In this document: in pieces, positions 1-52,144 of the stretch
How positions within the stretch are numbered: position 1 is the stretch's first letter
Layout of the letters: every line of letters begins with the position of its first letter
Virus record (IMG/VR): IMGVR_UViG_3300027721_000021
Coordinates: 1-52,144 of that record
Length of the DNA stretch: 52,144 nt
From: a virus
Taxonomy: Duplodnaviria > Caudoviricetes
Reading direction: 5' to 3' (one strand)
The notes under the pieces: model-generated
The model's database searches: none
Told to the model about the DNA's origin: nothing
The model's input: only the letters and a program-made list of their open reading frames with translations
Program-made: the position numbers and the translations under genes

Positions 1-2
1 CT

Positions 3-1124
3 ATCAACTTCCTCTACTTGGACGAATTCGCGTTCGTTCCAAACAACATTGCCGAAGAGTTCTTCACCTCGGTCTACCCGACCATCACCTCGGGTGAAAC
101 CGCGAAGATCCTCATTTCCTCCACCCCGAATGGCATGAACCACTACTACAAGATGTGGATCGACGCTATCGAAGGGCGCAACGGATTCAAGACCATCGAC
201 GCGAACTGGCGTTCGGTTCCCGGTCGCACGGCAGAGTGGGCAGAGCGGCAAAAGAAAGCCCTCGGTGACGAAAAGTACATGCAGGAAATGGAGTGCGAAT
301 TCCACGGATCGTCTGGAACTCTAATTTCAGGTCGCGTCCTCAAGACTTTGGCGTTTGTCAAGCCTGAAACCTTTGAGTCGATTGTCGGACTTTGCTTCTA
401 CGAGCGACCACAACCGGGACGGAAATACGTACTGGTCGCGGACACTTCGCGTGGAAAGGGGCTTGACTATTCCGCATTCGTGGTCATAGATGTAACCGAG
501 ATTCCATATAGGGTCGTCTGTACCTACAAGGACAACGATATTAGCCCTATCCTCTACCCATCCATTATCGCTAAGATGGCTAAGTGGTACAACGAAGCCT
601 ATGCTCTGGTCGAAATCAACGACAACGGGCAGCAAGTGGTGGATTCCCTGTTCGATGACTATGAGTACGAGAACATCCTCTCGACTCAGACCTCCAAGAA
701 CAAGGTCGTCCTCTCTTGGGCAATGGGCGGCACCGGATCCAACCGGGGTATCATCACCACAAAGAGCGTCAAGCGGCTCGGCTGCTCCCTCATGAAGTCC
801 CTGATTGAGTCCTACCAGTTGACCTTCCAAGACTTCCAGATCATATCGGAACTCTCGACTTTCATAAATAAGCGGAATAGCTACGAAGCGGATGAAGGGT
901 CGAACGATGACCTTGTAATGTGCCTAGTCCTGTTCTCATGGATGACCAACCAACCGTTCTTTTCGGACCTTTGCAATACCAATATCAAGGAAAAGCTCTA
1001 CCGAGAACAGATGGCACAGATTGACAACCAGATGCTCCCCTCACCCCTATACAACGACGGACAAGGCACTGCCGATTCTCGGTATGTCGAAGAAGGTAGT
1101 GTATGGGAAATAGTGAGCCACTAG
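3..1124 (+). CDS. gp17: Terminase large subunit (5'-truncated by window edge)
   Basis: Walker B LYLDEFAFV, motif III ISSTPNG, RNase H-like nuclease residues VADTSRG..DYSA and DDLVM; directly upstream of tail sheath as in T4. Confidence 0.97.
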   Translation: MNFLYLDEFAFVPNNIAEEFFTSVYPTITSGETAKILISSTPNGMNHYYKMWIDAIEGRNGFKTIDANWRSVPGRTAEWAERQKKALGDEKYMQEMECEFHGSSGTLISGRVLKTLAFVKPETFESIVGLCFYERPQPGRKYVLVADTSRGKGLDYSAFVVIDVTEIPYRVVCTYKDNDISPILYPSIIAKMAKWYNEAYALVEINDNGQQVVDSLFDDYEYENILSTQTSKNKVVLSWAMGGTGSNRGIITTKSVKRLGCSLMKSLIESYQLTFQDFQIISELSTFINKRNSYEADEGSNDDLVMCLVLFSWMTNQPFFSDLCNTNIKEKLYREQMAQIDNQMLPSPLYNDGQGTADSRYVEEGSVWEIVSH

Positions 1125-1128
1125 ATTT

Positions 1129-1136
1129 CCTAAATA
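1129..1136 (+). promoter_or_regulatory. T4-type late (gp55) promoter CCTAAATA upstream of gp18
   Basis: Matches the TAAATA core of the T4 late box TATAAATA; intergenic, 38 nt before the ATG. Confidence 0.75.
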
Positions 1137-1174
1137 ATCAGCAATTCAGAATTCCCTAACAGGAGTAGACCCAA

Positions 1175-2908
1175 ATGACATTCCAAGTATCTCCCGGCGT
1201 AAACACTTCCGAAATTGATCTAACGACAGTTATCCCTGCCGTTTCGACCTCTTCCGGTGCAGTAGCGGGTCCGTTTGAGTGGGGTCCGGTGAACTCCGTG
1301 CGCCAAGTTTCTAACGAAAACGAGCTAGTCTCGCTGTTCGGGAAGCCATCCACGAATACCGCACAGACCTTCTTCACCGCAGCAAGCTTCCTTGCCTATG
1401 CAAGTGACCTTCGCGTTATCCGCGCAGCACACGGCAGCAGCAACAACGCAATCGGCGGTATTGGTGTCTTCACACCTGTTCACTGCCCTAACGAAGAAGC
1501 GTTCGATGCGAACAACAGCCTGAACACCATCACCAACTCGGTTGCGATGGCACGTTATCCCGGCACCCTCGGCAACTCGCTAAAGGTTTCGGTATGGGCA
1601 AACACCACTGTCGCACTATCGACTTGGACCTACGGTTCGCTCTTCGACAAGAAGCCGGGAACGAGCTACTTTGTGTCTAGCTCCTTCAACAACACAAAGG
1701 CAAACGACGAAATCCACATTGTTGTCGTTGACGAAGACGGCGCAATCACTGGTGTCGCAAACACGGTACTTGAGAAGTTCGCAAATCTCTCCAAGGCAAC
1801 CAATGCCAAGAACGAGTCGGGCGAGTCGATCTACTGGCGCGATGTGATTCGTCGCAAGTCCAAGTACGTCTACATCACCGGTACTCCATACAAGTCTGAC
1901 GGCACTGCGGTCAGCAATGGAAATTGGGACGTTGCAGCAAACGCAACTCATGAGTTCGAAGAAACTCAGGGTACTAACGTTGTGGACGGTAACACGTTCT
2001 CGCTAGACGACGGTTCTTCTGTCGCCCTAGTAGACGCAAACACCATCGTAGCATATGGCGAAGTCGCAAATGCTGAAAAGGTTGACGTTCAGTTGATCAT
2101 GACAGCAGATCACAGTGCAACGGTTGTGCTTGATGTTCTCAGCAAGGTTGAGACTCGTAGAGACTGCGTAGCATTCGTTTCGCCAACACTGGCAAACGTG
2201 CAGGCTGCGGATATCACCACCGCAGTCATCAACTACCGTAACAACGCACTGAACAACGTGTCCACTTCCTACGCAGTCCTAGACTCGGGTTGGAAGTACA
2301 TGTACGACAAGTACAATGACAAGTACCGTTGGGTGCCATTGAACGGTGACATTGCCGGTCTATGCGCACGCACCGACACGGATCGTGACCCTTGGTTCTC
2401 GCCTGCCGGTCTAATCCGTGGTCAGATCAAGAACGTCATCAAGTTGGCATACAACCCAACGAAGGCTAACCGTGACGAGCTTTACAAGAATGGTGTCAAC
2501 CCTGTCGTTTCGTTCACCGGAGAAGGCACGATGCTCTTCGGAGACAAGACGCTACTCGGTCGCCCATCCGCATTTGACCGCATCAACGTTCGCCGCCTCT
2601 TCATCGTCCTTGAAAAGTCGATTGCTAAGGCAGCACGTTCCTCGCTGTTTGAGTTCAACGATGAATTCACTCGCGCACAGTTCGTCAACCTAGTTGAGCC
2701 GTTCCTCAGAACAGTTCAGGGTCGCCGTGGTATCTACGACTATCGCGTAGTCTGCGACGAAACCAACAACACTGCCGATATCATTGATCGCAATGAGTTC
2801 GTGGGTGATATCTACGTCAAGCCTGCTAAGAGCATCAACTTCATCCAGTTGAACTTCGTCGCAGTCCGGACTGGTGTTTCCTTCGAAGAAGTCGTCGGCA
2901 AGTTCTGA
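1175..2908 (+). CDS. gp18: Tail sheath protein
   Basis: N-term FQVSPGV..EIDLT; C-term PWFSPAG, FDRINVRRLF, FEFNDEFTR, KPAKSINFIQLNF. Confidence 0.98.
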   Translation: MTFQVSPGVNTSEIDLTTVIPAVSTSSGAVAGPFEWGPVNSVRQVSNENELVSLFGKPSTNTAQTFFTAASFLAYASDLRVIRAAHGSSNNAIGGIGVFTPVHCPNEEAFDANNSLNTITNSVAMARYPGTLGNSLKVSVWANTTVALSTWTYGSLFDKKPGTSYFVSSSFNNTKANDEIHIVVVDEDGAITGVANTVLEKFANLSKATNAKNESGESIYWRDVIRRKSKYVYITGTPYKSDGTAVSNGNWDVAANATHEFEETQGTNVVDGNTFSLDDGSSVALVDANTIVAYGEVANAEKVDVQLIMTADHSATVVLDVLSKVETRRDCVAFVSPTLANVQAADITTAVINYRNNALNNVSTSYAVLDSGWKYMYDKYNDKYRWVPLNGDIAGLCARTDTDRDPWFSPAGLIRGQIKNVIKLAYNPTKANRDELYKNGVNPVVSFTGEGTMLFGDKTLLGRPSAFDRINVRRLFIVLEKSIAKAARSSLFEFNDEFTRAQFVNLVEPFLRTVQGRRGIYDYRVVCDETNNTADIIDRNEFVGDIYVKPAKSINFIQLNFVAVRTGVSFEEVVGKF

Positions 2909-2914
2909 TAAATA
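2907..2914 (+). promoter_or_regulatory. Late promoter GATAAATA upstream of gp19
   Basis: TAAATA core overlapping the gp18 stop; followed by GCAATAC as in the gp22 promoter. Confidence 0.75.
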
Positions 2915-2942
2915 GCAATACAGGCTCACAGGAGTATAACAG

Positions 2943-3527
2943 ATGTTCAACGTAGATAGTTTCAGAACAGCCATGCAGTTTGACGGCGCACGCCCTAATC
3001 TGTTTGAGGTTGTGTTGCAGTTTCCTGCATTCGTGCAGCTAGCAGGACAGGCTACCTCGCTTTCACGATTCTTCGTGAAGACGGCGCAGCTTCCCGGCAG
3101 CACGATTGGCGCGGTCACTGTTCCATACTTCGGCAGAGAAGTCAAGGTCGCAGGCAACCGTACATTCGCAGACTGGACAGTAACAGTCCTTAACGACGAA
3201 GACTTCACGATTCGCAACGCATTCGAACGTTGGCACCGTGGTATCAATGGCAACCAGACCAACCTCCGCGAGCCGGGTGCAGTCAGCACTTCGCCTCTCG
3301 CACCGGGAACGTCTTACGCTGTCGATGCCGAAGTGTATCAGTATTCGAAGGCAGGCGGATCGCCAATCAAGAAGTACCGTTTCGTCGGTATGTTCCCTAA
3401 CGACCTCGCACCAATCGACCTAGATTGGGGTAGCAACGATACGGTCGAAGAGTTCTCAGTAACTCTATCGTACCAGTATTGGCTATCCGAAGATACGAAG
3501 TCTGCTGTTCCGCAGGCATCGGCGTAA
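2943..3527 (+). CDS. gp19: Tail tube protein
   Basis: GARPNLFEV, AGNRTFADWTVTV.NDEDF, IDLDW....VEEFSVT; follows the sheath gene. Confidence 0.97.
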   Translation: MFNVDSFRTAMQFDGARPNLFEVVLQFPAFVQLAGQATSLSRFFVKTAQLPGSTIGAVTVPYFGREVKVAGNRTFADWTVTVLNDEDFTIRNAFERWHRGINGNQTNLREPGAVSTSPLAPGTSYAVDAEVYQYSKAGGSPIKKYRFVGMFPNDLAPIDLDWGSNDTVEEFSVTLSYQYWLSEDTKSAVPQASA

Positions 3528-3535
3528 CTTGAAAT

Positions 3536-3572
3536 GGGGGCGTTGATCCCAAGGTCAACGCTCCCTTCCTTT
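3536..3572 (+). terminator. Stem-loop after gp19 (probable terminator/attenuator before portal)
   Basis: GGGGGCGTTGATC-CCAA-GGTCAACGCTCCC 13-bp stem with G-U pairs, followed by TTCCTTT. Confidence 0.7.
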
Positions 3573-3591
3573 GATATGGAGTTCAGAACTA

Positions 3592-5202
3592 ATGGCTATT
3601 AACCTATTCGGTTGGCAGATCACTCGGGCAACGGAAAACGACACCGTTGAATCCCAAGCACCCGCAATTGCCGCACCGCAGACCGACGATGGCGCATACG
3701 TCATCAATGCCGGTGCGCTCGGTGGTTATTACGGCACTTACCTCAATCTAGAATCCGCATTCAAGAACGAGAACGAGCTAATCTCTCGTTATCGCACAAT
3801 GGCTATGCAGCCCGAAGTGGAAAGCGCAATTGATGAAATCGTCAATGAAGCAATCGTCCACGATGAAAAGGGTATGTCTGTCGAAATCATGACAGACGAA
3901 TTGCAGCAACCAGAAAACATCAAGGAAATGCTGCGCCAAGAGTTCAAGGCACTCTTGCGTATGCTAGACTTCGACAACAATGGTGCGGATATCTTCCGCC
4001 GTTGGTACGTTGACGGTCGCCTGTTCTATCAGGTTCAGATTGATGAGAGTCAGCCGAAGAACGGTATCATCGGTCTAGTATACCTAGACCCACGCAAGAT
4101 CCGTAAGATTCGTACCATCATCAAGCAGAAGGATCCGCGCACTGGCGTAGAGTTTGTGTCTGGCTATGCCGACTTCTACGTGTACAATGACAAGAGCATG
4201 ACGAGTGGCAACATGGTCATGTCCTCGCCTGTCGATGCTTCCATGAAGATCGCAGAAGACGCAGTTGTGAACATCAACTCAGGTCTGATGGATGTGAGCC
4301 GTAACATGGTTCTGTCCTATCTTCACAAGGCTATCAAGCCACTAAATCAACTTAGAATGATCGAAGACGCGGTGGTTATCTACCGTCTGTCTCGCGCACC
4401 AGAACGCCGTGTATTCTACATCGACGTTGGCAACCTTCCTAAGATGAAGGCTGACCAGTACATGAACGATATCATGACGAAGTTCCGCAACAAGATCGTC
4501 TATGATGCCGCAACCGGCGAAGTCAAGGACGACCGTAAGTTCACATCCATGATCGAAGACTTCTGGATTCCGCGCCGTGGTGAAGGTAAGTCTACTGAAA
4601 TTACCACACTTCCTGCGGGTCAGTCGCTCGGACAGTTGGATGACGTAAAGTATTTCCAAGAGGTACTCTACAAGTCGCTCAACGTTCCGGTGTCTCGTTT
4701 GATTCCGCAGCAGGGTTTCTCGCTCGGTCGCTCCAACGAAATCACTCGCGAAGAGTTGAAGTTCCACAAGTTTGTCGAACGTCTGCGTGCCAAGTTCTCG
4801 ACGTTGTTCGATGAACTCATGAAGCGTCAGCTAGCTCTAAAGGGCATTGCGACCTACGAAGAGTGGGACCAGATCAAGGAATTCGTCTACTATGACTACC
4901 TAGAAGACAACAACTTCTCGGAACTCAAGGACGCAGAACTCCTCAACAACCGCATCATGACGCTCAATGCCGTCACCCCATACGTCGGTCTGTACTACTC
5001 TATGGCATGGGTCAAGAAGAACGTACTGCATCTGACCGAGGAAGAGATTGAGGAAATCAATGCCGAGATTGAGGAAGAGCAGGAAATGCAGATGGCGATT
5101 GCTGCTGCCGAAGCTGCAAAACAACAGGTAATGACCTCTACTCAGCTTCCAACTAATCTAAATACATCAGGGCTTCCACCACCTTCCGGAGCAGGACAAT
5201 AA
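3592..5202 (+). CDS. gp20: Portal vertex protein
   Basis: LFG N-terminus, FRRWYVDGR, YLHKAIKPLNQLRMIEDAVVIYRLSRAPERRVFYIDVGNLPK, EDFWIPRR; ATG at 3592 follows a GGAG RBS. Confidence 0.98.
   Translation: MAINLFGWQITRATENDTVESQAPAIAAPQTDDGAYVINAGALGGYYGTYLNLESAFKNENELISRYRTMAMQPEVESAIDEIVNEAIVHDEKGMSVEIMTDELQQPENIKEMLRQEFKALLRMLDFDNNGADIFRRWYVDGRLFYQVQIDESQPKNGIIGLVYLDPRKIRKIRTIIKQKDPRTGVEFVSGYADFYVYNDKSMTSGNMVMSSPVDASMKIAEDAVVNINSGLMDVSRNMVLSYLHKAIKPLNQLRMIEDAVVIYRLSRAPERRVFYIDVGNLPKMKADQYMNDIMTKFRNKIVYDAATGEVKDDRKFTSMIEDFWIPRRGEGKSTEITTLPAGQSLGQLDDVKYFQEVLYKSLNVPVSRLIPQQGFSLGRSNEITREELKFHKFVERLRAKFSTLFDELMKRQLALKGIATYEEWDQIKEFVYYDYLEDNNFSELKDAELLNNRIMTLNAVTPYVGLYYSMAWVKKNVLHLTEEEIEEINAEIEEEQEMQMAIAAAEAAKQQVMTSTQLPTNLNTSGLPPPSGAGQ
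5157..5164 (+). promoter_or_regulatory. Late promoter TCTAAATA upstream of the gp67-like gene
   Basis: TAAATA core in the 3' end of gp20. Confidence 0.65.
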
Positions 5203-6332
5203 TGACAACCGCAAACCATCTAATCAATGCCCTCGCAGGCGAAGACAAGGATCAGGCAAAGATTGCCTTTGAATCCATGATTCAGGATCGTATTGCTGAC
5301 CATCTGGAAGTCCGCAAGGTTGAACTCGCTTCGACCATCATGGACGATCTACAGGAAGGCTATCACGACAACGTGCCAGAACTTGCCGGAAAGAAGGTTG
5401 CGCACGATGTTGAGTATACCAAGAAGGGAAAGACTCACACTGGCGTAGTCCATGCGGCGCGTTCGGATGGACACCGCAAGGCGCATGGCGTTGCTGCGGT
5501 AAAGTTCGGCATCAAGACCTCCGATATCACCAGCATGAGCCTCAAGGAAGGGCAGGGCATGGACGCGCAGCGTCGGTGGACTCGCCACGTTTCGGCTATC
5601 GGCAAGGGTTACGAGGGTGGACTAGGACATAAGGTTTCCGTTCACCGTCAGGAACTCAAGGGTGCCGCACGCAAGTATTTTCAGAAGATGGGTGGTGTCG
5701 AAGGTGGAGTAGGAGCAGAGTACGTTGACCGTGGTGCGAAGTTCGTCAAGGACGCTCGCGCCGCAAAACCAAATCGCGCACCATGGAAGGGTCCACGTAA
5801 GCTACAGGGCGAAGAAGCCATCGTAGAAGGTGGTCCTACCCGCAAGCACTTTCAGCAAGTCGCAGACCTGTTGAAGAACATTCCAGACGAGACTAAGCGC
5901 AAGGAACTCGCACAGCATCACGCAGGCTTGTTCAAGGCTCAGAACCCACGTTTTGACCACAAGCGTTTCTTTGCCGCAGCCGGTGTCAACGAAGACACGC
6001 AGCTAGACGAAGTTCTTTCCGGTGGCTCCAAGCCTGCCGTTGCTTCTAATCAGCAGCTAGGCAGAAACGTCATGGCAAACATCCGCAAGGCTACTCAGTC
6101 GCTCGGATTGAAGGTGAATGCTAATCTTGCTGCGCAGGGTCACAAGGACTTCGCAAAGCTCGTAGCAAAGAATCCAAAGGCTCCCGGCTATGCACTTCTC
6201 CGTAAGCTCGCTCCTGCAAAGGCGCAGGCTGTACAGAGTTTGAGTCAAGCAGGCGTGCCACTCGGCAGCGCACTCGACGCTCACCCATCTGAGTTCAATC
6301 AGGTCGTTCAGAAGATTAAGCGGTTCAAGTAA
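5202..6332 (+). CDS. gp67: Prohead core protein gp67-like N-terminus (about 52 aa) fused to a long basic multi-module extension
   Basis: Position right after the portal; N-term AKIAFESMIQDRIADHLEVRKVELASTI matches the gp67 pattern; the rest is Lys/Arg/His-rich and punctuated by L/I/V-x-E sites. Confidence 0.7.
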   Translation: MTTANHLINALAGEDKDQAKIAFESMIQDRIADHLEVRKVELASTIMDDLQEGYHDNVPELAGKKVAHDVEYTKKGKTHTGVVHAARSDGHRKAHGVAAVKFGIKTSDITSMSLKEGQGMDAQRRWTRHVSAIGKGYEGGLGHKVSVHRQELKGAARKYFQKMGGVEGGVGAEYVDRGAKFVKDARAAKPNRAPWKGPRKLQGEEAIVEGGPTRKHFQQVADLLKNIPDETKRKELAQHHAGLFKAQNPRFDHKRFFAAAGVNEDTQLDEVLSGGSKPAVASNQQLGRNVMANIRKATQSLGLKVNANLAAQGHKDFAKLVAKNPKAPGYALLRKLAPAKAQAVQSLSQAGVPLGSALDAHPSEFNQVVQKIKRFK

Positions 6333-6333
6333 C

Positions 6334-6561
6334 ATGAAATTCAAGGATCTACGCTCTAAGTTGAATGAGGATAAGGCACTCAGGAATGAAGTGATTCCTG
6401 CGCCTATGCTCGTTCTGCGTAGAAAGGGTATCCGTATCTTCCCTGATGGAAAGCATGTTGCACTTTACACAAATGATAAATATAACCTAGTCTTCACGAT
6501 TCCCTACGGTGGAAGCGCAGATGAAGAGCCAGTTGTAACGGGGACACCTGACAATGGATAA
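6334..6561 (+). CDS. Small head-cluster protein with capsid-targeting-like N-terminus
   Basis: Starts MKFKDLRSKLNE (compare T4 CTS MKTYQEFIAE); body LVLRRKGIRIFPDG..VALY resembles ORFs at this position in T4-like phages. Confidence 0.65.
   Translation: MKFKDLRSKLNEDKALRNEVIPAPMLVLRRKGIRIFPDGKHVALYTNDKYNLVFTIPYGGSADEEPVVTGTPDNG
6475..6482 (+). promoter_or_regulatory. Late promoter GATAAATA upstream of gp68
   Basis: TAAATA core about 70 nt upstream of the gp68 start. Confidence 0.55.
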
Positions 6562-6880
6562 CCTATTAGAACTGTTGAACCAAATCACGGAAGCCAAGCT
6601 AGAAGCCCTGAAAGCGGCAGTAGCATTGGAACTGAGCGAAGGTAACTTCAAGATCGTCAGGGCGCGTGTGCGCGGCGGCAAGATTCAGAGAAAGAAGAAA
6701 GTCTCGACTCGCCCCGGCTACACGATTCGTGGCGGTAAGCTTGTGCGCATGTCCACCAAAGAACGCCAGAAGCGTAAGATGGGTGCACGCAAGGGCAAGG
6801 TCAAGCGTAAGGCAAAAGCGGCACGTTCGCTGATCAAGCGCAAGCGTTCGATGAGAAAGAGACAATCCCTAGGGGTATAA
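6554..6880 (+). CDS. gp68: Prohead core protein
   Basis: Acidic N-term with ITE/LSE sites, then a very basic C-term (RKKKVSTRPGY...KRKRSMRKR); directly before gp21. Confidence 0.8.
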   Translation: MDNLLELLNQITEAKLEALKAAVALELSEGNFKIVRARVRGGKIQRKKKVSTRPGYTIRGGKLVRMSTKERQKRKMGARKGKVKRKAKAARSLIKRKRSMRKRQSLGV

Positions 6881-6885
6881 CGAGA

Positions 6886-7530
6886 ATGAAACTCATAGTA
6901 GAAACAATTCAGGACGTACAGGTACTGACCGAAGACAAGAACGGTGTCAAGAGCCTTTTCATCACTGGTCCGTTCCTCGTAGGCGAGCAGAAGAACCGTA
7001 ACGGTCGCGTCTACTCTCGCTCCATCCTAGAGCGCGAAGTCAAGCGTTACAACGAAGAGTATATCTCTAAGAACAGAGCATTCGGTGAGTTGGGTCATCC
7101 TGACTCTCCATCAATCAATCTGGACCGTGTTTCACACCTGATCGTCAATATGCGACAGGAAGGTGCACAGTTCATTGGCAAGGCTAAGATCCTTGAGACT
7201 CCTATGGGCAAGATTGCCAAGAGTCTTCTGGAAGGCGGCGCGAGCCTAGGCGTGTCCTCACGCGGCATGGGTTCCCTCAAGGAAGTCAATGGCGTGAACA
7301 TGGTTCAAGATGACTATTATCTTGCTACAGCAGCAGATATCGTGGCTGACCCATCGGCTCCCGGTGCCTTTGTCCAAGGCATTATGGAGGGTAAGGAATG
7401 GGTGTGGGACAACGGAATCGTCCGTGAGGTCGATGTTGTCCAGATGTATGATGAGATCCGCAACGCAAAGTCCCGACAGATCGAAGATATCTCTTTGAGA
7501 ATCTTTGAGAATTTCTTGTCAAAACTTTGA
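6886..7530 (+). CDS. gp21: Prohead protease
   Basis: MKLIVE start, NRNGRVY, GELGHP, LGVSSRGMGS, DIVADPSAPGAFV. Confidence 0.98.
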   Translation: MKLIVETIQDVQVLTEDKNGVKSLFITGPFLVGEQKNRNGRVYSRSILEREVKRYNEEYISKNRAFGELGHPDSPSINLDRVSHLIVNMRQEGAQFIGKAKILETPMGKIAKSLLEGGASLGVSSRGMGSLKEVNGVNMVQDDYYLATAADIVADPSAPGAFVQGIMEGKEWVWDNGIVREVDVVQMYDEIRNAKSRQIEDISLRIFENFLSKL

Positions 7531-7534
7531 GTTT

Positions 7535-7542
7535 ACTAAATA
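7535..7542 (+). promoter_or_regulatory. Late promoter ACTAAATA upstream of gp22
   Basis: Intergenic TAAATA followed by GCAATAC and an AGGAG RBS. Confidence 0.8.
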
Positions 7543-7567
7543 GCAATACCCTAACAGGAGTTAGAAC

Positions 7568-8806
7568 ATGAGCAAGTCCCTATCTGAATCTGCTGCCGAA
7601 ATCCTAGCAACGTCCCTTGGCTCTGCCAAGAAAGACCCTATGGTTGCCGGTCCCGGCGCAGGAGCCGAAGACCTAGGTGGTCAAACACCTACCACTGAGC
7701 CAGAAACTCAGGGTCCAAAGGTTTCCGCAAAGGCAAAAGAAGCCGTCACTCCGAAGGAAGGACAGCCCCTATCTGCTAAGGCAGTTAAGGAAGAAGAGTC
7801 TTCTGAGGAAGACCTCCCTGAACTGACCGAAGAAGAAATCGACGCATACCTCGACTCGCTATCCGAAGAAGAGCTAGCAGAACTTGCTGCCCTTTCGGAA
7901 GGCGAAGAATCGTCCGAAGAAGTCGTTGCCGAAGAAAAGAAGTGCAGCGATGAAGAAGACGAAGATGAAGACGAGGATGAAGACGAAGACAAGGAAGACA
8001 AGAAGGAAGTGAAGGAAGAGGCTGAACTGACGGCAGAAGAAGTCGCAGCAGCACGTACCGAAGCTCTCAAGGCTCTAGTCTCCGAGAACATGGGTTCTTG
8101 CGCACAGGATATCGACGCACTATTCAGTGGCGAGAACCTTTCCGAAGAATTCAAGACCAAGGCTACGACCATTTTCGAAGCTGCTGTGCGCTCCCGCGTA
8201 GAAGCAATTGTCGAGAAGGTTTCGGCTGAGAACGAAGCAATCATGGAATCCACTGTCGGTGAGCTAGAAGCTCAGATGACCTCACAGGTAGATGAGTATC
8301 TCAACTACGTGGTCGAGCAGTGGATGGAAGACAACAAACTAGCCGTTGAAACCGGTCTGCGTACTGAAATCGCAGAAGACTTCATGGCAGGACTCAAGAA
8401 CCTGTTCACGGAACACTACATCGAAGTTCCAGAAGACAAGGCAAATCTTGTTGAAGAGCTAGCAGCACAGGTTGCAGCCGCACAGGAAGCTTTGACTGAA
8501 CAGGTCAAGAAGTCCGAAGAATTGACCAAGGCTCTTAACGAGTCTAAGTCTCAGGAAATCCTACGCGCAACATGCGCAGGACTTTCTGAAGTACAGGTCG
8601 CAAAGATCAAGTCGCTCGCAGAGGGCGTTGAGTTCACCACAGAGGGTGAGTATTCGCAAAAGCTCGCAGTGATTCGCGAGAATTACTTCCCATCGGGTAA
8701 GAAGGTAAGTGAAGCACCTAGCACTCTCGTAGAGACTGCTGCCCAAGAAGTAAGCCCTGTAATGGATCGCTATGTATCAGCAATCAGCAAGCAGCTTCCA
8801 AAATAA
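7568..8806 (+). CDS. gp22: Prohead core scaffold protein
   Basis: Acidic; LSEEFKTKATTIFEAAV, YLNYVVEQWMEDN.LAVE.GLR.EIAE.F..GLK.LF.EHYI; between gp21 and gp23. Confidence 0.96.
   Translation: MSKSLSESAAEILATSLGSAKKDPMVAGPGAGAEDLGGQTPTTEPETQGPKVSAKAKEAVTPKEGQPLSAKAVKEEESSEEDLPELTEEEIDAYLDSLSEEELAELAALSEGEESSEEVVAEEKKCSDEEDEDEDEDEDEDKEDKKEVKEEAELTAEEVAAARTEALKALVSENMGSCAQDIDALFSGENLSEEFKTKATTIFEAAVRSRVEAIVEKVSAENEAIMESTVGELEAQMTSQVDEYLNYVVEQWMEDNKLAVETGLRTEIAEDFMAGLKNLFTEHYIEVPEDKANLVEELAAQVAAAQEALTEQVKKSEELTKALNESKSQEILRATCAGLSEVQVAKIKSLAEGVEFTTEGEYSQKLAVIRENYFPSGKKVSEAPSTLVETAAQEVSPVMDRYVSAISKQLPK
7949..7990 (+). repeat. Low-complexity (GAR-GAY)n repeat encoding poly-ED in the scaffold
   Basis: gatgaagaagacgaagatgaagacgaggatgaagacgaagac. 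Confidence 0.7.
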
Positions 8807-8813
8807 GCGATTT

Positions 8814-8821
8814 GCTAAATA
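8814..8821 (+). promoter_or_regulatory. Late promoter GCTAAATA upstream of gp23
   Basis: Intergenic TAAATA 25 nt before the major capsid ATG. Confidence 0.8.
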
Positions 8822-8846
8822 ACAACACCTCTAACGGAGAAATCAA

Positions 8847-10223
8847 ATGTATCTATCAGAAACTTTCGTTACTAAGTGGGCACCGGTCCTAGACCACCCT
8901 GAACTTAGTGCCATCAAAGACCCATACAAGAAGGCTGTCACGGCTGTCATCCTTGAGAACCAAGAGAAGGCAATGCGTGAAGAAGCATCGGCGTTTGGCA
9001 ACATGTTCGAAGCCGTGCCTAACAGCGTTGGCGACGGCTTGGGCGGCGTTAACGGCGCAGGCAACATCAAGGGCTTCGACCCAATCCTAATCGGTTTGGT
9101 CCGTCGCGCACTTCCTAACCTAATGGCGTATGACGTTTGCGGCGTTCAGCCAATGACGGGTCCAACCGGACTGATCTTCGCTATGCAGGCTAAGTACGCT
9201 AACACCGGCAACGGTTGGCTCAACAATGCACCAGAAGCTTTCTTCAACGAAGCTAACACTGCATGGTCGGGCAACGGCGCACACGGCGCAGGCTTCCTAA
9301 CCACGACTGGTATGGGTAATGCCAACACCAACTCGGCTAACTTGACTGCATACGCAAACACCACGCTCGCAAACACCGGTAACGGTATGTCCACGGCGTA
9401 TGGTGAAGACCTCGGCACCGGCATGGCACAGATGGGCTTCTCCATCGAACGTGTCAGCGTTGTTGCTAAGACTCGCGCACTCAAGGCTGAATACACGCTT
9501 GAACTCGCACAGGACTTGAAGGCAATTCACGGTCTTGACGCAGAAGCAGAACTCAGCAACATCCTGTCCACCGAAATCCTTGCAGAAATCAACCGCGAAG
9601 TCATTCGCTCGATCTACGCAGTGGCAAACATCGGCTACACTGGCATCACGACTCCTACCTTCAACCTTGCATCGACTTCGGATACGTCCGGTCGTTGGTC
9701 GGTTGAAAAGTTCAAGGGTCTGTTGTTCGCCATTGAGCGTGGTTGCAACAAGATTGCGAAGGACACGCGCCGTGGTAAGGGTAACATCCTGATCGTATCG
9801 TCTGACGTTGCTTCGGCACTGTCGATGACCGGTCTGTTGGACTACAACAGTGGTCTAGTCAATAACACCAACCTAGCGGTTGACGACACTGGCAACACCT
9901 TCGCAGGTACGCTATTCGGTCGCCTCAAGGTCTACGTAGACCCATATTCGATCACTGGATCGGACTACGTGGTTATCGGCTATAAGGGTCCAACCCCTTA
10001 TGACGCAGGACTGTTCTACTGCCCATACGTTCCGCTACAGATGGTTCGCGCTATCAACCCTGATACGTTCCAGCCTAAGATTGGTTTCAAGACCCGTTAC
10101 GGTCTAGTCTCCAACCCATTCGGCACCTCGCAGCAGGGCGCAGAAACGACCGTCGCAGGCACGTTGACTGCCCACACGAACACCTACTACCGGAAATTCT
10201 CGGTCGTCAACCTAATCGGTTGA
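8847..10223 (+). CDS. gp23: Major capsid protein
   Basis: KWAPVLDH, GVQPMTGPTGLIFAM, RALKAEYTLELAQDLKAIHGLDAE, YCPYVPLQMVRA, FQPKIGFKTRYG. Confidence 0.99.
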   Translation: MYLSETFVTKWAPVLDHPELSAIKDPYKKAVTAVILENQEKAMREEASAFGNMFEAVPNSVGDGLGGVNGAGNIKGFDPILIGLVRRALPNLMAYDVCGVQPMTGPTGLIFAMQAKYANTGNGWLNNAPEAFFNEANTAWSGNGAHGAGFLTTTGMGNANTNSANLTAYANTTLANTGNGMSTAYGEDLGTGMAQMGFSIERVSVVAKTRALKAEYTLELAQDLKAIHGLDAEAELSNILSTEILAEINREVIRSIYAVANIGYTGITTPTFNLASTSDTSGRWSVEKFKGLLFAIERGCNKIAKDTRRGKGNILIVSSDVASALSMTGLLDYNSGLVNNTNLAVDDTGNTFAGTLFGRLKVYVDPYSITGSDYVVIGYKGPTPYDAGLFYCPYVPLQMVRAINPDTFQPKIGFKTRYGLVSNPFGTSQQGAETTVAGTLTAHTNTYYRKFSVVNLIG

Positions 10224-10269
10224 TCGTAGGTGAGACAAAAATAACGAGGGAGCAATCCCAAGTGACTCA

Positions 10270-10298
10270 GGGGCGGATGGAAACATCCGCCCCTTTTT
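10270..10298 (+). terminator. Rho-independent terminator after gp23
   Basis: GGGGCGGATG-GAAA-CATCCGCCCC followed by TTTTT. Confidence 0.95.
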
Positions 10299-10304
10299 GT
10301 TGTG

Positions 10305-10312
10305 CCTAAATA
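10305..10312 (+). promoter_or_regulatory. Late promoter CCTAAATA upstream of gp3
   Basis: TAAATA just after the terminator. Confidence 0.8.
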
Positions 10313-10345
10313 GGGTATGACTCTACCCAAACAAGGTATGCATCC

Positions 10346-10891
10346 ATGGGCGCACTAGAACGCAATCCCTCTAATCGTGATATCCTGCAAAGCACGAAGT
10401 TTAAGCTCAACTTCACGCGCCTGCCGGGACTCACGTTCTTCTGCCAGACCGCGAACCTTCCCGGTATCTCGCTGTCGGAAGTCATGCGCAATACGCCATT
10501 CGTAGACCTGTACGTTCCCGGCGAGAAAGCCATTTATGACACTCTGAACGTGACCATGCTCGTAGACGAGGATCTGCGCGATTGGGAAGCCATTCATGAC
10601 TGGATTAGAGCTATGACGTTCCCCAAGGAATTCGAAGAGTATGCGGCAATGAAGACTCAGTTCCGCGATGTGGTCGCTCGCGGTGCTGCCGGTAAGCTGC
10701 CACCACAGTACACCGACGCATCCATGACGGTATTCACTAATAAGAATAACCCTAACTTCCGCATTCACTACAAAGACTTATTCCCCACAACTCTAGGTGG
10801 AATTCAATTTAGCGCACTCGACTCGGCTGAGAACATCATTACCTGTGACGCAACGTTCAGATATTCGTATTACAACCTAGAAAGAATTTGA
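10346..10891 (+). CDS. gp3: Tail completion / sheath stabilizer protein
   Basis: FFCQTANLPGISL, LVDEDL.DW..IHDWI, F.DLFPT.LGGIQF, ATFRYSYY; follows gp23. Confidence 0.9.
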   Translation: MGALERNPSNRDILQSTKFKLNFTRLPGLTFFCQTANLPGISLSEVMRNTPFVDLYVPGEKAIYDTLNVTMLVDEDLRDWEAIHDWIRAMTFPKEFEEYAAMKTQFRDVVARGAAGKLPPQYTDASMTVFTNKNNPNFRIHYKDLFPTTLGGIQFSALDSAENIITCDATFRYSYYNLERI

Positions 10892-10916
10892 CAATCTAAT
10901 CAAAATATGGTAAGAT
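10888..10916 (+). promoter_or_regulatory. sigma70-type promoter for uvsY
   Basis: TTGACA-17 nt-TAAGAT with extended -10 TG. Confidence 0.75.
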
Positions 10917-10947
10917 AACCATATGCTTTTGATGGAGTTTCTTTGCT

Positions 10948-11400
10948 ATGGCTAATATGGTTGCACCCAACGTCGAACAGTTGATCACGGAATGGGAAAC
11001 AGACTCGCACATTGACACGACAGATGCGGGTGGACAGATGATCAAGATTCCTGTCCTTCACAGTAAGTACAATAAGTATCTCACGCTGCACAAGCTTGCG
11101 GAAGCCCGTCGCGAGGCTGAATTGAACAAGCTGCGCAAGACCAAATGGATGTACTACAACGGCAAGCTAGACCAACAGCAGTTGGCGGCACTCGGTTGGG
11201 ATCCATTCCCGTTCACGCTCAAGGCTGACCTGAACGTGTACATGGATGCCGACGAGGACGTTGCCAAGATCAAGAGCCAGATTGCGTTTCACGAAGAGTG
11301 CGTGTCATTCTGCACCTACGTCATGAAGGAACTCAACAACCGCACATGGCAGATGAAGGAATGGATGGCATGGGAGAGGTTTGAACGCGGTGGACATTAG
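10948..11400 (+). CDS. uvsY: Recombination mediator
   Basis: W..DS.ID, KIPVLHSKY, KWMYYNGK, YMDADED, ELNNRTWQMK..MAW.RF. Confidence 0.93.
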   Translation: MANMVAPNVEQLITEWETDSHIDTTDAGGQMIKIPVLHSKYNKYLTLHKLAEARREAELNKLRKTKWMYYNGKLDQQQLAALGWDPFPFTLKADLNVYMDADEDVAKIKSQIAFHEECVSFCTYVMKELNNRTWQMKEWMAWERFERGGH

Positions 11401-11557
11401 AGACTGCATCATTGCCGCGCCTCCGAAGATGGTGGGCGGCTATCGCTTGGGTAAGGGCGCATACAGTTGGAAGCTACAACTCCAAGACAAGCCGCTTTGG
11501 TTCCATCGTACCTGTATGAGAATCTTTCTAGGCATCACATGGGAAGATAATGAGTGA
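11390..11557 (+). CDS. Small hypothetical protein (55 aa, GTG start; not in ORF track)
   Basis: Fills the uvsY-uvsW gap and overlaps both; MDIRDCII...KPLWFHRTCMRIFLGITWEDNE; GGAGAGG RBS. Confidence 0.6.
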   Translation: MDIRDCIIAAPPKMVGGYRLGKGAYSWKLQLQDKPLWFHRTCMRIFLGITWEDNE

Positions 11558-13004
11558 TATCCATTTTGAACAAACAGATAACGTATGGGCGAGGATAAGA
11601 TGCGAAGATAGCACTGCACAGGAGCTATCAGAATTCTTCTCATTCACGGTCCCCACGGCTAAGTTTCGCAAGAAAGAAGCCAAGAAGTATTGGGACGGCA
11701 AGATACGGCTATTTCATCTTAGAACTCACAAGATCTACGCGGGTCTTGAGGGTTACGTGCGTAAATTTGCCAAGGATAACGGCTACTCCTATACTTGCAC
11801 TCTTGTCAAGAGCAACATAGCGGAACTCCCACAGAAAGAACACGTTGCCAAGTGGCTTCCCACTCATACGCCGCGTGACTATCAGTGGGTGGCGTATCTC
11901 TATGCGCTACACCGCAAGCGTGGTGTCGTACTATCGCCCACCGCATCCGGTAAGTCGATGATCATCTATATGATATCGCGGTGGCTGATCGAACGCGGTA
12001 AGAAGCGTGGGCTGTTGATCGTGCCTACCACCTCCCTAGTCGAGCAGATGTACTCCGACTTCCGTGAGTATGGATGGGACGTAGAGAAGAACTGTCAGCG
12101 CATCTATCAGGGATTCACTACGGATGCCTACGCACCGTTGGTTATCTCTACGTGGCAGTCAGTCTACGATCTGCCGAAGAAATACTTCGCGCAGTTCGAC
12201 TACGTGATTGGCGACGAGGCTCACCAGTTCAAGGCTGAGTCGCTCAAGCACATCATGGAGCAGTTAGTCAATTGTGACTATCGCATTGGAACTACCGGCA
12301 CCCTAGATGGGTCTAAGGTTCACAAGCTAGTTCTTGAGGGGCTGTTCGGTCCTGTTCAGAGGGTGGCTTCGACAAAGGAACTACAGGACAAGGGATACCT
12401 TGCGACACTGGAAATCAAGTGTCTCGTGCTTCGCTATCCCGAAGAGGTTACGAAGGTGGTGAAGGGACAGTCCTATCCGGACGAGATTTCCTTCCTGTGT
12501 GCGAACGAAGCACGTAACAAATTCATAGTAAAATTAGCAGAAAGCCTTGACGGGAACACGCTGATCCTGTATAATTACGTGGACAAGCACGGAAGAATCC
12601 TGCACCAGATGATCAAAGACCGCTTGCCGAATCGAAAGGTGCACTTCATTCATGGTGACGTAGAGACTCTGGACCGAGAAGAGGTTCGGCGTATCACGGA
12701 AGATGAAACCGATTCGGTGATTGTTGCTTCCTATGGAACATTCTCCACAGGCATCAATATCAAACACCTACATAATGTAGTCTTCGCTTCACCAACGAAG
12801 AGTCAGATTAGAACATTGCAGTCCATCGGCAGAGGGCTACGCCTCGGTGAGAACAAGAGAAAGGCAGTCCTTTATGACATAGTTGACGATCTACGCTACG
12901 GAGCATACGTCAACTTCGCGTTGAAACACTATGAGGAACGAGTTCGGATATACAACGAAGAGAAGTTTCCCATCAAATCAATCAACATAGGACTACGCCC
13001 ATGA
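11550..13004 (+). CDS. uvsW: RNA-DNA/DNA helicase
   Basis: WDGKIRLF, SPTASGKS, DEAH, GTTGT, STGINI, LQSIGRGLR. Confidence 0.96.
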   Translation: MSDIHFEQTDNVWARIRCEDSTAQELSEFFSFTVPTAKFRKKEAKKYWDGKIRLFHLRTHKIYAGLEGYVRKFAKDNGYSYTCTLVKSNIAELPQKEHVAKWLPTHTPRDYQWVAYLYALHRKRGVVLSPTASGKSMIIYMISRWLIERGKKRGLLIVPTTSLVEQMYSDFREYGWDVEKNCQRIYQGFTTDAYAPLVISTWQSVYDLPKKYFAQFDYVIGDEAHQFKAESLKHIMEQLVNCDYRIGTTGTLDGSKVHKLVLEGLFGPVQRVASTKELQDKGYLATLEIKCLVLRYPEEVTKVVKGQSYPDEISFLCANEARNKFIVKLAESLDGNTLILYNYVDKHGRILHQMIKDRLPNRKVHFIHGDVETLDREEVRRITEDETDSVIVASYGTFSTGINIKHLHNVVFASPTKSQIRTLQSIGRGLRLGENKRKAVLYDIVDDLRYGAYVNFALKHYEERVRIYNEEKFPIKSINIGLRP

Positions 13005-13378
13005 ACACGCCACACCCTATCAAGTTCTACAAGCTAAAGACCAATGAGGATATTGTCGCATACGAGGTTCAAGTCTGCAAGGGACACATCCATATCAAAC
13101 GCCCACTGGCGTTCACCGTAGAGAATGAAGTCCTCGCAGGAAAGCAGATGCTCAATGTCCGTGAATGGGTTCCACCCATCGTCTGTGCCAATGACTCCAT
13201 CTTTCTCCCGAAGGAGTTCATCATGTTCTCGACTGATGTAAGGGATTCCTTCAAGGAAGAGTTCATGTCTGCTACTGAGTTTCTGTATGCCGTGGAGCCT
13301 AGAAAGCCTCCTAAGAGGTCTAAAGAGGATAAGGTTGTTCCTTTTCTTCTCAAGGATCCGTCTGTTAAACCCAATTGA
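13001..13378 (+). CDS. Conserved T4-like hypothetical protein (probable Sm-like fold)
   Basis: KFYKLKTNEDIVA N-terminus; typical uvsW-gp55 intervening gene. Confidence 0.6.
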   Translation: MNTPHPIKFYKLKTNEDIVAYEVQVCKGHIHIKRPLAFTVENEVLAGKQMLNVREWVPPIVCANDSIFLPKEFIMFSTDVRDSFKEEFMSATEFLYAVEPRKPPKRSKEDKVVPFLLKDPSVKPN

Positions 13379-13425
13379 GTTCTCATCCTTCTTATTAAAT
13401 CAACCCTTCAAAGAGCCACACGCTC

Positions 13426-13454
13426 ATTATACACACCATTTGAGGTTCTGTCAA
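13426..13454 (-). promoter_or_regulatory. Perfect-consensus sigma70 promoter on the minus strand (antisense)
   Basis: Reverse complement reads TTGACA-gaacctcaaatggtgtg(17)-TATAAT. Confidence 0.8.
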
Positions 13455-13463
13455 ATCTAAATC

Positions 13464-13994
13464 ATGGCAAAAACTAATTACGTTGACAACAAGCTCTTTC
13501 TAAAAGAGATTACTGCTTACCGCAAGGCTGTACGCAAAGCCAAGCGGGAGAAGGTGGACAAGCCTCGCATTCCTGAGTATATCGGGCAGTGCTTCATGCT
13601 CATTGCCGAGAACATGAGTCATAAGTACAATTTCCTTTCGTACACATTCAGGGATGAAATGGTGTCCGACGCTATCGAAAACTGCGTCATGTACGTCGAT
13701 AACTTTAATCCTGCGAAGTCGAAGAATCCATTTGCTTATTTCACGCAGATATGCTATTATGCATTCTTGAGGCGCATTCAACGCGAGAAAAAGCAGTTGT
13801 ATGTGAAGTATAAGTCTACTGAGATGCACGGCATCCTAGACGACTTTGATCAGATGGAATCCGAAGACGGCATGACGCGGCAGTTCGAAATGTATGACAA
13901 CATCAGTGAGTTCATTGCAAAGTACGAAGATGCCAAGGCGAAGAAGAAAGCCAAAGTCGCTGCTGCTAAAGGGTTAGAGAAATTTATCGAATGA
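13464..13994 (+). CDS. gp55: Late-transcription sigma factor
   Basis: NYVDNK.FL, YIGQCF..IA, EMVSDAIENC, NPFAYFTQI.YYAFLRRI..EKKQ. Confidence 0.97.
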   Translation: MAKTNYVDNKLFLKEITAYRKAVRKAKREKVDKPRIPEYIGQCFMLIAENMSHKYNFLSYTFRDEMVSDAIENCVMYVDNFNPAKSKNPFAYFTQICYYAFLRRIQREKKQLYVKYKSTEMHGILDDFDQMESEDGMTRQFEMYDNISEFIAKYEDAKAKKKAKVAAAKGLEKFIE

Positions 13995-15061
13995 AAATCG
14001 CGATTCTTGGGGATACCCATTTCGGCATGAGAAACGACTCGGCTGTGTTCAATGAGCTTGCTCGCAAGTTCTACACAGAGGTCTTCTTCCCGTATCTTGA
14101 GCAACATGGCATTGGCAACGTGATTCAGTTGGGCGACCTGTTCGACCGGCGCAAGTTCATCAACTTCAACATCCTTGCCAGTGCGAAGGAATACTTCTTC
14201 AATCCTCTGGATCGGAATGGTATCACCCTGTATGCCCTGCTAGGCAATCACGATATCTTCTATCGGAACACGCTGCGAGTCAACTCGCCATCACTGGTGC
14301 TGCCTGAGTACAGCCGCGTGTGCCTGATCGACAAGCCATCCACCATCGTCTTCGGTGGCAACCCCGTAGACCTGATTCCGTGGATCTGCGAAGAGAATGA
14401 GAAAGAGATTGGGGAGTTCATCAAGAACTCCAAGTCCGACTTCTGCTTCGGGCATTTTGAGCTTGCCGGATTCGAAATGGATCGTGGCAACTTCTGCCAT
14501 GAGGGTATGGACGTTGGATTACTCTCCAAGTACGAACAGGTAATCTCTGGTCACTTCCACCACAAGTCTTCCAAGGGTAACATCCTGTATACCGGCGTGC
14601 CGTATCAGATGACATGGGCAGACTGGAATGATCCGAAAGGCTTCCATGTGTTCGACACCGAGACTCGCGAGCTAGAGTTCATCCGTAACCCGAATGAAAT
14701 CTACGTGAAGATCAACTACAACGATGACAACCTGTTCTTCGATGAAGTGGCTAACGGCGACTACTCGGCATTCACCGGCAAGTATGTGAAGGTCATCGTG
14801 GAGAAGAAGTCCAATTCGTTCCTGTTTGAGACATTGATCGAAACTCTCACAAAGGCAAATCCGATAGACGTATCCATTGTCGAAGACTTCACCGATATCT
14901 CCATCATCGACGCGAATGGCGACGGTGTAATTGATCAAGCGGATGACACGCTCGCTATCATCGACAAGGTGGTTGAGGGTATGGAAATCGACTTGCAAAA
15001 GCCGCGACTTAAGAGTATACTGAGAGAAGTATACAACGAGGCGTTGGCTTCCGAATCATGA
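13991..15061 (+). CDS. gp47: Recombination endonuclease subunit (Mre11/SbcD-like)
   Basis: GDTHFG, GDLFDRRK, GNHD, GHFH phosphoesterase motifs. Confidence 0.96.
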   Translation: MKIAILGDTHFGMRNDSAVFNELARKFYTEVFFPYLEQHGIGNVIQLGDLFDRRKFINFNILASAKEYFFNPLDRNGITLYALLGNHDIFYRNTLRVNSPSLVLPEYSRVCLIDKPSTIVFGGNPVDLIPWICEENEKEIGEFIKNSKSDFCFGHFELAGFEMDRGNFCHEGMDVGLLSKYEQVISGHFHHKSSKGNILYTGVPYQMTWADWNDPKGFHVFDTETRELEFIRNPNEIYVKINYNDDNLFFDEVANGDYSAFTGKYVKVIVEKKSNSFLFETLIETLTKANPIDVSIVEDFTDISIIDANGDGVIDQADDTLAIIDKVVEGMEIDLQKPRLKSILREVYNEALASES

Positions 15062-16770
15062 TTACATTTCACACGATCCGTTGGAAGAATTTCCTTTCGA
15101 CGGGTAACGTCTTCACCGAAATCAAATTAGACACTCACCAGAACACCCTGATCGTGGGTGAGAATGGTGCGGGTAAGTCTACCATTCTGGATGCCCTGAC
15201 GTTCGCGTTGTTTGGCAAGCCGTACCGTAATATCAATAAGCCCCTGATCGTCAACTCTATCAACGGCAAGGAGTGCTTAGTCGAGTTAGAGTTCTCAGCA
15301 AACGCGAAGCGATATACCGTGAAGCGCGGCATCAAGCCTAATACGTTTGAGATTTGGTTCAACGGCACGATGCTCCATCAGGACGCACGCGCAAAGGACT
15401 ATCAGGACATGCTTGAGCGCATGATCCTCAAGATGAACTACAAGTCCTTCACGCAGATCGTGATCTTGGGAACTGCGAGCTTCACTCCGTTCATGCAGTT
15501 GAAAGCTTCTGACCGTCGCGAGGTCATCGAAGACCTTCTCGACATTCAGATCTTCTCCAACATGAATGCGGTGGTCAAGGATCGGCTCGCTACGATCAAG
15601 ACGCAGATGACGGAGTACAAGATCCGCCTTGAAGCTATCAAGGAAAAGATCGAACTCCACAAGAAGCACCTTGAGGAACTCAAGCGCAACAATCAGGAAA
15701 TGATCGCTGCGAAGAAGGTGGAGATATCCAATGCCAAGCACTCGCTCATTGAGTTTGAGCAGGCGCAGCGTGAGCATCAGGTGCAGATCGACGCACTGCT
15801 GATGCAGATTGGCGACGAGTCTATGTTCAAGTCCAAGCACGCGAAGCTGAATACTCTCGGCACGCGCATTGAGTCCAACAAGACCAAGTTAGAGAAAGAA
15901 GTCCAGTTCTTCGTGACCAACGATGCCTGCCCGACTTGTAAGCAGTCAATTTCCGAAGATTGGAAAGACAGGATGGTGGGTGATGGTAATGAGAAAGTCA
16001 AAGAACTTGAAGCAGGACTCGACAAACTCCGAGAAGAGCAAGATGCCGTTGTCAGACGACTTAGAGACATTGCGGAAGTCAATTCGCGAATTCAGTCCAT
16101 CGGACGCGACATTGCTAATACCACTACTTCTATTAGCCATACCCGACGTTATATTGGTGTACTTGAACAGGAAGTTGAACGACTTACAGGACAGCACGGT
16201 GGGTCTAGTGAGTCGCATGATCAGTCCAAGGAACTCTTCGAAGAACTTACCGGCTACATCGAAAAGCGCAAGAAAGCCACGGAAGACAAGCAGTACCTCG
16301 ACGTTGCCGCGCATCTCCTCAAAGACGGCGGCATCAAGACGAAAATCATCAAGCAATACCTCCCCATCATCAACAAGCTAGTCAACAAGTACCTCGCAGC
16401 GATGGAGTTCTTCGTGAACTTCACGATTGACGAGGAGTTCAACGAGGTCATCAAGTCCCGCCACCGGGATGACTTCTCCTATGAGAACTTCTCCGAAGGT
16501 GAGAAGCAGAAGATCGACCTTGCGCTGCTGTTGACTTGGCGTAGTATCGCTCGCATGAAGAACAGTGTCAACACTAACCTGTTGGTACTGGACGAGACTT
16601 TCGATTCTTCACTCGACACAAAGGGAACGGATGCTCTGTTGGAGATTCTCCACCAGATGCCCGACAACACCAACATCTTCGTAATCTCCCACAAGGATCA
16701 GTTGCACGACAAGTTCAACTACTCCCTGCGGTTTGAGAAGAAGCAGAACTTCAGTAGGATAGCAGCATGA
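15058..16770 (+). CDS. gp46: Recombination endonuclease ATPase subunit (Rad50/SbcC-like)
   Basis: GENGAGKST, zinc hook CPTCKQ, FSEGEK, LDETFDSSLD, VISH. Confidence 0.97.
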   Translation: MITFHTIRWKNFLSTGNVFTEIKLDTHQNTLIVGENGAGKSTILDALTFALFGKPYRNINKPLIVNSINGKECLVELEFSANAKRYTVKRGIKPNTFEIWFNGTMLHQDARAKDYQDMLERMILKMNYKSFTQIVILGTASFTPFMQLKASDRREVIEDLLDIQIFSNMNAVVKDRLATIKTQMTEYKIRLEAIKEKIELHKKHLEELKRNNQEMIAAKKVEISNAKHSLIEFEQAQREHQVQIDALLMQIGDESMFKSKHAKLNTLGTRIESNKTKLEKEVQFFVTNDACPTCKQSISEDWKDRMVGDGNEKVKELEAGLDKLREEQDAVVRRLRDIAEVNSRIQSIGRDIANTTTSISHTRRYIGVLEQEVERLTGQHGGSSESHDQSKELFEELTGYIEKRKKATEDKQYLDVAAHLLKDGGIKTKIIKQYLPIINKLVNKYLAAMEFFVNFTIDEEFNEVIKSRHRDDFSYENFSEGEKQKIDLALLLTWRSIARMKNSVNTNLLVLDETFDSSLDTKGTDALLEILHQMPDNTNIFVISHKDQLHDKFNYSLRFEKKQNFSRIAA

Positions 16771-17339
16771 GCAACAAGAAAATTCGATTCATTGACAATC
16801 AGATGGTAGAGTACGAGATTCTTCCACTGGTGGATTCCTATGCTTCAATCCTGCGTCAGCCGACACAGGTGATAGATTTCGACGCGCCGCAGATCGGAAT
16901 TCCATATCTCTCATTGAGCCTCATGGAATCCCTCAAGCACTACAAGGGTTTGGGACTCTCCGCGAATCAGGTGGGTCTACCCTATCGTGCGTGCGCTCTC
17001 GACATGATCGAAGAGAATGAGATCTTCTGCCTGATCAATCCAGTCATCGTGGAGAAGGCACCGACTCCTTCCACGTACAAGGAAGGATGCCTTTCGTTCC
17101 CCGGTCTGTTCCTAGAGATTGGACGACCTGAGTGGTGCGTGGTGGAATTCCAAGCAGGCAACGGTGAGAAGATCACGAAAAAGTTCGAAGGCATTTGGGC
17201 AACGTGCGTACAGCATGAGTTGGATCACCTTGACGGCATCTGTTATACGGATCTTGTCTCACCCATCAAGCTAGATATTGCTAAGAGGAAGGTCAAGGCG
17301 AACCTCCGGAAGATCCGTCGCGCCACCACAGGCGCGTAA
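16767..17339 (+). CDS. def: Peptide deformylase
   Basis: GLGLSANQVG, EGCLS, QHELDHLDG. Confidence 0.95.
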   Translation: MSNKKIRFIDNQMVEYEILPLVDSYASILRQPTQVIDFDAPQIGIPYLSLSLMESLKHYKGLGLSANQVGLPYRACALDMIEENEIFCLINPVIVEKAPTPSTYKEGCLSFPGLFLEIGRPEWCVVEFQAGNGEKITKKFEGIWATCVQHELDHLDGICYTDLVSPIKLDIAKRKVKANLRKIRRATTGA

Positions 17340-17396
17340 GTCATTGATTCTAAACGGGTTATATGGCTTGCTTTTCACTGGAAAACCTGTCAAACT
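17337..17396 (+). promoter_or_regulatory. sigma70 promoter with upstream IHF-consensus box
   Basis: TAAGTCATTGATT (reverse complement AATCAATGACTTA) at 17337; TTGCTT(17368)-17-CAAACT with extended TG. Confidence 0.65.
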
Positions 17397-17418
17397 GGTG
17401 GCATAGTAGAGGTTTTAC

Positions 17419-19800
17419 ATGTCAGCCACCAATCTCAATGTCACTAAGTCGATCCTCGCGAAATTGCTCGCGGGTGAGAATATCAACGTAGTGCATCAAC
17501 GTGTAAGCACTGCGGCATTCGAACTCAAGACTCGCACTCTGTATCTTCCGATTTGGGAAGACATGGACGGCGAGCTTTATGACTTGCTCTGCGGTCATGA
17601 AGTCGGACATGCTCTCTATACACCGGCTGACGGTTGGCACAATGCCATTCACGATGAAAACGGCAAGCTGATCGGCACGTTCAAGAATGTGCTGAACATC
17701 GTGGAAGATGCGCGTATTGAGAAAATGATCAAGCGCACGTATCCCGGTCTGTCTCGGTCATTCGTTTCTGGCTACAAGTCGCTCTTCGAACGCGACTTCT
17801 TCGGCATCAAGAAACTCAAGGATTACAACAAACTCAACATCCTCGACCGCATCAATCTGTATGCGAAGTGCGGCTCGTTCCTGATCGTGCCTTTCAATGA
17901 TGAAGAGCGCGAACTCATGCGCGAAGTCGAAACTACCGAGACTTGGGAACAGGTTGTCGTAGTCGCTCGCAAACTCTTCGAACGTGCGAAGCAGGAACAG
18001 GACGACAAGATGAACGATCTTGAAGACCTGACCGAAGAACTTCTGCGCCAGTTCGAAGAGAATTGCGAGACTGGCAACTTCGAAGAGCAGGAACTTGACC
18101 TGTCGGATGACGACGGGCAGGAACTCCCCATTCCGCAGCGTGCGGGTGAAGAGGAAGAGGAAGGCGAAAAGACTCCGACCGATGCCGATGCGTCTACCGA
18201 TGAAGAATCGGAAGAGGAAGAATCGGCTGACGGTAAGGGTGCGGATAGCGACTCTGAGCCGGAAGAGGAAACGGATGAAGATGCGAATGCGTCTGGCGAC
18301 TCCGATGAAGGTGAAGAGGAAGACTCTACCGAAGAGCCGTTGTCTGGCGCAGATGGCGCAGGCGAGGAAGGTAAGACTGAGGACAAGGATCCGGAGTCTA
18401 TCACCGACAAGATTTTCCGTGACCGTGAACGCGAACTGATCGCGGACGGCGTGGAAATCTACACGTACAATCTGCCTAAGCCGATGCTCGACAAGATCAT
18501 CGTGCCGAACAAGATTTTCATTGACAACTTCTACGAACAGTTGGCGACTGCGCAAAAGCTTGCCGGTAAGAACGATCCTATCGTGGCTACGGCAGCGAAG
18601 CGTTTCTCTGAGAAGAACAACCGGTACATCAACCTGTTGGTCAAGGAATTCGAAATGCGGAAGAATGCGCGGCAGTATGCTCGCACTACCGTAGCGAAGA
18701 CTGGCGAACTAGACATGGGCAAGCTGCATACCTACAAGTACAGCAATGACCTGTTCAAGAAAATCTCTGTTGTCGAAAAGGGCAAGAGCCACGGCATGAT
18801 CATGTATGTGGACATGTCCGGTTCGATGGGCGATTGCTTCGGCGCGACCATGGAACAGACGCTTATCCTGACTGCGTTCTGCCGTCGCGTCGGCATCCCG
18901 TTCGACGTTTACGGTTTCTCGGATCGTCGCGACTTCCTGACTTCCATGATCGCGAAGCGCAAGCTGAACTCTGGCTTTGTCGGCAAGAAGTTCCAGAAGT
19001 TGAACAACGATGCGTATGAAGTTACAAGCGATGCGTTCCACCTGATTCACTTTGTCTCTTCGCAGATGCAGGGCAATCACTATCGCCGTGCGGTTGACGC
19101 AATGGCAATGATCGCAATGAACTGGAAGAGCCGCATGTACCCGCGCACGTACCTGTCATGGGAATCCATGGGTCTTGCGCTCGGCGGCACTCCGTTCACT
19201 CAGACGGTCATGGCTTCGCGCCCGATGATCGAAAAGTTCAAGATCGACAACAAGGTTGATATCACCAACGTCATTTACCTGACTGATGGTGACGGCACCG
19301 GTTGCTTCAACTTCACGGATATCAAGCCGTCAGCCTACACTGCGGAAGGCAAGCCGAAGATCGAACAGCATATCTACCTGATCGACCAGAAGACCCGTCG
19401 CCGCATCGAACTGATCAACGGCTACACTTCGGCTGCGCAGCACCAGAAGGCTCTGACCGAGTTTGTGCGTCAGGCAACCGGTTGCAAGCATATCGGCTTC
19501 TACATTGGCGACTCGCGCACGATCAAGGGCTACATCCGTACTAACACTAAGATGGATGAAGTCGCTGAGAAGGAAATGGACAAGCAGTGGCGCAAGGATG
19601 GTTACTACTCTGCGCCGATGATCGGCTATGACATGTACTACTTTGTCAAGCAGTCTGACCTCAACGTTTCGGACGACGATTACAACATCACCGAAGACAT
19701 GAACAGCAAGAAAATTGCCAAGGTCTTCACCGATGCGCAGGATGACAAGCGTAAGCACCGCGTCCTCGTTTCGAAGTTCGCGCAGGATATCGCAGCGTAA
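17419..19800 (+). CDS. CobT-like protein: zincin-motif N-domain, acidic linker, vWA domain
   Basis: LAKLLA.ENI, HEVGHALYT, NIVEDARIEK, long D/E tract, MIDAS DMSGSM, LTDGDG. Confidence 0.85.
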   Translation: MSATNLNVTKSILAKLLAGENINVVHQRVSTAAFELKTRTLYLPIWEDMDGELYDLLCGHEVGHALYTPADGWHNAIHDENGKLIGTFKNVLNIVEDARIEKMIKRTYPGLSRSFVSGYKSLFERDFFGIKKLKDYNKLNILDRINLYAKCGSFLIVPFNDEERELMREVETTETWEQVVVVARKLFERAKQEQDDKMNDLEDLTEELLRQFEENCETGNFEEQELDLSDDDGQELPIPQRAGEEEEEGEKTPTDADASTDEESEEEESADGKGADSDSEPEEETDEDANASGDSDEGEEEDSTEEPLSGADGAGEEGKTEDKDPESITDKIFRDRERELIADGVEIYTYNLPKPMLDKIIVPNKIFIDNFYEQLATAQKLAGKNDPIVATAAKRFSEKNNRYINLLVKEFEMRKNARQYARTTVAKTGELDMGKLHTYKYSNDLFKKISVVEKGKSHGMIMYVDMSGSMGDCFGATMEQTLILTAFCRRVGIPFDVYGFSDRRDFLTSMIAKRKLNSGFVGKKFQKLNNDAYEVTSDAFHLIHFVSSQMQGNHYRRAVDAMAMIAMNWKSRMYPRTYLSWESMGLALGGTPFTQTVMASRPMIEKFKIDNKVDITNVIYLTDGDGTGCFNFTDIKPSAYTAEGKPKIEQHIYLIDQKTRRRIELINGYTSAAQHQKALTEFVRQATGCKHIGFYIGDSRTIKGYIRTNTKMDEVAEKEMDKQWRKDGYYSAPMIGYDMYYFVKQSDLNVSDDDYNITEDMNSKKIAKVFTDAQDDKRKHRVLVSKFAQDIAA

Positions 19801-20354
19801 TGGCAATCTCCACCTTCATAGAACGTCCGCGCAGAGGCGACGGCACCATCTATGGGGTGCCGTACACCTTTCGCTATGAGTCTTATGAGTATGAGTTGAT
19901 CGACGGCACGCGATTCGAAGAACACAAGTTCGATGACATGGTGGACTACGTAAAGCGCAATCACAAGTCATTCAGTGGGATGATGGATGCGAAGTTAGGA
20001 AGTCGGCGGATGACTCCGGACGATCTGAACGCACGCCGACTGTTCATCGTAACAGAGAACAAGAAAAGACAGTTGAAGTGGGATAAGGAATTCAACCACA
20101 AGGTTGTGAATCTTGTTCACAAGGCAATTGAGCAGGGCATGGTGAGTCTGAAAGTCGCAACGATACAGCCGTTCGAACTTCGCACGGTTGACGATAAGGT
20201 GAGTACGATGGTGACACCGAATTACGATTCCTTCGATATCTGGTATGATCGGAGTCTTGTTTCTGAGTCTGAGGCATACACTCGCTGCCGCGAACAAGCC
20301 GAGAATGCGATAAGAAAGTCCATGCCGCCGCCTGATTTACTGCCGATGGTGTAA
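19800..20354 (+). CDS. Hypothetical protein
   Basis: 184-aa ORF coupled by a TAATG overlap. Confidence 0.65.
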   Translation: MAISTFIERPRRGDGTIYGVPYTFRYESYEYELIDGTRFEEHKFDDMVDYVKRNHKSFSGMMDAKLGSRRMTPDDLNARRLFIVTENKKRQLKWDKEFNHKVVNLVHKAIEQGMVSLKVATIQPFELRTVDDKVSTMVTPNYDSFDIWYDRSLVSESEAYTRCREQAENAIRKSMPPPDLLPMV

Positions 20355-20411
20355 GTCATTGATTTCAAAAGGCTTTCAATCCTTGCCTTTTACCCCGATA
20401 ACCCGCATAAT
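20352..20411 (+). promoter_or_regulatory. sigma70 promoter with upstream IHF-consensus box
   Basis: TAAGTCATTGATT at 20352; TTGCCT(20383)-17-CATAAT. Confidence 0.7.
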
Positions 20412-20429
20412 GGGACATAGATAGTACAC

Positions 20430-21848
20430 ATGGCATCCTCCGATATGGCACGCACCCCGAACTACACCGTGGAACAGCAAAAGCAATTCCTTGAAGACCT
20501 GATTGCCGAATTTGGCGATACGGCAACGTCCAAGCAAATTCTTGACTTCGCAGAAGGCAAGGGTCTGCCCGTTCCGCATTTCATTCTGCGCGACGACAAG
20601 CGCAAGTTCGCTCGCGGCAAGTATCGACTTTGCTCGCGCTCCGCACTCCTGAAAAAGAACACCGTGTCGCACGCAATCGCGAAGGCACTGGAAAAGGCGG
20701 ATGCAGAAGAGGCACCCGCAATGCTGCCGAATGCGACTGTGACACAGATCGCGTCAAAGCGTGCGCTCAACATCACCGAGTCATTCGTACCTGACCGTTT
20801 GGATACTTACGTACCCTTCGGATTCTTCGATGACCTTCGGGACATTATCAATTCCAAGATTTTCTACCCTGTTTTTATTCAGGGTCACTCAGGCAACGGT
20901 AAGACGTTGATGGTGGAACAGGTTTGCGCTTCGCTCGGTCGCGAAATGATCCGAGTGAACATTACGAAGCGAACCGATGAAACGGACCTGATCGGTTCGT
21001 ATGAACTGATCGACGGTAACACAATTCGCCGCGAAGGTCCGGTTCTCACCGCAATGCGCCGTGGCGCGATTCTGCTTCTGGATGAAGTTGACCTCGGCAC
21101 CGAAGACTTGCTTTGCTTGCAGCCGGTGCTAGAGGGGAAACCGTACTTCGATAAGAAGACCGGTGAAGTCATACATCCCTGCTACGGTTTCAACGTCATT
21201 GCGACTGCCAACACTAAGGGCAAGGGTGACGCGGACGGTCGCTATCTCGGTGCGAACGTCATGAACGAAGCTATGCTTGAGCGTTTCGCTCTTACGGAAG
21301 AGCAGGACTATCCGGACGCGAAGACTGAGCGCAACATTCTGCGCAAGAACTTCGAAGCGTTGGAAGTGTCGGATGACGACTTCATTGATCGTCTAGTCAC
21401 TTGGGCAGAAGTCATTCGCAAGTCCTTCAAGGATGGTGCGGTGGATGAAATCATTTCCACCCGTCGCCTTGTCCACATTACGAAGGCTTTCAAGATCTTC
21501 AAGCGCAACCGCATGAAGGCAATCGAAAAGTGCCTCAACCGGTTCGATGCTGAGACTAAGACCGCATTCCTCGACCTGTATACGAAGGTTGACGTTGAAG
21601 CGTTCAAGGTGGAAGCCGAAGGCAGAATGCCGGAAGCGACCGAGTTCGAAGACATGGTTACAATGCTCACCACAAAGTACAAGACTCCGGTTTCGATCTA
21701 CAAGGATGAAGCGAAGGCTTGCTACGTTGTCGATGCGTTCGACCGCAAGACCTCGGTGACTTACGCGCAGATCAAGGCTTCGAAGTCTGCGACCGCAATC
21801 TTCGACCAGACGATTGCTGACCATCAGTTCCTCGTACCGGAAGCCTAA
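20430..21848 (+). CDS. CobS-like MoxR-family AAA+ ATPase
   Basis: YVPFG.F, GHSGNGKT, LLLDEVD, ATANTKG.G, NEAMLERF, ISTRRL. Confidence 0.9.
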   Translation: MASSDMARTPNYTVEQQKQFLEDLIAEFGDTATSKQILDFAEGKGLPVPHFILRDDKRKFARGKYRLCSRSALLKKNTVSHAIAKALEKADAEEAPAMLPNATVTQIASKRALNITESFVPDRLDTYVPFGFFDDLRDIINSKIFYPVFIQGHSGNGKTLMVEQVCASLGREMIRVNITKRTDETDLIGSYELIDGNTIRREGPVLTAMRRGAILLLDEVDLGTEDLLCLQPVLEGKPYFDKKTGEVIHPCYGFNVIATANTKGKGDADGRYLGANVMNEAMLERFALTEEQDYPDAKTERNILRKNFEALEVSDDDFIDRLVTWAEVIRKSFKDGAVDEIISTRRLVHITKAFKIFKRNRMKAIEKCLNRFDAETKTAFLDLYTKVDVEAFKVEAEGRMPEATEFEDMVTMLTTKYKTPVSIYKDEAKACYVVDAFDRKTSVTYAQIKASKSATAIFDQTIADHQFLVPEA

Positions 21849-21849
21849 T

Positions 21850-22017
21850 ATGGCACTTCAAAAGATAATGGAAGATCATGCTGCCGCATTAGAGATAGTG
21901 CGGCGCGTACAGCAAAACGCACGGTGGAGCGACTTACTCGACTCTTACGTGATTGACGCGGATACTGTCGCGATGGCAGATATCCTTGTGCGCGAAATCG
22001 AAGAGTCTGACAAATGA
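21850..22017 (+). CDS. Small hypothetical protein
   Basis: ATG just after the upstream stop; ATGA overlap with the next gene. Confidence 0.55.
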   Translation: MALQKIMEDHAAALEIVRRVQQNARWSDLLDSYVIDADTVAMADILVREIEESDK

Positions 22018-22448
22018 AAGAGCGTCACATTGGATTCACCGGCACCCGCGAGGGTATGTCGGACCATCAAAAGGAAACCTTCGCGGGTATCCTCAAGACG
22101 GCGAAACTTCTCTCCGAACTTGAAGATGAAGTGATCGTGTTTCACCATGGCGACTGTAAGGGTGCCGATGCCGACGCGCACGCAATCGCATTAGAGTTAG
22201 GATGCAGCGTCATCATCCATCCGCCAGTCAAGCGCATCATGCGTGCATACTGTCAGGGTGCGCGGGAAATCCTGCCACCCGAAGACTACTTAGAACGTGA
22301 TCGCTGCATCGTGGATTCTGTTAGCGGCATGATCGCTGCTCCTAAGTCAGATAAGGAAGAAGTCCGAAGCGGCACATGGTACACTGTGCGATATGCTCGT
22401 AAGACTAATAAGAGAGTTATCCTGCTAAACCGGGAATCTCAAGTCTAA
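22014..22448 (+). CDS. SLOG-superfamily (DprA/YspA-like) nucleotide-binding protein
   Basis: IGFTGTREG, HHGDCKGADA, YLERDRCIVD, SGTWYTVRYA. Confidence 0.75.
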   Translation: MKERHIGFTGTREGMSDHQKETFAGILKTAKLLSELEDEVIVFHHGDCKGADADAHAIALELGCSVIIHPPVKRIMRAYCQGAREILPPEDYLERDRCIVDSVSGMIAAPKSDKEEVRSGTWYTVRYARKTNKRVILLNRESQV

Positions 22449-22457
22449 TTCATAGGT

Positions 22458-22486
22458 TTGATTAGAATTAAGAATTCTGCTATAAT
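22458..22486 (+). promoter_or_regulatory. sigma70 promoter for the helicase operon
   Basis: TTGATT-17-TATAAT with extended TG. Confidence 0.75.
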
Positions 22487-22512
22487 AGTAGCATGACTAA
22501 GATAATGAGGCT

Positions 22513-22701
22513 GTGACTGAAATGACTGATATGGATACAGATGAAATTTTCGGTGGTATTAAGCGTATCACTCCTGTCTACACTGACAACATCATTCAAT
22601 TCCCGAAGATGCCGGTGAATGCGGCGACTGATATTGAGCATAGTGACATGGACAATATCATCCAGTTTCCGGATAAGCTATTTGTCCTAATAGGCTCTTA
22701 A
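22513..22701 (+). CDS. Small protein with duplicated DNIIQFP motif
   Basis: 62 aa, GAGG RBS, DNIIQFP twice. Confidence 0.55.
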   Translation: MTEMTDMDTDEIFGGIKRITPVYTDNIIQFPKMPVNAATDIEHSDMDNIIQFPDKLFVLIGS

Positions 22702-22705
22702 TATC

Positions 22706-24793
22706 ATGACAACCAAACATACAGGCGCACGCGAGCTAATCAAGCTAGGCGTATTCGACAACCTCTCAAGCTTCAAGCAATTCGAAGAGCGCAGCAAGAA
22801 ACTGCCGAATACGAAGCTTGTCGGTGACTATCTGGAAATTCTCGTTGAGGGGTTGCTGTACACGCATCCGTATTTCAACGCAAAGAATGTCTGGCAAGTC
22901 GGCAGCATCCCGTCGCGGATCGTCAAAAAGTACAACTTCCCGAAGCACAAGACGATGGGACTCGACGGCGCATACGAAGACCAATTTGGTCAGATCATTC
23001 CGTATCAGGTCAAGAACTACTCTTGCGATGTTCTCTCCGTAGAACACGTTGCGACCTTCCTCGGCGTTACTGAAAAGTCGCTGCGGGATCGCGTCATCTT
23101 TACGAACGTTCCCCGCTTCGCGACGGAAATCGACCGGCGTATCGGTCTGCGCGGCGTGAAAGCCGGATTCTTCCAGACTCTCACAAAGCATGACTTCATC
23201 AACTTCTACAATTGGCTTATGGACAAGCCGCTCCTGCCAGTTCAGCAGCGCACACCTAAGCCGCACCAGAAGGAATTCGTTGCTGCCGGTATTGATCACT
23301 TCGCGACCAATGATCGCGGACAGGCTGTAGCGGCGTGCGGATCGGGCAAGACCCTTTCTGGACTCTGGATCATCGAAGGTCTGTGGCGTGCGGGTAGGTT
23401 GCCTAACAACACCGCAATCGTCTTCCTGCCGTCCATTTCGCTTGTCTCGCAGACTCGTAAGGAATGGAACGCGCAGCTTCCGAATGATCTTCTGGAAATC
23501 TGCGTATGCTCCGACGAGACTGCCGGTAAGCAGGACGACACGATTCAGTACAACGTCAAGGACATGATGTTCCCGGCAACTACGGATGCCAAGACCATTC
23601 GCAAGTTCCTCAAGCACAAGACTCGCAAGCTTAAGGTCATCTTCTCGACGTATCACTCTGCGGCAGTAGTGGCGAATGCCATGAACTCGCGTGGCATCCC
23701 GGCAATCGACTTCGGCGCATTCGATGAAGCGCACCGCACGGCATCGACTGGCGCGATGTTCTCGTTCGCACTGTCCAACAGCAACATTCGCATCAACAAG
23801 CGCATGTTCATGACTGCGACTCCGAAGCACTACAAGATCAGCGCAGACAAGCTCAAGAAACTTGGTGACGATATCAAGATCGTTTCCATGGACAACGAAA
23901 AGCTATATGGCAAGGTCTTCTATCGGCTCACCTTCAAGGAAGCCGTTGCGCGTGGCATCATCGTTCCGCTCAAGGTCATCGTTTCGATGGTGACGCGGCA
24001 GGACGTTGCCGAGTGGGTTGAAGACAAGCAAGCGACCACCAACGTCAAGGGTGAGGATATCAACGTCAAGTGGGTTGCGGGTCAAATCTCGCACGCGCAG
24101 GCACGCAAGAAGTACGGTATCACTAAGTCGATTTCTTACCTGTCGCGTATCGCACAAGCCGAAGACTACGCGAGCGATTCGCCGCGTGGACTCAAGAACT
24201 ACGTGAAGGGTCTGGAAACCTTCGCGGCTTCCTCTAATCAGAATTCGACCGAACGCGAGAATGTCCTGAAAGACTTCCGCGAAGCACCGTATGCCGATAT
24301 CGCGAACTCGCGCTGCCTGACCGAAGGCGTAGACCTTCCCTCGGTGGACATGGTTCACTTCTTCCACCCGCGCAAGAGCCACATTGATATCGTGCAGGCA
24401 ATCGGTCGCCCAATGCGTATCGCTCCCGGCAAGGAATGTGGTTACGTTCTAGTGACGCTTTACATCGACCAACAGAAGGGTGAATCCTTTGAGGAAGCGG
24501 TTGAGCGCACTTCGCAGGACGGTCTGGTGGATATCATCAACGCAGTCCGCGAACACGATGAAGACCTCACGGCACTCATTCAGCAGCTTCGGCGCGAACG
24601 TGGCGAAGGTCGCCCATACAATCCACGCATTCTCAAGGACAAGATCGAAGTGATTGGTCCGCGAGTGCGTCTGGAAACGCTTGAGAAGTCAATCTCAACG
24701 ATCATCATTGACCGACTCAGCACGGCATTCGATGAAACGTATGGCGAGTTCATGGCATTCGTAAAGAAGCACGGCAGGCTCCCGCAGGGTTAA
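22706..24793 (+). CDS. Mrr-like nuclease + SF2 (DEAH) helicase ending in half an HA domain
   Basis: N-term GLDG...PYQVKNY (D...QxK); ACGSGKT, DEAHRT, MTATP, LTEGVDLP, DIVQAIGRPMR; ends FDETYGEFMAFVKKHGRLPQG. Confidence 0.85.
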   Translation: MTTKHTGARELIKLGVFDNLSSFKQFEERSKKLPNTKLVGDYLEILVEGLLYTHPYFNAKNVWQVGSIPSRIVKKYNFPKHKTMGLDGAYEDQFGQIIPYQVKNYSCDVLSVEHVATFLGVTEKSLRDRVIFTNVPRFATEIDRRIGLRGVKAGFFQTLTKHDFINFYNWLMDKPLLPVQQRTPKPHQKEFVAAGIDHFATNDRGQAVAACGSGKTLSGLWIIEGLWRAGRLPNNTAIVFLPSISLVSQTRKEWNAQLPNDLLEICVCSDETAGKQDDTIQYNVKDMMFPATTDAKTIRKFLKHKTRKLKVIFSTYHSAAVVANAMNSRGIPAIDFGAFDEAHRTASTGAMFSFALSNSNIRINKRMFMTATPKHYKISADKLKKLGDDIKIVSMDNEKLYGKVFYRLTFKEAVARGIIVPLKVIVSMVTRQDVAEWVEDKQATTNVKGEDINVKWVAGQISHAQARKKYGITKSISYLSRIAQAEDYASDSPRGLKNYVKGLETFAASSNQNSTERENVLKDFREAPYADIANSRCLTEGVDLPSVDMVHFFHPRKSHIDIVQAIGRPMRIAPGKECGYVLVTLYIDQQKGESFEEAVERTSQDGLVDIINAVREHDEDLTALIQQLRRERGEGRPYNPRILKDKIEVIGPRVRLETLEKSISTIIIDRLSTAFDETYGEFMAFVKKHGRLPQG

Positions 24794-24797
24794 TGAT

Positions 24798-25187
24798 ATG
24801 ATGACCGAAGCACAACTGTATCAGTGGATGAGGGCACAACGCACCTATAACAATCAGGGGCGACTTGAGCCGCGCCGCGTGAAACTTCTAGAGAAGATTC
24901 CCGGTTGGACTTGGACACCAGAAGATGATTCTTGGAATCAGAAGTATGAACTCTCTAAGAAGCACGGTACTCTATCCCGTACCTTCATTACAGCCGATGG
25001 AATCAAGTTAGGATGCTGGCAAGAAAACATGCGTAAGAATGGTGGTAACAACAAGCACATGACACCAGAGCGCAAGAAACTTCTAGAGAAGATTCCCGGT
25101 TGGTATTGGAAAATGACACCAGAAATGTTCTCCGAGAAGCAGAGAAAGTGTTCTTCTGGAAGAAAGACAAAGGCTCGCCGCAAATGA
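24798..25187 (+). CDS. Helicase-associated (HA) repeat protein 1
   Basis: LYQWMRAQR...LLEKIPGWTW, W..KY, GIKLGCWQENMR..LLEKIPGWYW. Confidence 0.8.
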   Translation: MMTEAQLYQWMRAQRTYNNQGRLEPRRVKLLEKIPGWTWTPEDDSWNQKYELSKKHGTLSRTFITADGIKLGCWQENMRKNGGNNKHMTPERKKLLEKIPGWYWKMTPEMFSEKQRKCSSGRKTKARRK

Positions 25188-25654
25188 TGACCGAAGCAGA
25201 ATTATTTCGTTGGATGGGTACGCAGCGCAGATCGTGTACGGACCCACGCCGTCGCGAATTGCTTGAGGCGATTCCCGGTTGGACATGGGAGAGTCCCAAC
25301 GACATACGTTGGAATGCCAACTTCAAAGTGTTCAAGAAACACGGAAAGATGGTCAACAACCAACATTTCAAAACGCCCGATGGTGTCTCCCTCGGTAAGT
25401 GGGTGAAGAACCAACAACAGTTCTGTAAGGAACCCGCGAAACGCGCATTGCTAGAATCTATTCCCGGTTGGGTCTGGCTCACACCACAAACCGATAGATG
25501 GGATCGTGCATTTGAGTATCTCAAGACGCATGGTGTAGTGACGCACGGTTTCAAAACGCCGGATGGATTTAGACTTGGACACTGGATTAACACTCAGAGA
25601 CAAGCTTGTAAAGATCCAGAGAGGCGCAAACTATTAGAGTCAATTCCCGGTTGG
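24881..25654 (+). repeat. Direct repeats within the HA genes
   Basis: 28-bp exact repeat GAAACTTCTAGAGAAGATTCCCGGTTGG at 24881 and 25076; 12-mer ATTCCCGGTTGG at 24897, 25092, 25271, 25460, 25643. Confidence 0.9.
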
Positions 25655-25909
25655 ACATGGGTGGTGGTAGAGAGAAAACCCAACTCAAAGAATATCGCAT
25701 TGTGGGAAAAGGGATACGATCACCTTAAGCAATATGGCAGTGGTGCGGTGACTCAGAAGTACCGTATGGAAGACGGCTTTGCTCTCGGGCATTGGGTTAT
25801 GATGCAGCGACGTATTTGTAAGGATTCAGAACGCCGCCGACGATTAGAGTTAATTCCTGACTGGACATGGAAATCCCCTCGCGGTCCAAAAGTTAAGAGC
25901 AGGATTTAG
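25184..25909 (+). CDS. Helicase-associated (HA) repeat protein 2
   Basis: ATGA-coupled start MMTEAELFRW; four LE.IP(G/D)W.W units with DG..LG.W..QR. Confidence 0.8.
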   Translation: MMTEAELFRWMGTQRRSCTDPRRRELLEAIPGWTWESPNDIRWNANFKVFKKHGKMVNNQHFKTPDGVSLGKWVKNQQQFCKEPAKRALLESIPGWVWLTPQTDRWDRAFEYLKTHGVVTHGFKTPDGFRLGHWINTQRQACKDPERRKLLESIPGWTWVVVERKPNSKNIALWEKGYDHLKQYGSGAVTQKYRMEDGFALGHWVMMQRRICKDSERRRRLELIPDWTWKSPRGPKVKSRI

Positions 25910-25911
25910 GC

Positions 25912-25940
25912 TAGACTTTCTCTAGCGACTCTGCTATAAT
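25912..25940 (+). promoter_or_regulatory. sigma70 promoter
   Basis: TAGACT-17-TATAAT with extended TG. Confidence 0.75.
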
Positions 25941-26017
25941 GATTGTGTAATGGGTAATACCGCAGCCCGTTCATATCTCTAATGTGAATTGCGGGATTTG
26001 TTTGAGGTTCTAGAACT

Positions 26018-26299
26018 ATGAAGCTATCGTTACGTGAGAAGGTGCTGCGCACTTTCGATAATCCGGTGTACAACACCTTTACGACCGCACAGGCTGCGGC
26101 TCGTTTCGGCGTGTCGCCTGCCACCGTCACTAAGACGGTCAACGCACTGCGTCTAGATGGTCATCCCATCTATCGCAACCGCAAGACCTATGAAGGTCGC
26201 ACGATCAACGTCTATCGTTACGGCACGCCGTCGAAGCGTTTCCTGCGCAACCTCCGTGCGGGTCGCACTCAGATCGCTATCGAAGCCCTCAACGGCTAA
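26018..26299 (+). CDS. Winged-HTH DNA-binding protein
   Basis: FTTAQAAARFGVSPATVTKTVNALRLDGHPIY.N, YRYGTPS. Confidence 0.8.
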   Translation: MKLSLREKVLRTFDNPVYNTFTTAQAAARFGVSPATVTKTVNALRLDGHPIYRNRKTYEGRTINVYRYGTPSKRFLRNLRAGRTQIAIEALNG

Positions 26300-26321
26300 C
26301 CCTAGCGTCAAGTGACGAAAC

Positions 26322-26350
26322 AAAGAGCCGGAAGAAATTCCGGCTCTTTT
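26322..26350 (+). terminator. Rho-independent terminator (possibly bidirectional)
   Basis: AAAGAGCCGGAA-GAAA-TTCCGGCTCTTTT. Confidence 0.9.
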
Positions 26351-26353
26351 CGT

Positions 26354-26382
26354 TTGACTTTCCCATACCGATGATGTAAACT
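26354..26382 (+). promoter_or_regulatory. sigma70 promoter
   Basis: TTGACT-17-TAAACT. Confidence 0.65.
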
Positions 26383-26427
26383 GTGCTATATATTGGGTCA
26401 TCATCATTTCTGAGTGGAGTCTTTCTT

Positions 26428-27243
26428 ATGCAACTTGAAATTAGCGTAGACGAACTGAAAAAGGTCAAGCTATTCGTAGCGACACCGATGTACGGTGGAA
26501 TGTGCCACGGCATGTATGCCAAATCAGCATTAGACCTACAAGCCTGTTGTGCCGCCTATGGCATCGAAGTGAAGTTCTCATTCATCTTCAACGAATCTCT
26601 AATCACACGCGCACGAAACTATCTGGTAGACGAATTCCTTCGCTCCGGTTTCACGCATCTTCTATTCATCGACGCGGACATTCACTACGATCCTCGCGAT
26701 GTTGTTGCTCTTATCGCTCTTAAGAAAGACGTTATCGGTGGACCCTACCCGAAGAAGAGCATCAAGTGGGCTTCGGTTGTCGAAGCCGTCAAGAAGAATC
26801 CAAACATTGCGGCTGCGGAACTTGAAAAGGTCGCGGGTGACTTTGTGTTCAATCCAGTTCCCGGCACCGAGAAGTTCTCTATCGGTGATCCAATCTCCGT
26901 TCTGGAAATCGGCACCGGCTACATGCTAGTCAAGCGCGAAGTCTTCGACAAGCTCAAGGATGCATTCCCCGGCATCGAATATCGTCCGGACCATGTGGGT
27001 CAGGTCAACTTCGACGGCTCGCGTATGATTCACGCTTACTTCGACACCGTGATCGACACGCCAGAATCTTACACTGGCGGCGGCACGATGCGCTACCTGT
27101 CGGAAGACTACATGTTCTGCCAGTTGTGGCGGAAGATTCAGGGTGAAATCTGGCTATGCCCATGGATGAAGACTCACCACATTGGCACCTACGCATTCGT
27201 AGGCGACATGGCAGCAGTGGCAAACTACGTGGGAACTCTGTAA
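26428..27243 (+). CDS. GT-A fold glycosyltransferase-like protein
   Basis: FVATPMYGG, ESLITRARN, THLLFIDADI (DxD), GTGYMLVKR.VF, YLSEDYMFC. Confidence 0.8.
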   Translation: MQLEISVDELKKVKLFVATPMYGGMCHGMYAKSALDLQACCAAYGIEVKFSFIFNESLITRARNYLVDEFLRSGFTHLLFIDADIHYDPRDVVALIALKKDVIGGPYPKKSIKWASVVEAVKKNPNIAAAELEKVAGDFVFNPVPGTEKFSIGDPISVLEIGTGYMLVKREVFDKLKDAFPGIEYRPDHVGQVNFDGSRMIHAYFDTVIDTPESYTGGGTMRYLSEDYMFCQLWRKIQGEIWLCPWMKTHHIGTYAFVGDMAAVANYVGTL

Positions 27244-27244
27244 T

Positions 27245-27865
27245 ATGATCATTGGTTTCGTTGGGTTTATCAATAGTGGTAAGGGAACTGTCTCTGACAT
27301 TCTCACCCACAAGTACGGGTTCAACAAGGAAAGTTTTGCGAACGCAGTGAAGGACGCGGTTTCTCCTATCTTCGGTTGGGATAGGAAAATGTTGGAAGGT
27401 GATACGAAGGAGTCTCGGGAATGGCGTGAGACTCCTGATCCATGGTGGTCTGAGAAGTTGGGCAAGCCTTTCTCTCCTAGGCTTGCTCTTCAACTTATGG
27501 GAACAGAGAGTGGGCGCAATGTGTTCCACACAGACGTATGGGTTCTGTCTTTTCTAAGACGCACTGATCCGGCTAAGAACTACGTCCTCGCTGACGTTCG
27601 CTTCCCCAACGAAATCGACCTGATCCGTAACAACGGTGGCAAGGTCATCCGTGTCAAGCGCGGTCCCGAACCCGAATGGTACGACACTGCGGAAGCCTAC
27701 AACGTGTCTACGAATTGGGACGGCTCCATGCAGTACATGAAGCGGTTCCCTAATGTCCATTACTCCGAGTGGGCGTGGATCGGAAAGTCTTTCGATGATG
27801 AAATCACTAATTCGACTACGCTAGAAGACCTTGAGAAAAAGGTTGTGAAACTGATTCAGCCGTGA
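27245..27865 (+). CDS. Deoxynucleoside monophosphate kinase (gp1-like)
   Basis: GFINSGKGT, SFANAVKD, PRLALQLMGTE, DVRFPNE, H.SE. Confidence 0.9.
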   Translation: MIIGFVGFINSGKGTVSDILTHKYGFNKESFANAVKDAVSPIFGWDRKMLEGDTKESREWRETPDPWWSEKLGKPFSPRLALQLMGTESGRNVFHTDVWVLSFLRRTDPAKNYVLADVRFPNEIDLIRNNGGKVIRVKRGPEPEWYDTAEAYNVSTNWDGSMQYMKRFPNVHYSEWAWIGKSFDDEITNSTTLEDLEKKVVKLIQP

Positions 27866-27871
27866 TATAAT
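27843..27871 (+). promoter_or_regulatory. sigma70 promoter for gp45
   Basis: TTGTGA-17-TATAAT with extended TG. Confidence 0.6.
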
Positions 27872-27892
27872 ACGGTATACTTTGGAGTGATT

Positions 27893-28561
27893 ATGAAGCT
27901 AAGTGAACTGACAATTGAAATCCTCAAGAATTTCGCGACACTAAACCAGTCGCTCATGTTTCGGAAGGGGAGCGAACTCGCGACCATTACAACAGGAAAG
28001 ACTATCCTCGCAAACGCTAGAGTGGTAGAGTCCTTCCCTTCCGATTTCGCCCTATACGATCTGAACAAGCTCTTGGCTAAGTTGTCTCTGTACAGGGATG
28101 CCGAGATTGAACTGGAAACGGATCGTCTTACCCTCAAGTCTCCGGACTCCCGCCGCAAGGACTACATCAAGTTTTCCTCGCCCAAGATCATCACTGCGAT
28201 TCCACCTGACAAGAAGTTGTCGATGGATTCCCCGGAGCATGAGTTTGAACTGAGCGCAGAAGACCTACAGTGGCAGCGCAAGTCTGCCGGTATCTCTGGC
28301 TCGCCATTCCTGATCTTCCGTGGCGATGGCAAGAAGATTCACATTCAGTCGAACGATCCGAAGGATGATTCTTCCGACATGTCTTCTACCGAGATTGGTA
28401 AGACCAACAAGAGTTTCGTCTACGTAATCAAGGTCGAGAACTGGAAGATGCTCGACGGCAACTATCGCGTCAAGCTTTGCAAGGGTCTTACGAAGTTCGA
28501 ACACACCGAGAAGCCCGTAGAGTATTACGTGGCAGCAGAAAAAGACCTCTCCACCTTCTAA
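27893..28561 (+). CDS. gp45: Sliding clamp
   Basis: MKLSE.TI.ILKNFATLNQS, FA.YDLN, YYVAAE..STF. Confidence 0.95.
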   Translation: MKLSELTIEILKNFATLNQSLMFRKGSELATITTGKTILANARVVESFPSDFALYDLNKLLAKLSLYRDAEIELETDRLTLKSPDSRRKDYIKFSSPKIITAIPPDKKLSMDSPEHEFELSAEDLQWQRKSAGISGSPFLIFRGDGKKIHIQSNDPKDDSSDMSSTEIGKTNKSFVYVIKVENWKMLDGNYRVKLCKGLTKFEHTEKPVEYYVAAEKDLSTF

Positions 28562-28570
28562 GGAATGACC

Positions 28571-28819
28571 ATGGCTAATTTCACACAACAGCAAAAGATT
28601 GCTATCAAGTCCTGCTTGCAGGAGATTTCCAACTCGCTCACCCGCATGGAAGCGGAGCGCGACAACATCAAGGAAATCGTCAACCGGTGTGCGACCGAGT
28701 TCGAAATGAACAAGCGTATCACTCGCAAGCTAGCTCGCATCTTCCACAAGCGCAACATTGAAGAAGAGCGTGCGGAACAGGAAGAAATCAACACCACCTA
28801 TGATCTGGTGACAAAATGA
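28571..28819 (+). CDS. dsbA: T4 DsbA-like dsDNA-binding protein
   Basis: LQEISNSLTRMEAERDNIKEI...RKLARIFHK pattern of the T4 DsbA family. Confidence 0.75.
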   Translation: MANFTQQQKIAIKSCLQEISNSLTRMEAERDNIKEIVNRCATEFEMNKRITRKLARIFHKRNIEEERAEQEEINTTYDLVTK

Positions 28820-29154
28820 ACGGATACAGACAGCAGGCGTATGCGGCTCCCGGTCACGACTACGATGAACGCAACTATGCGTCGGAATGTGTGGCAGTAG
28901 AGGAACCTCTCACGACACAGATTACCAATCGACTTGATCAAGCGTTGAAGAACAGTGAGCAGTTGATCGCTACCGTCGCAATGAGAGCAGACAGCCTCTT
29001 TGGTCCCGAACCAAAGAACACGCTTGGCAACGAAAAGGCTCCACCCGCCACACTAGATCGTGGTGTGATGGATCGTATCTCTCGCCAGTCAAGAGAAATG
29101 CTTCGCACTCTAGAGTCTCTAGAGTATCAGATTCGCCGCTTCAATCAGCTTTGA
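28816..29154 (+). CDS. Hypothetical protein
   Basis: 112-aa ORF with ATGA overlap. Confidence 0.65.
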   Translation: MNGYRQQAYAAPGHDYDERNYASECVAVEEPLTTQITNRLDQALKNSEQLIATVAMRADSLFGPEPKNTLGNEKAPPATLDRGVMDRISRQSREMLRTLESLEYQIRRFNQL

Positions 29155-29196
29155 TAACGGCACCCTAGGTTAAGTAGGGTTAAGGGTGTTCCTCTC

Positions 29197-29388
29197 ATGG
29201 AGAACCGGCATGACGACACCCCCGTTATCAATGACTATACGTACTACGTCTTCGAACAGATAGAAGCGCGTGGTTTAATGTTCGCAATCCCTCCCGCGTG
29301 GCGACCGCTCTACCGTGAATACCTCAAGATCAAAAAGCGCAAAGCGAAAGAAGGCTCCTACCGGGACGACTTCGGGAAATCACCTTGA
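29197..29388 (+). CDS. Hypothetical protein
   Basis: 63-aa ORF in operon context. Confidence 0.5.
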   Translation: MENRHDDTPVINDYTYYVFEQIEARGLMFAIPPAWRPLYREYLKIKKRKAKEGSYRDDFGKSP

Positions 29389-29569
29389 CTATGAGCAGTC
29401 AAGAGAGTATTATGGTGTAGTCCGCAAGGGTAGAATTGAAGAGTACGAGCCGGGAAATCCTGTCATCTATAAGTTGAATGAAATTGAATCCTTGCGCCGC
29501 GACTATCCGCGTGCCAAGATTGTGAAGATGCGAATGACCATTAGGGTCATTTCTGAGGTTATACTATGA
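29315..29569 (+). CDS. Hypothetical protein (start uncertain)
   Basis: Fills the gap and has an ATGA overlap with gp44, but overlaps the previous ORF and a promoter. Confidence 0.4.
   Translation: MNTSRSKSAKRKKAPTGTTSGNHLDYEQSREYYGVVRKGRIEEYEPGNPVIYKLNEIESLRRDYPRAKIVKMRMTIRVISEVIL
29385..29413 (+). promoter_or_regulatory. sigma70 promoter upstream of gp44
   Basis: TTGACT-17-TATTAT. Confidence 0.6.
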
Positions 29570-30501
29570 GCAGTTTGTGGGTTGAGAAGTATCGTCCTAA
29601 GACTATTGAGGATTGCGTCCTGCCGGATCGCCTCAAGGTTGTGTTTCAGGAGTTCGTGAACAAGGGTGAAATCCCGCATCTGATTCTCGCAGGCACCGCA
29701 GGCACCGGTAAGACGACGGTGGCTCGCGCCCTATGTGAGCAGTTGGGTATGGACTACCTGTTCCTCAACGGCTCCGATGAAAACGGCATTGACACCTTCC
29801 GCATGAAGATCAAAGGCTACGCATCGTCCATGTCTCTGACAGGCGATAAGAAAGCCATCATCATTGACGAGGCGGATTACCTGAATCCTAATTCGGTGCA
29901 GCCTGCGCTCCGTGGTGCCATGGAAGAGTTCGAAGACAACTGCCGTTTCATCTTCACCTGTAACTACAAGAACCGCATCATCGAACCGCTTCACTCGCGC
30001 TCGACTGTAATCGACTACAGACTCAAGGCAGAAGAGAAGCCGAAGATGGCTCGCGACTTCATGCGCCGCATCGAAGACATGCTCAAGACTGAGGCTGTGT
30101 CGTACAACGGCAAGGCTGTCGGGCAGTTCATCATGAAGCACTTCCCCGACTTCCGCAAGACGATCAACGAGCTACAGACCTATGCGGTCGCGCATGGTGA
30201 AGTCAACGAAGGTATCTTGTCTGCGTCGGCTGACGTATCACTCACGGATCTAGTGCGCTCTCTTAAGGATCGCAACTTCCGTGACATGCGCCAGTGGGTT
30301 GCGCAGCATGGTAATGATGACCCGTCGCGCCTGTACCGCAAGATCTACGATTCACTGTATGAGATTCTCAAGAAGGAAGCGATTCCTCCTGCGGTCATCA
30401 TCCTTGCGAAGTACCAGTATCAGGCAGCGTTCGTTGCGGATCAGGAACTCAATCTCACCGCATGTCTCACGGAACTCATGGCAGAGTGTGAGTTTGCCTG
30501 A
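29566..30501 (+). CDS. gp44: Clamp loader large subunit
   Basis: LWVEKYRP, GTAGTGKTT, IIDEAD, LHSRS, FPDFRK. Confidence 0.97.
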   Translation: MSSLWVEKYRPKTIEDCVLPDRLKVVFQEFVNKGEIPHLILAGTAGTGKTTVARALCEQLGMDYLFLNGSDENGIDTFRMKIKGYASSMSLTGDKKAIIIDEADYLNPNSVQPALRGAMEEFEDNCRFIFTCNYKNRIIEPLHSRSTVIDYRLKAEEKPKMARDFMRRIEDMLKTEAVSYNGKAVGQFIMKHFPDFRKTINELQTYAVAHGEVNEGILSASADVSLTDLVRSLKDRNFRDMRQWVAQHGNDDPSRLYRKIYDSLYEILKKEAIPPAVIILAKYQYQAAFVADQELNLTACLTELMAECEFA

Positions 30502-30881
30502 TGGCTGACCTGTTCAAAGAAATTCTGCCGTCGATCCTGTCCACCAAAAAGAGCGTCATGCTCACGGAACAGGACGAGAAATCGTACCCTGCGTTCGTAG
30601 TGAACCGCGCCCTGTCGCAGTTCGCAGACACGGTATTCTTTGCCAATGCCATCAACTACTACCCTAATCTGGATAACAAACTCAAATACGACTTTCTACT
30701 AAATACTGTCAAGCCTTACCGTCGCCCCTTCTCTAAGTGGGCTAAGAAGGTGGAGACAGTTGATTTGGCGGTTGTAAAAGAATACTATGGATACTCAGAT
30801 GCAAAGGCTCTGGAAGCCCTTCGAATTCTGACTCCCGACCAGATTGACTCACTGAAAAAAGAATTAGACAAAGGTGAGTAA
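30501..30881 (+). CDS. gp62: Clamp loader small subunit
   Basis: YPAFVVNRALS...D, RRPFSKWAK, VKEYYGYS..KA.EAL.IL. Confidence 0.93.
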   Translation: MADLFKEILPSILSTKKSVMLTEQDEKSYPAFVVNRALSQFADTVFFANAINYYPNLDNKLKYDFLLNTVKPYRRPFSKWAKKVETVDLAVVKEYYGYSDAKALEALRILTPDQIDSLKKELDKGE

Positions 30882-30883
30882 TC

Positions 30884-31321
30884 ATGAGCCTAGAAAAGCT
30901 AGTTGAAGTCCTTCTCGCAGAAAAGAACGACTTTCTCAAAGTCCGCGAAACCCTGACCCGTATTGGGGTGGCGGCAAAGAACCAAAACGTCCTGTACCAG
31001 TCCTGCCACATCCTTCACAAGCAGGGGCGGTACTACATCGTCCACTTCAAGGAACTCTTCGAACTGGACGGCAAGCCTGCGTCTATTTCCGAGAACGACA
31101 TTGCCCGTCGCAACACGATTGCGAACCTGATGGCAGAGTGGGGATTGGTCAAGCTAGTCGATGCGCCGAAGTCGGCTGAACCTGTTGCGCCTCTTAGCCA
31201 GATCAAGATCCTTCCTCACAAGGATAAGAACGACTGGCAGCTAGTGGCGAAGTACAATATCGGCAAGAAGCGTGCCGATGATTCCCGTCCGCAATATCTG
31301 GACAACCCAACTCACGAATGA
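30884..31321 (+). CDS. regA: Translational repressor
   Basis: DFLKVRETLTRIGVA, LYQSCHILHKQGRYYIVHFKELF.LDGK, KYNIG. Confidence 0.97.
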   Translation: MSLEKLVEVLLAEKNDFLKVRETLTRIGVAAKNQNVLYQSCHILHKQGRYYIVHFKELFELDGKPASISENDIARRNTIANLMAEWGLVKLVDAPKSAEPVAPLSQIKILPHKDKNDWQLVAKYNIGKKRADDSRPQYLDNPTHE

Positions 31322-31336
31322 ACGAGAGGCTATACT

Positions 31337-31873
31337 ATGAACAATGCGATTATCCAACTTCACCTCTTTAAGCTCCACCCCGACGCTCAGATTCCTAGAT
31401 ATGGAACGTCGATGGCTGCGTGCTTTGATCTTCACTTCGCGCCTTGCGGACGCTTCTCCATTCAGGGATATAACAACCAGAACGATCCAATCGACGCGAT
31501 GGTGTATGCGGGTGTCTGTGACATTCATCCCGGCGACCGTCTGCTAGTGCCGACCGGACTGGTAGCAAAGATTGTTGGCACGCCCGACAACATTGCGAAC
31601 TACTCCATTCGCATTCATGCGCGGTCTGGAATGTCGCTCAAGCAGGGATTAGTCTTAGCCAATGCCGAAGGCGTGGTGGACGTAGACTACCAGAAAGAGA
31701 TATTCGTAATGCTAACTAACATTAGCAATAAGACCGCACAGATTAGAACTGGCGACCGAATCGCACAGGCTGAAATTGTCAAGAATGTAATCGCGTCATT
31801 CTTCACGGTGGCTGATTATCCCGTAGCCTATTCGGAGCGCGACGGCGGGTTTGGTTCGACTGGACATTCCTGA
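31337..31873 (+). CDS. dut: dUTPase (trimeric)
   Basis: AACFDL, ARSG, EGVVDVDY, GDRIAQ, ERDGGFGSTG. Confidence 0.93.
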   Translation: MNNAIIQLHLFKLHPDAQIPRYGTSMAACFDLHFAPCGRFSIQGYNNQNDPIDAMVYAGVCDIHPGDRLLVPTGLVAKIVGTPDNIANYSIRIHARSGMSLKQGLVLANAEGVVDVDYQKEIFVMLTNISNKTAQIRTGDRIAQAEIVKNVIASFFTVADYPVAYSERDGGFGSTGHS

Positions 31874-31920
31874 TTTAGTGTGTTATCATATACTCTGTGA
31901 ATTTGTTGGGTAACTCTAAT

Positions 31921-32370
31921 ATGGATTGGGACGAGTATTTCATGAAGCAGGCGGAACTCGTAGCCTCTAAGTCTAAGGACACTTCGACTAAGGTTGGCGC
32001 GGTCCTGACCCGACACAACAATGGATTCTCTACCGGCTATAACGGTTTCCCTCGCGGCGTGAACGATAACATTCCGGAGCGTCATGAGCGTCCTGCGAAG
32101 TACGATTGGACGGTTCACTCCGAGTTGAACTGCCTGCTCAATGCCGGTCGCGAAGGATTCTCCACCTACGGCACGACGATGTACGTCACACTCCATCCCT
32201 GTAAGGAATGCGCGAAAGCCATTGTACAGGCGGGAGTGAAGCGAGTGGTGTATCTGTCCGACGACAATCCGCGCTTTGACTTTGCGCTCGCGAAGATCAT
32301 CCTCAATGAAGGTAAGGTCATCTGCGAGAAGTATGGCGAACCCTACGAACCAATGTGGCATCCAGTATGA
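31921..32370 (+). CDS. cd: dCMP deaminase
   Basis: WDEYFM, SKD.STKVGA, GYNGFPRG, HSELN, PCKECAKAI.QAG. Confidence 0.93.
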   Translation: MDWDEYFMKQAELVASKSKDTSTKVGAVLTRHNNGFSTGYNGFPRGVNDNIPERHERPAKYDWTVHSELNCLLNAGREGFSTYGTTMYVTLHPCKECAKAIVQAGVKRVVYLSDDNPRFDFALAKIILNEGKVICEKYGEPYEPMWHPV

Positions 32371-32546
32371 GCATCGAAGACGGCAAGGTAACTCCCGCGA
32401 CTCTCAATCTGCTAATCTCCACCTACGAGGGACAGCAGAAGAACAGCATTCACAACACGGACCTGTATGCCGCCCTTGTGGAGTTGAAGATTCTTCGCAA
32501 TGAATACGCGGAACTGCGATTCCGCATGGACGGACTAGAGAAATGA
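32367..32546 (+). CDS. Small hypothetical protein
   Basis: ATGA overlaps at both ends. Confidence 0.6.
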   Translation: MSIEDGKVTPATLNLLISTYEGQQKNSIHNTDLYAALVELKILRNEYAELRFRMDGLEK

Positions 32547-33073
32547 TTACAACGATCTACCTCGACATGGACGATGTTCTGACGGACTTCTCCAACACCT
32601 ATCACAATGTCATTAAAATAGACCCGCGCACCATTCAGCCCGACCAATGGGAAGAGAATTGGGAGAAGTGGGTCAAGGGTAGAAACTTTGTCACTCAGCC
32701 GATGCTTCCCGGTGCGAACCTGCTATTGGGTTATATCGGCGCATTAGGTGTGAAGACCGAGATTCTGTCTTCGACCGGTGGACCGGACTTCTATGATGAA
32801 ATCGTCGCACAGAAGCGCGAGTGGCTTGAGCGATGGGGCATCAACTATCATGCGAACTTCTGCCCCGGCAAGAAGTTCAAGAGCGAATTTGCGACACCGC
32901 ACCGACTCCTGATTGACGACCAGAAAGGCATCATTCAGAAGTTTTGCGATGCCGGTGGCTACGGTGTGTGCCATGACGGTAACACGGTAGATGCCATGAA
33001 CAACACCATTGAACGAATTCATGTATTGGTCAACCTATTAGGATACCAGAAGTATGTCGCACCCAAAGTATAG
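32543..33073 (+). CDS. 5'(3')-deoxyribonucleotidase, HAD family
   Basis: IYLDMDDVLTDF, ILSS, K..WL, LLIDD. Confidence 0.85.
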   Translation: MITTIYLDMDDVLTDFSNTYHNVIKIDPRTIQPDQWEENWEKWVKGRNFVTQPMLPGANLLLGYIGALGVKTEILSSTGGPDFYDEIVAQKREWLERWGINYHANFCPGKKFKSEFATPHRLLIDDQKGIIQKFCDAGGYGVCHDGNTVDAMNNTIERIHVLVNLLGYQKYVAPKV

Positions 33074-33431
33074 ACTGCGCGGATACCTGTACCAGATTGT
33101 TGAGGTCTTCCCTTGCGAGGAAGCGGACCTAGGCGTTCGCGAGCTAACCACTCATGACCGTCTGGAAGACGCAGAGACAGTCATGGCAGCATTGGAGTCG
33201 GTGAACTACAACTTCACTTGCTATGCCATCATTCTGCGTCCGGTGTGGGAAGACACCTTCGCACCGAAGACTAAGCTGATGGAAGAAATGTTCAAGGATG
33301 GTTGGGATGCCAACGGCAGTCCTGTCTTTACTCCCTGTGACCACAACGGCTCGACAGCAAGCCTCTCTACGGATGGCAAGTACACTTTCCACTGCCACAA
33401 GTGCGGCGTGAAATACGGGAACACCCCATGA
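33054..33431 (+). CDS. Hypothetical protein with C-terminal Cys/His zinc-ribbon-like motif
   Basis: CDH...CHKCG. Confidence 0.6.
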   Translation: MSHPKYRLRGYLYQIVEVFPCEEADLGVRELTTHDRLEDAETVMAALESVNYNFTCYAIILRPVWEDTFAPKTKLMEEMFKDGWDANGSPVFTPCDHNGSTASLSTDGKYTFHCHKCGVKYGNTP

Positions 33432-33592
33432 AGATCAGAATCGAAGATCATGCGGATGCGTTTGCCATTGCCATCGAAGGTGATGACGGCGGCGAACAAT
33501 ACTATTACTTCAATCAGGAAGATAACCGCGAAGAGTTGGTTGACCTGTTCAAGTCGCTAGGCTTCGATGCCTATTACGAGGAAGTGTGCTAA
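33428..33592 (+). CDS. Small acidic hypothetical protein
   Basis: ATGA overlap; 54 aa. Confidence 0.55.
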   Translation: MKIRIEDHADAFAIAIEGDDGGEQYYYFNQEDNREELVDLFKSLGFDAYYEEVC

Positions 33593-33593
33593 G

Positions 33594-34322
33594 ATGCTAG
33601 TCTGGATTGGAAACTATCGCTATCACTGGAACACGCAGCGCATGGATCGGCTGTGGTACCGGACCCGTTACGATAAGTACGATTGGGAAATCGAACGCAA
33701 GGATCGTGACGCATGGGATCGCGCCTACGAGAAGTTCGCGGAACTCTGTCAGGACTATATCTGTCAGCCGGTCAACTGGATCAAGAACAAGATCCCGCGC
33801 ATTCACTACATCAAGATTCACTCTTACGATACGTGGAGCGCGGACTCGACGCTCGCACCTATCATCCTGCCGATGCTCAAGATGCTGAACGAGAAAAAGC
33901 ATGGCGCACCGTTTACTGAGGACGTTGACGTTCCGGAGCATCTGCGCTCGACTGCCGCGCCACCCAAGGAAAACGAATACGATACCGATGCGCTTCACTT
34001 CGAACGTTGGGATTGGATCATGGGTGAAATGATTTGGGCATTCGAACAAATCGTGAAAGACGATGAAGGTGAGGAACAGTTCCGTTCCGGATTCTCTGAT
34101 ATCATGTTTCAGGGCATGGACGCGGACGGCAAGGATGTAGGCGAGCCGCACCACCTAGGCGAGAAACCCACAATTGAGAATGATTCCGTTTTGACCTATC
34201 GGTTGGTAGACGGTCCACGGCATACGATGGTCACGGATTACGAAGGTCTGAAATCCCACCATGAACGCATTAAGAACGGTTTAAGGCTCTTCGGAACCTA
34301 TTACAGAGCATTATGGGACTGA
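33594..34322 (+). CDS. Conserved phage hypothetical protein
   Basis: IKIHSYDTWSADSTLAPIILPML, WDWIMGEMIWAF, NGLRLFGTYY..LWD pattern common in T4-like phages. Confidence 0.75.
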   Translation: MLVWIGNYRYHWNTQRMDRLWYRTRYDKYDWEIERKDRDAWDRAYEKFAELCQDYICQPVNWIKNKIPRIHYIKIHSYDTWSADSTLAPIILPMLKMLNEKKHGAPFTEDVDVPEHLRSTAAPPKENEYDTDALHFERWDWIMGEMIWAFEQIVKDDEGEEQFRSGFSDIMFQGMDADGKDVGEPHHLGEKPTIENDSVLTYRLVDGPRHTMVTDYEGLKSHHERIKNGLRLFGTYYRALWD

Positions 34323-34440
34323 CCCTAGGCTACCCTACCGGCTACCCTGTAATACGCTCAGAAACGATCCTAGGCGGTCCTAGGCACCCCTCCTAAGTCC
34401 TTGATTCTAAAGGACTTTTAGCCTGAAATTAGGCTTATCG

Positions 34441-34499
34441 TAAGTCCTTGATTTCATTAGAGTTTTCAATATTGCACTTTTCGACGGTTTTGCTATACT
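34441..34499 (+). promoter_or_regulatory. Early sigma70 promoter with upstream IHF-consensus box (second box at 34394)
   Basis: TAAGTCCTTGATT at 34441; TTGCAC(34472)-16-TATACT with extended TG. Confidence 0.7.
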
Positions 34500-34554
34500 G
34501 GTATTACAGGGTGAGGGAATGGTTCCCCACCCGGATCTGAAACCCGAAAGGTAC

Positions 34555-34884
34555 ATGAATATGACGACTCTCTCCCCGCTCGCGACGGCTCGCGAAACCC
34601 TGAAAACCGCGAAGGCGGCTGTTGTTCTTGCTCGCGCCGAAGTGACGCGCCTCCGCGAAGAGGCGAAGACCGAGAAGGCTGCGAAGGTTGCCGAGCGTGC
34701 GGCTCGCAAGGTCGCGAAGGTTGCCGAACTCAAGGCGAAGCGCACTGCGCGTATCGCGAAGTTGGAAGCCAAGCTCGCTGCGCTCAAGGCGAAGCAGTCT
34801 TCGCCCAAGGCTCGCAAGCGTGCGAATCGCAAGGCTTCGAAGGTTACGACCATCGTTGCCAACGGCAAGCCGGTCACTGCGTAA
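34555..34884 (+). CDS. Lys/Ala/Arg-rich histone-like early protein
   Basis: KAAKVAERAARKVAKVAELKAKR...; GAAAGG RBS; 5' leader hairpin at 34509-34532. Confidence 0.75.
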   Translation: MNMTTLSPLATARETLKTAKAAVVLARAEVTRLREEAKTEKAAKVAERAARKVAKVAELKAKRTARIAKLEAKLAALKAKQSSPKARKRANRKASKVTTIVANGKPVTA

Positions 34885-34941
34885 GTGATTGAAGGGCAAG
34901 GGGATTTTCCCCTTGCCTTTCTCCCCGACACACGGTATACT
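34882..34941 (+). promoter_or_regulatory. Early sigma70 promoter with degenerate IHF box; -35 lies inside a terminator-like hairpin
   Basis: TAAGTGATTGA at 34882; hairpin GGGCAAGGGGA-TTT-TCCCCTTGCCT; TTGCCT(34913)-17-TATACT. Confidence 0.7.
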
Positions 34942-34969
34942 GGTTATACAAGGTCAGGAAACGGAACAA

Positions 34970-35275
34970 ATGCCTAACACGTTCATCATCGTCTATGCCG
35001 AATCCATGGTTCGCCCGTATTTTACGAAGTCTTACAAGTTCCGTAAGACCGCGCAGAATGCGTGCGACAAGCTGAATGCCCGATACGCCAAGTCGCGTGG
35101 TCATTCGAAGGACCGTGATGTTGTGTTCGCCGTCTACTCGCACGAAGAGTATCGTGCTGCCACCGAAGGCAAGGGTGAGTGGAAGGTGTCTCCGTTCACC
35201 GGCAACAAGGTTTGGGTTGCTCTCGGCACGCCTGCGTGCTGCGACCCGACCACCGAAACTTACATGAGCATGTAA
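34970..35275 (+). CDS. Early hypothetical protein
   Basis: AGGA RBS; C-term GTPACCDPTTETYMSM motif. Confidence 0.7.
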   Translation: MPNTFIIVYAESMVRPYFTKSYKFRKTAQNACDKLNARYAKSRGHSKDRDVVFAVYSHEEYRAATEGKGEWKVSPFTGNKVWVALGTPACCDPTTETYMSM

Positions 35276-35277
35276 TC

Positions 35278-35496
35278 ATGGGTCGCATGTCCGAACTTGA
35301 TATCGAAATCCGCGAGCGCACTGCCGCACGGCAGGCTCCTGCGGAAATCGCAAAGGCTCTTAACATTCCCGCCCATTGGGTTGTGGAAATGATCGAAGAG
35401 AACGCTTACAACGATTATCTCAATCGTCGCGCCTCTGATGAATTCTTTGCCGAACAATCGGCTGACGCTGACGCGGAAATCTACGGCACCCGCTAA
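35278..35496 (+). CDS. Small HTH-like protein
   Basis: PAEIAKALNIPAHWV. Confidence 0.65.
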   Translation: MGRMSELDIEIRERTAARQAPAEIAKALNIPAHWVVEMIEENAYNDYLNRRASDEFFAEQSADADAEIYGTR

Positions 35497-35497
35497 T

Positions 35498-35848
35498 ATG
35501 AACAAGTACATGGATCAATCGCATCCTGACGCTTTTGTGGATCATCCTGTGATGCAACCGCATGGCGACCTGACCAAAATCTGCCCGACCTGTCACGGTC
35601 ACGGTGGATGGAATCTCCTGCTGAATCAGTATCCGCTGCCTGACGGCATGGCGAACACTCCGGAGAACCGTTCGAAGTTTTCGCACTTTCGCTGCCACTG
35701 TATGCATTGCAACGGTTGGGGCTACGTGCGCGAGACTGAGAATTGCCCCGGTCATGAGTGGGTGCACGTTCGCAACACCGGTCGCTGCCTGAACCTTTAC
35801 CGTTGCTCTGTCTGCGGTAAGGAATGGGAAATCGACTCTTCGGATTGA
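35498..35848 (+). CDS. Zinc-finger protein (DnaJ-type CxxCxGxG repeats)
   Basis: CPTCHGHG, CMHCNGWG, C.GH...CSVCG. Confidence 0.7.
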   Translation: MNKYMDQSHPDAFVDHPVMQPHGDLTKICPTCHGHGGWNLLLNQYPLPDGMANTPENRSKFSHFRCHCMHCNGWGYVRETENCPGHEWVHVRNTGRCLNLYRCSVCGKEWEIDSSD

Positions 35849-35850
35849 TC

Positions 35851-35994
35851 ATGAAACTCTTCGCTTATTACCTCGGCTTCCTTGTCGGTATCTACCGTCG
35901 CAACATGCGCCGCCTCGCGTATCACTACGAAGATGGGATTGGCGCGGCTGACGCGGAAACCCGACTCAACACTCTCATGCGTAGGAGCATGTAA
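35851..35994 (+). CDS. Small hypothetical protein (47 aa; not in track)
   Basis: MKLFAYYLGFLVGIYRR...; TAATG coupling to the next ORF. Confidence 0.55.
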   Translation: MKLFAYYLGFLVGIYRRNMRRLAYHYEDGIGAADAETRLNTLMRRSM

Positions 35995-36200
35995 TGTCTT
36001 TTGCACCGATGGTTCGCACTACGGAATTTGGTCCGTTTGCCGGTAACGGCTTGCGGTTTGCCACTCCTGCCGAAGCGCAGATGTGGCTTGATGATTTGAT
36101 GTGCCGTTGGTTTGCGGTCACGGATACTCGCGTGGATGAATCCACGGACCCTGTGAACTACCGCACGGTTGACGGTCGAACTCTGGAAGAGGTATCGTGA
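35994..36200 (+). CDS. Hypothetical protein
   Basis: NGLRFAT..EA....DL..RW.AV..TRV.ES.DPVNY. Confidence 0.7.
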   Translation: MSFAPMVRTTEFGPFAGNGLRFATPAEAQMWLDDLMCRWFAVTDTRVDESTDPVNYRTVDGRTLEEVS

Positions 36201-36286
36201 TGGGTTGGCTTATTGGTATCGCGGTCTATATCGCGGTTGTTGTTCTTATCTGCCGTTTTGTGGGGTTCAATCGTTATGAAGACTAA
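36200..36286 (+). CDS. Small membrane peptide (28 aa; not in track)
   Basis: MGWLIGIAVYIAVVVLICRFVGFNRYED; TGATG coupling, GAGG RBS. Confidence 0.55.
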   Translation: MGWLIGIAVYIAVVVLICRFVGFNRYED

Positions 36287-36518
36287 TGATCTTCGCAAGG
36301 GTGTGCGTGTCCAGTTGCGCAACGGATGGTTCGCCACCGTCGCGGACAACGCTCGTGGCAACATCCGCATGTGTGACGTAGAAGGCGTGTACCGTGAAAT
36401 CGGTTCTGTCTACTCGCACGATATCATCCGTGCGCAGTATGAAGGTGTCTGGCAGGACGTAGAGCATACGCCTGCACAGGTCAAGCTGCGCGAACAGGTC
36501 GAAGGTTTCTTCGCATGA
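36276..36518 (+). CDS. Hypothetical protein (SH3-like beta fold probable)
   Basis: MKTNDLRKG.RVQLRNGW...DNARGNIR...EIGSVYSHDI. Confidence 0.7.
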   Translation: MKTNDLRKGVRVQLRNGWFATVADNARGNIRMCDVEGVYREIGSVYSHDIIRAQYEGVWQDVEHTPAQVKLREQVEGFFA

Positions 36519-36607
36519 TCGCAAAGATTTGGGATTCAATCGTCGGGCATTTCTACATCCTTCTGGTGTGGGTGCTTGACATGGTGTGTGGACCGGCAGA
36601 TGAATAA
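36515..36607 (+). CDS. Small hydrophobic peptide (30 aa; not in track)
   Basis: MIAKIWDSIVGHFYILLVWVLDMVCGPADE; ATGA overlap. Confidence 0.45.
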   Translation: MIAKIWDSIVGHFYILLVWVLDMVCGPADE

Positions 36608-36839
36608 CACTCGCGAATACGTTCCAGACGACGGCGGCGATTCCCTGATTCCGATTAAGGAATGGGAAGAGTGCTGCGCCAATGGAATGTTCATCGACTA
36701 CGATGGTTTCGGCTACTTTGTCAATCTGGACAACGTGACCGAACTCTACGGCTTCGACGTTTACCCGTCCATGATTGGCAGCGCAGCCTACGAGCAGCGC
36801 AAGGTCAACTGGACTCATATCAACTGGTTCAATCGCTGA
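36600..36839 (+). CDS. Hypothetical protein
   Basis: FIDYDGFG...THINWFNR. Confidence 0.65.
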   Translation: MNNTREYVPDDGGDSLIPIKEWEECCANGMFIDYDGFGYFVNLDNVTELYGFDVYPSMIGSAAYEQRKVNWTHINWFNR

Positions 36840-36853
36840 GTTGACTAGATATT

Positions 36854-37039
36854 ATGGATTCGGAAGAAATGAGCCTTGATGCCGTCTACCGTCTTAACAA
36901 GACGTATTACGCGATGGGCATCGTGATCGAAGTGGAGAAGGTCTACTTTCCGAATACGCATACGATGTTGGAATCTATCGTCATGTCGTCCGCACCAAAG
37001 GTTCCGCAATATCATTTTGAGGACGACTACAATGCGTAA
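36854..37039 (+). CDS. Hypothetical protein
   Basis: 61-aa ORF in operon. Confidence 0.5.
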   Translation: MDSEEMSLDAVYRLNKTYYAMGIVIEVEKVYFPNTHTMLESIVMSSAPKVPQYHFEDDYNA

Positions 37040-37364
37040 ATTTCTAATTGGATTGGTGGCTCTACTCTTCACTTCCCCGGCATTCGCATCCCTCGACCAT
37101 TGGACATGCTCCAACGATACGACCGTCATGTTCATGGTGCTGAATACCGACGAGGGTAGCTTCCACCTGTGGGATGACAAGGGTGCATTCCTCGCGAGCG
37201 CAAAGTTCACCGAAAGGTCTGAGACTAAGGACGGTATTCCATTCGCTGCCGCAGAGTTGGAGAATGGTGTTATGATCGGCATTGCGAAGACCAGTGACAA
37301 CAAAATGATTCTCGCGATTGCCGGTAGCGACACTAAGAAGGCAGCAAGGTTCCTCTGTCAGTAA
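37032..37364 (+). CDS. Secreted/periplasmic protein with signal peptide
   Basis: MRKFLIGLVALLFTSPAFA signal; two Cys at opposite ends of the mature domain; GAGG RBS. Confidence 0.75.
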   Translation: MRKFLIGLVALLFTSPAFASLDHWTCSNDTTVMFMVLNTDEGSFHLWDDKGAFLASAKFTERSETKDGIPFAAAELENGVMIGIAKTSDNKMILAIAGSDTKKAARFLCQ

Positions 37365-37374
37365 CAGGATTAGT

Positions 37375-37722
37375 ATGACTCCCAAGAAAGTGAAAACGGT
37401 CTGCATTCCGCTAGACCCTGACGATTGCGGCAGTGTGATCCACGGCTACGTCCGGTTCCCTGAGTTGTATCAGAGGAACCACGGACAAAAGCTATGGGAC
37501 ATTGAATTCAGTGCGTCCGTTTCACTTTCGGATTGCAACCGGGTGATTCAATGGGCAATGACCGAGAGCGACGAATTCAACCTCGCGAAACTCGACACGG
37601 CAATCGCTGCGCTCACCGACCTTCGCAAGTACATGGCAGAAGCCAACGCCGAAATCAAGAAAATGGAAAAGGAACGGCGCAAGCTCAACAAAGCCATTGA
37701 CCCGAACTGGAACGAAGACTAA
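37375..37722 (+). CDS. Hypothetical protein
   Basis: AGGA RBS; LSDCNR motif and coiled-coil C-terminus. Confidence 0.65.
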   Translation: MTPKKVKTVCIPLDPDDCGSVIHGYVRFPELYQRNHGQKLWDIEFSASVSLSDCNRVIQWAMTESDEFNLAKLDTAIAALTDLRKYMAEANAEIKKMEKERRKLNKAIDPNWNED

Positions 37723-37734
37723 TTGGAGTTAGTC

Positions 37735-37947
37735 ATGTATCATGTGAAAAGCTACAACCCGCAACCCCGGATCATCTTCGATCCGGCATCCCATCAACAT
37801 CGACTTGCTTATTCTCTCTTTTTGAAGTATAATGGATGGAAAGGTGGATGCCCGTTTCTCTTAGAAGAGCCGTATGGGGATATCCCTGCGATGATCAACG
37901 CTAAGATCGCGGAGCATTCACTAAGACCTCTTATGGATTTGGTATGA
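37735..37947 (+). CDS. Hypothetical protein
   Basis: GGAG RBS; FDP....HR..Y..FL....W..GCPF.LEEPY. Confidence 0.65.
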   Translation: MYHVKSYNPQPRIIFDPASHQHRLAYSLFLKYNGWKGGCPFLLEEPYGDIPAMINAKIAEHSLRPLMDLV

Positions 37948-38183
37948 CTACTGAATTTGAACACAAGACCGGACAAGAGTTTCAGTCCATCTATGAACTG
38001 ATTCGCGAACTCTCGGAGCGCGTGGACTTCCTTGAGCGGGAACTGGACGATGCGCAGGAAACGATTCGCGAGCATGAAGTCACCATTGGGCAGCATCAGG
38101 AAGAACTGAATGCGTTCCGCATGGAGATTGACGAACTCGCTGCCGAAGTTGAAACTGTTTTGAGTGACCCTGCACATGAATAA
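37944..38183 (+). CDS. Acidic coiled-coil protein
   Basis: Heptad-rich 79-aa ORF. Confidence 0.65.
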   Translation: MTTEFEHKTGQEFQSIYELIRELSERVDFLERELDDAQETIREHEVTIGQHQEELNAFRMEIDELAAEVETVLSDPAHE

Positions 38184-38694
38184 AAATCCCTGCGGCGAAA
38201 TCACCCTAGGTCAAACGACCGTGTGTACTCTTCCTTATCCGGAAGAACTGCGCTGCTACACGTTCACGCTAGTCCAACTGAACACGATGCAGCAGGGCAT
38301 TCAGGCTGCGCACGCGGCTATTGAACTAGGCATGAAGGCTTACAAGCGGCAGATGCGCGAGAATAACCTTGCGGACTTCCGGCTGTATCATGAGTGGGCA
38401 ACCGAATGGAAGACCCTAATCATGCTCAATGGTGGCGATGCCACGGAACTTCAACTTCTGGAAGACTTCTTCTACGATTCTCAGAACACGCTGCCTTGGG
38501 CAGCATTCTATGAAGACGGCTCGTTCTACAATGCGCTGACTTCGGTAGCCATCATCATCCCGGCACGTATCTTCATTTCGGCAGAAGAACTCCGTAAGGG
38601 CAAGCCGGTCATGTCGCTCGACTACCCCGACTCCTACTCGGATTGGGAACTGGAACTCATTAACCGACTGTCTAACGCAAGGCGAGCAGTATGA
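38176..38694 (+). CDS. Peptidyl-tRNA hydrolase II (PTH2)-like phage protein
   Basis: QQGIQAAHAAIEL, W...WKTLIMLNGG, AF.E, LTSVA. Confidence 0.6.
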   Translation: MNKNPCGEITLGQTTVCTLPYPEELRCYTFTLVQLNTMQQGIQAAHAAIELGMKAYKRQMRENNLADFRLYHEWATEWKTLIMLNGGDATELQLLEDFFYDSQNTLPWAAFYEDGSFYNALTSVAIIIPARIFISAEELRKGKPVMSLDYPDSYSDWELELINRLSNARRAV

Positions 38695-38963
38695 GCATCA
38701 AAGAAACTAAATGGTCTGGTGGTGGACGCTTCCACCTAGTCGAACACTCAAGCGACAAGCTTGTGGATGCGCTAGGCAAGCCGCTCAGTGTGGGCGACCT
38801 AGTGCTACGTGCTGTGACCTTCGGCAGAAGCGCGGGACTGGAATTCACCAGTATTCGCGAAATCAAGAATGGGCGGGTGTACCTCGCCACAAGCAAGGTG
38901 CCGGTGAACTATCCGTCACGGCTTCTAATTGTCAACGACATGTTCCCTGACGGGTATAAATAA
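38691..38963 (+). CDS. Hypothetical protein
   Basis: DALGKPLSVGDLV SH3/KOW-like start. Confidence 0.65.
   Translation: MSIKETKWSGGGRFHLVEHSSDKLVDALGKPLSVGDLVLRAVTFGRSAGLEFTSIREIKNGRVYLATSKVPVNYPSRLLIVNDMFPDGYK
38955..38962 (+). promoter_or_regulatory. Exact T4 late promoter TATAAATA
   Basis: Overlaps the stop codon, 28 nt before the ATG at 38991. Confidence 0.75.
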
Positions 38964-38990
38964 GGCACCAACCCTAACAGGAACAGAACC

Positions 38991-39188
38991 ATGCTACCAG
39001 AATCACGCAAAGCACTAGAATATCTCCATGGGCTGAAAAAGGCACCTACGGTCGATACCTTCAAGAAGGAATTTGAGCCGAACGGAGACTTCATTCTCAA
39101 CAGCATTCTTGAATCTCATGTTGACGTAGTGAAGGGTAAGGTAGTCCTAAACGAGAACGGTGTGAGATTCGCAACAGGAGTGAATTGA
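38991..39188 (+). CDS. Small late hypothetical protein
   Basis: Late promoter and AGGA RBS. Confidence 0.6.
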   Translation: MLPESRKALEYLHGLKKAPTVDTFKKEFEPNGDFILNSILESHVDVVKGKVVLNENGVRFATGVN

Positions 39189-39190
39189 TT

Positions 39191-39631
39191 ATGGCTGACC
39201 AATTTGATCTAGAACAGGGCATCATGGGATGTTGGCATGTTACCGACGACCTTGACGTACTCTTTGAAGAACTGGTGGAGAATGATCACTTCACGAAGGA
39301 TCAGGCTTCCAACTTTGTCCTAGGTCTATCCACGATATATCAGGCTAAGTTCGACAAACTGTTCCGCACGTTCGAAGACTTCCTCAAGCAGTATTACACG
39401 ATTAGCAAGGAACTCAAGCGCACGCAGGCTCAGTTGTTCGATGCCAACGAAGAACTCGCTGCGATGGAAGAGGCGAATGAACTCGCAGCCGATGCTTCCC
39501 TCTCTTCGAAGTCTCTGGAAGAACTCTTTCTGGAAGAAGAGGAAAAGTCCTACGAAGATATGATGGAAGAGAACAACCGTCTTGACTTCATGATGGAAGA
39601 CGAGAACGGCTACTTCATCTTCCCGAAGTAA
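39191..39631 (+). CDS. Conserved phage hypothetical protein with acidic tail
   Basis: DQFDLEQ.IM.CW.VTDD; AGGAG RBS. Confidence 0.7.
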   Translation: MADQFDLEQGIMGCWHVTDDLDVLFEELVENDHFTKDQASNFVLGLSTIYQAKFDKLFRTFEDFLKQYYTISKELKRTQAQLFDANEELAAMEEANELAADASLSSKSLEELFLEEEEKSYEDMMEENNRLDFMMEDENGYFIFPK

Positions 39632-39635
39632 TACC

Positions 39636-39890
39636 ATGAACGAGAAATTCCGAGAAATGATCCACAAGCTCGCAGCCGACTGCGGGATGACGGACATGGA
39701 AGCAGCCGAGAAATTTGCTGTAACTCTCGGACAGCGATGGATGGGAATCAACACCCCATTCATCTGCGGCGGCAGCGAAGAGGTAGACGCGATGGGTCTT
39801 CCTAAGATGATAACAGTCTGCCCCGCATACGGACTAGACGGATTCGCAATCTACCACAAGACTTCGGAGTACAGTGCGCCAAGTTACTAA
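39636..39890 (+). CDS. Hypothetical protein
   Basis: FICG...D.MGLP..I.VCPAYG.DG. Confidence 0.65.
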   Translation: MNEKFREMIHKLAADCGMTDMEAAEKFAVTLGQRWMGINTPFICGGSEEVDAMGLPKMITVCPAYGLDGFAIYHKTSEYSAPSY

Positions 39891-40089
39891 CGGAACAGGG
39901 ACTCCCTGTGTAAGAATCTGTAAGATGGACAGCCAGAGCAACCTTTGCTCTGGCTGTTTTCGCACGCTTGGGGAAATTGGAAACTGGCTCAGATACACCG
40001 AAGAACAGAGAGCCTACATATGTAAAATGGTCGAACTAAGAAGGGAATTGCTATGTCAGACAAACGAGGATTCGATTACGGGAAGCTAA
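39874..40089 (+). CDS. DUF1289-like Cys-rich protein
   Basis: TPCVRICKMD....CSGCFRTLGEI..W. Confidence 0.75.
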   Translation: MRQVTNGTGTPCVRICKMDSQSNLCSGCFRTLGEIGNWLRYTEEQRAYICKMVELRRELLCQTNEDSITGS

Positions 40090-40730
40090 TGATGGCTGTG
40101 ATCATCGTGATCATTGCTTACTTCGCTTTCGCTATCTCAGACGCATTCGCTGCCGGTGAAAATTGGGCAGACCTATCATGGGTTGCGCCAACTCAATCGC
40201 TTACGGGCGAACGCAACGCTCAAGGGCAGTGTATCACTGTTCCAATACCCGCGACGGGACCAGAAGCCCTCGCGGGTTTTCGCATTGTGTACAACACTAG
40301 CCTCGCAGCACTAAATCTCCCGCCGCCAGACCTCGACTGCGGTAAGACGAAGTATCCTGACCCGACCGGCGTGGTCATCAACATCAATGACCCTGCGGCG
40401 CGAGCAGCCCGTATCTCACCCCTGACCAACGGCACATACTACTTCATGATCGCTGCGGTCAATCAAGCCGGTGCCATTAGTTTCTTCACCGGTCCCGGCG
40501 AGAAGACCATCAGCGTCACGACTTCTTTCTCTACTATCGCAGCCCCGGTCTACAACGTGGTCAAGAAGAACAACGGATTCGTTCTGGTTCAGATGGGAAC
40601 CGTTCCACTAAATACTCCATGCGATAAGAATCACAGTACGAATGGACATTATGCCGTTCCTACTTCGCTTGTCGCATGGTCCGGAACGGCACGATCTATC
40701 GTAGTGGTGGCACAATGTACGGAACACTAA
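40053..40730 (+). CDS. Exported fibronectin type III-like protein
   Basis: N-term hydrophobic signal ending AFA; ADLSWVAPT, LAGFRIVY, LTNGTYYFMIAAVN..G. Confidence 0.75.
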   Translation: MSDKRGFDYGKLMMAVIIVIIAYFAFAISDAFAAGENWADLSWVAPTQSLTGERNAQGQCITVPIPATGPEALAGFRIVYNTSLAALNLPPPDLDCGKTKYPDPTGVVININDPAARAARISPLTNGTYYFMIAAVNQAGAISFFTGPGEKTISVTTSFSTIAAPVYNVVKKNNGFVLVQMGTVPLNTPCDKNHSTNGHYAVPTSLVAWSGTARSIVVVAQCTEH

Positions 40731-40852
40731 TCACAATTTCAGTCATCGTATTACTCATTCTGGCAGCTATTTGGTGGAAGCGCAGAAACGGGAAGGGTAA
40801 AGCAGATCCACCTTCACAACTAAAGGAACTAAACACATGGCACGAAACCTAA
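40715..40852 (+). CDS. Small single-pass membrane protein (45 aa; not in track)
   Basis: MYGTLITISVIVLLILAAIWWKRR...; late-promoter-like ACTAAATA at 40607. Confidence 0.55.
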   Translation: MYGTLITISVIVLLILAAIWWKRRNGKGKADPPSQLKELNTWHET

Positions 40853-41142
40853 ACGTCAGTTGGGTACTCCCAACGACCCGCGAAAGCACTAAGCCTCTTG
40901 ACCCTGCGGATATCGCAAGCGTCGAGATTTCCCTGTCCGTAGACAACGTGAACTGGTCACTTTACGACACATTCCCAAAGGAAGTCCTATCCACCGTCAT
41001 TCCAGAACTGGAAATCGGTGAGTGGTTCGTTCAGGGCGTGGTTGTGGACACCGCAGGCAAGCGCAGCAAGCCGAAGGTTGGTTCCAAGGTTGTTCCTGAC
41101 GACACCGCACCGGGAACTTTGGAGTTGACTCTTTCGTTCTGA
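40837..41142 (+). CDS. Single FN3/Ig-like domain protein
   Basis: VSWVLPTTR, LE.GEWFV..VVVDTAG.RS. Confidence 0.7.
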   Translation: MARNLNVSWVLPTTRESTKPLDPADIASVEISLSVDNVNWSLYDTFPKEVLSTVIPELEIGEWFVQGVVVDTAGKRSKPKVGSKVVPDDTAPGTLELTLSF

Positions 41143-41153
41143 TCATGTATAAT
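41125..41153 (+). promoter_or_regulatory. sigma70 promoter
   Basis: TTGACT-17-TATAAT. Confidence 0.8.
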
Positions 41154-41188
41154 GGGGTGGGTGTGCAATGCGCCCACCCCGTTTGTTA
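41154..41188 (+). terminator. GC-rich hairpin, probable terminator of the FN3 transcript
   Basis: GGGGTGGGTGT-GCAAT-GCGCCCACCCC followed by GTTTGTT. Confidence 0.6.
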
Positions 41189-41200
41189 TGGAGAATCATC

Positions 41201-41290
41201 ATGCCTGCAAAAGTTGGATTGAAGAGAAACGGAAAAGGACGAGCAAAGCTCGGTTCTAAGAAGCGTAAGTCCCGCAACAAAAAGAAGTAA
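41201..41290 (+). CDS. 29-aa highly basic peptide (not in track)
   Basis: MPAKVGLKRNGKGRAKLGSKKRKSRNKKK; GGAG RBS; own promoter. Confidence 0.7.
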   Translation: MPAKVGLKRNGKGRAKLGSKKRKSRNKKK

Positions 41291-41824
41291 ATGCTTCCTT
41301 CTCACCGGTATGTCATTGACACCTATCAATGTGTCAAGAAGATAGACCTTTCCCCACTTTTATGTTTTGTGGGTGGAGAGGTCGCTGACCATTTCAAGAA
41401 GTCATATTTTCCGACGCAATATAGGCTCTTGGCTCTGCTTTCGTATGAGTCTAAAAAGTCTATCCTCGACCTCGGAGGAAATATCGGCGCGACTGTCGCA
41501 CTTGCTCACAATACCAAAGGTAAGGTTGTTACGGGCAATAGGACAAATACTCCACTACCAGAGAACGTGGTTTTGGGTGTGGGCGATTGGTGGGATGGAT
41601 TAGCTAATACGGATTTCATTTATCTGTCTACCATCGACGCAAAGACTGCGGAAAAAGTAGATACGCACTTGCGCAAAGTCTCTTTCTGTGGTATCATGGT
41701 GTATGATAACATCCACGCGAATCAGGAAATGGAAGCGTGGTGGGTGACTTTGCCGTTTGAAGATAAGTACGATTTGACAATCATTGGAAATTATTATGGA
41801 ACAGGCTTGGTGAAGTATGAGTAA
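41291..41824 (+). CDS. Class I SAM methyltransferase-like protein (degenerate)
   Basis: YRLLALLS, ILDLGG, GIMVYDNIH, GTGLV. Confidence 0.55.
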   Translation: MLPSHRYVIDTYQCVKKIDLSPLLCFVGGEVADHFKKSYFPTQYRLLALLSYESKKSILDLGGNIGATVALAHNTKGKVVTGNRTNTPLPENVVLGVGDWWDGLANTDFIYLSTIDAKTAEKVDTHLRKVSFCGIMVYDNIHANQEMEAWWVTLPFEDKYDLTIIGNYYGTGLVKYE

Positions 41825-42581
41825 AGTAACTGTGATTACAGCCACGGTAGGCAATCCGTTGCTGCCGCATACCATCCGCTCTATCGCTAATCAGACTCAC
41901 AAAGACGTTCAGCACCTTCTGGTGGTGGATGGTGAAGATCATTGGCAGAAGGTCAGTGATATCGTCTATCAATTAGAACTAGAGAGTGTGGATCTTTCAA
42001 ACCTAGACGTTATCGCCATGCCGTACTCCATTGGCAAAGACCGATGGAACGGACACCGCATCTACGCAGCAGGCGCATTCCAAGCCGAAGGGCAGTTCAT
42101 CATCTATCTGGATGACGACAACTCCCTCGCACCGACACACATCGAAGACTGCCTCAAGGTCATCGAAGCAGGCAACGATTGGGCGTATTCATTCCGCAAC
42201 ATCGTAGACAAGGAGCATAAGTTCCTTTGCCGCGACGATTGCGAGAGCCTTGGCAAGTGGGCATCCGTCATGAGTCCGCAGGACTTCTTCATCGACGTAA
42301 ACTGCTACTTCATTCCGACTGCCATTGCCATCCATCTAGGACCGGCATGGTATCGCAAGTTCCGTGAGCCGGGAATGCCAGAAGTGGATCGCGTCCTCGC
42401 GCACACGCTCATGAACAACAATCTGAAATTCGATACCACTTATGGATACACAGTCAACTACACGGTGGGCAACACGCAGAATTCGGTACAGCCTGAGTTC
42501 TTTGAGCAGGGCAATGCAGAAATGCGCCGCCGCTTCCCCGATGGGCTACCTTGGAAAGTACAGGAGTTACCTCTTGAGTAA
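41817..42581 (+). CDS. Glycosyltransferase family 2
   Basis: VTVITAT, SIANQT, HLLVVDG, YLDDDN, IDVNCY. Confidence 0.85.
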   Translation: MSKVTVITATVGNPLLPHTIRSIANQTHKDVQHLLVVDGEDHWQKVSDIVYQLELESVDLSNLDVIAMPYSIGKDRWNGHRIYAAGAFQAEGQFIIYLDDDNSLAPTHIEDCLKVIEAGNDWAYSFRNIVDKEHKFLCRDDCESLGKWASVMSPQDFFIDVNCYFIPTAIAIHLGPAWYRKFREPGMPEVDRVLAHTLMNNNLKFDTTYGYTVNYTVGNTQNSVQPEFFEQGNAEMRRRFPDGLPWKVQELPLE

Positions 42582-43221
42582 TCGGTACATTGAACGAGTC
42601 GAAAAGGCTCTAGAAGCCGCTAATACCGGCACCACCAAACTGACCGATGCCGAGTTCGCTCTTGAGGGAATGTCTTCCCGCAAGAACCGTATCCTTATGA
42701 ACGAATTGGTAAAGGACGGCGACAGATACCTTGAGATTGGTGTGTGGCGAGGATCTACCTTTGTCGCAGCCCTCCATGGAAACAAGCCCGAATACGCAGT
42801 CGCAATCGACAACTTCTCACAGTTCGATAATGATGGGAAGAACTCCGAAAGGTTCAAGCGAGTGACGACCGAGAGGAACATCACCGACTTCACCCTACTG
42901 AATGCCGACTGTTTCAACGTCCCACCGAACCTAGAGAACTTGTTGTTAGGGCAAAACTTCAACGTCTACTTCTATGATGGTGGACACACAGAGCGGGATC
43001 AGTATCTCGCCCTTACCTATTACTACCCTACTCTGGCTGATCAATTCATCTTCATCGTAGATGATTGGAATTGGGAGCCGTCGAGGGTTGGAACCCGCCG
43101 TGCGATTGCCGACCTAAGCTTGAAGATTCACAAGGAATGGGAACTCTTCAACGAAGGTGGCGGCAACAAGGAACACTGGTGGAATGGACTTTACCTAGCA
43201 GTATGTGAGAAAGCAAAATGA
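42574..43221 (+). CDS. Class I SAM methyltransferase (Methyltransf_24-like)
   Basis: YLEIGVWRGST, IDNFSQF, YFYDGGH, IVDDWNW; TTG start after AGGAG. Confidence 0.85.
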   Translation: MSNRYIERVEKALEAANTGTTKLTDAEFALEGMSSRKNRILMNELVKDGDRYLEIGVWRGSTFVAALHGNKPEYAVAIDNFSQFDNDGKNSERFKRVTTERNITDFTLLNADCFNVPPNLENLLLGQNFNVYFYDGGHTERDQYLALTYYYPTLADQFIFIVDDWNWEPSRVGTRRAIADLSLKIHKEWELFNEGGGNKEHWWNGLYLAVCEKAK

Positions 43222-43931
43222 ACCCATGTATCGTATCATTCTTCATGAACAACATCGACATGAAGACCGTAGGACTCCAACGCTCAGTGGTGGAGAAGTT
43301 CAATCGCAGTGGCGTGAAGCACTACCAGATTCAGGTAGATCTTCCGCACGGTGTTGCGATGGATTACTTTTGGGCATTGAACGGTTCATCCGTCGAGGCA
43401 TTTGAAGGTAAGATCGAACAGCAGATGGAACATGATGCCGTCCTCTTCCTTGACATTGACGCAATCCCGGTCATGGATCGTTCCATCGACACTTATCTGG
43501 CTTACGCTTATGAGGGACACCTCGCAGGCAACGCGCAAAGTTCTAATCACATTGGCGATGGGCAGCACATGTTTGCCGCGCCGAGTGCCGTCGCTATCTC
43601 TAAGGAGACTTACGACAAGATTGGAAGACCTTCCGCATACGAAAACCCTAATTCAGATGTAGGTGAAGAGTGGACTCGCGCTGCCCGAATTCACAAGGTT
43701 CCGGTTGACTTAGCCCTGCCAGTGTGCTACAATGAACCACCAGTTAGATATGATTGGGAACCAAAGGACGCGCCGCCTTACTGGACTCTCGCAAAGGGAT
43801 TCCCCAACTACGGACAAGGCACAACCTTCGGGGATTCAATCGGAAATCTCTTCTACCACCAGTTCCAAATTCGGATGCCGGGAGTCGAAGAGAAGTTCTG
43901 GAAGAAGTGTGAGAAGTTTTTAACGGAGTGA
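43218..43931 (+). CDS. Glycosyltransferase-like (GT-A, DxD) protein
   Basis: VLFLDIDAIP, GNAQSSNH, DVGEE. Confidence 0.65.
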   Translation: MNPCIVSFFMNNIDMKTVGLQRSVVEKFNRSGVKHYQIQVDLPHGVAMDYFWALNGSSVEAFEGKIEQQMEHDAVLFLDIDAIPVMDRSIDTYLAYAYEGHLAGNAQSSNHIGDGQHMFAAPSAVAISKETYDKIGRPSAYENPNSDVGEEWTRAARIHKVPVDLALPVCYNEPPVRYDWEPKDAPPYWTLAKGFPNYGQGTTFGDSIGNLFYHQFQIRMPGVEEKFWKKCEKFLTE

Positions 43932-43933
43932 TA

Positions 43934-44128
43934 ATGTCTAAGAATAGTGACTTTTTCAAGACCTCGGCAAAGGTGCCGCGAGTCCCGCAGTACCTCAAGA
44001 AGATGCTTGCCCTGAATGGCGGCACTCCTGAGATTCGCCGCCTGTTCGCGCAGGCGCACCTTGCCCACGTTACTCACAAGCTCAAGCGCGGCAACGAAGA
44101 CGCGGTTGACACCACTGAGGCAGAGTGA
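43934..44128 (+). CDS. Small hypothetical protein
   Basis: GGAG RBS; coupled to the next ORF. Confidence 0.6.
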   Translation: MSKNSDFFKTSAKVPRVPQYLKKMLALNGGTPEIRRLFAQAHLAHVTHKLKRGNEDAVDTTEAE

Positions 44129-44400
44129 TGGAATCCAATCCAACAAAGTTCGAAATCGTCAATGACGCAGGACCGGTCATCAAGGTTGTCGGTGAGACTG
44201 GCGAAGTCTCCAACCTGACCGAAGAAGTTGTGAATCCACGGTACAAGCACGTTGGCGAGTACAACAAGTCCACACATCCGAACTACAAACCGTCGCCAAT
44301 CTTTCGCGACATGAAGTGGCTGTTGGCTTACGACAAGCAGGCTGCGAAGTACCCGAAGCGTTTCAAGCCTCGCAATGCTACAGCACTGGCGCACAACTAA
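44128..44400 (+). CDS. Hypothetical protein
   Basis: TGATG coupling; 90 aa. Confidence 0.55.
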   Translation: MESNPTKFEIVNDAGPVIKVVGETGEVSNLTEEVVNPRYKHVGEYNKSTHPNYKPSPIFRDMKWLLAYDKQAAKYPKRFKPRNATALAHN

Positions 44401-45214
44401 CTATCCGACGTTAGAAATCACAACCAACATTGCAGCGAAAGGCTGCGTGGTGGATTGTGCTTTCTGTCCACAACGGACGCTTGAGAAGTCCTATCAGAGT
44501 GACGTTCGCGTACTCTCATTGGATGACTACAAACGTCTGGTGGACAAGGTGCCGAAGGAAGTTCGCATCACGTTCGCGGGATTCACAGAACCGTTCCTGA
44601 ACAAGCATTGCACCGACATGGTGCTGTATGCTCATGAGCAGGGTCACACGGTTTCCGTGTTCACTACCGGCGTGGGCATGAAGCCCGATGACGTATACCG
44701 TCTTGCGCATGTTCCATACGCAGGCAATCCCAACGGCGGATTCTGTCTACACCTTCCCGACAACGAGGGTATAGCGAACCATCCGGTGAACTACAACTAC
44801 ATCCGCGTGGTAGAAGCATTCCACGATCTACAACGTCAGATCAAGAACTTCTACGTTATGTGCATGAGTGAGAACGTTCACGAATCCGTCAGCCACTACT
44901 TTCCGCGAGCATCCGTGCCGCAGTTCTGGAATCGTGCCGGGAATCTCACAAAGGAACTCCACACAAAGCCACCGGAAGTCCAGAGGCGCACGCTTCATGC
45001 GGCTGTCAAGGACAAGCCACAGACTTGCGGTTGCGTCGAAGGACTCTACCATAACGTACTCCTGCCGAACGGTGACGTATCACTGTGCTGCATGGACTAC
45101 TCACTAGAGAACATTCTCGGCAACCTGTACGAGCAATCGTTTGATGACGTTGTACCAAAGTACAAGTCTTGTTTTGATATTTGCCGCCGTTGCGAAAACG
45201 GCATTGACCCATAA
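44375..45214 (+). CDS. Radical SAM protein with C-terminal SPASM/twitch domain
   Basis: CVVDCAFC (CxxxCxxC), GFTEP, NRAG, C...LLPNGDVSLCCMD..LGNL...CRRC. Confidence 0.88.
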   Translation: MLQHWRTTNYPTLEITTNIAAKGCVVDCAFCPQRTLEKSYQSDVRVLSLDDYKRLVDKVPKEVRITFAGFTEPFLNKHCTDMVLYAHEQGHTVSVFTTGVGMKPDDVYRLAHVPYAGNPNGGFCLHLPDNEGIANHPVNYNYIRVVEAFHDLQRQIKNFYVMCMSENVHESVSHYFPRASVPQFWNRAGNLTKELHTKPPEVQRRTLHAAVKDKPQTCGCVEGLYHNVLLPNGDVSLCCMDYSLENILGNLYEQSFDDVVPKYKSCFDICRRCENGIDP

Positions 45215-45220
45215 GAGGAT

Positions 45221-45544
45221 ATGACCATGACAGTGAAAGCAGTGAAATTGATTAGTGGCGAGGAACTCGTCGGTGAAGTTGTTCATGAGGAACGTGGCAA
45301 TGACGGTTTCATTGAGGAAATCTCCCTCAAGAACGTAATGCTAATTCTGATTCAGCGTGATCAGCAGGGCAACCTCGGCGTTGGCTTTGTGCCGTTCGCA
45401 CCGTATCTCGGCAAGAACACCACCTTCGACTTTAAGCACGATAAGCTCTTTTTCGTGAAAGAGGTTGACGATCAGATGGCAAACCAGTATAATAGTATCT
45501 TCGGTGGCATCGTAACTCCACCTAAGAGCATTCTGCTAGGCTAA
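45221..45544 (+). CDS. Conserved T4-like hypothetical protein (probable Sm-like fold)
   Basis: KLISGEELVG, FVPFAPY, YNSIFGGIVTP; usual gene before gp43. Confidence 0.7.
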   Translation: MTMTVKAVKLISGEELVGEVVHEERGNDGFIEEISLKNVMLILIQRDQQGNLGVGFVPFAPYLGKNTTFDFKHDKLFFVKEVDDQMANQYNSIFGGIVTPPKSILLG

Positions 45545-45554
45545 TGGTGATTAC

Positions 45555-48104
45555 TTGGACTTCTACACTAATGTCCGTCAATACGGCAAGTACATACTCT
45601 ATCGCGGCGTGGAGAACGGGAAGAAGGTTGCCCGTCGCGTAGAGTATCGCCCGACGTTCTTCGTTCCTTCGAAGAAGAAGTCCAAATACAAGACACTGGA
45701 TGGTCACTATGTCGAACCCATCGAACCGGGAAACATCAACGATGCACGCGACTTCCTTGAGCGATATAGCGGTGTTGAAACTTTCCCCATCTATGGTAAT
45801 AATCGCTACGAGTATACCTTCATTGCGGACGCTCATTCCGACGATGTACTTTGGGACGCAAAGTACCTTACTATTGCGTACATCGACATAGAGGTTGGCT
45901 CTGACAACGGGTTCCCCGAACCTCGCGAAGCCAACGAACCTGTCACCGCAATCACAATCCTGATCGACGGCAAGTACACCACCTTCGGCTGTGGTGACTA
46001 TACGCCGCATCGTGAAGACGTTACGTACATCAAGTGCCGTGACGAGATTGAGCTACTGCGCAAGTTCCTTGGGCATTGGTCTTGCAACTATCCTGATATC
46101 GTCACCGGTTGGAACGTCAAGTTCTTCGATATCCCATACCTGATCAACCGTATGCTTCGCGTCCTAGATGACGGTGAGGCTAATCTCATTTCGCCTTGGA
46201 AGAAGTTCCGCGAGAAGAACACGATGATCAAGGACCGCGAGCAGCAGTCCTACATGGTCTTCGGTATTGCCATCCTCGACTACATGGAGTTGTACAAGAA
46301 ATACTCTCCGGTAGCTTCGCAGGAATCCTATGCGTTGAACCATATCGCAGGCGTGGAGCTAGGGCGCAAGAAACTCGACTACTCCGAGTACGAGAGCCTG
46401 TACGACCTGTACAAGCGCGACCATCAGAAGTTCATTGAGTACAACATTCTCGACACCGAACTGGTGTACGAGATTGAAGTCAACGGTATCAAGTCGAGCA
46501 AGCTGCTTGAGTTGGCTCTTACTCTGGCTTACGACAACAAGTGCAACTACGAAGACGTATTCCAACAGGTCCGCATGTGGGACTCTATCATCTTCAATCA
46601 CTTGAAGAAGAAGAACATCGTCATCCCGATGCAGAAGTTGGGCAAGAAAGACGACCAGTATGCCGGTGCGCATGTCAAGGAACCCAAGCCGGGACTCTAC
46701 AATTGGGTAGTGTCGTTCGACTTGAACTCCCTGTATCCACACTTGATCATGCAGTACAACCTGTCGCCTGAGACTCTAATCAAGGTGGACGATTACACCG
46801 ACGAAATGCGTGCGGTGCGCCCATCCGTATCCGTTGACTCTCTCTTGAACAGGGAACCAGACCTGTCGTTCCTCAAGGGTACGAAGGTCACGGTCACTCC
46901 TAATCAGCAGTTCTTCTACACCGGCAAGCGTGGCTTCCTCGGTGAGATTATGGACGACATGTACAAGGGACGTTCCCGCTACAAGAAGATGGCAATCGAA
47001 GCCAAGAAAAAGCTTGAGACTGTGAAAGAGGATCCGAATCAGTATGCGTATGTTCAGCGTGAAGTGGCTCGTTACAACAATCTACAGATGGCTAAGAAGG
47101 TTTCGCTCAACTCAGCCTACGGTGCAATCGGAAACCAATACTTCCGATTCTTTGATATTAGAATTGCCGAAGCTATCACACTTGGAGGTCAGTTATCTTA
47201 CAAGTGGATTGAGCAGCACATCAATGCCTACCTTAACAAGCTCGTCGGCACCGAAGGTGTGGACTACGTAATCGCGGGTGACACCGACTCCATGTATCTC
47301 AACCTTGAGGCACTGGTGCAGAAGTTCATCAAGAACACTTCTGACAAGCACAAGGTCATCGACTTGCTCGACAAGATCTGCGAAGAGAAGATTCAGCCGT
47401 TCATCGACAAGACCTATCAGGAACTCGCAGACTACACTAATGCCTATGAGCAGAAGATGCAGATGAAGCGCGAGTCCCTGTGTGACCGTGCAATCTGGAA
47501 GGCTAAGAAGCATTACATCCTCAACGTCTACGACGAGGAAGGTGTGAAGTACAAGGAACCGAAGGTCAAGACCGTTGGCATTGAAACCAACAAGACCTCC
47601 GCGTATCCTGCGGCAACCCGCGCAGCAATGCGTGAGTGCATCAAGGTCATTCTGGACAAGGACGAGGCTGCGGCAATTCAGTTCATCGAAGACTTCCGTG
47701 TGAAGTTCCGAACACTGCCGATTGAGGATATCGCGTTCCCGCGTGGTGTCAACGGTATCGAAAAGAATGCGTCTGAGGCTGACATGTGGATCAAGGGTAC
47801 GCCGATGCACACGAAGGCGGCAATTCTCTACAACCATATCCTGCGCGAGAAGAAACTCACTAAGAGATATCAGAGCATCAAGGACGGCGAAAAGATCAAG
47901 TTCGTTCACTTGAAGCTGCCTAATCCTTATCGCAATAACACAATCGGATTCATCAATCGTCTGCCGAAGGAATTCGAATTAGAGGAATACATCGACTACG
48001 ACGAGCAGTTCGATGGCACCTTCCTTGAGCCGATGCGCGGCATCCTAAGTGTAATTGGTTGGAAAGCGGAAGAGGTATCTTCCCTTGAATCGTTCTTTAC
48101 TTGA
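45555..48104 (+). CDS. gp43: DNA polymerase, family B
   Basis: Exo DIEV, TGWN..FFDIPY; SFDLNSLYP, KVSLNSAYG, GDTDS; C-term clamp-binding SLESFF. Confidence 0.98.
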   Translation: MDFYTNVRQYGKYILYRGVENGKKVARRVEYRPTFFVPSKKKSKYKTLDGHYVEPIEPGNINDARDFLERYSGVETFPIYGNNRYEYTFIADAHSDDVLWDAKYLTIAYIDIEVGSDNGFPEPREANEPVTAITILIDGKYTTFGCGDYTPHREDVTYIKCRDEIELLRKFLGHWSCNYPDIVTGWNVKFFDIPYLINRMLRVLDDGEANLISPWKKFREKNTMIKDREQQSYMVFGIAILDYMELYKKYSPVASQESYALNHIAGVELGRKKLDYSEYESLYDLYKRDHQKFIEYNILDTELVYEIEVNGIKSSKLLELALTLAYDNKCNYEDVFQQVRMWDSIIFNHLKKKNIVIPMQKLGKKDDQYAGAHVKEPKPGLYNWVVSFDLNSLYPHLIMQYNLSPETLIKVDDYTDEMRAVRPSVSVDSLLNREPDLSFLKGTKVTVTPNQQFFYTGKRGFLGEIMDDMYKGRSRYKKMAIEAKKKLETVKEDPNQYAYVQREVARYNNLQMAKKVSLNSAYGAIGNQYFRFFDIRIAEAITLGGQLSYKWIEQHINAYLNKLVGTEGVDYVIAGDTDSMYLNLEALVQKFIKNTSDKHKVIDLLDKICEEKIQPFIDKTYQELADYTNAYEQKMQMKRESLCDRAIWKAKKHYILNVYDEEGVKYKEPKVKTVGIETNKTSAYPAATRAAMRECIKVILDKDEAAAIQFIEDFRVKFRTLPIEDIAFPRGVNGIEKNASEADMWIKGTPMHTKAAILYNHILREKKLTKRYQSIKDGEKIKFVHLKLPNPYRNNTIGFINRLPKEFELEEYIDYDEQFDGTFLEPMRGILSVIGWKAEEVSSLESFFT

Positions 48105-48124
48105 CGCGCCGATTGTGCTACAAT
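48096..48124 (+). promoter_or_regulatory. sigma70 promoter for uvsX
   Basis: TTTACT-17-TACAAT with extended TG. Confidence 0.6.
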
Positions 48125-48195
48125 GATACATCATGACCAAACACTTCAACACTGATTACGATGAAGACCCGTATTACCATCGAAAGGAAATTACT

Positions 48196-49248
48196 ATGAG
48201 TTTGCTAGACAAGATTAAGAAGAATTCGACAATCAAGGATACTGCTATCCTAGAGAAGTCCAAGTTCTTCCAAGACAAGGACATGATCAGCACGGACATT
48301 CCGGTGCTGAACGTTGCCCTCGGTGGATCACTGAATGGTGGATTCACTCCCGGTCTGACCATGTGGGCAGGACCGTCGAAGAACTTCAAGACCGCATTCT
48401 GCTTGATCATGGTCAAGGCATATCAGGAAAAGTATCCGGAAGGCGTGGTTCTGTTCTATGACTCCGAATTCGGTACACCGCAGGGCTACTTCGACACCTT
48501 CGGCATCGACACTTCGCGAGTGCTGCATACGCCGGTCACGGACGTAGAGCAGTTGAAGTTCGATATCATGACTCAGTTGAACGACATTGCGCGTGGTGAA
48601 CGTGTGATGATCGTCATCGACTCTATCGGCAACCTCGCTTCCAAGAAGGAAGTCGAAGACGCACTGGAAGGCAAGAGCGTGGCTGACATGACTCGCGCCA
48701 AGCAGATTAAGTCCCTGTTCCGCATGGTAACGCCGCACCTCACACTCAAGGATATTCCTATGGTAGTGGTCAACCACACCTATAAGGAAATTGGGTTATA
48801 TCCGAAAGATATTGTCGGCGGCGGAACAGGGTCTTATTATTCGGCTGACAACATCTACATTCTCGGCAGGCAGCAGGAGAAGGAAGGCACGGAAGTCATT
48901 GGCTACTCGTTCATCATCAACGTGGAGAAGTCCCGTTACGTGCGCGAGAAGAGCAAGATTCCTGTCACGGTCACGTTTGAAGGTGGTGTGAACAAGTATT
49001 CCGGTCTGATGGATATCGCTCTGGAAACTGGTCATGTGACTAAGCCTAACGTCGGTTGGTATGCCAAGGTTGACGTAGAAACGGGCGAAGTCGAAGACAA
49101 GAAGTGGCGACTCGCGGACACCCAAACGGCAGAGTTTTGGGATCCGATTCTTGAGTCCGAATCTTTCCAGAATGCGGTCGAGGCTAAATACAAGTTCGCA
49201 TCCGTATTCCATACGAAGGACGAGGAACAAGTCGATGAAGAAGTATAA
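48196..49248 (+). CDS. uvsX: RecA-like recombinase
   Basis: AGPSKNFKT, FYDSEFG, DSIGNLASKKE, VVVNHTY, SRYVREKSK; AAGGA RBS before 48196 (in-frame ATG also at 48133). Confidence 0.96.
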   Translation: MSLLDKIKKNSTIKDTAILEKSKFFQDKDMISTDIPVLNVALGGSLNGGFTPGLTMWAGPSKNFKTAFCLIMVKAYQEKYPEGVVLFYDSEFGTPQGYFDTFGIDTSRVLHTPVTDVEQLKFDIMTQLNDIARGERVMIVIDSIGNLASKKEVEDALEGKSVADMTRAKQIKSLFRMVTPHLTLKDIPMVVVNHTYKEIGLYPKDIVGGGTGSYYSADNIYILGRQQEKEGTEVIGYSFIINVEKSRYVREKSKIPVTVTFEGGVNKYSGLMDIALETGHVTKPNVGWYAKVDVETGEVEDKKWRLADTQTAEFWDPILESESFQNAVEAKYKFASVFHTKDEEQVDEEV

Positions 49249-49780
49249 AGAGAAACTACAGTTCTGGTGGGCTAAGACGACTATCAAGGACGGACGAGAT
49301 TTCGATATCCTGATGGACGACCGTGGGATGCTCGTAACCATCCTTAGTGGTAAGTTCAAAGGTGTCTCATTCCGGTACTCCCCACTAACCGTACTAGACG
49401 ATGAAGGACTGGTTGACTTTAGCACGCATGTAGCGTATAATCCAAAGGGTCTAGACGTATCTGACCCGAAGTTTGCGAAGCTGACAACCAACATTCTGCG
49501 CATCCTCCTAGCCGATGCGATTCCAGAAACAGCCGCACAGAAGCATGAAGAAATACAGGTGATTGATGAGAACCGAGACACTGATACTGACAAGCTTGAT
49601 CAAGAACGAGTCTTTCATGAGGAAAGCACTCCCCTTCTTGAAAAGCGAGTATCTAAGCGAAAGCCCCGAAAGAAAACTGTTTCAGCAGATTCAGGAGTAC
49701 ATCCTAAAGTACAACAGCCTGCCAAGCCAAAGCGCACTCGCGCTCGGACTACAGGAAAGAAACGACCTCACGGAAAGTGA
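49235..49780 (+). CDS. Hypothetical protein at the gp40 position, 3' end overlapping gp41
   Basis: GAGGA RBS; VTILSGKFKGVSFRY...VDF resembles gp40-like proteins between uvsX and gp41. Confidence 0.6.
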   Translation: MKKYKEKLQFWWAKTTIKDGRDFDILMDDRGMLVTILSGKFKGVSFRYSPLTVLDDEGLVDFSTHVAYNPKGLDVSDPKFAKLTTNILRILLADAIPETAAQKHEEIQVIDENRDTDTDKLDQERVFHEESTPLLEKRVSKRKPRKKTVSADSGVHPKVQQPAKPKRTRARTTGKKRPHGK

Positions 49781-50936
49781 GTTCAAAGCATGTAAAGAAA
49801 TTCTGAGCGAAATCTCGGAAGGTGATACTGCCGACAAAGATACACAATGGATACTTGATACCACCGAAAAGTTCTGTCAAGAGAAGGCTATCTACAATGC
49901 CATCATGGAATCCATTCAAATCATTGACGGCAAGGATGAAAAGCATCACAAGGGAGCTATTCCTAGCATTCTTAGTGATGCTCTTGGTGTTAGTTTTGAT
50001 CCCAACGTTGGTCATGATTATCTCGATATGTCTGCTTCTCGCTATGATTTCTATCATCGAATCGAAAAGCGGATCCCCTTCGACCTTACGTATTTCAATA
50101 AGATCACGAATGGAGGGGTCTGCCGGAAAACGCTCAACATCATCCTCGCGGGAACCGGAGTAGGTAAGTCCCTTGCGATGTGCCACTTTGCTGCGGCAGC
50201 AATGCAGCAGCAGTTCAATGTCCTGTACATCACGATGGAAATGGCAGAAGAGCGCATTGCAGAACGCATCGACGCTAATCTATTGAACCTGACCATGGAC
50301 GATGTGAAGTGCCTGTCGAAAGACATGTACGAGACTCGCATGGACAAGATCAAAGCCAACGTCAAGGGCAAGTTGATCATCAAGGAATACCCTACAGCAT
50401 CCGCGAATGCTTCGCATTTCCGTGCGTTGCTCCAAGACCTCAGACTCAAGCGTAACTTCAAGCCTGATATCATCTTCATCGACTACCTGAATATCTGTGC
50501 ATCCTCGCGCATCAAGCCGGGAGCGAACATCAACTCCTACACCTACGTCAAGGCAATCGCGGAAGAACTGCGTGGTCTTGCGGTGGAGTTCGACGTACCC
50601 GTATTCTCGGCAACGCAGACTACCCGTTCTGGCTTCTCTTCCTCCGATCCCGGTCTGGAAGATACGTCTGAATCCTTCGGTCTGCCTGCGACGGCTGACC
50701 TCATGTTTGCTCTAATCAGCACAGAGGAACTGGAAGCCCTCAATCAGATTATGGTCAAGCAACTCAAGAACCGGTACAATGATCCGACGCTAAATAAGAG
50801 GTTCACCGTGGGTATTGACAGGGCTAAGATGCGCCTGTATGATCTAGACCCTACGGCACAACAAGGTCTGGTGGATGCCGGTCATCAAGGCAACTCACCT
50901 AGCGGCGGCAACAAGTTCAAAGGGTTCAAGGTATAA
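49566..50936 (+). CDS. gp41: Replicative DnaB-like helicase
   Basis: LPFLK.EY, FD..VGHDY, AGTGVGKS, IIKEYPT, IDYLNI, SATQTTR, SESFGLPATAD, KQLKNRY. Confidence 0.97.
   Translation: MRTETLILTSLIKNESFMRKALPFLKSEYLSESPERKLFQQIQEYILKYNSLPSQSALALGLQERNDLTESEFKACKEILSEISEGDTADKDTQWILDTTEKFCQEKAIYNAIMESIQIIDGKDEKHHKGAIPSILSDALGVSFDPNVGHDYLDMSASRYDFYHRIEKRIPFDLTYFNKITNGGVCRKTLNIILAGTGVGKSLAMCHFAAAAMQQQFNVLYITMEMAEERIAERIDANLLNLTMDDVKCLSKDMYETRMDKIKANVKGKLIIKEYPTASANASHFRALLQDLRLKRNFKPDIIFIDYLNICASSRIKPGANINSYTYVKAIAEELRGLAVEFDVPVFSATQTTRSGFSSSDPGLEDTSESFGLPATADLMFALISTEELEALNQIMVKQLKNRYNDPTLNKRFTVGIDRAKMRLYDLDPTAQQGLVDAGHQGNSPSGGNKFKGFKV
50789..50796 (+). promoter_or_regulatory. Possible late promoter GCTAAATA inside gp41
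   Basis: TAAATA about 140 nt upstream of the 50936 ORF. Confidence 0.45.
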
Positions 50937-51709
50937 TGGCACAGGAAGGGTTTGTCTACGAACAGAACGCATGGAAAGCCTTGAAGCCTTACGGCATCAC
51001 AGGTCGCCCTCCTGCGGGTGCTGCGCACGATAGACCCGACCTAGAACTCAAGGTTGGCAAGATCACAACCGGCGTGGAATTGAAGAATGCTCCTACCACT
51101 GCCGGTTCTCTTGTCATGCAGTATTTCGACGGTGAGTGGCACTTCGGTCCTACCGGTGGCGACGATGAAAAGGAATTCATGAAGGCTGTCGGCATGAAAG
51201 TCGATATCCTTGACACCATGAACAGCAAGTGGAAGAAGCCAGTCCTGCAATACAAGGGCGCACAGAAGGTCTACGTGGGTGCGGATGATTCTCGCAAGGC
51301 ATACGATCTTGACCTCGCCAAGTTTGGTGGCAAGGGTGCCGGTGATATCTACGTCACGGTTCCTAACAAGACCATTTCAGGTTACTACAACACGAAGAAG
51401 ACCTACTACCTGAACGTCGGCACGCATGGTTTGTTCCTCTTCGGAACCAAAGACCCACTCGACCTCAATGATCGCTTGAAGAAAGCAAAACAGAAGCCGG
51501 TTCCAGACTTCTCCACCCCGGCATCCGCAGTCACACAGATTCGCGTGCGTTGTCAGTACAAGGGTGGCGGCAGCTATCAGTTCTCGTTCACATTACAGTT
51601 TGGTAAGGTGATCAAGTCGCCTTACAACATTGCGCCTATCAGACTAGGCAGCAGTTCTCTTATAGATACTACAAGACTCAAGAAGGACGCAGTGCTAGGC
51701 GTACTTTAG
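50936..51709 (+). CDS. Putative PD-(D/E)XK endonuclease
   Basis: G..YE N-terminal helix, RPDLEL...GVELK catalytic pattern. Confidence 0.6.
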   Translation: MAQEGFVYEQNAWKALKPYGITGRPPAGAAHDRPDLELKVGKITTGVELKNAPTTAGSLVMQYFDGEWHFGPTGGDDEKEFMKAVGMKVDILDTMNSKWKKPVLQYKGAQKVYVGADDSRKAYDLDLAKFGGKGAGDIYVTVPNKTISGYYNTKKTYYLNVGTHGLFLFGTKDPLDLNDRLKKAKQKPVPDFSTPASAVTQIRVRCQYKGGGSYQFSFTLQFGKVIKSPYNIAPIRLGSSSLIDTTRLKKDAVLGVL

Positions 51710-51727
51710 TGACAAAGGTGACTCGTT

Positions 51728-52144
51728 ATGACTATTCTAGTGACAGGTGGATTGGGATTCATTGGTAGCGCATTCGTGCGCCGTTGGTCTATGATCAACA
51801 ACGAACCCCTGATTATTCTCGACCGGTTGGCTTACTCAGCCAATCCCCTCAACATCAAGCCGCAGCGTGATACCGTGACCGTTCATATCGGTGACGTTGC
51901 GGATCCGCGTGACGTAAAGAGTCTCCTGTTGGAGTACATGCCTCGCGCAATTTTCCACTTCGCAGCCGAGTCGCACGTAGACAACTCCATCAACGACACT
52001 ACTCCGTTCCTGCACTCCAATGTGTACGGCACGGTGAACCTGTTGGATCAAATCAAGAACCATAGACCACAGTGCCACTTCATTCATGTCTCTACGGATG
52101 AAGTCTTCGGTTCGCTAGGTCTGAAAGACCCTGCATTCAACGAA
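51728..52144 (+). CDS. rfbB: dTDP-glucose 4,6-dehydratase (3'-truncated by window edge; not in track)
   Basis: Translated by eye: ILVTGGLGFIGS, HFAAESHVDNSI, SNVYGT, HVSTDEVFG. Confidence 0.92.
   Translation, partial: MTILVTGGLGFIGSAFVRRWSMINNEPLIILDRLAYSANPLNIKPQRDTVTVHIGDVADPRDVKSLLLEYMPRAIFHFAAESHVDNSINDTTPFLHSNVYGTVNLLDQIKNHRPQCHFIHVSTDEVFGSLGLKDPAFNE

Follow-up and report, generated by a model that had tools for sequence, protein, structure and literature searches.

A phage-encoded relative of the Type ISP restriction enzymes is divided between separate genes at a point that lies inside one of its own protein domains. In the stretch of phage DNA that we analysed (52,144 nucleotides, hereafter the window), the gene for a nuclease-helicase of 695 amino acids (22706-24793, plus strand; TAA stop at 24791-24793; C-terminal end ...FDETYGEFMAFVKKHGRLPQG) is cut in the loop between helices A and B of an HA (PF03457) unit, leaving helix A on the motor and the remainder of the HA array on separate genes (Table 1). 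This split is a true gene arrangement and not an error, because related phages keep the same cut. We consider it more likely than not that the locus is a three-gene form, split by nature, of a widespread and uncharacterised family that is mostly encoded by single genes in cells.

Table 1. Features of the split nuclease-helicase locus, in window coordinates
Feature	Position	Strand	Remarks
Sigma-70-like promoter match	22458..22486	+	TTGATT-17-TATAAT, 10/12, TG before -10; 5' of four closely packed ORFs; consensus match only
Small acidic ORF, 62 aa, with DNIIQFP twice	22513..22701	+	Ends 5 nt before the helicase start; possible member of the system
Mrr-like PD-(D/E)xK nuclease domain, N-terminal, residues 1-180	22706..23245	+	Alignment to LlaBIII 4xqk, 44-444 to 38-444
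SF2 helicase-like ATPase motor (ResIII, DEAD, Helicase_C) and C-terminal linker	23246..24718	+	
HA-unit helix A, residues 672-695, plus TAA stop	24719..24793	+	First half of the split domain
ORF2, partner 1, 129 aa	24798..25187	+	Helices B-C, one full HA unit, basic tail ...KTKARRK
ORF3, partner 2, 241 aa	25184..25909	+	Helices B-C, three full HA units, tail ...RGPKVKSRI
Promoter-like match	25912..25940	+	Straight after ORF3, before the HTH protein gene 26018-26299; consensus match only

By sequence comparison, the large protein is a homologue of the nuclease and motor half of the Type ISP enzymes LlaBIII (4xqk, E 3e-60, residues 44-444 and 532-630) and LlaGI (5ffj, E 6e-56). Its PADLOC matches are REase_MTase_IIG (2.6e-79) and REase_MTase_I (5.8e-64), and the motor scores 54.9 bits for ResIII, 41.2 for Helicase_C and 34.5 for DEAD in Pfam. 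The Mrr-like nuclease named in a first-pass annotation of this DNA is supported by the same homology, with the reservation that the equivalent of one LlaGI residue, D74, is missing. Four of the five residues in the LlaGI motif set (E38; D74 and D78; Q92-x-K94) are kept, and 117-118 of 118 sequences share the nuclease residues E44, D87 and Q101-x-K103. At the position of D74, the window protein has K82/T83; 95 of 118 family members carry Asp in this column, and the phage clade has K, G or S there. The D74A change abolishes DNA cleavage by LlaGI and leaves the enzyme nuclease-dead (PMC2790908). Whether the phage-clade nuclease is competent is uncertain from its sequence, because the clade lacks an Asp that LlaGI requires for cleavage.

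The locus sits in a T4-like replication module, in keeping with the earlier view that the system is phage-encoded. An adjacent methyltransferase had been noted as absent, and indeed four Pfam methylase families (PF02384, PF01555, PF00145 and PF02086) have no match across the 52-kb record (~29% of a genome), and none of the genes neighbouring the core protein is a DNA methyltransferase. ORF2 starts 4 nt past the helicase stop, and its own stop overlaps the start of ORF3 as ATGA. The promoter-like match after ORF3 probably marks the end of the gene unit, in a consensus search that returned seven matches in the region against 3.8 expected. The small acidic ORF matched no Pfam or PHROG family and is absent from the corresponding position in a related locus, L006. 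At the DNA level, the locus matched none of 50,697 phage records, and a protein search of the same records returned distant helicases only (no more than 30% identity).

The assignment of the C-terminal tail to helix A comes by way of its relatives. Our custom HA profile misses the window protein's own tail but recognises the tails aligned to it in P0004 (profile positions 2-28, E 0.0025) and P0005 (3-23, E 0.016); in P0006-P0010, the stretch aligned to the window tail continues into a full HA unit. Judged from these alignments, the 695-aa protein stops after helix A, and the proposal that the helicase ends midway through an HA repeat is thereby upheld. Residues E677, Y679, G680, K688, G690 and P693 are the same in 10 of 10 sequences. 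Compared with L006, helix A of the window protein has accumulated five synonymous changes and one non-synonymous change, a codon count by which it is under purifying selection.

The missing half is found at the head of both downstream genes, as had been described: each opens with helices B-C and with an identical 15 nt, ATGATGACCGAAGCA, exact at 24798 and 25184 (none of 100 shuffles gave three or more matches at two or fewer mismatches), and the similarity of the two starts extends for 46 nt at 76%. All five HA matches in the window lie inside 24804-25852. In Pfam, ORF2 scores 44.3 bits and ORF3 87.9 bits for HA (cut-off 28.4), and the unit numbers differ as the first reading had it (two versus four), with ORF2 built as BC+ABC and ORF3 as BC+3xABC. 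The start pattern MxxT[DE]xQLxxWxxxQR recurs in 13 further partner-family proteins; in an alignment of 19 partner starts, L7, W10, L31, E32, P35, W37 and W39 are invariant, and the first half of the partner retains the core residues of internal HA units. A similar AGGCTC(G)CCGCA ahead of each partner was also pointed out. Both copies are present (AGGCTCCCGCA at 24776-24786 and AGGCTCGCCGCA at 25171-25182), but they stand 11 nt and 1 nt 5' of their respective ATG codons, the second codes for the conserved KARRK tail of ORF2, and no motif of this type precedes the partner starts in L006 or in a further locus, L007.

ORF2 and ORF3 are complete genes from two different paralogue groups, and in each the start and the basic tail are conserved, which agrees with the part of the earlier suggestion that gives the second half its own start. 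There is a very slight chance that they are instead a single array gene interrupted by a frameshift around 25100-25180. The ORF3 frame does extend upstream as an open frame (25100-25909), and its upstream peptide ...FFWKKDKGSPQ is helix A-like and resembles the ...FVKKHGRLPQ of the motor. We discarded the idea that this stretch is what remains of a helix A in a single, broken gene, because the ORF2 tail (...WKMT...KTKARRK) is conserved at the C-termini of the complete partner proteins P0124, P0125 and P0135. Moreover, P0121, which is 98% identical to ORF3, is called at the same length of 241 aa; the nearest relatives of ORF2, P0216 and P0217, are themselves separate proteins (192 and 182 aa); and a relative in sequencing run X7 carries a different first partner with the same tail directly ahead of the ORF3 start.

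Neither complete partner gene could be placed in a meaningful family with PADLOC, NCBIfam or PHROGs, and a PDB sequence search with ORF3 found nothing at E <= 1. The AF2 model of ORF2 (pLDDT 85.9) places the helices of its full unit at 41-56, 71-80 and 90-97. Among 48,161 chains, the best match to this full unit is 2kta, the solved HA domain from Bacteroides vulgatus protein A6KY75, with rmsd 3.3 over 70 of 74 residues and a Z of 4.7, a value that is common for helical models. A Foldseek search of the ORF2 model against the PDB gave nothing at E <= 0.001.

The cut itself recurs among the nearest relatives. Each of the nine close relatives (62-86% identity) has a helix A at its C-terminus: P0002-P0005 (70-86%) stop at the position of the window protein, and in P0006-P0010 (62-79%) the stop follows helix A of the next unit. 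The A-B loop has been cut at two different HA units in two sub-clades. The partner genes of L006 and L007 open with helices B-C, and the split is kept between the window and L006 across a dS of 0.73 (dN 0.087). On these grounds, the earlier claim that the split is stable is well founded. The gene order is not fixed, because one array gene of L006 lies upstream of the motor gene.

An assembly error or a recent pseudogenising change, with a single long fused ORF as the true gene, would be a competing explanation, and one to which we attach almost no weight. Most distant relatives are indeed fused, and this loop also has breaks, scattered and of uncertain origin, at two MAG loci, L107 and L176. 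Against this, a contig from an independent run on another sample and study (X2) spans 24300-24856 with 0 differences and 0 gaps, which answers the recommended check for an indel at 24790 at the level of assembled contigs, and the four runs compared report no insertions or deletions, in assembled contigs rather than raw reads, such that minority variants may escape, and with X3 and X7 lacking coverage of position 24790. The stop position shared by four relatives at 70-86% identity, the persistence of the split across the divergence from L006 and the conserved partner starts also oppose an artefact. Separately, one X7 contig has a joint from 24711 to 25271, whose shorter side is only 20 letters.

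Recoding at the junction deserves consideration as well. The first-pass annotation offered a shifty-stop fusion as an alternative and remarked that a +1 shift at GGT-TAA would read through without a stop. The remark is correct, since translation past a skipped T24791 gives the stop-free G-N-D-M-M-T-E-A-Q-L (...LPQG-NDMMTEAQL). In L006, the partner is likewise in the +1 frame, its ATG 1 nt past the stop, and the 27 nt 5' of the ATG are open in that frame. A programmed frameshift that fuses the motor to ORF2, with the separate ORFs as a by-product, is nevertheless highly improbable. The P-site codons, GGT in the window and GAC in L006, are unable to re-pair after a +1 shift. The L007 partner lies in the helicase frame, behind TGA and one codon, with its own GAGG and GTG start, and a second partner overlaps the first. 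The junction spacings in the window, L006 and L007 are 4, 1 and 3 nt, the frames are +1, +1 and 0, and the sequences differ, with no common slippery site among the three junctions. Furthermore, every partner has a start codon and a conserved N-terminus, and the same shift cannot reach ORF3. Judged from these junction sequences, programmed recoding is unlikely because three loci join their genes in three ways, one of them in frame, without a common slippery site. The fusion alternative is therefore not sustained.

Docking in trans through the split HA unit is plausible. The idea that the half-domain acts as a docking interface received weak support from a complex prediction of motor and partner. 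The score of 0.51 stands above the best of three controls (0.00), but it falls in a band (0.60 or below) that holds 7 of 80 solved complexes that pass and also both passing mismatches, and which is more often wrong than right unless the guess is likely beforehand; in all, 58 of 80 solved complexes and 2 of 110 mismatched pairs attain the pass mark. Agreement between the runs is at least 86% of contacts and the partner pLDDT is at least 81, although the contacts themselves were not returned. Because a solved HA domain exists (2kta), the pass could partly mirror likeness to an intact domain.

All of the genes are probably expressed from one transcript with translational coupling, as their 4-nt gap and ATGA overlap suggest. 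Helix A of the motor might pack on the N-terminal helices B-C of a partner and rebuild a whole HA unit in trans, and the rebuilt unit might in turn tether a DNA-binding array to the motor. Because ORF2 and ORF3 carry the same half unit, they would be expected to compete for, or alternate on, the single helix A and give two enzyme forms, whose arrays could hold or aim the translocating nuclease on DNA. The switchable specificity and the restriction-like or anti-competitor role that were originally envisaged are conjecture. Arrays of 2, 3, 4 or 5 units occur in close relatives. A bolder proposal is that HA arrays are exchangeable aiming modules, with the split unit serving as a universal plug by which arrays are swapped, duplicated or resized without change to the motor, and a methyltransferase-less Type ISP-like enzyme is re-aimed at host or rival-phage DNA. 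We regard this as an unlikely idea.

A less adventurous possibility, better placed than universal exchange and still doubtful, is that the split is genuine and the half units do not dock. Helix A would then be a leftover or part of the C-terminal fold of the motor, and ORF2 and ORF3 would be independent DNA-binding accessories, regulators or decoys, or would contact the motor by another surface. The N-terminal B-C half of ORF2, modelled alone by AF2 without helix A, reaches a pLDDT of 90-95, and therefore the half may need no partner. The weakness of the complex prediction and the upstream position of an L006 array gene point the same way. Conversely, purifying selection on helix A and its six invariant residues, the internal-unit core residues kept in the first half of the partners, the cutting of the same loop at two different units and the controls at 0.00 all count against this reading.

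Beyond the phage clade, the core protein has homologues at E 1e-140 to 1e-176 that cover 98-100% of the query with 38-45% identity, and cellular and giant-virus homologues align across all 695 residues at 29-45% identity. The family is seen in Nitrospira, Rhodospirillaceae, Chlamydiae, Bacteroidota, archaeal and GVMAG records. The custom HA profile finds that 104 of 110 distant proteins end after helix C. In a scan of genome and viral loci, 53 of 116 do so, and the majority of the remaining 63 are uninformative on this point. Hence, the comparison of homologous loci that was called for yields a divided outcome, in which close relatives are split and vary in array length whereas distant cellular homologues are mostly fused. 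A scan of viral contigs with the single protein confirmed nothing, and a scan with an alignment returned only relatives of no more than 33% identity. The ten genes that neighbour five cellular homologues have no consistent context, with one Csm6, one transposase and no methylase among them. Our literature search on this Mrr-nuclease, SF2-motor and HA-array family found no functional study; all that it yielded was a structural-genomics reference to a single HA domain and a brief mention of HA-PLD nuclease fusions.

This family is common in bacteria, archaea and giant viruses, and the phage clade presents a version that evolution has dismantled, with motor and arrays apart and array length varying between close relatives. 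Because of this separation and variation, the targets of HA arrays, and docking by a loop-split three-helix domain of 65 residues, are directly testable. If the motor cuts DNA, then the phage encodes a methylase-less relative of a host restriction enzyme, and how it spares its own DNA becomes a question. If the exchangeable-array reading is true, the locus would be a natural fragment-complementation docking system and would provide a first handle on recognition by HA repeats.

Among known systems, LlaBIII and LlaGI are the nearest counterparts. These Type ISP enzymes share with the window protein an N-terminal Mrr-family nuclease and an SF2 helicase-like ATPase, with the motif I Glu, a catalytic Asp and Q-x-K kept; the phage protein has no equivalent of the D74 of LlaGI. 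Type ISP enzymes are reported to translocate on DNA and to cut after the collision of two enzymes. They are encoded on host plasmids, whereas the core protein here is phage-encoded. They also carry an N6-adenine methyltransferase and a target-recognition domain in the same chain, whereas the phage protein ends at residue 695 without either, and HA repeats on separate polypeptides replace that half. The single-chain Mrr/SF2/HA family has the same core followed by HA units, and nearly all of its HA carriers fuse 1 to 12 units to the motor and end after helix C. In the phage system, the array is detached and cut inside a unit, such that the motor ends in helix A of the first one. HA units are three-helix domains for which DNA binding has been reported in a paper. 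The 2kta sequence matches the array of a fused relative weakly (E 0.011), and its three helices lie on one chain, whereas helix A and helices B-C of the phage unit lie on different proteins.

Type I restriction enzymes offer a looser parallel. They combine a motor-nuclease, HsdR, with a separate specificity subunit, HsdS, and swapping the latter changes the target. By analogy, the phage nuclease-translocase may depend on a separately encoded DNA-recognition subunit. The phage system differs in having no HsdM or HsdS homology and no methylase, and in that the proposed contact between motor and recognition subunit would be a split three-helix domain.

The virus-record fragment (52 kb, an estimated ~29% of the genome) has the gene content of a T4-like myovirus. 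Its structural genes encode tail sheath, portal, scaffold and major head protein, its replication and recombination genes a UvsW-like helicase, gp46/47-like SbcCD, the gp45 clamp, clamp loader, gp43 polymerase, UvsX and a gp41-like helicase, and further genes CobS and a dNMP kinase. The split-HA locus lies between cobS and the clamp gene, within the replication and recombination module. Promoter-like matches at the locus (consensus matches only) occur solely before the first and after the last of its four ORFs, and no terminator-like site was found on the + strand between them. The small acidic first ORF (62 aa), which contains DNIIQFP twice and stops 5 nt short of the helicase start, matched no family and is missing from this position in L006, the locus of a relative syntenic with the window; it could conceivably encode a regulator or inhibitor of the enzyme. 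An ORF with weak DprA/SLOG-type matches (PF02481, E 0.0014; PHROG 289) is also absent at the corresponding place in L006. A glycosyltransferase-like gene (PHROG 1574; weak Anp1 match) that immediately precedes the dNMP kinase gene, two genes downstream of the locus, is syntenic in L006 and could bear on DNA modification and sparing of the phage's own DNA.

Features at and around the split-HA locus (window positions)
Feature	Position	Strand	Arrangement
DprA/SLOG-like ORF, 144 aa	22014-22448		between cobS and the locus
Promoter-like match	22458-22486		before the first ORF
Small acidic ORF	22513-22701	+	first of four ORFs packed end to end
695-aa ORF (nuclease-motor)	22706-24793	+	second of four
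ORF2	24798-25187	+	third of four
ORF3	25184-25909	+	fourth of four
Promoter-like match	25912-25940		after the last ORF
Glycosyltransferase-like gene	26428-27865		before the dNMP kinase gene

The 695-aa protein is homologous to the first half of Type ISP restriction-modification enzymes, described as an Mrr-family nuclease with an SF2 motor. It matches LlaBIII (4xqk; E 3e-60, residues 44-444 and 532-630), LlaGI (5ffj; E 6e-56) and PADLOC's Type IIG and Type I restriction-methylase fusion models (2.6e-79 and 5.8e-64), and Pfam finds ResIII, DEAD and Helicase_C in it. As the first-pass annotation had claimed, it has no adjacent methyltransferase, and none of four Pfam DNA methylase families was found in the record; the methyltransferase and recognition half of Type ISP enzymes is missing from the 695-aa protein. 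E44 (the motif I Glu), D87 (the catalytic Asp) and Q101-x-K103 are invariant in the nuclease-motor family. At the position of a second Asp, which 95 of the 118 family members have, the phage clade carries K, G or S. The published account of LlaGI includes a change at the corresponding position, D74A, that abolished cleavage (PMC2790908), and the absence of this Asp places DNA cleavage by the phage-clade enzyme in doubt.

HA is a compact three-helix domain (solved example 2kta); one account includes the statement that HA domains were 'previously shown to bind DNA' and lists HA among several domains fused to the C-terminus of PLD-type defence nucleases (PMC12191111). A profile made from 184 units of relatives comprises helix A (W..gF..L..f....G), a loop, helix B (LG.W...QR) and helix C (L...R...L...GF.W). 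The tail of the large protein (...FDETYGEFMAFVKKHGRLPQG) corresponds to helix A of such a unit. The profile gave no score on the window's own tail; it scored the aligned tails of the relatives P0004 and P0005 (positions 2-28 and 3-23), and in P0006-P0010 the stretch aligned to the window tail extends into a whole HA unit. ORF2 and ORF3, in both of which Pfam finds HA (PF03457), begin with MMTEA(Q/E)L...W...QR and an identical 15 nt that chance does not explain, and their similarity runs on for 46 nt at 76%. Thus, the tail, shared starts, HA and helicase domains that had been listed from the sequence are all found in the window. The partners also differ in HA number as proposed: on the scale of the HA-unit profile, ORF2 is a B-C half plus one A-B-C unit and ORF3 a B-C half plus three. 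Across 19 sequences, partner starts keep the core residues of internal units (L7, W10, L31, E32, P35, W37 and W39 invariant).

Judged from three lines of sequence evidence, the break between motor and partners is real. Contigs, not raw reads, from four public runs were compared over 24300-25950, with no insertions or deletions reported; the junction indel for which a check had been proposed was not seen, and X1 (the probable source run) and X2 (an independent run from another sample and study) span the junction without difference or gap. In a 5.8-billion-protein collection, the closest relatives all end in helix A. P0002-P0005 (86, 85, 80 and 70% identity; 698-700 aa) share the window protein's end point, and P0006-P0010 (62-79% identity) end one unit later, since a complete HA unit precedes their final helix A; the ending in helix A was profile-flagged in P0004-P0008 and read from alignment and tail in P0001-P0003, P0009 and P0010. 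The two sub-clades are cut in the A-B loop of different units. Between L006 (86% identity) and the window, the helicase gene has dS 0.73 and dN 0.087, and the 20 codons of helix A carry five synonymous changes and one non-synonymous change, which argues that the split is old and the orphan helix selected, in agreement with the earlier claim of stability.

The 110 proteins further removed from the window (38-45% identity) comprise 104 that end after helix C, three that end in helix A and three in helix B, and the fused form is therefore the common state of HA-bearing homologues. When 116 genome and viral loci were classified as fused or split, 53 proved fused, ending after helix C, and two end in helix B; 19 are without HA (some full Type ISP-sized, ~1,600-1,700 aa), 29 have a partial helicase match only and 13 run off the contig. 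B-C-starting partner genes adjoin the helicase only in L006 and L007 among 80 metagenome loci. The comparison with homologous loci that had been suggested thus marks the split as a feature of the phage clade.

Two breaks were seen elsewhere. In a giant-virus MAG record (L176:4986-8711, 24% identity), the helicase ORF ends ...KYGKLPSG at a loop position identical to the window's, followed by an in-frame TGA, after which helices B and C of the interrupted unit go on in-frame without a nearby start codon; error, pseudogene and read-through are candidate readings. In an Anaerolineae MAG (L107:883-3737), the helicase ORF is interrupted where the frame changes within the A-B loop of the third HA unit, and the array continues in an overlapping ORF; this may be a misassembly or a further natural split.

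The first-pass annotation had offered a shifty stop as an alternative, whereby recoding across the junction would fuse the motor with ORF2. The +1 frame is indeed open through the window junction (GGT TAA TGAT ATG; gap 4 nt, partner frame +1). However, the junctions of L006 (GAC TGA T ATG; gap 1 nt, partner frame +1) and L007 (GTT TGA ATC GTG; gap 3 nt, same frame, GAGG 8 nt before GTG) differ from it, no slippery sequence is common to the three, and the last sense codons would be unable to re-pair in +1. Moreover, each partner keeps its own start codon, as had been claimed, and a conserved N-terminus. We consider recoding very improbable and favour separate genes.

ORF2 and ORF3 might also be one array broken by a frameshift, given that the ORF3 frame is open upstream to 25100 and reads like helix A there. 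This is contradicted by the ORF2 tail (W-KMT...KTKARRK), which matches complete partners (P0124, P0125, P0135) encoded on contigs equal in length to those of the helicases P0004 and P0005, by the ORF3 tail (RGPKVKSRI), which matches another group (P0121, P0123, P0127, P0129), by P0121 itself, which is 98% identical to ORF3 and also 241 aa, and by ORF2's nearest relatives, which are separate proteins (192 and 182 aa; three units versus two).

Array genes vary among relatives. In L007 two partner genes stand in tandem, and their starts, MAKYRKVEDFELNQW and MAKYRTIEEFNLPEW, resemble each other. In L006 an array gene lies on either side of the motor, one downstream and one upstream (L006:357-875; B-C start, ~168 aa, without the basic tail, stop/start overlap with the helicase TAATG), and therefore array genes move around the motor gene. 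A contig from run X7 joins the window at 25164, with the tail of a P0125-like four-unit partner replacing ORF2 and 20 differences in 745 nt in ORF3; thus, close relatives vary in the identity and unit number of the first partner. Two 40-nt helix-C segments inside ORF2 are 90% identical, which would favour unit gain and loss. One X7 contig runs from 24711 straight to 25271, omitting 559 nt, with 20 letters only on the shorter side; it may come from a relative whose array differs, or be a misjoin caused by a repeat.

We propose that motor helix A completes the partner's B-C half in trans, which would tether the HA array at the place occupied in Type ISP enzymes by the methylase and recognition half. 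ORF2 and ORF3, carrying the same plug, would alternate on this helix. Complex prediction for motor residues 596-695 with ORF2, both as alignments, gave a score of 0.51 (best of three controls, 0.00), with contact agreement of at least 86% between runs and partner pLDDT of at least 81; the output listed no individual contacts. Of 80 solved complexes, 58 reached the mark, as did two of 110 mismatched pairs; only seven of those 80 reached it at 0.60 or below, as did both passing mismatches. The prediction, which had been suggested as a check, weakly favours docking; an intact HA domain (2kta) has been solved, so likeness may contribute to the score. The model of ORF2 by itself has high confidence along its whole length (pLDDT 85.9 overall), the first half included, and would be compatible both with docking and with no docking.

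For the phage, possible roles are degradation of host or rival DNA, or DNA processing; we weighed the core's restriction-enzyme relatives, the family's lack of a methylase and the position in a replication and recombination module. Ten neighbouring genes of five cellular homologues included one Csm6, one transposase and one DUF6988 and no methylase, and shared no common context. A literature search on HA/PF03457 with phage, nuclease, restriction and Type ISP did not find a function for the nuclease-motor-HA family or a split HA unit. The family is known but uncharacterised, and the split arrangement is new within it. Its unusual feature is a conserved fission inside a small domain together with duplicated, resized partners.
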